Positions 1 through 64,000 of a stretch of 64,000 nt of DNA are shown piece by piece. The stretch is from Botryllus schlosseri. Taxonomy: Eukaryota. The translations under genes and the position numbers were made by a program. The stretch spans positions 11,966,001 to 12,030,000 of the forward strand of contig CM119384.1 in assembly GCA_051294905.1 (NCBI GenBank), read 5' to 3'. Within the stretch, counting starts at the first letter, position 1. The number at the start of each line of letters is the position of its first letter. Below the pieces are notes generated by a model. It ran no database searches. It was not told where the DNA came from and saw only the letters and a list, made by a program, of their open reading frames with translations.

Positions 1-96
1 AACCACTTTATAAATACATAATTTGCTATTTCTACTGACTACTACTATATTTCTCTTGTGCCATTGAATAAATTTGCCATTTTTCATGCTTTTCAG

Positions 97-263
97 GGCA
101 AGAATGCTATTTCGAGTCCACCATGAGTGAATATTGGGGTGCAGCTTACATGCATGTAGCTGTGCATAGAGCATCAACAACCCTAACTGCAAGCCAATCA
201 GTCGATGCTAAAAACGAGATACAGTACATTGATTTTCATGCTGTATATGAGGATGAAACTCAG
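97..263 (+). CDS. PKHD1L1: PKHD1L1 exon, end of PA14-like region
   Basis: tttcag|...cag|gtggtt; QECYFESTMSEYWGAAYMHVAVHRASTTLTASQSVDAKNEIQYIDF aligns with recalled human KEYYIEILLQEY...DAVNEEQVI. Confidence 0.85.
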
Positions 264-3200
264 GTGGTTTATTCAACTTTAGACGACATCACTTGTGTTA
301 AAATTTGTGATGATTGCTAATTGACAGTTACCTAAATGTGGTCATCAAAGTCATTGGTCCTATAGAGTAGGAAACATTATTCTAAAATTTAAAGGGGCAC
401 TGCGCTCTAAAAATGATGTGATCTCAAATTGAAGGTAAAAACGAACAAAAATTTTTGGCCGCAGCCATTTCCTTCAGAACGCCACCGTAATGGAGCTGCA
501 ATTTATTAAAATTTCTACAAGACCAGCTGCCGCGGCTGCTTAACCCGTTACATGGCACGATATCTTCACCGTCGCACTTGCTCGACGCGATTAGGCAGTC
601 ACGTAGAGAACGAATTTTAGATAGTTGTCAGCCGATGTTATGAAGGAAATGTGTCTAAGTTTCGTTCTCTGTGTGACTCCCTTATCGCGTCGAGCAAGTG
701 CGACGATGAAGACATCGTGCCATGTAACGGGTTAAGCAGCCGCGGCAGCTGGTCTTGTAGAAATTTCAATAAATTGCAGCTCCATTACGGTGGCGTTCTG
801 AAGGAAATGGCTGCGGCCAAAAATTTTTGTTCGTTTTTACCTTCAATTTGAGACCACATCATTTTTAGAGCGCAGTGCCCCTTTAAGTACTGGTCATGGA
901 TTCTTAGACTGGCCAAAACTAGGGGAATTGGGGAACAGATTTGAAATGAACTTTGCTTGGGACATGTGGTAGACTTTCATTTGTCAAGTCCTTTCCTTGC
1001 ACCCAAAGTTACATGGTTTATTAATATTGCACTTACCAGTTCAAAATAACAAAAGATTGTGAAAATGTGAAAAGATTAGGAATCAACATAATGTGGTGAA
1101 GTCTTTCAATAAAGAAACATTGACTCCAGTAGTCAAGTTATATTCATAGAAACAAAATTTTTCTTGGGTAAGCTCTGGCACTGAGTGTTGCTACAAGACT
1201 CTATTTTGTACAATGGATATGAATTGTAAAAATATGCAATCAAAGGGTAAACAACGGTAATAGAACAAGCAAACTAGACACGACGAAGCAATTCACAGCG
1301 TAATCAGACAGTAGGTCGATTTTGCCGAGCCATACACATCTTACACTGCACACATGCCATCACATTTTCCTATTCATGTCATATCTGAAAATCTTACTTC
1401 TGCACCACACAAGGGATGACTCAACCATCTTTTTGATATACAGGTTCTTAATTTCACCGGGTGGTCGAGCCAAGTTGGAAATTCCGAAATTCAAGAAATC
1501 GTTGTCGAGCACACATGTATAGATTCAGGGTCTTGTCAATACGTCGGGTTTCGACTTGCCTACGAGGGAATCTTCACTCAGTTTATTCAGGCAGATGTAT
1601 GTAATGCAAGCTATGTAATATGATAATCGAGAAATTAGCTTACAGACAGACTGATTTTTATTTAATTAAAAAATAGATACATTGTTAGCACACACTGACC
1701 GAATACTTGACAGGCATCACAATCGGTAGTCAAAAATGCTTTAGAGGATATCTCAGAACTGGAAGACGAAGGAGTAGTGGTCACTGCGGTGAAGGCAGCA
1801 AGAAAGATGACATACACTATTGAGTTCAAAGAGAAGAGAGGCAGGTTATTTCTGATATTCGAGTTAAGCGAAGTTTTGACAAAAGTCCATTTCAGGAGAT
1901 TATTCCGCTCTTTCGTATAGCAAATATCCCAGTGATGTGCAGGATTTGTCTGTATTAATACAGGAAGTGAGCAAGGGCGTTTCGGAACAGAAGACGTTCA
2001 AGCTGAGGCTTGGTGGAAGGTCAGAAGAAATTTTCTTATGTTATTTACGCAATCCACTTCTGCATATATCTGCTAGTAAACTACAGATGAGAAACAATGG
2101 ATACGCTTGACTTTACAACGCCAAAGGCCTGCGGCCCACGGCAGACGATTAGTTAACACATGTATTGTAAGGCCCTAAACCTAAATTGGCGTCCAACGAT
2201 TCCAAAGGAATAAATATTGCCTACCGAGTAATTGCGATAAGCAGCATTTTAGATAGCAAGGATTTGTGAGTTTTTTGATATAGATACTCGAACAGTCGGA
2301 AATATGCTGAATCGACCAATAAATCATTTAATAGCTAGTAAATCAAGCGAAAAAATCGAAGTATATAGCCTATAACTACAACCAATTTCATGGTCATCCA
2401 AAAATGATTGCGAAATGCCTTTCAAATAAGTCTGATAGTAGTTCAATAATCTCAACCACATTCATTCAGTTAAGTCTGGAATGGTTAACTCATTTATAAG
2501 TGACTTTATGACTTCTCAGCGAAGATTGTTGGTTTGATTTTGAGTATCATCTTGGGAATTGAATACGATCAAACGCAAGTTGATATTGCAATCATAGTTA
2601 GGACTGTGGATTTGGGCAAGCACTGATGTAAAAAGATTAGCCGATGAGTCCAAGTGAAAAGAGTCCTATTTCTTTATATTGATTCAGTTCCTCCTACAAT
2701 TCATGCTTATTGTATTTTTGTACTGCGTCCCTTGGAATTAATAGACTTCCAATCTGTTTATGGATCTATACAGGTCAACACCTCCTATTTCTGAAACTTT
2801 CAATGAAGGCCAACTTCGTGATGCGCTCGACGCTACAAGAAATGCACACTGTCCAGACTTTATACTTCCAGACCGCCGCAAAAGTACAGTTGTGACAACA
2901 ATGGATTATGAAACAGCATATGGCGCTCAATATGGTCATCGAAAACTGGCAAGTCGTGTTATTAGATCCTTCCACTGTGTACTGTCAGTTAAAAACCTTG
3001 TGTTCTACCGGAGGTGCAACCAAGACAAGTTTCCATTGGCTTGTCAATAGTTTTTTCCTGCGCATGGCATTTGGAAATTGAAACCGCACTTTGAGAAGCC
3101 CTGGCTCATAATTGCGATTGGTTTTAAAAACCAGCTTGGTTACAGCTTGGGACTTCCTTTCAGGATGTTGAGCCATTTTGTGGCAGATATTCTAGTATGA

Positions 3201-6200
3201 ACAACGAGTACATATACTACAGTGGGTTGACATCGGATAATGAAGACTCGAAGCATTCAGCATTCAACGCTGCTACCAACAAATGGGTTTGTGGTTCATA
3301 TTTTTAGTATGAAGTAATGGAATATTTGCTGATTTTCAATGCTATTTGGAAAGTCTATGCGATACCAATTATTTTACGGGTTACAATGGATTAATGCTGT
3401 ATAATTTTGTTTTAGTGAAAGTAGTGACTTCACAGCCTGGCCAAAACTGTACAAATTGAAAGTACTCATATACAGGGTTGCAATGACTTGAGTCATGACT
3501 CGACTCGAGTCGCGATTTTTTGGTGAATCAACTTGTACCCGAGTCATTGCGCATGACTCAGACCAAGTCATATGACTCGAGACTGGGTCTACCAAGACAG
3601 GCATTTCATTGTAATTTCGAAGAATAGTAAAGCTATTACGCTATTATTTTTTCGTCTATCAGTAGCCTATTGGTACTTTAAAATGCAAACAGAAACTGTT
3701 AAAAGTGAGGAAAATTAGTATATTGTGAACGCGAAGGATTCGATATCACCGAGCAGAGTTGTAAAAAGGGGGTTTCACATGACATTAACTCGGAACTGAA
3801 CGGTCAACACAATGACTTGGATTCGGACTCGAGTCAAAACACTATGACTCGGACTCGACACTCTACTCCGTGACTTGGAGTGGGACTTGACTCGGTAATT
3901 GAAAATGACTCGATTTGACTCGAGTCAAAACTATAGAAGTGAGATTGACTTCTGACTCGGAACCTTGTGACTTGGTTACAACCCTGCTTGTATGATTACA
4001 GCTTTACTGTGACAGTGAGATGGTGTCATTGCTGGTTATCTGATATGGAAATGTTATTTATGAAAGCTCTAAACTACTTTCTATTTGAACAATTGGAAGT
4101 ATGTAGAGAAGGTGTGGGTGATTTGCTGACAACTACTTGGATAGAAGTACTTAGTTACGTAACGATGTGATCGCGTATGAAGATATACAGCAGTGGTTCT
4201 TAACCTTGCTCCCAGCGCCCCCCAGGGGGCGCTGGTGATTTTGAAGGGGGGCGGAAACGCTCAGGGGGCGATATGGGGGGCGCTGGGCTCAGGGGGGCGG
4301 TAAGGGGGGCGCTGGAGAAAATGGCTTCGCAGTAGATGATGTGGTGATAGGACATATCTTTAATGAGTATTCAGAGCAAATTAACACCGAAAACTTCGTT
4401 ACATATAGCCTTCAAAATACATATAGGTTTAATTGTCCATGGGCGCCTAAATGACTGACACCGAATGTTCCTGTCTTGGCAATCTGAACCCCAGAAGACG
4501 AATTCCATCTGGCAGGGAAAAGTTATATGTCAACGAAGAAATACCAATCGGAAATGGTGTGCGTCTTTTAGTTTAGTATGATTGGGCGACAGTGATATTA
4601 CTGCTGGGCGATATCCCTGTTGAGCGATTCTATATTTTTTGATATTGCAGACAGGGGGTCACGAAATAACATCATGCAACGAAGTCATACCAACGGGTTC
4701 GCCCGCCCGAATATGTTTAATTATTAGTATCGGGCCCTACAGTATCCAAGAAACCTCACAATGTTCGCTTTAGGTTTTGATGAGTCTGTGCACACTCAAC
4801 AACTCACTGCGCTGACCCTTGGTCAACAGTGCGCAACGACTAAAAAAGGTAAAACTCCGGATTTGTTGTGCGCAACGTAGATTTTCAGTGCGCAGAGACC
4901 GTGTCAGCACTGCGCACGTGCGCAGCTTAGAAGGAACATTGCACTTCACTCAGCTCTACCGGTAAATGTGTATACGTGAGCAGAGAGAGGATAAAAATTG
5001 ATCTCAATTTACATGCAATTCCCGATGATATTGACCAATTCAATCATTAATTAGTGAAATTTTTCGCACTTCGCGCGACTAGGCGAGAATAGCTGCCTCA
5101 GCAAATGGACACCCAATGTAGATACCTAATAGGCTATCAGCAAATAGCGGAAAGCCTAATGGGGGTCTGGGAGGGAAGTCCCTCGGAAGTCTGGTTTATC
5201 ACCCGATGGGGGCCCAGGACCAACGTTTTTTGTTTGGGTGGGGGGGGGGACTGACGAAGTGCTGTTACGGCCCTGGTAACGAATAATTGTAGCTGTGGGC
5301 ACGCCCAAATATGTTTAATTATTAATTATGTGCCCTTTATTTTACTATACAACAGCTCACTCAGTGCTACTGGTAAATCTGATTGCGTGGGCTGAGAGGA
5401 TAAAAAGTTTATAGCGACTTATATATGTAATTACCACCTATTAATTCATGTATTATGGAAAATTTTGGTACCTAGGGCGACCATTCCACACAAACTTTGC
5501 CGACCATCAAAATCACGATATGGGGTTCGTGGGGGCGAAGCCCTCAGAAGTTCGGTTTATCACGCTATGGGTGCGCAAGGCAATCATTTTTAGGGAGGTT
5601 GACGAAGTACTGTTACGGCCCTCCCTCTTACTCATTGTCTTTATTACATTCCTTACAATATGAAGTTGGGGGGGGCGCTTGAGCACGATAATTTTTGAAA
5701 GGGGGCGCTGGAAGAAAAAAGGTTAAGAACCACTGATATACAGTATTTCTTATAATAAGAGTTATGAAGTTGCTCAGATTTGATCTTCGAGCAGGTACTA
5801 TTTGATTTAGATTTTCAAATTATAAATGGGTCAGATTTTTCAAGTACTGATGTAAATAGTACTTAAAATCAGTATATGTAACAAGTGCCGTTTCGAAGGT
5901 ATGGCATTGTTTGTCTCGTAATAAGATTCTTCATCTTCATGACTTAGTATGGCACTAATTTTTTTACTCGATTCGGCCACTGATTTCAAATAGTGATACA
6001 TTCAGTAATTGATGTGAGAATTTTTATCCTTACAACAATTCAGCTGTGTCTAGCCCATCGTGGCTTATGGAGTGACAATTTGCATCTTTCCGGGACATTC
6101 AAATCTGATTCTTATACATATTCTGCGACATACTCTTTCAAAAATCCCCTTCAAACTCACGAAACGGAATGGAGGTATTCCTGCATTGATTTAATGGCGG

Positions 6201-9200
6201 TGAGTTCCCTGAGGTATATAGCATCACACTTTGTTGAGATCTTTTCGTCATTCAGATTATCCGCGAACGTAGCGGTTTCAACGGCGTGTATGATGTTACC
6301 ATAACTGTGATTCGACTCTTGAGAAGTGATAGAAGTCAAGCGAATTATATTGATGCAGTCACTATCGGAAGTGCAAAAGTCACCGATGATGTTGAAGGTA
6401 TAAAGTTATGGCTCATTGCGATTATATATTGAGTAATCCCAAGTTGTACTTTCAAAGGTATACTTGGATCACGGACGCCACCTGCCTTAGCAAACGGTCA
6501 TCCCATTGAGAGTGTATCTGTGACGAAAGCCAATGATTTGTACACTGTTAGAATTGATACCTATCATTGTGGGGATCAGCTTCCCTTGATCACGGTATAT
6601 TGCTGAATGCTTACATTGCTCGGTTAAAATGATGACATTGTACCCTATACTGTTCCATCAGTTGTTATATCGGTGCGGCATATGTTTATGTTTGATTCAG
6701 CTTTGTGTAACATTGTTTGATATATCACTATCAGAAACGGAGCAGAATGTATCCTGAATCGTTTGATCTGGAAGATACCTGTTGCCATTTACTCTTACAA
6801 AACTAGTCTTCAATATTCCAAAACGATATGGATGTTTGAAGACAGTATGTCGCAGATAGTGATATTGGATACCTAAATCTCAGCTATATTGGCTTTAAAC
6901 GTTGTATTTACGGTTTTGTAAGTAAGTTATGCTGCTGCACCAGGCAATTACAATCATTTTCATCCTCTACTTCCCAAGGCCGTTCCTCCTACATCCTTTG
7001 GTGTTGAGTATGGTAATTCATATGTTATAGATGCCATATTGAAATATTCTCACTCCGATGTTTATGTAGTTCAAATTTGGTTGATTTCCTTGCGGTTATT
7101 CATTATTTCGAGTCACTCTCATCACTTTCTTAACTTTATCCAGATGCTTGGTGTGGATGGTTTCAAGTCAGAGCGAACTGTAGCTGGCACCAAACCAATG
7201 TCAGGCTACTTTGACATCACGGTGAATTTGCATGACGAGGAATACAATGTGACAGGTTTGTATTGGTACTGAACTAAATCTGATGTTCTAATAATTGTCG
7301 TAATGGACAACACCAAGAGAATAGTTCGTTTCTCTCTTGAAGTATAAGCTTTTATCATTTGAATGACTACATTCCAATGTCTTAATGATATATACAATAT
7401 AACATACAGGTACTTCAATAATCCCAATCCCGTTATTCAAATCTGAAACCTTGCTCATTGCTCAGCTTTGATCTGCTTATATATATAAACATATTGTGTT
7501 TTAAATCATGTTGATTGATTCTTGGTATTATTTTCCATATTTACTAAGTAATTGTATTGATAGATTATATTATAATTTCGTAACCTATTTTTCTATTGTG
7601 AGGGGCTGTAGTTGACCTAATGATGGTGATTCACTTGACTGCAGTTATGTAATCATTTTTTTTCATCGCATTTCTTCATACTAGCAGTTGATACGATAAC
7701 TAAATATACTTGTTTTACCAATTGATTAATTGCTGTAAACTCCTGATACTACAATGTATTACATAGTAAAATGTACTTAACGTGACGTACAGATATTCCT
7801 GTTAACACATCAAGTGAAAATTTCGTAAATCGATTGCAATCCGAGTTGCCGGGATTCGGAGAGGCCAAAGTGACAGTACACGGAGGATGCCACGCGAAAG
7901 ATTATAGAATTGAATGGCTGTCTAATGCCGGAGACAAGCCCGAGATACAAGTATGTTGGGAATCTATCTACTAATTGCGAACGATGCATTATAACATTTA
8001 TGTGAAACGTTAGAAAGGGTTAGAAAGCTGGAAAAAAATTATTCAATCCACAATGAATACATAACAGTTTATCATGTGTGCAGGTACATATGCATGATGT
8101 TGTGGGTGCGTCCGATATAACAGCTAAAGTGCACACAAGACAAAATGGCGGCATACTTCACAACCCGATATCTGGAGATATGTTGCGACTGGCGTATGAT
8201 CGACCGCAGGTAACCTGCACTGAATACATGTTAATTATTTTCAGTGTGTTGATGTAGCTTTTCTTTTTAGGTTGAAGTTTTTGTCAATGGATATCCTTCG
8301 AAATGTGTCGGATCATGTGATTTTATTACTGCAGAAAAAGCGACACCGATTATTTCCAAGATTTCTCCTGATTCAGGTGACATACATTTCATACCATTGT
8401 ATGGTAATACATTTATTCTTCATGTGCAATATTCGCCTTTCTTGGAACGGCTTGAGTATTGAGTTGGTTGACTTGTGGGAAAAGAGCTTAATTCGAGCAT
8501 TAAAGTTCATTGCCTTGAGTGCTTTTTTCACTTTGGACAAACATGAAACCTTATATGAACTGAACAATGTTAAGAAGAGGACTAGATTTTATCAATGACT
8601 TGAAATATTGTTTGCTATTCAGGCTCTTTTCATGCTCAAACAAGTGTAACAATCACCGGAACCAATCTTGGAATTGTCGGATCGACAAATACTACAGTTA
8701 AAATTGGAGACTGCGATTGTTCCGTCACAAGAAACTCAAACACAAGCATAATTTGTGATGTATATTGTGCTCCACCTAAGTCGCCTGTCCTTGCATGTAA
8801 AGTTTTGAAATCTCGGCAGATTATGTCGGGTACTCTCGGGACTTACAACCTGACGGTAAATGTGGGTGGAAAAGGTCTAGCAAGAAGAGAGTCACAGTCA
8901 GCATCGTTGTTGTTCACCATCGACGGTTCAATAGATTCGATTAGTCCAAATTTTGGCTTCAGAACAGGTTTTGAATGATGTTGTGCTGTGTTGATATTTT
9001 TGCTCATTAGGTTTTTTGTTTGACAGGAGGTACAATTGTAAGGATTTCGGGATATGGATTTTCTGGAAACACAGTTTTCAATTTTGGATCCTCGCCTTGT
9101 AGAGTTATCAGTGTGACCTCTACTACTGTTGTATGCTCAACTCCCGAACACAAAAATGAGAGTGTGGTGACAGGTAAATCATCTTGGTACAGTTCTGTTT

Positions 9201-12200
9201 TGCGTTGATAGCATTCATGACTATTTGTGGCACAGAATTCAAATGGCAATGCACTATAAGACGCAAAATTAATAACTTCTTATCGCTATGTGTGTGCTCA
9301 TTAATATCATGTGTTTACTTGTATGTTTTTCATGCATACTATGCAGGCCTCAGATAATGATCTTGACTGCTTCAAGCGGCTGTCATGTGTACATGTATTA
9401 ATAGGAAGTGCTATTTCTTCACAGTCAGTGTCTATGATGACGAGATAAGTCTGGGGACTGCATCGTTCAGCTACATTGCAGCACAGGCCAATGTGACCTC
9501 CATCACACCTACTGTATCTACACTTGCTGGTAAGATAGCAGGGATGAGGACTGACCTTGGCTTGAAATAAATGCTTGTGATATTTCTCAGGTGGGCACAA
9601 TCTCACAATAGACGGCACAAACTTTACGGGAGTTGGCATTGCTGTCAATGTCGGCAGCAAGCAATGTGAGATATTGGAGTCTTCCGATGACAGAATTGTA
9701 TGCAGACTGCCGTCTGCCCCGGCCGGAAAGTATGATGTGAGGGTCATATTTGATGGAAAGGGCTATGCGGACAGGTGAATAGAAATAATCCTTTTTTAGT
9801 TGAATCATACAAAGCCTAATTTAGTTCATAAATTCGGATTCATTGTGAAAAAAGTTTGTGTCATCGCAATTTGCTTCCAGTCTTGACCCAGATTTATTAG
9901 TTTGCAAATTAGCTTTTTGCCTAATATTCTCCAAGACGTGGAAACAAAGACTGTCATTCACTCAATGCCTTCACCAGCTGACACATTTCATGGGTTACTG
10001 TCAGCTATAATACACAAATTCAGAATAAAACTTTGTTAACAACAATTGCGATCACCAATTATGTCGTCACACAAAATAAAATTTTGAATTCACAAATACG
10101 AGGGACAAATGAAATAGACACAAGGGCATGAGCAATTTTCAAAGGATAAACGAATTCCTTTTGAAGACTCTAGACTAGGTTGACATTGTGGACTCAAAAA
10201 AAATGACGGAACTAGATTGCAACCCTTAGTCAAAATAGGGAACATATCCTCTCAGTAATTAGCAGCACATATCAGATGTTCAAGCAAATATCTACCATTT
10301 GTATAGAAATGAGCCACGACTGCATTTGAAGGCTCGCTGATTATTCTGGTGCCAATTGGGTATGTAAGACATGATGGATGGTAGAACATGCTGTTTTATG
10401 CGATCTTGAACTACTTATATAACCGTTAATAAACAAGATTCACTTATAATTAAACTTCTAACCTACTTATTTAAAAAAATTTGGTTCACAAAGTATCTTG
10501 CATCATGCAAAGGTGTTTCTCTAACATTGAAAAGCTACTAAATTCCTATCATCATCATGCATTGCTTCAATCACACAGCGTAAAGTCAATTGACTACATT
10601 TTGCAAGTGGATGGTGTATCCCCTCTGACCGGGTCACGGAATGGGGGAAATGAAATCACAGTTACGGGTTCGGGATTTGTAGAAGGCAATACCTTGGTAT
10701 GTATGCTTCTGATTTGTGGTATAACTGGCAGGTTTGATTGCACTTGGCGTTGATCCTGGATAAAGTAGGCTGTGGCGTTACCCTTTTAAAAGTGTTGTAA
10801 GATTTCACTCGAGCAGCCATGGTATCTCAATGGGATGAATCCCGGTTTGCATGTGAAACCAGTGCTGGGTAAAGCCTGGGTGAAAGGGCTGCACTGATCT
10901 GCAGTGGCAACCTACAATCGGTAGAAGAAGAAAGACTCTCTCACCATAAACTGACCCGAGTGAAGGTAGATGTTGGGGTTTCCAGTGAAAGACAAAACTT
11001 TTCTGAGGCTAACCAAAACACGGGTCGTGTTGTAGTCATCCAAGTGATTCAAAAAGTATCTCAAAAGGATGTATGCCTATGAAGTTTTACGACCTTACTT
11101 ATTGTATAAAGTGTAATGGCTGCAATTTCGAGCAGTTATTTGGGCTTCTGATTCATAATGTTTAGACAGTCTTTTGGCTCTGAAAAGTGTTGAAGCTGAC
11201 CTAATCTAAAAATAAAACATCCAAATATGCCACCCTATCAGAAAAACATAACTGGAAATTTCGCTTCTCTTTTGATAAATGTTTCTATCGCCTTGATGAT
11301 CTTTTTCTTAGTCTCTATGCATGAAGAAAGAGGGCTACACCTATATAGCAAGGTGGTCGATAGTGCGGTGGGTCGAAGTGATCTATTGTTTGGTTTTAAA
11401 ATCTTTCTGCAGACAATTTCTAGAATCACAAAGTGATTTATTGCTGTAGTCTGAAAATCTTGCCACAGGCCGCATCCAAAATATCTGGAATTTATATCTC
11501 CGCAGGTGAAAATTGGCGATTCTATTTGTTCAATTACATCGGTTACAGAGAACGAAATTGTGTGCTTGTCAGGACCTGTCACCAAAGTACACCTTGTCAC
11601 CAATGTCCGAAGTAACGCTGGTATGTGCTTGCTGCGATGTTAGCGGTTTTTAATCGTTTTGCATTTAATCTTGATTGCTGTTATCTTAGTTATTATTGTG
11701 AGATTGAAGCTAAGCAGGATAGTGTCAAAAAGATGAGTTTCAGACTTTTAATAGTGCAGTCTTAGTGCTGATAAATATATTTTTGCGATTGATTTATTCA
11801 TGAATTAATCCACCTAAGTATCTATTTTGTTACGCATCTCATCGCAGATGCAGGCTTTGAATGGAACCCTCTCGTGCTCCATGTGGAGACGGGCGATACT
11901 GTGATTTGGGAGTGGGAATTTCCTGGCGCAGAAGGAGGCTGGGAATTGGGGGCTCGCGTCTACACTATTGAGCATCCAAACAGCGATGTCTTTGACGGCA
12001 AGGGTTTTGAATCAAGCTCGGAGAAATCTGCTACAGGTGATTTACGTTGCGAGGGATTAGAAGACGTGCCAAAACTGCCGGACATGATTATGATTGATCT
12101 GATGCATTGACTGATCAATTACAGCTCAATTTTTGCACACAAAAGAGTATATCACATTATCTGGTTGTATTGCACCCGGTGCCTGGGGTGATCAAAGATT

Positions 12201-15200
12201 CTTCTACGATTTGTAAATTTATCTTAGTCAACTATTATATCGAATGCCCATGATTTAATTATTATTTTAATTATCTCTAGTTTTATTCAAATATTTAAAC
12301 AATTTGATGTATCCACTCTTTTATTCGTTGGGCATCAAGAGCCCTAGTCTGCATTTGATATATTATCGCTATACTCTTCTTGCCTACATATTGATCGATG
12401 TATCCATCTGAATAATATTCAATTTGAGGTTGCCGAGTTGCGCTGGGGAACCATTGGTATCAGGAAGATTAGAGAGTTTGGCGATACAGTTGTTCAGTCA
12501 TTTCAGCTTATTCATATGTTCTAGGGAGATACAGTTACTCTTTCAACAACGAAGGAACATTCTATGTGTCCAGTGGTAGAGTGGACCATGAAACATGGGG
12601 AAGTATTGTGATGAAACAGTCTATCGTCGTACGGTCCGCTCCGGCCAAGGCCGATACGTTCAGGGTTACAGTGGCAGGATATGATGCTGAATATGTAGTC
12701 GGTGGGTGCATACCTACTGTATTTGCGATCTGTCACATTGGGCTAAATAAGAAGTGAAGGTTTGATTTCATTTGGCGGAAATGGAGCTCGCTAATGCAAG
12801 ATTGAACCTGATTTTTGTTAATGTATTGACTGATCGAATAAATCATATTCTTTTCCGTATGCATCTTAAAATTACCCCTATTCTTGTTACTTGTCATTGA
12901 TGGGATATAATGACAAAATCTGACTTGAAGTATGACAGAAAAGTAGTGCCAACCGATGAATTACTTGTTGTTCCATGACATATAAATTGTTGGTCATACT
13001 GTCACCAACTTGTTTCATAACTAGAAACACTACATCCAATGCTTTGCTCACATTATCATTAGTTCTTGAAATTTGAAATCTCAATGATAACGATTTTCTG
13101 TTCGATAAACACCACTGTCATCGCTCACAGGCGGTAATACGAGGAGAATTAAGCGGGACGCGTGTAAGCCGGTTTCTATCCAACCAAGCTGCTCTAGCGC
13201 ATCGGTCTCATCTACGAACCTTACGTTTGTCACTGACGACTGTTATTCGCCGACGATATCGAATTTGTCAATCAATAAAGGATACAAAGATAGCGAGCTT
13301 ACTATCACAGGTAGGTTTTCTGTCTCGATCGGCATTAAGAAAGCACTGGTAGTATAGTGACACATGATCTTATGGTATCATTCGTAATATGTGTGACGTT
13401 TCATTTTATATGTTTGACTGAAAAGAATACTTCAATGCGGTTCAATATTATTAGCCGGCAATTTTTACAACATGCAGGCGGTAGTATAGCTATTTTCAGC
13501 ACAAGCCACATCAGCATGGCAGATACGGAAAGAAGGCCCTTACTCTAGTATAGTGTTTGATGCAGGGTTGTAATGACTCAAGTCGAGATATTTTGGTGAC
13601 TTGACTTGACTCCAGTCTTTTTTTCAAATGCGTAGAATGACTCGACTCAATTCAATTTTTGTATTGACTCGACTGTACTTGAGTCATTGTGCACGACTCA
13701 TTCTATATCACTCGAGCAGAGTTGAAAAGAGTGAGTTGAACCCGATTTAACTGAAACTGAACTATGAACATAATGACTTTGACTCGGACTCAAGTCAAAA
13801 CACTATGACTCAGACTCGACCCTCTACTAGCCGACTTGGACCTGACTTGGTGGTGAATTGAAAATGACTTGACTTGACTCGAGTCAAAATTATAAAAGTG
13901 AGATTGCCTTGACTCGGAACCTCACGACCTGGTTACAACCCTGGCTTGATGATTGGCCTGTGATTTTACGAAGTCAAAAATCAGGCTTACATTTGACATA
14001 CACCACAAATTGAACGTATCGAATTCCAGGAGAGGGATTCGCCGCTGATAACTGCGCAAACAAAGTCATAATTGGCGATGGGCTTGTTCGCGAGTACGAA
14101 TGTACTGTAACTGCATCGTCCGCGAATGAGATCAAATGCTTGATCGCTCCATCGGAAGACACCCCGTTGTACACGGCTTTCTACGTAAGTTGCATTGATT
14201 CTGTCGCCGGACCAGAGGTAGTCAAAGTATGTTTCTACTCGAGTAGAAGTTGAAGTAGCGATTACCAAGTAAGTATTCTGCCTGAAAATATCAAAATTGG
14301 GATGTAGTAGCATTCTAAAATCACAAGAAGGCAAAACCTACCGTAATTTTCCGAATATAGTGCGCCCCCATGTATAATACGCACCCTTAAAATGACGTGC
14401 ATATTCTGGGAAAAAGCCTGTACCCATGTATAGTACGCACCCTGCATTCGCAGTACGTGAGTGCATGAATAGTTGCGGTTTAGTATTCGATGTTGTTCTG
14501 TTTTGCGATGTCACTGTCGAACAATCATGACATAATGATCGCTAATCATAATACAATTGACGGCATTGTCTCTAAGTGAGAGTAGATAGTAGCCAAACCC
14601 TGTGAGGGCGGCGACGCGATAGCTCAGGCTAGCGACACACGACATCTTGCGCACGTGGCCTATTACAATTACAGATGCGATTGCTCAGGCCAACGGTTAC
14701 GTCGGGCGCACCAGTCCTGTTGGAGATGCGACTGATTACGCAAGCGATTATATCTTGCGCACATGGCCTCTTTGTATGCGATTGTTAAGGCCTGTCGTTG
14801 ACGCGATGAATCAACAAGGATTGCCGCGCACGCTTGTAGCAATCAGCGACCTAATTTCGCTCGCGTACAAACGGCAAACCAACTCAGCAAGAGATCGCGT
14901 GCTTTGCAGACGACACTCGTTAATTAGAAACACGCTTTTGGTTAATTGGCAACACACTTCTCTATTTGGCAGCGCGTTACACTCTATAATACTAATTACG
15001 GGTGCCCAATGGCTAGAGGTGATGCGCGATTTAAACAAACATGAAGAAAGGTGTGATTTCAAGTTTTTGATCGAGGGATTATTTTTCAAGGCTTGCTGTA
15101 GCCATGTATAATACGCACCCCCTATTTTAGGGCAAAAAATCGGTAAAATTTTGCGCATTATACATGGAAAATTACGGTACTTGTACACTCCGAAAAAAAT

Positions 15201-18200
15201 CACCTCTGAATAACACTCCAAAAATTTGAATGTGGAGAGTTGCCTACAAATTTACTGACCACTTTGCCCTGAAATGTGCGGCTATAATGTCCTACGGTAT
15301 TTGATTTCTCAACATCTATTCGCGTTTCAGGTGAAAGTGCAAGTGTTAGGTGCAGGATATTCCAGTTCTGCTATAAAAAAAGATTCGGATCGCAGATTTG
15401 CGCTTCTACCAAGCGTATCATCAGTTAGTCCTGACAAGGGTTCTTTAGCTGGCGGAACTTTGCTTACAATAACAGGCAAGCCTTGCTATATATCCGTTGC
15501 CGCATATTTTTGAGAAACTTGTCAGTTACGTGGCCGTCGTAGGTTCAGGATTTCTATCGGATTCTTCAGTCGCTGTCAGTCAACTTATCTGCGATGTCGC
15601 TAAAGTTACATTTTTTGAAATACTGTGCACCACTAGACCGTCTGCTTCCCAAGATACTGTGAACGTGACGGTTTCTGTCGGGTGAGACATCAATAATGTA
15701 TTCTTCGTGTGGTAAAGTATGTGTTTCTCTATTATTAGTGTTTGCATTTTGGTATAAGGCTAAAATAAGGACAGATATTATAAATTTGAACAATGCAGTT
15801 TGATAATTTTATAGTTGCATCGGAATTGGCCTCTCATGGACCTCAGTTTAATATCCCCTTGATTTATATGAATGCTGCAATTCCTGAAAACACGATATTG
15901 AGCGTTACCCTAGCTTAAGAGTAAATGTATGATCGTTCTAGGAGTTTCAATGTAGAGTGCGTCGACAGTTGCGAGTTCGCGTACGATGCCGCTTCAACTC
16001 CACAAATTTCAAGTATCACACCGTCACAATTATCTACGGAACACAGCAACATCACGTTGACAGGCTCGGGCCTATCTGGCGGTACGGTGGCTACTATAGG
16101 TGAGATTTACGCGTGTTCGGTGCCTTGCGTTCTCAAATTTATTAGCTATTTCATCAGGCACTTCAAATTGTACTGTCATTGAGTCTCAGTCTACTTCTGT
16201 AACCTGCTTGATTGGTGATCTTGCCGCTGGTACACACGACGTTGCTGTTTACGTTCACGGCAAGGGAAATGCTGATATTGATCCTGCCGTTAGATCCCTG
16301 TATATGTAAGTATGCTATGTATGCACATTAGAGTTGTTCACAGATAACTTTTTTTTCCGGATTCCAGGGATTCACTGATTAAAGTAACTCCAGTATCACC
16401 GTGCCTGAATCTTTTCGAAGATTCTACCTATTTGCAGTGCATTCGTTTTGCAATTCTGATTAACTGCTAAATTTCACCAATCGCGTTGTAGCTTGGAGAT
16501 TTGGGAGAAAATATGAAATCTTTGTCAAGCCATCCGTAAGATACTGTTTTGTTTATCCATGCAGCTCTCCTGTGATCGAAGCGATGACGCCTGCTAAAGG
16601 TAGCACGGAGGGCGGTACTGTGATCGAGTTTGTCGGAAATGGTTTTGAATGCGATGGCATCCAAGTGAAAATCGGGGAGAAGGACTGCACGATATTGCGG
16701 GATACCTTGACCAACTTTGTGGTAAGCGTCTTATCCAACACGGAGAGAAATGTATTTCATAATCCGGCATATCTTAGATGAAATGTGTCACTGCTGCGCA
16801 ATCGATCGGATACTATTCAGTTTCGGTACGGTGTGGTAACGGAGAAAAATTCGCTGCTCCATCACAATTCCATCACCATGATGCAGTGACGCCAAAGATT
16901 TATGGAATCACGCCTAGCGAAGGTTGGACTCGATTGAAATTTATATTTAGAGCGAATGGCTCGAGTGGTGTGATGTTATTTTAGGAAAAGCAGGATCCCA
17001 TGTCACAATAACCGGAGAATTATTCAATGTTAGCAGCATGGTGGTCTTTATCGGTAATTCGGAATGTTCCTTCGAAAATGGCAGCGACAGTCAGGTGAGC
17101 TGTGTGATCAATCTTTTTTTTACACTGTTGATGTCATATAACAAAAATATTTTGTCAGAAATATTGTTCTTTGTTCACAATTGGTTTTCATTGTTGCTTT
17201 CATTCTCAATTGTTCAACTGCTGCTTATAATTCTAACCACATTTATAGCCATGCTACTTCTGTTCTTATTCTTGTATTGTTGGAAAATGGGCGCCCGACA
17301 CTAATTTGCCGTAGGTATGCGGGTTCGATGACGTCATAATACAGCAGAATAATAAATGGGCTGTGTAAAATCCTGATAATTGGTATTAGAGCAACTCTCA
17401 AGTTTTTAATATCACCGATTACCTAGTCGCTTGTATAAGATGAAAAAATTACAATAGGCCAATTATCAGAGAGCCAGAGAAAAAATGTATACCCCCCATT
17501 CATATTCTACTGCCAGAAGTAGTTTTGGCCTATCCTGGTTAGCAACCCTTTCTTTGGTAGGCCTACTGTACTTCAGTAACATTAGTGGCTGTTTCGAAAT
17601 CCAGTACTGCCAATCGATCGTTTCATCACATCTGGCGAAGAGATTTTTGTGTCGGTTTTGGCAAATAATTGAACACACTGCAAATTAGGCTTGGGAGTTA
17701 CCCAAATTTTAATGCCACTCTGATCACTATAGATCACGATTTGGAAGTATAGAATCTGCGCCCTGATTCAGTGCGTAATTCAATATTCTTAGTTCCAATA
17801 ATGAGTCAGGGAACATTTTGGTACAACTCTTGCCATGATTTGCCTCCAACCCTTTTTGAATTAATGCCTAGATCGTTTGTGCACTGTCTGAGCATGCTGG
17901 TGGTGAATATCTCGTTTCTGCCTTAGTGAGGCCCTATGGCAAAGCACTATCTGACGTCAGATTCAATTATTCTTACGCGATCTCTGAAATCAATCCGATC
18001 GAAGGTGAGAATCGTTTTTTGCAGTTATTTTCATACGGTGTGCATCGCATTTTTGAATATATTCTGGTATTATGGAATTGTTCATTTTTGTGTAACAATG
18101 ATGCAATCGTGGAAAGAGTCATAATCATTCTTCAGGATTGTGTCAAATAATGTAGACTGCAGTATTCTGTTGTTGCTGTTCTTTTTTTTTGTATGGAATT

Positions 18201-21200
18201 CACAAATTCCATCAACAAATTTTGTAATTGTATCGCAGGTAGCTTTGCCGGTGGAAATTTGCTGACTGTGGACGGAACGGGCTTCACTAATATGTCGATA
18301 GTGCGTGTGTGCGGAAGCGTATGCCAGCATGGTGCTGGTTTTGAACTGACACGTTCAAGCTACAGTCAGATCGTATGCGTCGTACCTCGTAAGAAATTTG
18401 TTTGTGTGCTATAACCTGTCTGTCATCAGAAGCTGATGTACGCAATATCGCTAGGTATAAGATTCGTGACAGAGAAAATAATTTTAAAATGCCGCTAGAC
18501 TTGATGGGATATCGGAGGCGGTGAAAGTAGTGATTGTTGGTGCTCAAGTAGAAGTAGGAGTGCCATAAATTTCTAGTGGTTTCAAAAAGTAGTATTGGTC
18601 GGGACGTTGTATACTTTTAGTAGCCTATGCAAGGTGACTTCTTTCAAAATTGTGGGGTGCATCTGTGCAAAGGTATACTCAGTTACCGTGATATTTCTCC
18701 CAATTGCTATGACAAGTGTGCTCGTAAGCGTGGTGGAATCATGTCCCTCTACTTTAAAAGATCAAAAGTCCAAAAAGTAAGTAGCTTTTCTTTCCTAAAA
18801 ATTTAAAAATAGAAGTAGAAGTAGTCAAAATCATAACCACTTGAGCATGTACTGCAAGTAAGCATAACCTACTTGAGTATGCCCGCATATGGAGGATACA
18901 TATCTTGAGACAGTCATAAATTCACAGTTCATTATCTTGCTTATTTTGTTTAGGTATGTCCGACGACATCACGGCAGATAAAACATGCAATGTCACGGTT
19001 ACTTTCGATGGCAAATCTGTGGTTGCCAGAGAGGCTTACACATTTGTGATCGGAAACACTCCGATCGTCATGGGGATTTCACCTGAGCGGGGTGGTACAC
19101 AAGGAGGCACCACAGTCACGATGACAGGAATTTTGTTCGACGCTGACGTAAAACATGTATGTCTGATAGGGTGTCATGTTGTTAAGTGCTTCGTGTTGAT
19201 GCTCTGAGTATTTAGGTGAACGTTGAAATTGGAGGAGTAGCCTGCGATGTCATTGCTTCGAGTGTGACTGAAATCAGATGCACCACCAATGCCGCTGGGC
19301 GCAGTCTGAAAGCGGACGTTTCGGTGACGATTGCAGGAAAAGGCCAAGCTATCTCTGACGTGCAGTTTTATTATATCGGTAAATAGTTATATAGGTTGGA
19401 TGCGTTTTGATTTTGTCTTAACCAGGGCTGTCCGAGTTCTGTTAAATTTTCTCTTGATAAAGCTGCAGTCACAGAAATTTTGTGACACTCTTTGGAGCCG
19501 AAGTCTGGGAAACACTTACTGGCTGGAGTTGGAGTTTATACAGACTCCTTTAGATAACGTATCCTGGAAGAATGACTTTGCCCCGTTGCAAATAATCTAG
19601 AACCCTGTAGTTTGAACTAAAATTTGAGGCCAAACGGTAATTCAGGCTGTTATGGAAGGCTGTATTCACTGACTTTTTTCAAGTTAAGCCAATTCTGTGA
19701 GGACCACAAGGGATCAAATATTATTGACGTGATCGAACTTTCAATCATTTTTTTATGTTCTTAAAATTTAGCTACAGATTGTTTCAATGTTCGGGTACGA
19801 CATTATAGTATCATTCCTAATTTTCTGTATGTCTCACAGACGTGTGGTCTTCGAATTACACATGGGGAGGCGGCCCCACACCAGGGGCGGGTGAATTTGT
19901 GGTGGTCCCGGCGTCGCAGACATTGCTCCTCGACGTGGACACTGCCGTTTTGAAAATGCTGCTGATCCAAGGGGGGACCGTCATATTCGATGATAAGGAT
20001 ATCCATCTTCAAACCGAGAATATTTTGATTACAGACGGCGGAGTGCTTCAGGTATGCCTGATTAATTTAAGCAATTGTGTTTAAAACATGTTCGTTATCA
20101 TGGCTTTCTTTTTCAATTGATCACAGATATTTCAGGCGTCAGAGCAGTGATCAATTGCAATGACAGTAAATACTAACTATATTCAAAACTGAATCTGATT
20201 TGATGTAATTTTTCTGAATATCTCGGCAAAACACACGGGTCCTTAACTATTTATTCCGAGAAGGAATTGCATATCTGTCCAAAAAATGGTGAATACCATT
20301 TTGGAGTACCATATTCACACACTGCACCTCACTTATATAACACAGGTCTGAATTTTCCCCAAAATTTCATCGTGGTTGACATTTGCAAAACTCGGTAATC
20401 TCATATACAGTTTATTAATATTTTAAAATAGAGATAAAAAAGCCGAATATTTTCTGCTGACATTTGTCAGAGGTAATCATCAGCAACTTGTAGAGAATTG
20501 GAAAGAACGTTGTCTACAATCGTATCACCGAATCTAATATACTTTACAGATGGATCGGAACAAAAAACATGATATAATTTAACTTGTCCCATTTAAGAAG
20601 CATCCCTTTCCCATACGGGACATTAACATGGTCTAACGGACGTGTTTCGTGTTTGAAAAGTAACCAATTACAAATTATATGCAGACATGTAGTTTCTATT
20701 AACCTCAAAACTACCGCCCAATATTGTTTACTGATGGTATTGCGTTACTGCTAAACTTTTCGATAGATCGGCACTGCGGACACTCCGTTTGAGCACAGCG
20801 CTGTCATAACTCTACACGGACATCTGAGATCTCGCGAGCTTCCGATCTACGGCACGAAAACGATCGGTGTGCGAAACGGAACTTTGGATTTACACGGCAA
20901 GTGAGGGGCGGAAAAATTTCTGTTTTGTATAGTATTATACTTTACCGTGTTTTCCCAAGACCCGTACCTGTCACTTGGACACATTTGGATCAAACTGCGA
21001 AGGCTGGAGAGAATGTTATACATTTGAGGCTGGCCGTTTCGTGGAGTGTGAAGGACACAATAGTCATCGCGACTACAGGTAAAATTTGGTTGTACAATCA
21101 ATGAGAGAAACTGGATTTGAATGTAACTGGGTTCAAGTATGATTACCTTGGAGTGATACCAAATGCAATGATAACATTTTTTTTAATAAGTTTGCTACCG

Positions 21201-24200
21201 ATAGGCTCACGGCACAGCCAGGATCAGACTGAAAAACATGTCATCAAGGCAATTTCCAATGACGGACGACAGATAACTCTGGAAAAGCCATTGGAACACA
21301 CGCACATATCCGTAAGCGAGAAAATCGCAGGTGCGCGCTCACGTTTTTGATTCGTCTCCGAGGACACGTCTCCGTAACCAGCCTGCCTTCTCAGATATTC
21401 AGTTGGAGACGCATGGCGAAGTTGGACTTTTAACCAGAAACATTGTGATACAAGGATCTGCCGATATGGAATGGAGTAAAGATAAGATACCGGCTTGTCC
21501 TGAGGGATTTGATACCGGCGAGTTCAAGCAGCAGACTTGTTTTCAAGTGAGTCAACTTTCATTTATACATTGTGTACCTTCTGAAAGAATTGCAGTTCAT
21601 TTACTGGCACTGAACACTTGAGTAGGTTGTCTGAGTTTGAACTCTTCCTTCAGTACTTGCCTAGTTACTTGTTTGTTGCTACGTTTTCATCGTTTTAATG
21701 AATCCATTGTCAGCAGCTCTGATTGCGGTAGGTGGCAAATGCGCTGTATCGCGTGTTTGTTTTATATTTGTAACCAGGGGCGTAGCCAGCTGAGAATAAA
21801 GGGGGGTGTTTCGTCAACAAAGGATGTTCTGAATTATACCCGATTTATCGGGCTAATTGTATGCATAAATGCTTCTACTACAAGTATCAGATAATCTCGC
21901 TCGTGTTAACAACGCTATACGCATATACATAGCCGATTAGCCGTTATATTAAAATATAACGGCAATGCCGTACGCTACGATGGATAGCAGCCCAAGTACG
22001 TCTCTTCGTAGGCGCGCCTCTAATTACTGAGAGCGAGTTACGACATCTACAACACGCGCTCGCAGATCATATTTCAATCAACGCAGCAGCGGGAGATCTT
22101 ATAATTTCGCATTCAGATAAGTAGCGGCCTCGACGTAATATGGTACCATAACCAGATTCTCGAATGTTAATATATGCAGTCGGAATCGTGGTATATATCG
22201 TGATAACTTGTGCCATGATTCAGTTCGATGTAACGCCCGCCCGACGTTCCGATCTTTTTTAATTCGGCCCGTAACTCATCCACATAACCCAGCTGTATTA
22301 CCGTATTACGATATAGCACCACAACTGATAAGCTGAGATAACAGCAGAAACAGATATAACGTGCCCTTAATTACCAAAAGTGAGCAGTGCGATGACTGTG
22401 ATCAATTTACAATACAGTCAGAGATATTGCCATTTCGCGTAGTGATATTGCCATTTCGCGCTCACATAAGAACGTGACCTCGAGTCGGGTATCGTAACAG
22501 ATTTCCCAAATGGTAATGTCGAGTGCGGAATCTCTTAGTTATTGACGTAATTGACGATGAATTAGCTCGGTTGTTGGAGTACCACTGGCCGTCTTGCTAA
22601 TCGTTACTCGGCTTCTAACACATCTCCTGATTGTCATGGTTTAATATTCGCGCTAATACACCTTCGCCTTTGCTATGAATTGTTCACAGATCGTTTCTGC
22701 GGATCTGGATTAATTCAAATTATGCACCATGAGTTTTGATTCAACTTAATATCGTTCGCTAAATTGATGTAGCATTTTTGCTATGTAGGGATGGTAAAGA
22801 GTAAAGACCAATGTGTGCGAAAGTGCGATGCAATCGTTAATGTCAGTAGCCCGTCTCAGGTCCAGGCTTAGGCTTAGGCTCAGGCTCGTAATCGAAAAAG
22901 CATTCGCAAAAGTAACAAATGCGGATTATCCAGGACTATATCGTCTCGTTATTACCACATTACATCGAATATTTATGGAACTGTAATGCATAGCTGATCG
23001 CTGAGCGACCTAATTTTTCGCGCCTCCGATGCGTCTATGATTGTTCTTATTTTCGGCTAAATGTGTGAAAGCAGAACAAGAGATAACATAGCACTAAAAG
23101 GCGGGCAGTCGTTACTCACACAACCGAGTTGTATGAAATTCATTCATGTTCCAAACAGATTCCGCATTGGGCATTTGATCAAAACATGGCAAGATATCAA
23201 GCCGAGTCGCCAATTTATTTGTAACGCGAAATAGCGCGATGTTCCGCTGCGTTGTAACATGATACCTAAAGTACTCTCGTTATCACAGACGAGAGAAGAA
23301 TCGGAGAAAAAAGGGGTATATCGGCATTAATAGTTCAGTGAAAACACTCGCCGTGCAACAATTACGAATGCGCGATTATGCCAAGAAATATTACCTCTAG
23401 ATTTGGGATTCACGAAGGGAGGGTATTTTCGTTTTGAAAGGGGGGTGTTTGGACACCCGAAACACCCCCCCTGGCTACGCCCCTGTTTGTAACATTGGTC
23501 CTTCTATTTACTACTCGTTCTTATCACAGGGCCGATTTGGGGAGGAAGAGGGCTCCGATCAGTTTGGGGGTCAGATCATGGTCCACCATAGATCTCTGGG
23601 TCTGGACATTGCCCGTGCAAGACTTGAATATGTGGAGATGAGAAATATGGGTCAGGCGTTCCGTCTCGGAAGATACCCGATTCACTTTCATCTGCTGGGC
23701 GATGTTAACTTCAATAGTTACCTGCGAGGATGTGCTATCCACAAAAGTTTCAACAGGTATCGTGAAAACACATTGAAGTTTTACACGCTGTAAGAACATG
23801 GTGTGCGAAAACAGAGAGAACATATTTGAGACCTGCGAAATGGGTTTATAATTTTGCTTGACCTCACACGTTTGAGCTAAACTCAATTGGACTATTTGAC
23901 GGGCCAAATTAACGTTGAAATCGGCAAAAAAATGCATATATCGACTTTTTACAATTGAATGTATATTGCAGGGGTCACCAACCTTTTTGCAACCGAGGGC
24001 TACTTTTGCGTAATGATTGAAGCGGCGGGCTACTATTTACTCCCGCCTTTTACCCGTACCACACTGAATTTCCGCTTTGATATTCATAGCACTGGGCAGG
24101 ACTGGACATCATGTTATCTGTTTCTATAGCAGTCAGTGGGAAGCCTGGCATTGTATGATATCAACTAGTGCGCTGTACTCTGGTATTTAACTTCACACTG

Positions 24201-27200
24201 CAATTCTGAGTGAGTGTTCCAGATGCGCAATAATTAAGCGTGTTTTGTGTTTGTTTTTGATGAAGTTCATGTCCGAAAAGGCTGATTCACAAAGATAAGT
24301 TGAACCATAGACGCTTGCAACCTTCATAGCTGCCGCGCGTACACCACTGTACTTTTCCGTATCAACACTGCACCAAACGTTTGCTGCATAGTGAGGTGGG
24401 GGTCATTTTGCAGTGTTACAATTTCAATCTCCTACTGTTCAGCATCCAGAAATGACGAGATTTCATGATACCGGCAGCAGCAACAATTACAGAAAGTTAG
24501 AAACATGGTATAATAAACTGCGTTGAGTGTAACAGAAACAAGCTGTGCCAAATGATGCAATACGTAATGGGTATACAGATATTGAAAATCTGCTAGTACT
24601 TCACGGCTATCTGACTCCGAATAGTAATATTGTTTACTACTTTGGCATTGTCCTGGTCGTCGAGCTATCGTAACGGAACCCCCCACCATTTCAAGAAGAC
24701 CGTGGACGGCATTCCGTCATGTCACCTGTATAGGCAATGCGCCGTATCTTGAATTTCTGGTGATTCTATCACATACATCTATATATTACTAATTGTAATT
24801 GAATATATTTTCAAGTGTTTATATATGCAAGTTACGTGTTAGTGTGTTTCAAACAAGAATAGCTGAATCAATCAATCTATATATTTAAAAGCTCACTAGT
24901 AATAATCTGACGAATATTGGTAAATGCTGCTATTCCACCTATTTTAAGAATGGGCTCGCGGGCTACTCATCTAGTCCTCGCGGGCTACCTGGTGCCCGCG
25001 GGCACCGGGTTGGTGACCCCTGGTATATTGTATATTCATATTGAAATGTACCCGAATATTTTCGAAGGTTCTCTTACTTGAGATTTCATTCCATGCTGGT
25101 GACGTCATGTTTTGTGATACAATTGCTTATGTGCAATGTTTTTTCCAATTCTCTACTAGCTGCTGGCGATATCCCCTGACGATTGTCAGCCGATAATATT
25201 CAGGATCATTTCAATACGAATATACCATTGAATTGTATATTGAAGTTCAGTACCTACAAGAAGCTCTTTAAATATAGACTTTAACAAAATTTACTCGATA
25301 TCCTGAAATCAGTCATCCGAAACTAAATGGCATTGCTGAGTCTCGTAATCACTGTTACCAATGGAGGGCTTGTGACCAATAGAAAGCCCATATGTGATCG
25401 CGGTTTTACGGCATTATTTTGTTGTACGACTACACTACGGTTTCCGATGTAATCTTGCGTTTTTTACACTGTCGAATGGAAATAATGATGGAAATATCAT
25501 AAAAGCAACTGGGCCTCCCAAGGCCGCACTCCACTTGACAGAGTATGCCGCAAAAGAGTCATTAATAAACTTGATGCCAAACCCTACCATGCAGAGCTAT
25601 TACTATCCACAACACCCACCATCTTCTGATCGAAAACAACGTCGTATACGACATCATGGGCGGAGCCGTGTTCATCGAAGACGGCATCGAGCATGGTAAC
25701 GTGATCCAAAGCAATCTGGTGATTCTTTGCAAACAAAGCACCTCGCTGCAAAACGATGACATCACGCCCGCCGCGTTCTGGGTCACCAATCCCAACAATA
25801 CGATCAGGCTGAACGCAGCCGTCGGTGAGTAGTTTGAACAATTACCGTTTACCATTTTTCTTGGTCAAATTCTTGAAGGAATTAAGCCATTGGTGGTCAA
25901 AGTAGTTATCGTTGGTATTCAAGTAGAAGTAGAAGCAACTCAGTAATTTTTATCCAATTACAAGAGGTTGCGATTTTAAATCATACGGAATTGAAAGAGG
26001 TCAAAAAACCTCTTAACCTGTGACCTGACACGGCCGTGGGTGTATATCCCTTGTTGAGATTTCAAAATAATTATTTTTCAGGCGGAACTCACTTTGGGTT
26101 CTGGTATCGTATTCATGAAACGCCTGACGGCCCGTCGGCAGACCCGAACATCTGTCAGCAGCACCACCCCCTTGGAATGTTCGAAGACAACACAGCTCAC
26201 AGCCAAGGCTGGTTTGGTCTATGGGTGTTTAAGGCGAGAAAATTTTTGGTTTTGGTTTCTTGGTTGAAAAACTTGGTCTTTTGACAATGATGAGTTCAGT
26301 TCATTACCAGAACAGTAAAATTTTGTGACACAATGAAAAGTTAGGAAGGAGCAGTATTCCAACCATGTACTGAACATGTTGTACATTGTACAAATGTATG
26401 TAATACTGTATGAAAAGTAGCGCACAATGACAGAAAGGCAGTGCTTTGTGCTGTTAGACGAGATTGATGATCCTACACCTGCACTTTCAAACGCAGAGAT
26501 ATGTATTTGTTATTGAGCAGTTTCTGTTTAATTGAAATCAAAGCTGATAAGTGTTTCTGATGCATTGCAGCAATACACTCCGCGTGGCGATGGATCCTGC
26601 GGCGCACTGGAGCCATCGATAGCACGTTTTGTCTCGATGGTGGCTTGGAATTGTGAAAAGGGCGCCGAACTTGTGAACGTGGGAGCCGTGCAGGTAATCA
26701 TACTATCGAACGTCTTTTTGTGTGGAGCTCGCGTTATTTTGTTGGCAGTTCTGGAGTTTTATCGTGGCGCATAACGATAAGGCCGGCATCGAAACGAAGA
26801 TGGTTGTTGACAAGAAAGCGAGATGGGGTCACGCCGGCACTTACAATTCCACCATTATCGGCTACACGAAAGGGCTGGGTGAAGGTGATGAAGGGTGATG
26901 GTTAGCTGTTGTGTTGGGAGTTAAATTTGGTTTTGTTTAACGACATGCAGTTGTTGGTTAAGCAGTGCAAATATGCAAAATCCACTTAAGTATTCCATTG
27001 AAGTATCCTACTTGGTTACTAACCACCTCTGTAATCAACTGATGTATTTTCTCAAAAATGTGATGCGGCTGAATACAACCACGCCAGATTCGGATTTAGC
27101 ACACCCAACTTAGATATAAAAGTGTCAAAAACAATCTGGTGCACTGTTTTCGAGTATCACTGCGAATTTGCTTCAAACGAATAAAAATCTGTTTCTGTCT

Positions 27201-30200
27201 AGGTGCGACTAGCCGGGGAATGATCTTGCCATTCTCGGAAGGCTACGAAGTAGTCAATACCAATTTTGTGAACTTCAATCGTTCTGAGACCGCCGCTTTG
27301 GGGGTGACGACCTACGACGGCCTTTGTCTTGTGCTCTGCGGGGGTTGGGAGGTTCAATTTAACGGCGTTAAGTTTACGAATTCTCCGAACAAGGCCGCTT
27401 TCAGGTCGGTGCGAGTCTGTGTTCATTCCGTCACGATTTTTTCCGGAGTTTAAAATGATTAGACATGCTCGTCTTGACGTAGTGGGCTGCACTTTTGCTT
27501 TTGTCATGTCAATTGTAATCGTGTGTTTGATTTTGAGGTGACTTTAAAAAATGGATTTGGAAGCCATAAATTTATAGGCAACTCTGCACATTCAAATTTG
27601 TGGAATTTCAAGTTGTGTTTCCGGTTGCAAAATAAGGTTTTGTCACCTTTGTGCTAGTACAAACAGTGGTTCTGTTAGTTTTTATCCGTTCAAGACAACA
27701 AGGTATCAGGTAAGATACGAGACACAATGCAATGTAATGAACAGATTCGAAGATGTCAAAACAACCAAGTATGACCTCTCAATCTAACCTGTACCTTGAT
27801 CTAATGTCCGATGTATACTTTGCTCCGTTCGATTGCCCGCATTTACACCTAGGATAAAATACCCTTGCCTTGAAAAGAAGTCGACGATATGCTTTATGGT
27901 TGGTAATTCTTCTTCGACAATACAAACCACTATACAGAGAGCAGTATGTTATCTTATTCAGTATAACCCTTTTCGGCAATTTAGGCAATTTATCTAGCAG
28001 CAAAGCCACTCTTTTCATTATATCGCAATCTTGTGGTGTTTTGAATGGATAAAAATATCATTGCATGCATGATTGGCTGACTAACGGTATTGGTATTTGA
28101 ACTATAAGCCCATTGGTGTTGGTTTCACAAATAGGTAAATCCAGCCTTGTCCAGCCTGCCACGCTAATATGAAAACTTCAATCTTGTTCCGTCATTCTCA
28201 AAACCTTTGTGTTTTACTCATACCAATCACTTTAATCGACTAGGAGATATTTTATGGCATGCAATTACACATTTCAGATGGGAACACGAAGTCTCTTTGA
28301 GGGATGTAGACGGCTCGTTGACTGGAACAGCAGGATCGATTGTCACGCCGTATAATCCTAGTCTGCCATCGTCCTGCGTCGAGATCGCTGGATTTGATGT
28401 TGAATCATTCAAAGGCAGTGCTATCGTTGCTTTATAAACTGTGATTTCCATGTTATGGGTTGTAAAAGCCATCATTAGCGCTGCTCAAGTAGAATGAGAA
28501 ATATTGCCATAAATTTATATTCAATTACGAGTAGAGATTTTCAGAGCACGCAAAATTACTCCTGGTAGAAGTAGAATATGACTGCTCAGAAATATACTAG
28601 AGTAAGTAGTTTGAAGAAGTAGATTGAGACGAGGTGTCGTACACCATTTTATTTGTCAATGTTCTGACCATTTTGCAAATTATAAAATGCATCTTCACGC
28701 GTAACACCAATTCACTAAGTTTTGAAGTTATAATATCATAGAGGGGTTCTGATTCGCCGAGTTGTCGTGGAAATTTCACTTGTAAAAGTGATACGAACCT
28801 ATTTATATATTACTGTCTACAAAATAGAAAAAAGATAGGTAATATTTTTGTGACTGATGCAATGGAAGTGAAAGTAGTCAGAAACGTCACAGCTTGAGTA
28901 AGATAAAACCCACTTAAGAGATTCGTAAAGTAACTCTGTTACTAACCTTCACTGTATTGTACAGGAATGAAATGTGACGATGTGAAGAAATTCCATCGGG
29001 TCTCTTGGAATAATGTGGCCCCTTCATCGCTTCAAGGAAAGCTAGTTTCTTTTACTACTGACACCGGCTCTTCTTATATACCGTTTGGGTCAGTGCCGAT
29101 TTCGACCTTGTTATTTTCATCTCCATACTGATCTCTGATTTGACGGCCACCGCAGTACAGTAGTTACACCACTGGTCTCACAGGATTTGATTCCCACTGG
29201 CTGGCTTCAAATTAGGGCTCAGCAAAATCGATTACCTGACTGATTCTATCCCGAATCGAATATTACTATTCAAGTTGAATATCCGTGTACCACTTAATGT
29301 GACGTCATGACAGTGTGAGTAACTTTGAAAGTTCGAGTATGTGCATTTTGTACGACTGCCTGCTAAGCAAGATCACTCCCATATTACAAGACCCTCATCA
29401 AAGGATAGTATCTACTTACCTCCACCTATTCCGATATGGCAATCTCAATTTCCTCGTTTGGTTTAAGTCTCGTAGGCCTATGCTAGTAGCCGCCATAATT
29501 ATTGATATTTTCGGTCACCTGTTATGTTTTGATCCATTTTGTTTAGGATAACACTTGTCTGTTTTTGCTAGGCATCGTCATCAAACCTATATGTAACAGC
29601 CTTTTTCTCGCACAGCAATCCATACAATTCCAATATTATGTTTCAATATTTCAATATACGAGATAATAAAGCTATCGAACGTGTTCAGTCAGAAACGCTT
29701 GACACACAAGTTTGGATGGATGGGAACGATGGTCGATGGCGGAACGTACAGGTGGACTTTCGAAGATGCGCAACAGCTGACAAACATATCCTACCGAGCG
29801 ATGTTCTATAATTTCGAGGTGATGTGATGATATGGGATGATATGTGTCTTCGGGATATATCAGTGTCTACTTCCTTATTAATTGCAATGTGACTGGAAAT
29901 CCACTCTTGATTGATTTTTATAGAAAAGGGCTGGTGCATAAAACCCAACTTGTTGCACTTACCTAACAGTGCACAAAGGCAATAGGGTGCCATCATATTG
30001 GCTGGGTTTCCACCATACTGCTCAGCTGCCATTTCTGCTTAGTTATGAGAAATGGTGTGTGCTTGATGTAAGAGACGGTAGGTTATGAATTTGTGTACGA
30101 AGATTCGCCCATTCATGTCGTTTGCGAAGTGACTTTTTGACATATGAAATGAAACTTTATTCCATTCCATATTATATTTATAGTATCATTAATCATATAG

Positions 30201-33200
30201 TATGAAAATTGACAATTGTATGATCTTATCTGAATTTGAGTGTTCAAAATTATAGAGCGTATAAATGACATTTCATTAGCCAAGGATCTTCAATACCCCT
30301 GTACAAAAATTTTACACCAGTGTAGATTATTTTTCAAGATGCTTAATTTATTATTGATATTCCTAATTTTACATTTTCTCAATAGTCATTACTGTTTATG
30401 CAGCTGCTACCACGATTGATCTAGAAATATTTATTTATGTTTCTTACAAAATCTGAGATGCAGTGCTCTTTGAAATATGTTGTATCTTCATATCGCAATT
30501 AATGTAACTGTATAACTGAATAAATCCCTACTGATATTCATTTTATGTTACAATACTTCCGTGAACTGCATTTTTCGTACTGCATCCAATCAATTTTCTG
30601 TGTCTTGTGAAATGTGTATTTCATGTTTGGGTTATTTGAGACGATAAATGAATTCTCTCGTAGGAAGAAGACTGTGTGATCGTGTCGCATAATTTGACGC
30701 AGAAGCCGGACAAGTTCGAGATTGCCGGAAACGGCGGCGAGGAATACGCTCAAACTAACATGGTTTCGTGCAAACACAACTACCACGGCGATTACTACTT
30801 TGACGCTGCCACTTTCAATTTGTATTACATCGGTATGTTCGATGCGGGGGGATTCGAAGTCGTCGATGATTGAAAAGTATATTTCAGTCTCGGGCCGCGA
30901 TCGTACGTTATCGGCGGAACGTAAGAGGCGTTCATTGGAAGCCGCAACAGTCGGGGCAAAGCATCGCGAGGTCAACTTCAAAGTTTACAGATGCTTCTAT
31001 GAGGTGGCAAATCTATTTTGTAGTACCACCTCTGATGCGCAATATGTATTTTAGTCATGTAAAAACCTGACGAGCTTCTTGGAGGTGCAGAACTTCTCTA
31101 TGCAATTGAATAGCATATTCAAATTGAAATGAACCCGAATATTTTCGGCTGGCACTCATCACATGCCAGTGACGTTTTGTGGTACGATTGTTTATATACA
31201 GTGTTCTTTTCAATTCTCTACCAGTTGCTGATGGTTACCCCTGACGAGTGTCAGCCTAAAATATTCGACCATGTGAAATCACGGAGGAAATGTTGTGAGT
31301 GTGTCTGAATGCGGCGACATAAATTCAAAGTTGAAGATAAAATTTGTTTGTTTCATAATAATAACGGAATTAGTCTAAAATCAGAACCACTGGGGTATGT
31401 ACTGCAGTTTGTTTTATGAAATATCATTTGTAATATCAGAAATGCATTCCCCCTCCGGATCCAAACACGCAACCCCCAGCCCGCGCACGACCCGCTACCT
31501 TTCAATCATGGCATGACTCCGCCCACTGGAAAATCAACGAAGATGGAGAATATGTCGGCGCTGTATGTGGCGATGAATTAACTGCAATACCTCCCGACAG
31601 TCAAGACATCAGAATAGAAAAAGGTGGGAATGTTTGTTCGACGCCGTGGAATATGCAGTGTATTGTAATACTGCCTTAAAGGGACATGGATGGTCGTAAA
31701 GCAAGATCTCCCTAAAATAAATAAATTGTGGATTGAGGGTGTATTAGAAATTGAATGGAACGACCCGACCCTGACTGTGACCTTGAGCGCTACCCATATC
31801 ATTATAATGGTGAGACAAATTTCTTTCTTTATAGATTGCCAATTGCAATACAATTCATAAATTTGAATACGGCAATAATGTCGTATGCTTGCATTTCCTC
31901 TACTAGGGTGGCCGGTTAATTGTGGGATGGGAAGATTCCGTATTCAAGGGAACGGCAAACCTTGTTCTACGTGGAAACCACAACAGTCCCGATGTTGTTA
32001 TTAGCGGAGGTGTGGTGCTGGGCTCGAAAGCGATAGGTTTGTATTTAATTTTGGACTTATCGGCTATCGAAATATGGGTGATTAAGCTTGTTTTATGACT
32101 CCTTCTGTTATACACTAAAATACATGCAAAGAAGTATAGAATTGTGTCCATTTTGATTGGCTTCGATTTGGAAAGGTTTTATCTGTTACTTGTAATTCAG
32201 TGTATAGCCTATGACTCTTATTTACATGTGTTAGTAGCCCAAGGTGGGTGTTTCTTTGAATGATTTCTCCAGGTCTGTTTCTAATCCTTCTTGTCTTTTT
32301 GTTTTATTGCAATATTGTGGTGTTTTGGAATGATGACATTATTAATAAACTGAACTATTGATCTCAACCCGGGGAAGAGTGTCCATATTGGCATTCCGTT
32401 GACTTAACCATTCATTCGGTGTTTTACTGCTAGAAATTCTTCAGGTGTAGTCGGCGGGTTAGATTTGCATGGAAAAACAAGGACTCCTTTAACGACACAT
32501 TTGGAAACGCAGCTGTCGGAAGGACAGAGCACGATCACTGTGACGGACAATCTATTAGATTGGCAAGCAGGTACTGGTGCTTTTATAGTCTTCTATGCAT
32601 ACGATACTCTGGTAGCGGAGTTCACATAGCATTCTAATGTGTATCAGGTGATGAAATAACAATCACTACCACCAGCGCTGATCCTTGGGAAACAGAAACA
32701 TTCAAGATAACTTCTGTCAGCGATCGTGTCATCACATTGAACAATTCTGCTAAATTTGATCACATAGGTAAACTTGACTTGATCTATTAAAATATATAGG
32801 TAGAGGTATATTTTCAATATTGAAAAAAATGGAGATTGTCGTATTTTTTCTACTCTATAAGAATCATTTCAACTGATATTTCATTCAGTGTGCACTATGC
32901 AGTGTGCATGACTCTTAGCAGCGACTAAGCATAGGCGGGTGTCTGATTTCACAGACTATTTTCAGTTGTTTGGACACCTTCCTATTTTTTCATTTTATTG
33001 CAATCTTGTGGTGTATTGATCTGACAAATTATTAATAATATGACGTGAACTGAATATTTGTAAACGGAATTGTAATGCTTAGAACTGAGCCCAAAATCTG
33101 TATGTCGTATGACACTGTGTTTCTGTGTAACAGCTGACACCTTTAGTCACAATGTCAGTAAATCTGGTTTGAATTCGTACGATATTCGCGCCGAGGTTAG

Positions 33201-36200
33201 CGTATTGACAAGAAACGTCAAAGTGATTGGAGAAGATTACAACGGATTATTCAAAGAATCGTTTGGTGCACGAATTCTTGTCTCAGCTGCGGACAACAGG
33301 TATGCTTGGGATTGGGCTTATCTGGATTTCAAAATTGCAGCCAACAAACCTGTGTGCTTTCAAGGGGCTACGCGAGAATTTCCAACATCGAATTTTTCCA
33401 CACCGGTCAAGAAGGATGGATTGATAATTATGACCCGCGATACTCCCTCGCATTTCTTAATTCAGGTTTGTATTATTGGTTATTGAACATTTTCTCATCA
33501 TTTTCATTGATTATGTGTATCGGGATGTAACAAAAACATATTTTTCAAATTTCACTGGCACAGTGGTTAAATTGTTGGGTTGCCTAAAAAATGCTGCACG
33601 CCAAATTTGGTTCAATTCTAACTAGTAGCAGCGGAATAATTTCAATCTGAATTTACAACCATTTTAGAAAATGATAGTATTTTGGTGACAAATTTCATCA
33701 CCAAAAACAATGTTCCTGTCATGCCTGATGTGTTCTTTTTCAAGCGTTTTAACCTTGAAAAGAGCCTGCGATAAAGTTTGTAGAAAATAATTAATAAAAA
33801 TAATAGTGACGATGATTAGCTTGAGATTCGTCTATTCCATTGAGATCGTCTCGTCTCGTTCAAACAACGGTGGTATAGTTTACAAATAAAATATTTTACG
33901 CACTGGCGACCACGAAAAGGAAATGAACTGACAAGCAGTTACTATACAGGAAAATATATTTCCCATGTATATCTGGATGTATCTTCTGTCTTCTGCATTG
34001 CACTTCATGTGGCATTTTAAATTGGTAATGGTAATAAAAACTATACTGATTCAACGTGTGCTTCATTACTCAATTCCAATGATCGTTTTTGACGCTTACC
34101 TTTTGTTTCATACCTAACAGGAACTTCGGACGTTATCCGTCCATCCTCGGTGAAACAAAATACCTTCCACAACGGGTTCAATACCGCGATCGGCGTCTTC
34201 GGTGCCAGCGATATCACCGTGAGTGAAAACGTCATTCACCACACCGTCGGACCGGGAATTCGTGTCGAGGGAAAAGATATCTTGTATGGGACCGCATGCA
34301 TTCCTTTTGCGGCTGGATTACTGACTAGTTATGTTATCTTAGAATCGAAAATAACTTGGTGATGCTCACTCGCACTAGAACCGTGTATCAGGATAGAGAC
34401 GAAAGTGACTTGGTTTCGTGGAAGGCGTCCATTGAGGTTTGTTTAGTCAGCATAGAAGTAAAAATTATACCCGCAGACTTGAATCCTGTCCAACTGATTC
34501 CATCTATTCAAAATACTTGTGGGAGATGAATGCATTTGGTACGGTGTGAATGAGGAAGATAAGGCACTGTTTTTGTGTTATTATACCATGTCATAGCTGT
34601 TGCTCGCCATGACGGTAATATTGAATGGAATGAATAATATGAATTGATGGAGATGTGTGAAGTATCATTCAAATATGCTGACCACTTATGGTGTGATATT
34701 CTTTGCTTAACAGCGTTCTATTTCTTTTAAAACAGACAAACTTGGCAGTCCGTCCTGTGCTGAAGGGTAATGTGGTAGTCGGTTCTGAACGAGCGGGTTA
34801 CCGTATCGACGGCCATAATTGCGGGTAAAACCATGGATTTTTGTAAATATAAATTCGCCAATAGACTGTAATTTCTTCTTGTAGCCCGCCTGACGATGAA
34901 AACACTGTCCAGGAATGGGGCTGGAACACTGCCAGAGCCACGCTGCAAGGAATTTGGATGAATAAGGACGGTGAGAGAGATGTGCTGTGATCTGTGTGGG
35001 CTGTCTAGAACAGTGACTATTACTAGGGTTGGGTGATTCAATTGCAAGTTGAGTATTTGAGTAATGACTATTATCCCGATATAATAGTACTAATGACTTG
35101 AAAAAGTTGAATATGTATGTTCTGCGACCACAAGGAAAATGATGCCCGTGATGTGTCATCTGTAATTCTTCCGTATTTCCGAGTAATGGTTTTTGACCAA
35201 ATATTACTTCTGGTCCTCTTCTTGTGGGTGACGCAGCACAGTCTTGTCCATTTTAATCACATTTCTACGTTGGCATCTCTGTTTTGCTTTGCAGGCTTCC
35301 CTGTCTGTAACCTTATCAGCAAGTTTAAAATCCATAGCGCGTATGACGACGGTATTTACTATCAAGGCGTGGGAAGTCTCACGGTGTCGAATGTGCTGGT
35401 TACGGACAGTGGATTTGGTATTGCGCCCCTGGTGATCAGGTAATAGTATATTGAGGTGGTCAGTGCCTTCTCAAAGTACTCAAGTACCTTCCAGACTTTC
35501 ACTTTCTACTGCATAGTTTTGACATGTTTCGGAAAGCGCTACTTCCACTTGTATTTGAGTAGACATGTAGGGCGATACTTGTACTCAAGTACAACACCCA
35601 GTGCTTTGACCGCCTCTGCCATTTTTAGACCGCCTTCCAGTTTGCACGATTTCCAAGACAAGCGCGTCGTAATCAAAGACTCGGCCGTGGTGGCTGTGAG
35701 CAAACCAGGTGATTTGTGCGATTCCCCGCCACGCGACACTGCAGTCGGTTACCTTCTCTAACATTCTTTTCAAGGCTACTGCCCGACATTGTCTCCGGTG
35801 GTGGACTACGTGCAGAACTCGAATTTAGGACGGGCGCCTCTAAAGAGTGAAGCCTCACGCTTGGCAAGGACTGGTATACTATGGCCGGCTTTCGCGTCCG
35901 GCCACAATTCCGCTCCCGACATGGCGTTTCTCGGGGCAATGTCATATCCTGCTATCGGGGGAAAGACGGAGATCAGCGGTATGTGACGTAGCGGTCGATT
36001 TTGATTGGTCGTTAAATTTTTGTTATTGAGACAGGGGTTTCGTTTTTAAATTTCGGCGACACGTCCTGCACTTCGGACAACGTGGCGATTATGACGAATT
36101 TGCTGGTGGAAGACTTCTTGCATCCTATTTACGTGTCCGGGCTCGAGTTTATCGATACTCCTGAGAATCGAGTGCTGTACTTACACAGACCCTCGCTGGC

Positions 36201-39200
36201 GTGAGTTGAAGAGTAGGACTTGGGAGCTTGTGGGATTCGTTTCAACCTTCCCCCAGAAATTGGAGATTAATAATAATCTCCGAACAGACTCGGAGTAATC
36301 ATGATTTATAATCCTAGTCGATTATACGATTACCCCTGACGAGTGCCAGCCGAAAAATATCCGGTTTCATTTCAATATGAATGTTCTATGCAATTGTATG
36401 TATTGGAGCTCTTCAAATAATCATAGTCGTTATAGCATTTTCAAGTTTTCGTAATGGATTATGGTTGATTCCAAACAATTACAAAGTACTCGTAATCAAT
36501 CATTTTGCATACTTATATCAAGATGATTGCTTTGTAAAGTGACTATCACCGAGCTTATTAGTCTTGCGAGGATTACAATATGAACTGAACAAGAAATTGT
36601 GCAATCGAGTTATTGACAGTAGGAACATCGGATTCGTGAGCCTCACTGCTCACAAATTGCATTGTTACGAAATATATCCACTTCCCAAGCTGTTTTCGTA
36701 ACAGTGACTCGCGACATTCGTATTGTGCGGATGTGGATGGTACTAGCGTGTTACGTTATGACAAAGATCGATCCTTATGGCTGGATTTCGTGTCTATTAC
36801 GTCTTATTCTCCGGTTTACGGTTTCCAGAAAAATCAATCCGTCCGACTGTGTGGACATGGAATGTGACGGAATGAAGAACGCTCTGTTGGTAGACCAGGA
36901 CGGGTCTGTAGTGGGTGGCTCGGGCGGATCTGTGATCTCGCAGGTAATCTGATCTCAAGGACGACAATTTAGCCTGGGACTCACCTCGTTTGTTTTACAG
37001 GCAGAGTATGAATGGGACGGCGATAAACGCAGGGGACTCGGAGATTTTCGAATCCCCAAGACCCTATTGACCAACACCACCGAATCTAGGATTCCAGTAA
37101 AGGACGTAGCGCCGAATAAGGGAATTTTGAGGTACGAGGCATAATAAGTATATGAGTATCAAGTATTCAAGTGTCTTTACTCAAAGTAAACGCTTGCACA
37201 GCAGAGGATATGAACATGGTTGTTAAACTGTTGCATTTTCTCGGTCCGTATACCCAGATAAAATCAATGATCACCAAAAAATCCATAAAATAACGTGGTA
37301 TTCATCTTGAATTAATGCATTGGCTTTATTGGTAAACCTTTTGAATTGGTCTGGCGGAATTTAATAGCATCGAATTATTTAATAAATTGGAAATAAAGCA
37401 CAGTTCCGGGAAGTAGTAGCCCTTTACTCTGTTGTTTTCAGTAGGCTGAGATCCTGGACTTACTGAATATGCAACCTGACCCTGTCTAATGATGTAGCCC
37501 AGAAAGAAAAAGCTACTTTTTTGTAATTTAATCCAAAAAATTACAAATTTGAAAGCTCCTCCTTTTTTTCGAGTTGAGTGGCAATATTCAGGAATAAAAT
37601 TGAAAAGTGTTGCGGCCGCCCAAGTTTTTTCGAAAGCTTTTTGAAGTCGGTACACATTACAGCTCAATTTGCTCGTTACAGAGCCAACACATCGACGAGC
37701 ACCTGCGTACCGCAGCACGATTGGCAGGCCCACAAATGCACTGGTTACCATCACGGCATACTGGTCGTCGAGAGTCTGGACGGAGACAGCCAGACGAGAA
37801 GGCTATCGCCTGTCGCTCTTTTGGCCGACAAATATATCGATTTGTACAACGGTAAGGGCGGTGTTAGTATTGTGTTTTGATGCACTGTGGTAAATTTGAT
37901 TTGCGGATACAGGCCCTCAGGATCACGGCTGGTGCGCGGGGTACACGTGTCAGGAACGGTTGTCGACGTTTTGGACGACAGTGGCGTTTTCTAAAACGTA
38001 TGAGGTGCATTTTTCAGGTAATGACGCTAATCGCTGAATAGGGCTACATTGCATGACCCAACAAAGTACTTTTTTAGAGTAGTAGCTCGAGTGGTTGTGT
38101 TTTAGACTCCTTCCACATATACTGGACATTTTTTTTTGCAAAACTACTTACTTTCCACTTGATCTCTATACCCTGGTGTTCAGTACCGAGTATTCAAGTA
38201 TATATTGCCTACTTGAACTACTTGAAGCGGTTATGATTCAGTATCAATGGTTAAAATTTGGCTAAAAATGCCGTCTGTCTGCTCGACAAGATGTTGCATG
38301 GTTAGAAAAGGCTAGTTCGTTTTCGATGGGGATTATCTCTACTGTGGGCTACCTTCATCAATGAAGGCTAGTTGTCTCTGGATGATCTTTGTCAGAAGTA
38401 TAGCTAACCAAATATCTTAGGTTATAGCTGTCTGAATACTTAACTTGAGAAGTCCTGTCGCTGGTCGTATAAATTCTTCGTCAGATATACTCAATACAAT
38501 GCAGTTTATTCAACAGTAATGCAAGTAGTTTCAGCATATGAGTCTTCCAAACACGTGGTTCAAGACACATTTATACTCCAAGTATATTGCAACAGGATGT
38601 AATAATCATATGCCAAGATCTGGCGCGATAATACATGACATATAAATATCATGGGTAGGCGATCACAGGATCGCCTGCAGTACATAGCATGTATTTTATG
38701 TTCATTTCAGGTACGAGCCCTGCCAAACTTCGATTGCGAATCCTTAACGAGGACTCCGACACAAAGATGGTTTTCAAGCTATATTGCAAACGACCTCAGC
38801 GACTTGATGTTTACACGGACGACGTTTACATCACGGCTTTGAATTACATAGACGGTAAACCCTCATCATCCATGTAAATGTTGATTGATAACTGGTGGAT
38901 ACGGCCGCACTGGTGCTTCAAGGTCGGAAAGTAGAGGCGCGGCATGTAATTTTCGAAAATGTACTTCGACAATTGTATCCATATGCATTCCCAGATATAT
39001 ATTTTCGAACGCAGATCCTTATATTGAAAAATGTCTGAAAACATGGATTAAAAAATACATTCTGAGATCGGGTTAGTAGTGAAACATTCGTACCTTCGTC
39101 GTAGCCATGGAACCTGTGGTCATTCCGGGTGAGAATTATGGCTGGGCACAACGGTCCGAATACTGGAATTCCGAGTCGAGCATCAATCGCAATGATTTGA

Positions 39201-42200
39201 GTCGAGTTATAATGTAGATGTTTTCATGTACCAGAATTCTACGCCCTTCAACGTGAATAGTTTTGACACTTTATTACAACGTGATAGCCTCAAAACTTTG
39301 ATTGGCCATGAAAATTATGCCGCAAAAGCAGTGTTGTAATGACTTTAGTCGTGATTTTTTGGTGACTCGAGTCATTATTTACGACTCGAGTCAATTTTCG
39401 TATTGGCTCGAGTCATTGTGCATGACTTGAACCAAGTCATATGACCCGAGACTAGGACGGCCAAGACAGACATAACTTTGAAGAATAGTAAAGTCACCAC
39501 ATTATTGGTATTTCATCTATCACTCCAGATACTTGGAAAATAGGGTCAGAAACGGTTAAGACTGAGGAAAATTACGATATTATGAATGCAAGCCGAGTTC
39601 AACCAGCTTACTTAATCCTGGGTTGATAAATCCTGATGAACGCGCTAATCGACTTCACTGCTAATCCAACTTTATTATCTTCGCCCTAAAAGTGAGATTG
39701 ACTTGTGAGTCGGAACCTTGTGACTTGGTTACAACCCTGCGCACAAGTGTGCGAATAGTCATGTCAATGACATTCCCACGATACATCCACATCAAACGAT
39801 CACGACGTGCAATAAGATAGTCATGGTCAAGAAAGGAAAAATTAATTTTCATGAAGTGTGACTTCCATTTTTTTTAATCGTGGCCGCGAAAAGGTAATAT
39901 TTGAACTGTCTGATCATTCATTGCAGTTATGGCATCATAATAGGCGACACTATACTCAGCCCTAAGGATAGCTTTCGAACGTTTTCTTTGGCTTCGACAA
40001 AAAAATCTGGAACACAACACTTTATAAAACCTAAATTTTCAATGATTTTACTCCCACTCAAATTTTTTGGCTCCGCCTTGAAAATTGATACTGGTACTGC
40101 CGATGACAATTACTCTTCTCTCCTATCCCCTCAGGGCAGTACTTGACGCCGACATCGCTGGGACAGTACACACCGACACTCGATGACAAGGCGGGGTCCA
40201 ACTACTTTGACAGAGACTCGCATATCATCCATATCACCCTCGCAGGCGGTGTCGTCGTGGAAATTCGCGAAGCGCCGGTGGTGGTGATCACCTTCAACAT
40301 GCCAGCGGTTACCCCTGACGAGTTCTTCGACAATGGGAATCTCATCGAAAATCTTGCTCTGTTCCTCGACGTTAGTGCCTGGAATTGTTTTGTTTCGCGA
40401 GTCGGTCCTGAGATGTTGAATTGTTTTGTAGATTCCGGCTCATAAAATTCGCGTCGTGAGCGTGGTGAGGGAGGGATCCGCAGCTAGAAGAAAGAGAAAC
40501 GCCGGGTCTGTTTCTGTGAGTGAGAATGTTATGGAAAGTTCAGCGCTAAATTCTACAACGGGGTCACAAACCCTTTTGGCGCAGACACAACAGACTTTTA
40601 CTTTAAAAAAAATTACTTCTTTCAATAGAATTGGTGTCAAATTCATTTCAAATATACGGCAATATCTTAATGATAAGGATCATGCCACGTAAATAAGCAT
40701 TACTTATCGTTCCCACATACTGAGCAACAATTTTCCGGCATAGCTCTATGATAGAATATCAAATCCATAACTACTAGGTTATTGGGTTTTCCAATCCAAA
40801 ATTTTCAACTCTAATAACTTCGCTTATACTGGTTGGAATTAAGCCAAATTTGATGTGCAGCGATCTTATGCAACCTAACAATTTCACGGGTAATTTGAAC
40901 AACCCTTTTGTGCATTGTATGTCTTGACCGTATGAAAATAATGGAAGTGCTGTTCAGAGCTTCGTTAAATTTCCTTTTGATAGCGTCAGAGTAACAGAAA
41001 TTTTGGAGTCGGAGTTGCTAATAAAAGGCGTTGCAGGTACAGAAGTTTTCCATGTAGGCGGACTTTCACAAACTTAATTTCGTTATGCTAGCACACTCTT
41101 TTCAATGAAAAATGATATCTACGCTTTTGGTAATAATAATATTACCTAAAAATGTAATCATTTTTCTGAAAAGATTTACAGAAATGCTGGAGTCGGAGTT
41201 CTGTGAATGAAATATTAGGAGATGGAGCCTGCGGTCAATTGAATCAGCTCCACAGTACCTGGTGCCAATTACGGCTACGAACCAGTCGATCGACTGCTTT
41301 TCGTCGTGTTTGAAATTTTCATTTATTTTACAGGCTGTTGTTGAGATCGGTGACTCTCCCGAGGATATCGCAAACTCCACTTCGGTAAGCGATTCTGATT
41401 CGTTTATCTTACCTCACATCTGATCACGGGAGCTTATCATTGTCACTTTTATTTAACCGAGCGGAACATGGATTTAAATTCTTTACATTGTGCCGTGGCG
41501 ACGTAAACTAGTATAGGCGTTAAACGTTATTTGAACGATGCCACCATAATGATAAGAGCTGGTCAAAGACGTTGACATTTCTACTCAAGTAAAAATAACA
41601 CTATAAATATTTACTCAAGTACTAGTACAGTAGTAGCAATTTCCAGAACATGTCAAACTACTTCAAGTGGAAGTACACAATGAAAGTTCCTAAATGTATG
41701 GAGGATATTTGTTCCAGGGTTCGCATACTTTTGTCAGGCTTCATTAGAAATTACAATATGCATTTTTGCGACTTACACAAAAGGACTAACGATGCTACGA
41801 ATAGGGGAAATCTTCAAAATTAGTTACATGACGCAGTGTTGTTATGACTGGAGTCGCCATTTTTTGGTGGCTCTAGTCATTTCTTCAAATGTGTAAAGCG
41901 ACTCAAGTTAATTTTGTGTATTGTACTTGAGTCATTATGCATGACTCGGACATATTCATATGACTCGAGACTAGGACGGCGAAGACAGACATTTCATTGT
42001 AACTTCGAAGAATAGCAAAGTCATCGCGTTATTGATATTTCGTCCATCAGTCCTGATACTTGGAAGTTAGGACTGAGGAAAATTACGATATTATGACTGC
42101 GAGCCATTCAATATCACTCGGGCAGAGTTGAATATAAATGGGTTGAACCGGATTGAATTCAAAACTGAACAGTGAACATAATGACTCTGACTCGAGTCAC

Positions 42201-45200
42201 AACACTATGACTCCTCTACTCTACTGGACTTGACTCGATGGTGAATTGAAAATGACTGGACTTGACTCGAGTCAAAACTATAAAAGTGAGATTGACTTGT
42301 GACACGAAACCTTGTGACTTGGTTGCAACCCTGGTACCGAATATCCCTGGCACCCACTTTTGCCCGGACACTTCCTTACAATGCCCACCTCTTCGATTCT
42401 GTATTGATATCCAATTCTGTTAATCCTTCAGCCAGCAACGTTTACATGTTCATTGTTCAGGCTGATGATTCTGCGGCCGGAAACGTCACTGCCGACTCAC
42501 TATCGTTGGAGGTGAGACATTTAAAAAGTTAAACTCGGTTTGTAATGCTGAAGTCACAACTTCAGAAGTGACAGATTCTATCTCCATGTCGACACCAGAA
42601 TAACATCCTACAGTAGAATCAGTTCCGGACCGGGAAATAACACAAATCACAGGTTTTGTGTATGTTGTTTAATCCCACTTCAGAATGTTGTTGTGTATCG
42701 TGCTGTGTGTACTTCCTTTGAACAGCGGATCGAAGGCCTTTCAGCCCTTTCTGCATGAGTTAGTACTGTATTTGAAAAACTACTGTGGTATTGGAACCCT
42801 ATACGTGTGTGTTGCACAGTAATACAGAATACAGTATTTGTTGAATCGTTTGATATTAAAAAATTGTACAATACAACTGTCGTAAACGAATAACTTTTGT
42901 GCGTTTTATGCAATCAGTGCAGTATTGAGCGACTGCAATTCTTTATCACACAACAGTAATTTGACTGCGTTGTCTGCCTTTACGCGTGACCATAAAACGA
43001 GCAATTGATTCTCGGCCAAAAGTGAACGGAACCAAAGTGACCAAATTAAACGGAGTCGACTGTAAATTCATAAAAATACAATAGTATTAAGCCACAATTG
43101 CGTCTTATCTATATTTCTTGAAGAAATCACGACGTATCTTGAAAGTCACAACCTTGTTATTGTGATATTATTGCATTTGTTGTGGGCCGACGAATAGGGA
43201 AAACCATCGTTACAATACATCACCTGGAACATGAATAGGCTAAAATTGAGTTTCGTACCATCTCATTCGACACTGTATCTATTTCCGTGAAGGAACTGCA
43301 AGGCGTCACCTCCACTATCACAAACGCTCTGCAAGAAAATACTTTGGGAAACGCAATCGGGGCTCAAGTGAATTCCCTCAGTGTCGTCGACCCAAGAGAG
43401 CCAGTCGCGGTAACATAGTTTCTATCACCGAAATTCAATTCGGGAAAACGGATTTTCTTGATTCGCAGAGAAATCCAAATTCCACAAACTCCACCGATAG
43501 CGACACGGAACCGGTTGCGTACTTTGTTCCTGACGCAATTAGGATCGTGGAGCAACCCACCTTGGGCATTGTTGGAAACGTGCTATCCCCGGTTTTGAAG
43601 GTATGGTGGTAATTTTATTACATATTGTGTTGTAGCTTGGTTCAGATTTTACATCAACAACCACGTGGTAGAGATAGTGTTTGATTCATTAATTAGCTGT
43701 CATCGAAACGAGATTCTTGTTATTCAAGGCATCGTAAAAGGGCCGTCTATATGTGGTTGGTCTTTGCATTCAATTTAAGTTCAAGTTTTGTTGAGTAGGA
43801 AATAGCCTTGGTGCTGAATTTGATCTTAACCGCCCAGAATAATTGCACACGGTATTCAATTCAATTTATTATTAACGATTTCATCATTTCAATACACTAC
43901 AAGACTGCGAAACAATGAAAAGATAGGAAGGCGCCGAAACGACTTGGAGTAGTCTTTGAAATCAGACACCCACCAGGCCTAGGCTATGTAAAAAGGAGGC
44001 ATGCACACTGAATGAAAAGTAAAAGAAGATAATACAAAAGGACAGTACGACACAGTAAAATTTGTCCATCTGAGTAGGCAACAGAGACATGTATCAGATA
44101 TTAGTCGGTCGACTTGGAGTGTTGGCCAGAATATCAGAACAGACCTGTATTGCTAAGCGATTGCTTCATTAATTTTTAAATCCTGAATTTTGTGCCTTGA
44201 CATAAAGTGGCTTCGGCCTTTGCCATTCCATCAATCTCTACATCTAAGTAACATCAATTAGTTTGCCTCCACTCATAACGCGCCGTAAGCATTATTTACC
44301 AAGGCATCGCGATACCGAAACATTTTAGCATACAGCCGTTAAAGATAGGTAACACCACGTAACGTTTCAGGTGACAGGTGTCGACAGTGACGGCAACGAC
44401 ATTGTCCTGGGACACAAGTCGGATCCGTGGCAAGCCACTGTTACAATTGTCAGCTCAACGGTGGTGGGCTCGTCTTTGACGGGCGCGACCGCCTATTTTA
44501 ATAACGGAGAGGGCCAGGCTGAATTTGAAGGTGAGACCTTTTTAGGGCACAGGTAGTATAGCCGGACAATATAGTAATCGAAGGTGGTATATAAAGAAGT
44601 GGGCTGATTTGACTCAAATTGTCATCACTATCTAAGTACTTTTCAAACCAAAGTGAGCCTATTTGAGTAAATTGTCATGGCTACCCAAGTACTTTTCAAG
44701 CCAAGCCAGCCTATTTCAGTCTCATTGTCATGGCTACCTGAGTGTGTTGCAAACCATTCAATTCATCTCTTGACAATTTCTGTGTACCTTCGTTAGAACC
44801 ACTCGTATATTCATAACGACAATTTATTAATACTAGATCGACATCAGTCTGAAACTAGTTGAAAAATTCCGCCTCATCTACGTGACTGCTTTATGTGTAC
44901 GGGTATTCCAGCTGTAGTTACTCCAATTAAGTGTAACTGTTTGTTTCAAGATCTGACCTTGTCGGCAGTGGGAGACTACATTTTAAGAGTGCAAGTCACC
45001 TATCCGAGTTCTCAATCTGGACTGACTGTCAACACGAATAGCATAGGGGTGAGTGACGTATTCACACTTCCGCTGTTTGGTCTGGTTTGACTGGAATAAG
45101 GGCTGGACCAGTCTTGAACCGATATACATGATTTCGAAGCGATTGAGAATGTGCAATGACCTCGACACGCCAAACCCTTATTTTGTATTACTCATATGCA

Positions 45201-46934
45201 TTATTGCAATTGACCCTGTCCTCTTATGATTGTCTCTTGTTAACAACCTTGCATCTAGGATGAAAGACATAATATGTACGATTGTACGTAGTAGTTATGA
45301 TATTTTCATATCGTTTGCTTAACTGTCCATACTTTAAAACGAAAATGTCTGAAATATATTTGTATCAAGTGAATCTCTAGATGAAGGCTTCACCAACCTC
45401 ACAATAGCAGGACACCAAGACAAGTACTAATACAGCTCAACCCATTATATTATTTTAGCTATGTTACTACTTCAGGAATACCAACCCTATCTAATCAGAG
45501 GTTGGATTCAAATATTCTATTCAAATGTCATACTATCCAGTAATGCTATCTAGTTCGATGATCTCATAAAATTTCGTGAGACAGTTCTATAGAGCCAGTG
45601 CGAAGCTGCTATATCTGGTCACTGTATAATCCTCGCAATACCTTTGTTTCCTTTTCTCTGGTGATGTCATGCTTCTTCATCGCTGTTAGAACTATCTGTA
45701 AATTATTTGTGTACCGCATGTGGATTTCGATTGTACCTGACTGCAGGAGCAAGATGAAACATATTCTTCAATTTTTACTTTATGTGTAGGCCAGGGTAGG
45801 AGTTTATTGGAATAACTACACCAAATCATTTACAGTATGGTAATTGGTAATATTATGGTGGTTGATATCATGCAATTTCTAATAAACTGAGCTGATTCTT
45901 TTCCAATGTTATTTCAATACATTAATCACACTTTTTGTCCATTCTGGTTACATACTGTCATTGGTTTTGTGTGTTGACTAATCGAGATTGGATAATATGA
46001 TTTCTTTCGCAGATTTCGCAGCTTGCCGGTCCGCTTTCTATGGGAGCCATAGGTGGAATAGTGGGCGGTGTTATCGGCGGGCTGATCACGCTGGGTGCCG
46101 CGGTAGCTTTCGTGGAAATCTCGAAGCGAGGTAATAATTGAGACTGATCACACTACTTCCACTTGATCAATTTTTAGGTCCCTCATCACTGCCTCTTCTT
46201 TCACCTATTGTCTACTGTCCCAATTATGTGTGAGTGGACAAAATTGCGAGTATAAGTTCGGTGAGCAGGCAAATTAAACGATGAACAGACTGAAATGCCT
46301 TGTTTATAAGTTAATGCATTAGTCCCTATTCTGTGCGAGGCAGAAGCAAGGCCATGATACAATGGCGTCTTAAATCTCTGCAAAGTGTTGATATATTCCA
46401 TCTGTGCATCATTGACTACTTCTGTTCAGGTGCGCGGCAGGTTAGGAAAGTATCTGGAACTTCGATTGAGATGCCCGAGAACACTACAAATTTGAATATG
46501 AAGATAGAAGTGTCCGAAGGTATAGTTAATAGTTTCTTTGCGACACCGGCTACTGTGGCAGTGGAAGAATGGTAATATAATGTCAATAGAAATAGTATAC
46601 TGAAATGTTGAGACTGAAACCTGTAATTGTAAATCCACAGTACTGCGTAGTTGTGTCTCTGCAGCAGTTAATCAATCCGGTGACAGGTACATATATATAT
46701 TGTATATGCTACAAACCCATAACAGGATTATAGCCACAGAGTACCAAACATTCCACTTATGGTATATGCCGTAAGCATGGAGAATTGCAGTCCTTTCCGG
46801 TAATCTGCTGAAAACGTTTGTTTTCAGAATCACCACCTAATTCTGCACTGGATATAGCAGACACCTTGGAGCCCCTTGGTACTGACGCATCACCGGAAGA
46901 AGATGGCCACTTGCAATTTGTCTACATGTTCTGA
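97..46934 (+). CDS. PKHD1L1: Fibrocystin-L (PKHD1-like 1) multi-exon gene, 5' end outside the window; roughly 80 exons by hand count
   Basis: Spliced exon translations follow human PKHD1L1 as recalled, in colinear order and with consistent splice phases at the junctions checked. Examples: WSSNYTWGGGPTPGAGEFVVV...LKMLLIQGG (G8); KIPACPEGFDTGEF..QTCFQGRFGEEEGSDQFGG; GQAFRLGRYPIHFHLLGD; DDITPAAFWVTNPNNTIR; INPSDCVDMECD; SQTRRLSPVA; GPQDHGWCAGYTCQ. Stop TGA at 46932-46934. Confidence 0.97.
393..882. mobile_element. Kolobok-like fold-back MITE (490 bp)
   Basis: TTAA on both sides (389-392, 883-886); termini AGGGGCAC...GTGCCCCT; near-perfect inverted arms of about 230 bp. Confidence 0.85.
1444..2019 (+). 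CDS. PKHD1L1: PKHD1L1 exons 1444-1596, 1714-1840 and 1896-2019
   Basis: VLNFTGWSSQVGNSEIQEIVVEHTCIDSGSC / ASQSVVKNALEDISELEDEG...YTIEFKEKRG / DYSALSY...EVSKGVSEQKTFKLRLGG; phases join in frame only with a GC donor at 1841. Confidence 0.85.
2774..8376 (+). CDS. PKHD1L1: PKHD1L1 exons preceding the IPT array (e.g. 2774-2934, 3135-3286, 6044-6199, 6256-6397, 7793-7950, 8084-8209, 8271-8376)
   Basis: DVEPFCGRYS; LCLAHRGLW...WRYSCIDLM; GGCHAKDYRIEWLSNAGDKPEIQ; ISGDMLRLAYDRPQ/VEVFVNGYPSKCVGSCDF; some boundaries approximate. Confidence 0.8.
3473..3986 (+). mobile_element. GACTC-rich hAT-type MITE, copy 1
   Basis: TIR CAGGGTTG(C/T)AA...TTACAACCCTG; subterminal GACTCGAGTC repeats; same family at 13563, 39329, 41834, 47144 and 55726. 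Confidence 0.85.
4191..5735. mobile_element. Non-autonomous hAT element (1545 bp)
   Basis: TIR CAGTGGTTCTTAACCT; perfect 8-bp TSD ATATACAG (4183-4190, 5736-5743); GGGGGCGC subterminal repeats. Confidence 0.92.
8623..19378 (+). CDS. PKHD1L1: PKHD1L1 exons encoding tandem IPT/TIG Ig-like repeats
   Basis: Recurring motif P..GS..GGT.(L/V)TI.G.GF...V.(I/V)G...C, e.g. SPLTGSRNGGNEITVTGSGF, SPDKGSLAGGTLLTITGSGF, TPAKGSTEGGTVIEFVGNGF, SPERGGTQGGTTVTMTG. Confidence 0.9.
11848..12036 (+). CDS. PKHD1L1: PKHD1L1 exon, cupredoxin-like insert within the IPT array
   Basis: FEWNPLVLHVETGDTVIWEW...DVFDGKGFESSSEKSATG matches recalled human YAWSPPVLNVSVGDTVAWHW...YDGKGFTSGRQKSTSG. Confidence 0.85.
13563..13943 (+). 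mobile_element. GACTC-rich hAT MITE, copy 2
   Basis: Same TIRs; 8-bp TSD GTTTGATG/GCTTGATG (7/8). Confidence 0.88.
14341..15177. mobile_element. Tc1/mariner (pogo/Tigger-like) MITE (837 bp)
   Basis: TA flanks; TIR CCGTAATTTTCC...GGAAAATTACGG; repeated ATGTATAATACGCACCC; internal ~85-bp tandem duplication near 14625-14775. Confidence 0.85.
18538..18885. repeat. Degenerate TACTCAAGTA/GTAGAAGTAG repeat family, probably an old MITE
   Basis: Related sequence at about 25900, 28480-28900, 35455-35595, 38070-38230 and 41560-41680; termini not resolved. Confidence 0.5.
19840..21546 (+). CDS. PKHD1L1: PKHD1L1 first G8 domain and following beta region (exons 19840-20051, 20767-20900, from 20960, 21395-21546)
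   Basis: LQTENILITDGGVLQ/IGTADTPFEHSAVITLHGHLRSRELPIYGTKTIGVRNGTLDLHGK/PVPVTWTHL; EVGLLTRNIVIQG. Confidence 0.95.
21775..23485. mobile_element. Non-autonomous hAT element (1711 bp)
   Basis: TIR CAGGGGCGTAGCCAG...CTGGCTACGCCCCTG; perfect TSD TTTGTAAC (21767-21774, 23486-23493). Confidence 0.92.
23530..27404 (+). CDS. PKHD1L1: PKHD1L1 first PbH1 beta-helix region (exons 23530-23756, 25595-25824, 26082-26233, 26571 onward, 27202-27404)
   Basis: AITIHNTHHLLIENNVVYDIMGGAVFIEDGIEHGN; GGTHFGFWYRIHETPDGPS; AWNCEKGAELVNVGAVQ; LCGGWEVQFNGVKFTNSPNKAAFR. Confidence 0.95.
23969..25022 (-). mobile_element. Internally deleted Buster/Charlie-type hAT (1054 bp)
   Basis: TIR CAGGGGTCACCAACC; perfect TSD GTATATTG (23961-23968, 25023-25030); transposase remnant inside. 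Confidence 0.93.
24133..24480 (-). pseudogene. hAT (Buster/Charlie) transposase C-terminal remnant
   Basis: Minus strand reads EIEIVTLQND...VWCSVDTEKYSGVRAAAMKVASVYGSTYLCESAFSDMNFIKNKHKTRL..HLEHSLRIAV*S*IPEYSALVDIIQCQASH*; contains the GSTYLCE..FS dimerisation motif, stops and a frameshift. Confidence 0.88.
28278..31623 (+). CDS. PKHD1L1: PKHD1L1 linker exons between the first PbH1 region and the second G8
   Basis: WEHEVSLRDVDGSLTG; CVIVSHNLTQKPDKF; SGRDRTLSAERKRRSLE...EVNFKVYRCFYE/KCIPPPDPNTQPPARARPATFQSW. Confidence 0.85.
31090..31270. repeat. Short inverted-repeat family (TGAAATGAACCCGAATATTTTC...CCCTGACGAGTG(T/C)CAGCC)
   Basis: Related copies at about 25030-25250 (host of the Buster insertion), 36335-36415 and 53040-53100. 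Confidence 0.6.
31682..32767 (+). CDS. PKHD1L1: PKHD1L1 second G8 domain exons
   Basis: GTWMVVKQDLPKINKLWIEGVLEIE; GGRLIVGWEDSVFKGTANLVLRGNHNSPD; GVVGGLDLHG; DWQAGDEITITTTS. Confidence 0.9.
32885..33060 (+). mobile_element. LINE 3'-UTR fragment or LINE-tailed SINE
   Basis: Reverse complement of the 3' UTR at 50250-50400 (CAGTGTGCAT...GGGTGTCTGATTTC...TTGCAATCTTGTGGTGTATTGA). Confidence 0.7.
33134..38854 (+). CDS. PKHD1L1: PKHD1L1 second PbH1 region and downstream exons
   Basis: ESFGARILV; GYARISNIEFFHTGQEGWIDNYDPRYSLAFLN; ILWPAFASGHNSAP; QAEYEWDGD..RGLGDFRIPK; YEVHFSGTSPAKLRL. Confidence 0.93.
39329..39739 (+). mobile_element. GACTC-rich hAT MITE, copy 3
   Basis: Same family; TSD CGCAAAAG/CGCACAAG (7/8). 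Confidence 0.85.
40135..45048 (+). CDS. PKHD1L1: PKHD1L1 membrane-proximal ectodomain exons
   Basis: AGSNYFDR...FFDNGNLIENLALFL; SAARRKRNAG (the convertase-type site recalled as LRRKRS in human); VVEIGDSP; VTGVDSDGN. Confidence 0.88.
41834..42333 (+). mobile_element. GACTC-rich hAT MITE, copy 4
   Basis: CAGTGTTGTTATGACT...GGTTGCAACCCTG; full internal consensus; TSD not recognisable. Confidence 0.8.
43855..44050 (-). mobile_element. LINE 3' fragment with (TTGAA)n-type tail
   Basis: Shares GACACCCACC...GAGGAGGCATGCACACTGAATGAAA core with 50250-50420; TTCAATTCAATT end. Confidence 0.7.
44603..44757. repeat. Minisatellite, about 52 bp x 3
   Basis: Unit about GCCTATTTGAGTAAATTGTCATGGCTACCCAAGTACTTTTCAAGCCAAGCCA, head-to-tail with no spacers. 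Confidence 0.75.
46013..46130 (+). CDS. PKHD1L1: PKHD1L1 transmembrane exon
   Basis: ttcgcag|ISQLAGPLSMGAIGGIVGGVIGGLITLGAAVAFVEISKR|gtaata; phase-0 join with the exon ending at 45048. Confidence 0.8.
46430..46934 (+). CDS. PKHD1L1: PKHD1L1 cytoplasmic-tail exons 46430-46519 and 46828-46934
   Basis: Canonical ag/gt, phase 1 throughout; GARQVRKVSGTSIEMPENTTNLNMKIEVSE / SPPNSALDIADTLEPLGTDASPEEDGHLQFVYMF*. Confidence 0.65.
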
Positions 46935-47143
46935 CTGGCAGAATGATGAATTAATTAGAATGTGGCAAAAGCACTTACTACAATTTACTGATTGATTGTC
47001 TGCGTTCAATTAAATTGTTGTCACTGAAAGGTCGGCCAATCGCTGTCCGATATGAGCGACCCAACCAATCAGTTTATCGCAAGGACTTAGCTTCAGCGAG
47101 AGACAGTACAACAAGGGGTTAGTCACAGTGAACACGTCGATGG

Positions 47144-47483
47144 CAGGGTTGTAATGACTCGAACCACGATTTTCTGATGACTCGAGACTGAGAAGGCCAA
47201 GACCAACATGTTGTTGCAACTTCGAAGAATAGTAACCTCCCTATAGGCATTTTGTCTATTGGTACTGGTACTTGAAAATGCAACCAGAAACTTCTTAAAG
47301 TGATGGAAATTAGTACATTGTAAATGCGAACCATTCGATATCTCCCCCGAGTTATAAAATGTGTTCAACATTCAACTGGAAACTGAGCAGGCAACACGGT
47401 GACTTGGACTCGGTGGTGAATTGAAAATGACTCGAATGAAAACTATAAAAGTAAGACTGACTTGTAACTTGGTTACAGCCCTG
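47144..47483 (+). mobile_element. GACTC-rich hAT MITE, copy 5 (internally deleted), between the converging PKHD1L1 and MSL2 3' ends
   Basis: CAGGGTTGTAATGACTC...GGTTACAGCCCTG. Confidence 0.8.
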
Positions 47484-47806
47484 GTCCTTGAAAATAAGGC
47501 ACAAACTGTGCACCGTGTTTCAGGATTACTTCCCAGCATGCAAGCTTTGAAATTATGCTATGACACCATCCCGGTCTGCCTCTGTTCTCGGATATTAGAT
47601 TCCAGGCCGGTACAAAAACCACTGAGCTACCCAATTGCCTGGCAACACATGAAATCGAGACCCAATTTTTTATTATTGAATGAAACACGATTGGATATAA
47701 AAGTAGCAACATATACTCAAAAAGCACAGACAGAAACCTGGTTGTTGTGCAAAATAGTGTGAAACAAAATCATTTTGTAACTAAAATGAGAATAAACGTG
47801 AGAATT

Positions 47807-48044
47807 TCATAATTCTGCTGGTTCACTCTTGTCCTCGTTGGCGCTTTGTGTGAGAGATTCCAGCAGAAGCGCATTTGTGTCCAAGCAAAGCTCGGACTGC
47901 ACGCGAAGGTACGTCTTTTCGATAAGTCTCGTATCGGTATTTGCTGAAACTTTATTGTCCAGCCAGTTGAGAAGGTCGGTCTTCACTGCGAGTCCGTCTT
48001 GTAGTACTCGACTCAAGGAAAATGTCAGTTGCTTGTACCTTGTC
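47807..48044 (-). CDS. Putative terminal exon, probably of MSL2
   Basis: ttttacag acceptor; 78-codon open frame TRYKQLTFSLSRVLQDGLAVKTDLLNWLDNKV...EDKSEPAEL*; no homology recognised. Confidence 0.35.
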
Positions 48045-48506
48045 CTGTAAAATGAAGGGCGATGGCAATTAGGCTACCATCAAGCTTTGACACAACCATT
48101 AATATCCAATCGAGATTGCCAAGGATGTTTGAATAATTCCTGTTTTTCCACAATTTTGACATACAGATACATGATAATAGACAATGGCCACAGCTAACCT
48201 TTGAAACGGAATTAACCAGAGGGTTGCATCGAACTTTCTTGAATAAGGTATACCTGCGTAATTTGTTTTAAATATGAAAACGTGAATGTTATGTGCACTT
48301 TGCAAGTGCATATATGGGCAATGTTGTGGGCCATGCATTTATTATGTTTAAAAAATATGTAGACTTGCAAGGACATGATTTACAGACTCGTGAATTTACT
48401 GTGAGTTGAGTTTCAAAACATTAAAACGACGTGTAACTTGCAATTTATCGAAGCTACAGTCCCAGTTCTGAGAAAGAACCTCTGGTACAAATATTAAAAT
48501 AACAAC

Positions 48507-48609
48507 CTCGAACTTGGATATGATTTCTTTTTGCTTTTCGACTTCTTCTTGTGGACACTTTTATCCTCTTTTTCATGATTGGTTGCAATCGTCGTGTTCG
48601 TTTGTAAGT
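48507..48609 (-). CDS. MSL2: Putative MSL2 exon 3 (basic, NLS-like)
   Basis: ttcgcag acceptor in phase 1 after exon 2; DLQTNTTIATNHEKEDKSVHKKKSKSKKKSYPSS. Confidence 0.45.
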
Positions 48610-49129
48610 CTGCGAATCAAAACAGATTAGGGACGGCTACAAAATGAGTTGAAATTAGAAATTTAAATATGTGCTGAAAAAAACATTATCTGTAAATTTC
48701 AAGGCTCTGATGTTCTTCAAAATTATTAATCATGTTTCTTGGCACAATAAGACCAGCAAGTCTTCAGGCCCACACATTCGAGACCGCCATACGTACAATT
48801 CGACAACTTGATGTGAACAAAATTTGCAATATGGTTATTCGCCGACTACCAACTCAAGAAAAAAGTCCGAACACCTTCCTACTCTCCCAGCTATTCTGAC
48901 TGAAAAATATGTCAACACTATTGCATGGCAAAAGATGATATATATATTCGGGTTACCATATTTTGGAACTAGGAAAGGAGGACACTTTTTCAAACTTGGA
49001 ATACCGATGGAAAATCCAGAAAAAATATTAAATTTTCCCCACATCGTGGTCGATTGACTAAAAAAAAGTATGAACAAAGAATCAGGCATTCTGATATTAC
49101 CGTATCCAAAGAACAAACTTGACGCTCAC

Positions 49130-49321
49130 CATCTGAGATCGTCTTGTCATTTTCCTGTTTTTCAATGTGTTCCATTATGGGAGAGTCAACAACCGACTCG
49201 CATATCTTCGCAAAGCACATTACCAAGATAGCCAAGTGTCCATTTCTTTCAAAATAAGTGTAATCTTTACACCAACTACAGGATGGCTTTAATATCATTG
49301 GCTTGCCATAGCAGCAAGCAC
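49130..49321 (-). CDS. MSL2: MSL2 coding exon 2 (RING C-half)
   Basis: CACCYGKPMILKPSCSWCKDYTYFERNGHLAILVMCFAKICE vs recalled human CKTCKGKKMMMKPSCSWCKDYEQFEENKQLSILVNCYKKLCE; donor g|gtgagc. Confidence 0.93.
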
Positions 49322-49383
49322 CTAAATATGAAGAAAAAATATTACTTATAACAGTAATTGCGAAAGAAAGCGTTTCTACTTAC

Positions 49384-49582
49384 ATACGAAATGTTGGCAG
49401 GCAGATTCAGTTGATGACATTGGGTCTCGGACAACGTTGCTGCATACGCAACATGTGAGGGACTGGCGAAGCCAAGGCAGGAACTTGTAGAGGTCGGCGA
49501 ATGATTCCGGTTCGTCGTAGTTGCAAGATAGCAACGTTTGACAAACTTGAAGGTATAGGTTAGTGCAATTTTCAGTATCCAT
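49384..49582 (-). CDS. MSL2: MSL2 coding exon 1 (RING N-half)
   Basis: MDTENCTNLY...LPWLRQSLTCCVCSNVVRDPM...CQHFV vs recalled human MNPVNATALY...LPYFRQSLSCCVCGHLLQDPI...CQHYV; donor t|gtaagt in phase 1 matches exon 2. Confidence 0.95.
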
Positions 49583-49911
49583 TATATCGGCTTAATTTCA
49601 ATACTAGCTTGAAAACAGTGCCTGCGGAACCTATCAAACTGCGCCGCCAATGTGGATCGTGGATGGGCCGTATTTTGATGGCGTGACAGAGGTGTGGTCC
49701 TCATTATGCGCCTCGCCGCATGATGGAAAGGCTTCTGTACCGCCGAACCTTATTATGCAATGATTATGAAAGCGATTCAATATATATAAAAAAATGACTG
49801 TTTGTTTCTGAGCTATTTTTGATCTTCCACGCCACGAACACTGAACATGAACAGTGAACGAACACGCCGGCTAATTGTGGTCCGGGCTTACCATCACAAT
49901 TTTACGACTAC

Positions 49912-49925
49912 AGGTCACGAGGTCA
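49912..49925 (+). promoter_or_regulatory. Perfect nuclear-receptor DR2 motif AGGTCA-CG-AGGTCA
   Basis: Exact sequence match; 330 bp upstream of the MSL2 ATG; function untested. Confidence 0.35.
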
Positions 49926-49975
49926 CGGATAAAATAGCAAATCCTTGATCCCGCGAACGGGTGTCTTTGATTTGT

Positions 49976-50234
49976 ACATGTCGCCAATGTCGCCAATGTC
50001 ACCAATGTCACCAATGTCGCCAATGTCGACGTCTATCTATTTTGTCAATGTCGCCAATGTCACCAATGTCGCCAATGTCACCAATGTCACCAATGTCGGC
50101 AATGTCACCAATGTCGGCAATGTCACCAATGTCGGCAATGTCACCAATGTCGGCAATGTCACCAATGTCGGCTATGTCACCAATGTCGCCAATGCCGACA
50201 TTGCCGACAATGCCGCCATTGCCGATAATACCGA
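49976..50234 (+). repeat. 9-nt satellite (TCACCAATG/TCGCCAATG/TCGGCAATG) in the left arm
   Basis: Direct reading; mirrored at 53640-53872. Confidence 0.95.
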
Positions 50235-51130
50235 CATCATCATCATCATTGGTTTATTAGCAATTTTATCAGTTCAATACACCACAAAAAATGCGATACA
50301 ATGAAAAGAAAGGAAGATGTCGAAGCGACTAGGAGTTGTCTATGGAATCGGACACCCACCTTGGCCTAGGCGATGTAAAGAGGAGGCATGCACACTGAAT
50401 GAAAGTAAAGAAGATAGTACAGAAAAAGGAAGCGACAAGAAATAGGGCGGCATGTCATGGCCTCATGGGAAGCGAGATCGATAGGTCAGTCGTGGTCCGG
50501 TAATCTTGAGGATGTACTGTATTTATTCAGTTGTAATTGCTTGTATTTCGACTTGAATGTGGACAACTGGACATGCTCGTCGACTGCCTGATTGCCGGCG
50601 AGATACTGTTCCACACATCAGGTCCGGCATATTTGATAGAGCGATGATCTTTTCGGTCGATCATATGATATTTGGACGACGTGGACGCGCGTGTGTTGTA
50701 CTTGTGCGCTTTTGATTCAGAGGTAAAGAAGTCATTGAAGTATTCGGGGCAACGACCGCAGTGAAACTGATACATAAACTTGGCGATTTCTAGTTTCCGC
50801 ATATCTTCTATGTTTAGGACGCCGAATCTCTTCAGCAGCGACTTATTGGATGGGCAGCCAGGCCCCTTTTGGGCCCTAGCTATGATTCGGAGTACTTTAT
50901 GCTTTAGTTTCTGCAGTGGCTTGAGTGCAGTTTTACTGGCAGCCCCCCAACAGAGGATGCCACAATGTAACTTCGATTGGATTAAGGATTTAAAGAGTAT
51001 CAGAAGAACCCATGCTGGCATGAAGCGCCCAAGGCTGTAGAACAGGCCGCACTTCGGTGATAATTTAGTTTCTAGGGACTGAATATGACTCTTCCAGGAC
51101 ATGTTCGAGTCCAGTAAAATCCCCAGATAT
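50235..51130 (-). mobile_element. 5'-truncated CR1/L2-group LINE (RT C-terminus, 3' UTR, (ATG)n tail) inserted in the left arm
   Basis: YLGILLDSNMSWKSHI...LIQSKLHCGILCWG...YAGPDVWNSISPAIR; tail reads (CAT)5 on +; absent from the right arm. Confidence 0.92.
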
Positions 51131-52464
51131 TTGCCGACTATGCCGCTCGGGGGCCGAAACTAGGATACTGTAATGACTCAAGGATTTTTGGTGACTCGAC
51201 TCGACTTGAATCAATCTTGGTATTGACTTGACCTGCACCCGGCTACTCAAGTACTTCGACTATCTCGCTACATACTACGCGATTCTTGACGGGAAGACCT
51301 GAAGATTGCATGGCCACAAACGCAAATTATTTATAACTAATCATATTATTTACATTATTAGGCCTGTTGAATTCAATAAACGTCGAAGTCTTTATACATT
51401 CCAGTGTTAGATTTGCTATGAAAATGGAAGTATTTTGTTTTTCATTTCATTGACATGATAACGACATCAATATCCCGACCGTTTTACCAGGATGCTGTGC
51501 GTCTATTGAGCACGTAACTCCAAACGCTCTAACGGTAGTTATCGTGACGGTTTCCGCCTGTACGACTCTTATCCTCCTGAAATCACGTTTCAAGATTTTC
51601 CGAACATTCTCAATTGATACAAACGTTGGGGTGATATACCATTGCTTATGGACAAGCAGAAATCCAGCGAATTGCGGATGACGATAGGTATTCTTGCCGA
51701 TCTTTGTCAGATAACCCTATCCTACCGCCGGGCATGATGGTCAATAGCAATTGGTGATGTTTGATCTGTTGACGAATGTTGAAACAGACAAACAGGTGAA
51801 CCCACTTCGTGATTCTGAAAGGTCCTCTTTGATCCCGATCCGGGACCGAACTCGAAAACTATATGATTCAGTCCATTTAGGGATACCCTACTCCTACTAT
51901 TGCAGAGAAGATTACGATTATGACGATACTGTAGGGTGATCGATTCAGGAGACTCTCTGACTGGTGGTTATCCAACTCAATATTAAAGAAATATTGTTAT
52001 GCGGATGCGCCAATTGGTAGCACATAATCAACCGTTTATAATGGACTTATTCGTTTATATGATGTACCGCTGGAGATGACCGGAATACCGACGTTCGAAA
52101 TGTATTTAACCAAATCATATCAGATATTTTTGATTTGACTCACAGCAGTTAGGTTTAAATTAGGTTATAATTAGGGCGATTTTTTTTTGACATGTCAAAA
52201 TAAGGTCAAAATTCTAGCGTTTGGCCAAAAAATGTCAAAATTGTTTACAAAGACAAGATTTTTTTGCAACCTGCATTTCATTTGTATCGTAGACTTATTT
52301 GCACAATCGGTGAACTTATAATTTGACATTTTACAGCTTGTAGCCTACTTTATAGGCCTACCGTTGCAGACAGCGCATTGTCTGCTCACTGTGAATCATA
52401 AACAGTCAAATGAAATAAATAGGTTGACACGATGTTATGCTCAACGTACCGCAATATCCTAAGT

Positions 52465-52650
52465 CAGTGGTTCTCAACCTGGGGGGCGCACCCCCCTTAG
52501 GGGGGTGAAACATCTGAAGGGGGCGCGAAGAAGCTGTCAACTGAAAAACGAATATAAAAAATCACGATTCGGTTATCAAATATCTTGCAAATTTAGAGGC
52601 TTCGCGGACCCCCTGGAAATGCTTCGCGGACGCCCGGTTGAGAACCACTG
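52465..52650. mobile_element. Short Charlie-like hAT MITE (186 bp) inside the Foldback element
   Basis: TIR CAGTGGTTCTCAACC...GGTTGAGAACCACTG; degenerate TSD TCCTAAGT/TTCTAAAC. Confidence 0.85.
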
Positions 52651-53639
52651 TTCTAAACGTTATGTTTTAGCATTAGCGGATATCAATTAGGCTAGGCCTA
52701 CCCCAATTACGGTTTGAGGCGAACCGCGCAGATTCGATGTTATTCAGTTTCAAGATGTCACTCAACTTATTCAACGGTAGAGTTGATGGAGAGGGCAAGT
52801 GAATGACGTGTCCACGGCCGCACAAATTTCCTTCTATGACCGCTGGTTGGCCACCCCTGGTTTACATGAATGTCATGGCGAGGAGGAGCCTAGATAAACC
52901 TCCAAAACATTAGGTAGGAATAGCAAGAAGTCTAGATAAACCTGCAACACTTAGGTAGGAATTCTGGAGCCAACCTCGGTCAGCCCCCCTCTGTGTAGGA
53001 GTATGGATGATATGGAAATTTCAAATCAAGTACCTTCCCAAGTGAATAGTATATTGATATTAAAATGAACCCGAATATTTTCAGCTGACACTCGTCATTT
53101 TGATAAAAGTTGGCCTCTACCGTCAACACGATATCTTTCGTCTTCTCGCGCTCACAACAGTCAAATGCCATAAACATTTGTTAGATAATCTTGCTTGCTC
53201 GAAAAATAATCGAGGTGACAGGTTTCTTGTATTCGGGAGACGCAGTCCACACTTCATTTGGGGGCCTTGGAGTCAAATGATAAGTTCACAGACAGAGCAC
53301 TATCTGACACCAATGGAATGCGAAATAGTGTACAGCGTACCTACGCCCGGTCGTGTATTTTCCTCGCGAATCCTACACTGGAATATATAAAGACTTCGAC
53401 GTTCATTCAATTCAACGTATAGGCCTAATAATGTATATAATATTAGATATAAATAATTTGCGTTTGTGGTCATGCAATCTTCAGGTCTTCCCGTCAAGAA
53501 TCGCGTAGTATGTAGCGAGATAGTCGAAGTACTTGAGTAGCCGAGTGCAGGTCAAGTCAATACCAAGATCGATTCAAGTCGAGTCAAGTCACCAAAAATC
53601 CTTACTCGAGTCATTACAGTATCCTAGTTTCGGCCCCCG

Positions 53640-53872
53640 AGCGGCATCGTCGGCAATGTCGGCAATGGCGGCATTGTCGGCAATGTCGGCATTGGCGACA
53701 TTGGTGACATAGCCGACATTGGTGACATTGGCGACATTGCCGACATTGGTGACATTGGCGACATTGGTGACATTGGTGACATTGGCGACATTGGCGACAT
53801 TGACAAAATAGATAGACTTCGACATTGGCGACATTGGTGACATTGGTGACATTGGCGACATTGGCGACATGT
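53640..53872 (-). repeat. 9-nt satellite in the right arm
   Basis: Reverse complement of the left array, including the same GTCTATCTATTTTGTC interruption. Confidence 0.95.
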
Positions 53873-54127
53873 ACAAATCAAAGACACCCCCCGCGAACTG
53901 AGAGCCAGCGGTGTATGTATTATTTATCTATTGATGAAGTATATTTTGCTATCGAAATCATGAAATAAGGAAGCAGTTGCGAATAGCGTAATCATATTTC
54001 ATTATTAATCAAAAGTTTAGTCAGTGGAGGGTGAACGCGAGAAAGAGTTGATACCGTACGGTATCGCTTCCGCGTTATACCGATATAGGTCCGGTCCGCC
54101 TGTATGGAATCGGTGTCCTGTCCTCAC

Positions 54128-55486
54128 CAGAGTTGGATCAATTGTAATTTGTAATGTAATTGAATGTAATTAATTACATATTTCAATGTAATTGTAATGT
54201 AATTGTAATTGAAGCATTTTTATTTTGTGTAATTGTAATTGTAATTTGACAAAAATTTTGCTCAATTACAATTTAATTACATTAAATTGCTATTGAGACC
54301 TGACAAGCACAACATAAAATAATTTTTTTTACCGCTATGCTGGCCTCGGCTGCCATTGTATACAATTATTAGATTACTAACCAACGGATGGATTCGCAAC
54401 ACGTGACTCACGATTGAATACGCCGAGAAGCGAACTGCTGAGCCGGCTAAAAGCAGCAGGATTGATAGTCCCATAGCTAACGATCCAAGCGTCGAAATTT
54501 GATATGTATGGTCCTAATCGAAAGCTAGTGTCGCACAGTTTCCGCAATAAAAGTATATTTCCAGGCAATGGTACCATCCCAAAATAGTCGTGAAAGTCTG
54601 GGAATCGGCATTGTTCTGAACAATCGCTGGGAGCAATTGGTCATTGTTGTGGTCATGCTGCTGCGGCGCTCTCACTTTTCAGAACAGTCGGCCTTAAACG
54701 GCTATTTTGGAGCAGTTACATTGCCCTGACGAGATTTTAATTTGTATTTTCGGAATTAGTGCATCAATAGCTTACGATAAAGACCAGATGCATCAAATTT
54801 GGACGCCTGAATCGCCAGCTCTAGGACTATAAAGTTTGCTGCTTTTAGCCGGCTCTGCAGTACGTTTGTCGGTGCATTCATCCGTTGCTCACATCTTGCG
54901 CATCTATCCGTGGGTTGGCAATCTACAATACGATTTCAGATCACGATGATGCATCGTTACTTCGTCTGTCCAACTAACCAGACCACTTGATATTATATAA
55001 CGTCTTATCTGACAAAGCACGGTTTTGTTTTCACCCCTCATCCTAATTCCTACGTCCCTCGATAAAAATAATATTATTTCTTTAATTATATATTATATAC
55101 GCAAATCCAACCCGTGCATGATTACAATACTTTTTTCAACGACATACTGCATACTGGAATAGTTCGAAAACGTTTTTCTTTTATTAATTACCGGGTATTT
55201 GCGTATCATGAATGAAACATGAATACTTGAATTGTTGTTAATTACGACGCTACGGTTGTCAAGGAGCACGGTTGAATTTATCATTATTCAATTACATGTT
55301 CAACAGTTGTAACAACAATTGTAATTGTAATTGTAATGTAATTGAGACATGCAAGGAGTAATTGTAATTGTAATTTGATATTTTTAGCATGGAGTAATTG
55401 TAATTGTAATGTAATTATAACATGCATGAAAGTAATTATAATTGTAATTGTAATTGAACTGAAATAATGTAATTGATCCAACTCTG
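54128..55486. mobile_element. Non-autonomous hAT with (TAATTG)n subterminal arrays (1359 bp)
   Basis: TIR CAGAGTTGGATCAATT; perfect TSD GTCCTCAC (54120-54127, 55487-55494). Confidence 0.92.
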
Positions 55487-55989
55487 GTCCTCACACTATG
55501 TTTTTTATTTATTAAATTACTTAACATGGAGAATCATCTCTGCTCACCTGATATATCAGGCAAAACGTACCGATATTCCAGTAGGGCGGCGGTCCGTAGG
55601 ATCCAGATACAACATAATAATAACAAAACGCGATACTGGTAACGTCCCCGTACCATAACCACTAATTTTGAAGCTAACCTAACCCATAACCGCTGACCCG
55701 AACCTTTAATCCGAATACATTAATACAGGGTTGTTGTAACCAAGTCGCTATAGGTTCCGAGTCACAAGTCAATCTCACTTTTTTAATTTTGACTCGATTC
55801 AAGTCAATTCATGTTTAATTCACCACCGCGTCAAGTCCGAGTCCAAGACAGTGAGTAAAAGGTGAGTCGTAGTCTTGTGGTTCGAGTCCAGGTCATTGTG
55901 CTCACTACAGTGTTCAGTGTCGAGTTCAATCCGGTTTAATCAACATTTTTCAACTCTGCTCGATTGATATAAAATGGCTCGCATTCATA

Positions 55990-56151
55990 TTATCATCATC
56001 ATCATTGGTTTATTAGCAATTTGATCAGTTCAATACACCACAAAAAATGCGATACAATGAAAAGACAGGAAGATATCGAAGCGACTTGGAGTAGTCTATG
56101 GAATCAGACACCCACCTTGGCCTAGACGATGTAAAGAGGAGGCATGCACAC
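55990..56151 (-). mobile_element. LINE 3'-UTR fragment with (ATG)n tail
   Basis: Near-identical to 50238-50398. Confidence 0.85.
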
Positions 56152-56769
56152 TAGGGCTGTTCAGAAAAAACCTTTTTTCCAAAATCTTGCTGGCTACGTG
56201 TCTAAATCGTTAGGTTGCCTAAAAAAACGACACACACCAAATTTGAATTCATTCCAACCAATAACCGCAGGTTTTGTAGAGTTTGAAAATTTTGAGTTTA
56301 CCCAAAAATGCAAAAGATTTTTTTTTCAAATTTTTCTGTCAATCCCATGAAATTGTTGCGCTGTCTTCAAAAACGATGCAAAACAAATCTGACTCAATTC
56401 CAACCCGTAGAAGTGGAGTTATTTCAGTTTTTTGATGATGATTCTTTGATTATCCACCGATCTAGGATAATCCCCGATTTATCAAAGAAAAACTCAAATA
56501 ACTCAGCTTCTACGGCTTGGTATTGAGTCAAATTTGCTTTGCATCGTTTTTGAAGACAGCGCAACAATTTCATGGGGTTGACAGAATAATTTGAAAAAAA
56601 AATTTTTTGCAGTTTTGGGTAAACTCAAAATTTTCTAACTCTACGAAACCCGCGATTATTGGTTGGAATGAATTCAAATATGATGTGCGTCGTTTTTTAA
56701 GGCAACCTAACGATTTAGTCACGTAGCCAGCAAGATTTGGGAAAAAAAGTTTTTTTTTGAACAGCCCTA
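56152..56769. mobile_element. Palindromic hAT-like MITE (618 bp)
   Basis: TIR TAGGGCTGTTCA; whole element folds back; TSD ATGCACAC/ATACACAC (7/8). Confidence 0.88.
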
Positions 56770-57759
56770 ATACACACTAATAATATAGTAATTGTCCTTA
56801 GTCCTAACAGTTTCTGGCTAAATTTTCAAAGTTTCAGGACTGATAGACGAAATACCAATAATGTGGTGACTTTACTACTTCGAATTTGCAATGAAATGTC
56901 TGTCTTGGCCGTCCCAGTCTCGAGCATGTCCAGTCCACATTATCACAACAAATCGAAATACAAGCAATTTCTACTGATTCAATGCTTGTGTGCCCTCAAG
57001 ATTACTGGACCACAATCTGACATATCGACCTTCACTTGCACATGCAGCATTCAGTTTTGTCGCTTTCATGATATCCTTTTTTTTATCCAGTGTGCATGCC
57101 TCTTATTTATGTTCTGTAGCCTAGGCCACGGTGGGTATTCATTTCTGAATTTGTTAATGCAATATTTATGCATCGAAGTTATAAGTGCCAAGTTCACTGG
57201 TAACTATAAGGCTGAGCAAAATCGAGTACCGGTACCTGAGTGATCCGATTCTGAATCACGTATTGCGCTTCGAGTCGAGTATTCGGGTATCACTCATTAT
57301 GACGTCACACCAGAATGTAGCTGATTATTTATCAAGATTCCTTGATAGATAAATGAATAAATACTCATGTGTCATATCATGCTGGGACTTTGTCCTTGGT
57401 TTAAATCGTTGAACCTTTCTGGTACTCCAATTAAATGTTTGTCATGACCCTACTCGATATTCCTGTTGTACGACAGGAGGCTCACTCCACTGCCGGATAT
57501 TCTATCCTGCTCTTTGGATAACGCCTATAGATCAACCAAAATTCATAGATTTTTCAGAATAGCACCAATGTAACATACGTGGTGACTGGACCTAGATGAC
57601 ATGATAACCTTTCTTTTAGTCATGCGACGAGAACCCTTCAGCATGTTTTGCCTTCATTTAAGTGTTAGCAATATATAGCCACGGTTACACTGATTCCATG
57701 CTGGGTTTTGCTCAATGCATATATAAAACTACTGTGTCTAATTTCAGTGTTAGTTCATA

Positions 57760-60700
57760 ATGGAATCAGACATGCTCAATGTGTTAGAAGTTCATAAAGA
57801 AGCTACTTCATCGTTCCGCACTGGTGACTCTCTGAGGGTGTCGAGTATAGTGAAATCCTTGTGTCGCGACACCGAGCCCGCACATACACTGGATTATTTC
57901 ATGCAGTTCTTCATGCAATGTGGGGACTTAAAGAGTAACAAATGTCTGGCAGCTGTCGCCGCAAAAGAACTTAGTAAATGGCATTCCTCGCAAAATCAGG
58001 AATATCATGTTTCAGAGGAAACCAAAAGAGCGTTGATGGATATAATAATGCCCGCACACTCGTCAATTGCGTCTGTAATTGTGGAAGTGTATAAAATGAA
58101 TAAGGCACCTAATGATTTTTTGAAGCCTTATGTCGAGAACTTGATCAGCCGTGAACGTTTGAAAGAAGCAACTTCGCTGGCCTTCAAACTTGGTCTTCAA
58201 GAGCATTTCAGCCTGTACGATCTCGCCATGCCTATGCTGGTTCAAAACAAACTGAATTTAGTTGAAGATTACCTCGCCGGTTGTAAGTCTCAACAATTGG
58301 AGATGATATCTGTTTTAGATACCTTTCTACAGCCCAATTTCGACATCATAGAGTTTTTAAAAGAAAAAAACATATTCCAAGTGCAAATGGAAATACTGCA
58401 AATCAAATTCTTTCCAAAACTACTAACGAGATGGGTGAAACTGTATTGCGGAATCGAAGACATTTTCTCCGAAGAAGCACAAAAAATATGCCCCAACCTG
58501 CGAGTGCATAAGTCGGTCTCCAATCTCAAATATCTTCTCTACCGGCATTATGTTGAGGAGAAGTCAACCGTGGAGGTTACGCAAGAGCTCATCATCAAAG
58601 CAGTATCCGGCGATAAATATCTTCAGCAGCAACTGATCGATATGCTGGTGAGCGTTTACAGAGACATGGAAAGCGCTGATCAGTGGGCGAAATTTTACGA
58701 TGTACAACACAACGAAGTGGACGAACACAGGTCCAACGTTAAAAAAGCGGCGGTATCGGTAGAGGAGGACGATTGGGAATCAGAGCCAAATCTGATGTTC
58801 AACTCTGAAAATCCTGTTCGCGAATTGAACGACTGGTACGAGTTGAACTTGCCGCTCGATAAGATCTCCATTGTGGGGACTCGAGAAGAAGTAATCTCAA
58901 TGAAAACGGAGATTTTCAATAGCGAAGTGATAGGAATCGATTGTGAGTGGGTACCTGATTTCGCGAGATCTACCGATTCGTCACTAGCGTTGATGCAGAT
59001 AGCTACATTCAGTCGCGTTTTCCTCGTTGACATACACTGTATATCACGCTCTCTTGTTGATGCAAATGTGTTCTGCGATGTGCTCTCCGAAATATTTATG
59101 GCCGGCGGTATTTTGAAGATCGGGTACGGGATTCGTGAAGACTTGAAGAAGCTGTCTGGCACGTTTCCGGTATTAACGAAAATTGTCGCCAACCCAAACC
59201 GAGTCATCGATCTCTTTACGTCGGTGCAGGCTTTGGAGAGGCACCATCCTGATATATTGGACGTAAAGAATGATAATTCGGACCAAGGCGCCGACAATGT
59301 ACCGTGTGCGAGAAAGGAAACGGGTCTCAGCAAGCTAACTCACCAATGTCTCGGTAAACCGCTGAACAAAGCGGAACAGATGTCCGATTGGGGACGGCGT
59401 CCTTTGAGACAGTCGCAGATAATATATGCTGCGCTGGATGCCTATGTGCTGTTGGAGCTGTATAATTCTATTCACGGAAAAATGAAACTGGCTGACATTG
59501 ATGACTCGTTGGAAACTATCGTCAAAGCAAGGCCTGTTCGAAAAAAGCGAGAGAAGCCTAGTAAAGTCTCTGTTGGTCAGGGAGCGACCCACGAACCCTG
59601 TGTACCACCGAGACAGCAGATTACGCCGCATCAGTTCAAAGTCGTTTGCGATAACATGCTGGAAGGACTCGGGAGGCAGTTGAGATCTTGCGGGGCCGAT
59701 GTAAAAATCTTGACCGCGTCAAATTCTCACGAGAGCGCGGCTGAAATAGCGAACAAAGACGGTAGGATTATTCTGACGAGCGGCGCGCCTTACCAGTATT
59801 TGTCGTCTCAAGTACCGGTCGGTAATTGCATGAACGTAGCCAGCGGGCTGAAAGCGAAAGCTCAGGCCGCGGCTGTGTTGGAGCGGTATAACGTCAAGGT
59901 GACTCCGCAGGATATATTCAGCCGGTGTCAGGTGTGCAACGGCTACAGGTACCTGAAAGTAGGCCCGGATTTGATGAAGCGTTGCATCGCGAAAAAGCGG
60001 AAAACATCCAACGTCTGGCAGCCGGTTCGGAGCTCCGGATTGATTTCGTTGCAGCATTTTAACGCAAATGAGCGCGATAATGTGAGGCGATCGTTTGGTC
60101 GCGGGAGGAGTATGAAAGTGAAAAACGTCGGCAATCCGTCGGTGGCTAATTTTATAGGTATCGGACGGGGCCGCGCAATGAGAGCCCCACCCAAAAACGG
60201 CCACGATTTCGGACATTCGTCCAAAAAACCAGCGAAAATTTTAGTCCACTCCGACGACGATATTGATGACATATTGGTGACGGACAAGTCTAGTCCATCC
60301 GGTGCCTCCGAAGACTTGATTTTTGTACCGATTTCCTCTCAGCTGCCCAAAGAACCTGATTCTATGCGTCATGACCCGAGTCAAACTGATGACATGTGCG
60401 GCATTCCGGATGAGAACGATCAAGGATATTCCCGTCGTTCCGAAATTTTTGGATCAAAAATCGCGGAAGCTTCAGCGAGGAAAGATAGCTCCATGCCTTA
60501 CATCATCAATCCCGACTGCATCTGTACCGAAGGTTTTGTCGACGTGGCCAGCGTCAGTATCGTATCGTCGAACGACGTGTCGGGAAAAAGCAGCTCGACC
60601 GATCCGTTGGTGACTCCGTTGCTTTGCGAGCAAGTTCCGCCGCCGGTGCTCGGTAACGTGAAGGTGTTCTACTGTTGCGTCGATTGCGGCAAGGTGTACT

Positions 60701-60777
60701 GGGAAGGCCGTCATTTTTCGGCGGTTCTCGAAAAGTTTTCCGATATCTTGAACCTGGAAGATGCGTCGCGGGGATGA
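57760..60777 (+). CDS. EXD3: Exonuclease mut-7 homologue (EXD3/Nibbler), 1005 aa, single coding exon
   Basis: N-terminal helical region (ERLKEATSLAFKLGLQ...MLVQNKLNLVEDYL); DEDDy exonuclease motifs GIDCEW, GIREDL, SDWGRRPLRQSQIIYAALDAY intact; Mut7-C (CDNMLEGLGRQLRSCG, FSRCQVCN...FYCCVDCGKVYWEGRH). Confidence 0.97.
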   Translation: MESDMLNVLEVHKEATSSFRTGDSLRVSSIVKSLCRDTEPAHTLDYFMQFFMQCGDLKSNKCLAAVAAKELSKWHSSQNQEYHVSEETKRALMDIIMPAHSSIASVIVEVYKMNKAPNDFLKPYVENLISRERLKEATSLAFKLGLQEHFSLYDLAMPMLVQNKLNLVEDYLAGCKSQQLEMISVLDTFLQPNFDIIEFLKEKNIFQVQMEILQIKFFPKLLTRWVKLYCGIEDIFSEEAQKICPNLRVHKSVSNLKYLLYRHYVEEKSTVEVTQELIIKAVSGDKYLQQQLIDMLVSVYRDMESADQWAKFYDVQHNEVDEHRSNVKKAAVSVEEDDWESEPNLMFNSENPVRELNDWYELNLPLDKISIVGTREEVISMKTEIFNSEVIGIDCEWVPDFARSTDSSLALMQIATFSRVFLVDIHCISRSLVDANVFCDVLSEIFMAGGILKIGYGIREDLKKLSGTFPVLTKIVANPNRVIDLFTSVQALERHHPDILDVKNDNSDQGADNVPCARKETGLSKLTHQCLGKPLNKAEQMSDWGRRPLRQSQIIYAALDAYVLLELYNSIHGKMKLADIDDSLETIVKARPVRKKREKPSKVSVGQGATHEPCVPPRQQITPHQFKVVCDNMLEGLGRQLRSCGADVKILTASNSHESAAEIANKDGRIILTSGAPYQYLSSQVPVGNCMNVASGLKAKAQAAAVLERYNVKVTPQDIFSRCQVCNGYRYLKVGPDLMKRCIAKKRKTSNVWQPVRSSGLISLQHFNANERDNVRRSFGRGRSMKVKNVGNPSVANFIGIGRGRAMRAPPKNGHDFGHSSKKPAKILVHSDDDIDDILVTDKSSPSGASEDLIFVPISSQLPKEPDSMRHDPSQTDDMCGIPDENDQGYSRRSEIFGSKIAEASARKDSSMPYIINPDCICTEGFVDVASVSIVSSNDVSGKSSSTDPLVTPLLCEQVPPPVLGNVKVFYCCVDCGKVYWEGRHFSAVLEKFSDILNLEDASRG

Positions 60778-61237
60778 GTTTACATTTTGTCAACGCGATG
60801 TTGGTTTTAAGATGGGTGTCTCTATGTCGAAGCTGACACCCATAGCGTGTTTTTATTCCTTGGTGGAGTAAGTATTTGCTGGGTCCCAGGGACAAATGAT
60901 ACTTTCCAACCCATTTTTACGGAACTGCTACATGTTGTTTGTCAAATTTATGCAATCAACGTTACTTTATACCTGCTATGATCAATTTTCACTCAAAAAC
61001 CGCGTTTCCTGTCTGTTGGGCATTCGAAAGATATATGCTGCTGTGAAATGTCAATACCGGCAATGCAATGTTGGTTTGTAAATGCCAACTTCTAACAGTC
61101 ATGTTTGATATCTGCTTGCAGTTGGACATAAAGTGTTGCAGCTTTCCTGCATTGCAGTATTGCGATGACTTACGATTCTTTCCTTTATGATTGTGACGGG
61201 GCTACAACAGTGACTTCTGTTCAAGAGCACACTAAAG

Positions 61238-63031
61238 CGGGGTTGTCAAACATACGGCCCGCGAAGCAATTCTGAGTAAATAAAATAATATTTGTATTAT
61301 TCAGCACATTTCTATTGGAATTTTAGAATTTTTACAAGAAATACTTTCAAGAAAATAATCCCTCAAGCTCAAGACCATAGGCGCCGAGTTGGGGGGTTAC
61401 GGGATGGCGCGGCCACCCCGTCACTATGTATGCGGGGTGGCGGCCACCACGTAAAAAATGCTCAAACGCCCCAATAAATTGTAATCCGTGAATAGTAACT
61501 AGATAACCGGCACGACCTCGTTTGAGATGTCGATTTCGACACACCTGCGCTGGAAAACATCATCTCCTCTCCCCTCCACGTTCTCCTTCTCTAAATGAAA
61601 GTCTATTTGCGGCCGTATTCATTCACAAAACCATTCTCATTTAGTTAAGTGATAGTCTTTTTAATCGGAGCGCGAAATTGGGCGGTTTGTTAGTGTATGC
61701 CTGTGTGTTCCTGCGCATATTCCTTACTCTAACAAAGCTTTGCCCATATTAATTGGGAAATGCAACTCAATGTGCAAACAATTTACGCGATGCCAGACTC
61801 GTAACCTCATTGCGCTTGACGCAAGTTACGAATAACTGATTAGATGTGCGCTTTCTCGCTTGTAACCATCTGTACTAATTTCTTTCTTGTCTGCTTTATA
61901 CACTCATATTCCCGCAATGTCACTTGTCAGTGTTCGGTTCATTATTAATACGGCGCAGTGCACGGCGTTGAATTACGTTGTCAAATAATGATGCAACATG
62001 AGATTCTCGGTGGCAGAAATTCTGAATTTATTTGATTAGTTTGAACGGCAACCTCCTATGTTCCAATATACTTGAATGCTGGAAGGACTCTATTGAGTCC
62101 AACAATATCGCGGATCATATTTCAACACAATTTCAAACCCCTCCCTTTTTTGGCTGGCCACCCCGTGTAAAGATAAAAGTCAGAGCCTATGCTCAAGACA
62201 CCAAATGTCAAACAATGGCGTGTTTTCATTCTTGTCACTATTAGCAACAAATGCTGGTAATATTTTGGCGTCATTTGATTGGTCCTACCCGCAAACGATC
62301 AAAAGGTTACAATTTGGCACACAGCCCCAATCAAGTTGACACGCTGTTGTTTGCTTTACGATCATTGCTCAGTGTAAAGAAATCTAAGATCTGTCATCGG
62401 ACGTCTTCTCAAAATGTGCAATCTCGCCGGTACTGCGGGAAGGATAATTTCATTTGTAAGATGCAATTGCCAAATATTTGCAGCTAGGTCTGGGCAAGAT
62501 CAAGTGACCGACCGATATTATTCATATTTCAGTGCAATTCATGGTCACATCACACATGGATATAGGACTGCAGCAGTTCATTATTTACGCTGCTGTTCTC
62601 AAAAAGTGGAAATAAATCTTTAGTCACCACAATGGAAATTCCCACTATGGCAGGGCCTGGCAGATCTTGAGCGGCCGTGGGTCTACATAGATTTGTGAGC
62701 AAACATTTTCGACCACAAGACAAAGCTGTGTTCCAATCTAACTGACGTTCACGTGCATTTTAATAAGGGTTTGCACGTCCGACATGCAGCCAGAGTTCTA
62801 AGAAATTGTTGACAACTTTGATCGACCACAGATGTCTCATTGACTTCAACAGCTATTGAAGAACATTATGTTAATAAATGCATTAAATACTGTCTTTGGT
62901 CTGTATGCTTTAAAGTTGAAGTCTACATTAAGTATGATTTATGGATAAATACGCGATTCATGTATCGGTTGCCACCAAGTACCTAATTTTGCCATATCCG
63001 GCCCGCCGATGGGAAAAGTTGCCCGCCCCTG
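61238..63031. mobile_element. Possible degenerate Charlie-like hAT element
   Basis: Left CGGGGTTGTCAAACATACGGCCCGCG and right GGCCCGCC...TTGCCCGCCCCTG resemble Charlie ends; TSD poor. Confidence 0.4.
61376..62191. mobile_element. Non-autonomous hAT (816 bp)
   Basis: Imperfect TIR CATAGGC...GCCTATG; perfect TSD CTCAAGAC (61368-61375, 62192-62199). Confidence 0.88.
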
Positions 63032-63512
63032 TACTACGATTAGCTGACTTTATGTTGTTTTGCAATTCGATATTTCCATTACGAACAACTTGTATGTCAT
63101 TTTCCTACTGCCTGACATTGCAATGTCCGTGACTCGATGATATTATGTGAACTAGTTGAAATTTCATGTTCCTTATTTCCAGACGGCTTTCTTTGTTTTC
63201 GTGACTGTTCCGTTTTGGAAAGCAAGCTGGCGGCCGGCCCCATTCCCAATATTGCTACAATGGCTCAGCCCCATTTCGTTATTGATTTCCTGTGAACGAT
63301 TTGTATTTTAAACCCTATGCGATGGGACAGATTAATACTGGTGTCAAATCTTGCTGTACCAAAAGGAACTTGTATGTATAACGTGTTATTATTGATTGCA
63401 GTAACTGCTTCCTGTGCAAGTTCCTGCTGGCTCCAATAGTCACTGTGCTTTCGTTTGCAGCATAAGAGCAGTTCTGTAATGTGATAGGATATCTGCCGAC
63501 TCATACACTGTG

Positions 63513-63599
63513 ATGCATTTGAGTCGATGGATTAGTGTCTGCGTTTTCTTCTTCTTGCTCACTGTGATCAACGGAAATGGTAGCAGTCAACGTTCCAAC
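63513..63599 (+). CDS. Candidate first exon of a secreted or membrane protein
   Basis: MHLSRWISVCVFFFLLTVINGNGSSQRSN followed by a gtgagt donor; possible next exon from 63886. Confidence 0.3.
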
Positions 63600-64000
63600 G
63601 TGAGTTACTGGTAATCTTTATACGTTCTTTTAATTGGTACCGGTAATATATCTTACACACAATTGCTAAAAAATGGTGCAATTAATGAAATTGACGGTAA
63701 GCTGGAAATGCTGTTATGAAAGATTATGGCTGTAAGTTTTTGTTTGTAACATTGTAATAATAAGATATTTTCCATAATTCTTTGCAGTATCTAATGTCAT
63801 GTGGTGAATGCTTACGATAGTTAATCGCAGCCTTTTCAACCCCAGTTGCACACCAAAATATTAATAATATAATAATAATCTTCAGATGCCGGGTCACATT
63901 GCCATGGAAAGCTACCTCGGTCACTCGGACAGACTGCTTTATGTTGAAAGACTGTGGTCCATCAAAGATCCCATCGAACCTGCTGGGGGTATGTTGATAA

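What the first reader, a model, noticed from the sequence alone, without database searches (positions are those of the whole stretch)
49959..53889. 3.9-kb Foldback/MULE-like transposon with satellite-built arms and a 9-bp TSD
Seen: exact TSD CCCGCGAAC, G-rich termini, and ~550-bp inverted arms. Each arm is a short unique tip, a 9-nt array with a shared internal interruption, and a ~290-bp unique inner part. Array length differs between arms (about 260 vs 230 bp). Known: long modular TIRs plus a 9-bp TSD characterise Foldback elements of the Mutator superfamily. The 9-nt period equals the TSD length. No transposase is visible, so it is non-autonomous. This architecture is easily missed because the arms look like low-complexity ORFs. 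It may be an undescribed family.
Basis: partly seen in the sequence, partly recalled or inferred. Interest (0 to 1): 0.75.

Follow-up and report, generated by a model that had tools for sequence, protein, structure and literature searches.

The report
Defective Mutator-type foldback transposon copy
This is a real but ordinary 3.9-kb jumping gene of the Mutator (MULE) kind with repeat-built inverted ends. It has no enzyme gene of its own, and the larger relatives in the same genome that carry the transposase gene all have it broken.

Summary
Window 49959-53889 has identical 22-nt inverted tips and is flanked by an exact 9-bp duplication, CCCGCGAAC. Each arm runs tip, 9-nt tandem array (260 vs 230 bp), then a ~290-bp unique inner part.

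One correction: the left arm is split by an 893-bp, 5'-truncated LINE (50238-51130). A 186-bp hAT-type MITE also sits inside the element (52465-52650).

It is a true transposon family:
- The 495-Mb genome holds 86 such tips against 1 for the control, forming about 31 pairs.
- Of 11 pairs checked, 8 have exact 9-bp duplications, each of a different sequence.
- Array length varies from 75 to 383 nt between ends.
- A tip-like 18-mer is conserved in 42 of 46 ends.

Longer members of 9.4-29 kb with the same ends encode a ~1000-aa protein. It has a PHD-like finger, an OTU-like protease and a MULE DDE domain that passes Pfam's threshold, with D, D, CxxH and E conserved. All three near-identical gene copies are broken.

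Muta1 and Tm1 are close published analogues, so this is a new member of a known kind. This scan has already noted other foldback MULE families, and apparently the autonomous copy, elsewhere in this genome.

The parts
49950..49958 (.). Left copy of the 9-bp target-site duplication, CCCGCGAAC
   Evidence: identical to 53890-53898.
49959..49980 (+). Left terminal 22-nt motif (tip), GGGTGTCTTTGATTTGTACATG
   Evidence: exact on both ends, 0 expected by chance; 86 genome matches at up to 2 mismatches, against 1 for the control.
49978..50237 (+). Left 9-nt tandem array (about 27 units). The outer sub-array and the inner sub-array are separated by the 18-mer.
   Evidence: TRF: period 9, 27 copies; also a period-36 higher order; this arm has 4 more units than the right arm.
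50033..50050 (+).
   Evidence: present with at most 3 substitutions (2 at most observed) in 42 of 46 family ends, almost always at element position 39+9n (one at 86; extra copies in L002). Candidate transposase-binding site (inference).
50238..51130 (-). Nested 5'-truncated LINE fragment with an (ATG)n 3' tail; not part of the transposon
   Evidence: 4389 first-look candidates genome-wide, 93-96% identical; its ORF is 69% identical (E 2e-99) to the C-terminal part of an ORF in L050; that ORF carries RVT_1 (E 1.5e-20); 32 other ends have the inner arm directly after the array.
51131..51425 (+). Left inner unique part of the arm
   Evidence: pairs with 53357-53640.
51426..53356 (.). Internal non-coding region; a deletion derivative of the autonomous element
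   Evidence: window 51295-51820 matches L034 1227-1757 at 95%, and 52651-52855 matches L034 8557-8761 at 97.6%. The region is nearly colinear with L050; no transposase match and no ORF over 96 aa.
52465..52650 (.). Nested 186-bp hAT-type MITE with CAGTGGTTCTCAACC inverted ends
   Evidence: the same ends bound an 840-bp insertion with an 8-bp duplication that splits the transposase ORF in L051; homology to other family copies resumes exactly at 52651.
53357..53640 (-). Right inner unique part of the arm
53641..53870 (-). Right 9-nt tandem array (about 23 units), including the 18-mer at 53798-53815
53868..53889 (-). Right terminal 22-nt motif
53890..53898 (.). Right copy of the 9-bp target-site duplication

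Best explanation
Window 49959-53889 is a non-autonomous, internally deleted copy of a MULE (Mutator-superfamily) cut-and-paste DNA transposon with foldback-type ends. Each end has a 22-nt tip, a variable 9-nt subterminal array holding a conserved tip-like 18-mer, and a unique inner arm.

Inferred mechanism: it was mobilised in trans by the roughly 1000-aa PHD-like / OTU-like / MULE-DDE transposase encoded by 9-29-kb family members with the same ends. By analogy with Muta1, that enzyme would bind the tip and the subterminal repeats, excise the element, and insert it at a 9-bp staggered cut, which gives the CCCGCGAAC duplication.

After insertion the copy was hit by a LINE, which split its left arm, and by a hAT MITE. 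All three near-identical transposase genes in the assembly are broken, so the family is probably no longer mobile on its own.

Shown here: the anatomy, the family, the TSDs, the MULE domain in members sharing these ends, and the nested insertions. Inferred: the binding sites, the cleavage chemistry and the present inactivity.
For: - Tips and TSD.
- Family size: 86 tips against 1 control, about 31 +/- pairs from 0.1 to 29 kb on at least 14 contigs.
- TSDs: 8 of 11 pairs are exact 9-bp duplications of different sequence, and the other 3 are near-exact.
- Modular ends are a family trait. The array before the inner arm is 75-383 nt long, differs between the two arms of nearly every copy, and carries the 18-mer in 42 of 46 ends at steps of 9.
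- L034, a 9.4-kb member with the same tip, array, 18-mer and inner arm, holds an ORF of about 1000 codons with 2 in-frame stops. L051 holds the same ORF split by an 840-bp hAT element.
- Domains: PF10551 MULE at 32.2 and 31.0 bits (threshold 27.6), OTU at E 3e-4, PHD at E 1.7e-3.
- Catalytic residues: D, D, CxxH and the NNxES-N glutamate motif are conserved with the database homologues P0001-P0003.
- The window copy shares the non-coding subterminal regions of L034 and lacks its ORF.
- Published analogues: Muta1 subterminal repeats strengthen transposase binding and cleavage (PMC5499845); Tm1 has variable tandem-repeat TIRs, 9-bp TSDs and a MULE transposase (PMC3169594).
Against: - No intact transposase of this family was found. 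The three copies at 95% identity or more are all broken, so trans-mobilisation is historical inference.
- The OTU and PHD matches in this family fall below Pfam's thresholds.
- The inner arms are only 86-91% alike, although the outer 100 nt are 99% alike.
- An empty site was not demonstrated.
- Repbase and Dfam could not be queried.
Confidence: 0.9

Rival explanations
1. The family belongs to the Rehavkus/NOF branch (PHD finger, 9-bp TSD, subterminal minisatellites) and not to canonical MULEs.
For: It has a 9-bp TSD, subterminal tandem repeats and a PHD-like finger. These match the Rehavkus description in PMC6446971 and the Tribolium preprint. Earlier scan notes report Rehavkus-like families in this genome (unchecked AI notes).
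Against: The Rehavkus reference rows in the supplement of PMC6446971 show D-(A/S)-T-G-S around the first aspartate and NAIERYF around the glutamate. This family instead has FDKTYNLG and NNNNESMNH, the canonical MULE pattern that Pfam's MULE model recognises. The PHD match is below threshold and is N-terminal. This is a motif-level comparison only.
Confidence: 0.12
2. The copy, or the family, is still mobile. It would be cross-mobilised by related intact transposases in the genome, and this insertion would be polymorphic.
For: Related families at 44-45% protein identity have several copies with uninterrupted 1014- or 1055-aa frames and identical scores. In run X15, another sample of the same organism, a 1077-nt contig matches 49260-49949 and then runs on for 118 nt that do not follow the reference. 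It departs exactly where the TSD begins.
Against: 44-65% identical transposases usually do not recognise foreign ends, and the ends of those families were not examined. No joint bridging 49949 to 53890 was among those listed, and the 118 letters were not seen. The copy is old enough to have collected two nested insertions, and it differs from its relatives by 5-9%.
Confidence: 0.2
3. It is a local inverted duplication or an assembly artefact, not a transposon.
Against: There are about 31 paired copies on many contigs with different exact 9-bp TSDs. An independent contig from run X1 crosses the left junction into the tip.
Confidence: 0.01
4. It is a Pack-MULE carrying a captured host gene fragment.
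For: The internal 1.9 kb is non-transposase sequence, and parts of it (52108-52463 and 52820-53175) are very high-copy in read contigs.
Against: The internal region matches the non-coding subterminal regions of the autonomous copy and of other non-autonomous copies. It has no ORF over 96 aa. The high-copy parts behave as interspersed repeats, not genes.
Confidence: 0.03

Closest known systems
Muta1 (Aedes aegypti), an active MULE and 'type 2 foldback' element (PMC5499845)
   Same: 8-9-bp TSD. The TIR consists of a short terminal motif plus a run of short subterminal tandem repeats (12 bp in 9 copies). It has a MULE DDE transposase with a C/DxxH motif. The repeats were shown to enhance binding and cleavage.
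   Different: Here the unit is 9 nt and is repeated far more often (about 6-40 units), in two sub-arrays around a tip-like 18-mer. The arms continue into a roughly 290-bp unique part, up to about 1.4 kb in the large copies. The transposase carries additional PHD-like and OTU-like domains. No activity has been shown.
Tm1 (Meloidogyne), a Mutator/Foldback family (PMC3169594)
   Same: Composite TIRs with a variable number of tandem repeats that differ between the two ends of one element. 9-bp TSDs without a consensus. MITE-like, non-autonomous and rare transposase-bearing members. The family is judged to be decaying.
   Different: Tm1 has asymmetric 7-bp terminal motifs, a 14-bp unit, and a 496-aa Phantom-type transposase without a protease domain.
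Rehavkus (Repbase group; PMC6446971 and bioRxiv 10.1101/2024.12.02.626372)
   Same: 9-bp TSD, long TIRs, subterminal tandem repeats, a PHD finger, and a large element size of 5-18 kb.
   Different: The motifs around the catalytic D and E differ from the Rehavkus reference rows. The PHD match here is weak. Homology to Rehavkus transposases could not be tested directly.
Drosophila Foldback (FB/FB-NOF)
   Same: Long inverted arms made of short tandem repeats, a 9-bp TSD, and mostly non-coding copies (from my own knowledge and from the citations within PMC3169594).
   Different: No sequence comparison was possible. Here the arms are only partly repetitive and have a well-defined conserved tip.
Protease-bearing transposases: Ulp1 in MULEs, OTU in Ginger1 and Helentrons (PMC2836005)
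   Same: A cysteine protease of the ubiquitin/SUMO-hydrolase type is fused to a transposase.
   Different: In that paper OTU is reported for Ginger1 and Helitron proteins, and Ulp1 for Mutator. Here, and in the database homologues P0001 and P0002, an OTU-like domain sits N-terminal to a MULE DDE.

Membership tests
Mutator/MULE superfamily | DDE transposase of the MULE type (Pfam PF10551) encoded by members of the same family | tested here: met
   32.2 and 31.0 bits against the 27.6 gathering score, in L051 and L034. Both share the window element's tip, array, 18-mer and inner arm.
Mutator/MULE superfamily | Conserved D, D, C/DxxH and E catalytic signature | tested here: met
   GFDKTYN, GTDNE, CLKH and NNNNESMNH align with the same motifs in P0001-P0003.
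Mutator/MULE superfamily | Target-site duplication of about 9 bp (8-11), variable in sequence | tested here: met
   8 of 11 pairs are exact 9 bp, one is 8 bp, one is 8/9, and one is 9 bp offset by 1 nt. All sequences differ.
Foldback-type elements ('type 2 foldback' as used for Muta1 and Tm1) | Long TIRs built largely of subterminal tandem repeats, with repeat number varying between arms and between copies | tested here: met
   arrays of 75-383 nt. The arms of a single copy differ by whole 9-nt units.
Drosophila FB/NOF lineage | Transposase homologous to the FB4/NOF proteins | not testable with these tools
   No reference sequence was available, and the 8 database homologues carry no such name.
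Rehavkus | 9-bp TSD and subterminal minisatellites | tested here: met
   definition taken.
Rehavkus | PHD finger in the transposase | tested here: inconclusive
   PF00628 at E 0.0017 and 18.8 bits, against a cut-off of 24, at residues 11-55.
Rehavkus | DDE-domain similarity to the Rehavkus reference transposases | tested here: not met
   Motif-level comparison only. The reference rows show D(A/S)TGS and NAIERYF, whereas this family shows FDKTYNLG and NNESMNH. No alignment score could be computed.
Pack-MULE | Host gene fragment captured between the TIRs | tested here: not met
   the internal region is family non-coding sequence plus nested repeats.
Autonomous element | Intact transposase gene in this copy | tested here: not met
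   none of the 80 genome matches falls in C14:12015959-12019889; there is no long ORF apart from the array ORFs and the LINE ORF.

The most novel reading that the evidence does not exclude
The autonomous partners of this element may represent a MULE lineage not yet described in the literature. Its transposase would fuse a PHD-like finger, an OTU-type deubiquitinase-like protease and a middle domain related to the CG-1 DNA-binding domain of CAMTA factors to a canonical MULE DDE.

The link to CG-1 is indirect: the middle domain is homologous to a triplicated domain in Mytilus proteins that Pfam calls CG-1. The word-based search of 5.8 billion proteins found only 8 relatives. If the middle domain reads the 9-nt array, this would be a new DNA-binding module for a transposase and a possible evolutionary link between CG-1 and mobile elements.
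Probability: 0.25. Interest if true: 0.45.

Novelty: new member of a known kind. Interest (0 to 1): 0.25.

Why it matters
Mostly for annotation. The arms mimic low-complexity coding sequence, and the element lies about 3.9 kb upstream of an intronless EXD3/mut-7-like ORF, so recognising it prevents false gene or promoter calls.

The family is also a clean natural series. There are 46 sequenced ends in which the subterminal array grows and shrinks by whole 9-nt units, while a tip and a tip-like 18-mer stay fixed. That series could be used to ask what a MULE transposase actually needs at its ends.

The OTU-bearing transposase adds a case to the recurring association of ubiquitin/SUMO proteases with transposases.

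Tried and rejected
As a result I could not fetch the flanks of the other roughly 20 pairs, the third transposase copy as a single locus, or the related intact 1014/1055-aa families and their ends.
- Pfam found nothing in the LINE fragment's own ORF. Its identity was settled through a related RT-bearing copy instead.
- A profile search of PDB sequences with the transposase alignment gave no hit at E up to 1.
- Pfam does not detect CG-1 directly in this family's middle domain. It appears only in two Mytilus homologues.
- The ESM Atlas returned only generic MULE clusters.
- Literature searches found no ascidian foldback paper and no paper describing an OTU-MULE fusion.
- Read laying showed no listed joint across the element. 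Most joints were not displayed, so the empty-site question stays open.
- The large representative-protein search was not run.
- No structure or complex prediction was run, since neither would change the verdict.
- Merlin, P and hAT superfamilies were considered for the 8-9-bp TSD and rejected, because the partner enzyme is a MULE DDE.
Full report
**Observation**

The sequence shows the 22-nt tip GGGTGTCTTTGATTTGTACATG at 49959-49980 and its exact reverse complement at 53868-53889. These are the only two matches in the window at up to 3 mismatches, with none expected by chance. The 9-mer CCCGCGAAC directly abuts both ends, at 49950-49958 and 53890-53898.

TRF reports 9-nt arrays at 49978-50237 and 53641-53870, and the repeat finder reports the long inverted arms. 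A global alignment of the outer arms gives 99 of 100 identical over the first 100 nt. The length difference consists of gaps of 9 and 27 nt, which are whole units. The inner unique parts, 51131-51425 and 53357-53640, also pair.

**One correction**

On the left side the array and the inner part are 893 bp apart. The intervening 50238-51130 is a separate, very abundant interspersed repeat, with 4389 first-look candidates and copies 93-96% identical across all chromosomes.

Its minus-strand ORF is 69% identical (E 2e-99) to the C-terminal part of an ORF in locus L050. That ORF carries a reverse-transcriptase domain (RVT_1, E 1.5e-20). The fragment ends in an (ATG)n tail at 50238-50252. In other family copies the same repeat always starts at that tail end and is truncated at different points. 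This is the signature of independent LINE insertions. In 32 other ends the inner arm follows the array directly.

A second nested element is a 186-bp MITE at 52465-52650 with CAGTGGTTCTCAACC ends. An 840-bp relative with the same ends and an 8-bp duplication interrupts the transposase ORF in L051, which points to the hAT superfamily.

**It is a transposon family**

A genome-wide pattern search (495 Mb, 219 contigs) finds 86 tips at up to 2 mismatches, against 1 for the reversed control. By my count from that table, they form about 31 +/- pairs, 0.1 to 29 kb apart, plus 24 solo ends.

For the 11 pairs whose flanks I hold:
- 8 have exact 9-bp duplications, all of different sequence and without an evident consensus.
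- 1 has an 8-bp match.
- 1 has an 8/9 match.
- 1 has a 9-bp match offset by one base.

This disposes of the inverted-duplication and artefact alternatives. A contig of run X1, probably the source sample, also crosses the left junction into the tip.

**Family anatomy**

I examined 46 ends.
- The tip is constant.
- The distance from the tip to the inner arm ranges from 75 to 383 nt, and it differs between the two arms of nearly every copy.
- That 18-mer nearly always sits at position 39, 48, 57, 66 or 75, so the outer sub-array changes by whole units.
- The 18-mer resembles the tip itself (TTTTGTCAATG against ATTTGTACATG).

A fixed tip, a fixed tip-like motif and expandable short repeats are what one expects of transposase-binding ends. 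That role is inferred, not shown.

**The enzyme**

Long members with the same ends carry a large ORF.
- L034 (9.4 kb) has about 1000 codons in one frame with two in-frame stops.
- L051 has the same ORF split by the hAT element.
- A third copy lies in a 29-kb composite.

The genome search with the protein finds only these three at 95% identity or more, and all are broken. It also finds related families at 60-65% and 44-45% identity, some with several copies bearing uninterrupted 1014- or 1055-aa frames.

Pfam places the C-terminal half in the MULE transposase family above the gathering score. It gives sub-threshold OTU (with the GDGNCFYRAIS motif) and PHD matches at the N-terminus. The two catalytic aspartates, the CxxH motif and the NNxES-N glutamate motif all align with database homologues.

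The word-based search of 5.8 billion proteins returned only 8 relatives, at 30-36% identity. Two of them, P0001 and P0002, also combine OTU (above threshold) with MULE.

The middle domain (residues 203-345 of the 570-aa piece) is homologous to a domain repeated three times in a Mytilus protein. Pfam calls that domain CG-1 in two Mytilus proteins (best E 1.5e-7). It is not detected directly in this family.

**The window copy**

It has no match to the protein. It shares the non-coding subterminal regions of L034 (95-98% identity) and is nearly colinear with the 5.3-kb copy L050. It is therefore an internal-deletion derivative, about 2.85 kb long before the two nested insertions. MULE-specific parts are 91-98% identical to other copies, so the insertion is not recent.

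**Mechanism**

Muta1 is a MULE whose 145-bp TIR is a terminal motif plus nine 12-bp subterminal repeats. Its purified transposase binds the ends, and more repeats give stronger binding and cleavage. Excision proceeds through hairpins on the flanking DNA, and TSDs are 8-9 bp (PMC5499845).

I infer the same scheme here, with the 9-nt units and the 18-mer as binding sites and a 9-bp staggered target cut. The equality of the unit length and the TSD length is most simply a coincidence, given Tm1 (about 14 and 9) and Muta1 (12 and 8-9).

**Comparison and membership**

The architecture is that of published Mutator/Foldback elements such as Tm1 and Muta1. Rehavkus is described with a 9-bp TSD, a PHD finger and subterminal minisatellites, and so resembles this family. 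However, the Rehavkus reference rows in the supplement of PMC6446971 show different motifs around the catalytic D and E from those seen here. I therefore file the family as a canonical MULE with foldback-type ends and leave Rehavkus as a minor rival. Homology to Drosophila FB/NOF proteins could not be tested.

In the literature I could search, OTU domains are reported for Ginger1 and Helitron proteins and Ulp1 for Mutator (PMC2836005). I found no paper describing an OTU-MULE fusion and none on ascidian foldback elements. Absence from this library is weak evidence.

**Possible polymorphism**

In run X15, another sample of the same organism, a 1077-nt contig matches 49260-49949 and then continues for 118 nt that do not follow the reference. 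The break is exactly at the first base of the TSD. That is what an empty-site allele would give. However, the bridging joint was not among those listed and I could not see the letters, so this remains a lead.

**Earlier notes of this scan**

These are unchecked AI notes.
- They call the genome a sea squirt's. I did not verify the organism.
- They report several other foldback MULE or Rehavkus-like families in it.
- One first-reader note describes a 9.4-kb 'PHD + OTU + MULE' element on another piece. That is probably L034, and it agrees with what I found independently.

**Limits**

- Repbase and Dfam are not available here.

**Verdict**

This is a real, well-formed but ordinary non-autonomous foldback-type MULE, and a new member of a known kind.

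Noticed in passing
window 50238-51130 (-); L050:1863-2969: Very abundant LINE family (4389 first-look candidates, copies 93-96% alike) with an (ATG)n 3' tail. It has inserted independently into several copies of this MULE family, each time truncated at a different 5' point.
   Followed up: partly
window 52465-52650; L051:2890-3737: hAT-type MITE with CAGTGGTTCTCAACC ends. An 840-bp relative with an 8-bp TSD splits the transposase ORF of the C11 copy. The window copy's own TSD is degenerate (5 of 8).
   Followed up: partly
L034:5914-6342 (residues 203-345 of the 570-aa piece): The middle domain of the transposase is homologous to a domain repeated three times in the Mytilus protein P0006 (E 4e-21 to 2e-16). 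Pfam calls this domain CG-1 in P0006 and P0007 (best E 1.5e-7). It may be a CG-1-like DNA-binding domain in a transposase.
   Followed up: partly
G000 C4:26209494, C5:5222611, C11:15305525, C12:26410655, C7:16378494 and others: Related MULE families at 44-45% protein identity. Several copies have uninterrupted 1014- or 1055-aa frames and identical scores, so they may be young and active.
   Followed up: no
window 49949/49950: A contig of run X15 (another sample of the same organism) leaves the reference exactly at the start of the TSD and runs on for 118 nt. This may be an empty-site allele.
   Followed up: partly
window 52108-52463 and 52820-53175: Stretches inside the element have contig depths 100-1000 times those of the MULE-specific parts, so they are pieces of other high-copy repeats. 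The second stretch is shared with other copies of the family.
   Followed up: no
window 54370-54547 / 54748-54925: Another inverted repeat in the right flank, with 178-nt arms 76% complementary and 200 nt apart. The region 54066-54590 is high-copy in reads, so this is probably another MITE-like element.
   Followed up: no
L048 (G000 C13:4042208-4049769): A 7.5-kb element whose ends carry a near-identical 22-nt tip (2 mismatches) but no 9-nt array behind it. It is a sister family that shares only the terminal motif.
   Followed up: no
L035-L045 (C11 15 kb, C13 29 kb, C16 24 kb copies): Large copies with the G8 tip variant have inverted arms extending to about 1.2-1.4 kb. These arms include sequence that in the window copy is present only on the right side (52651-53356).
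   Followed up: partly
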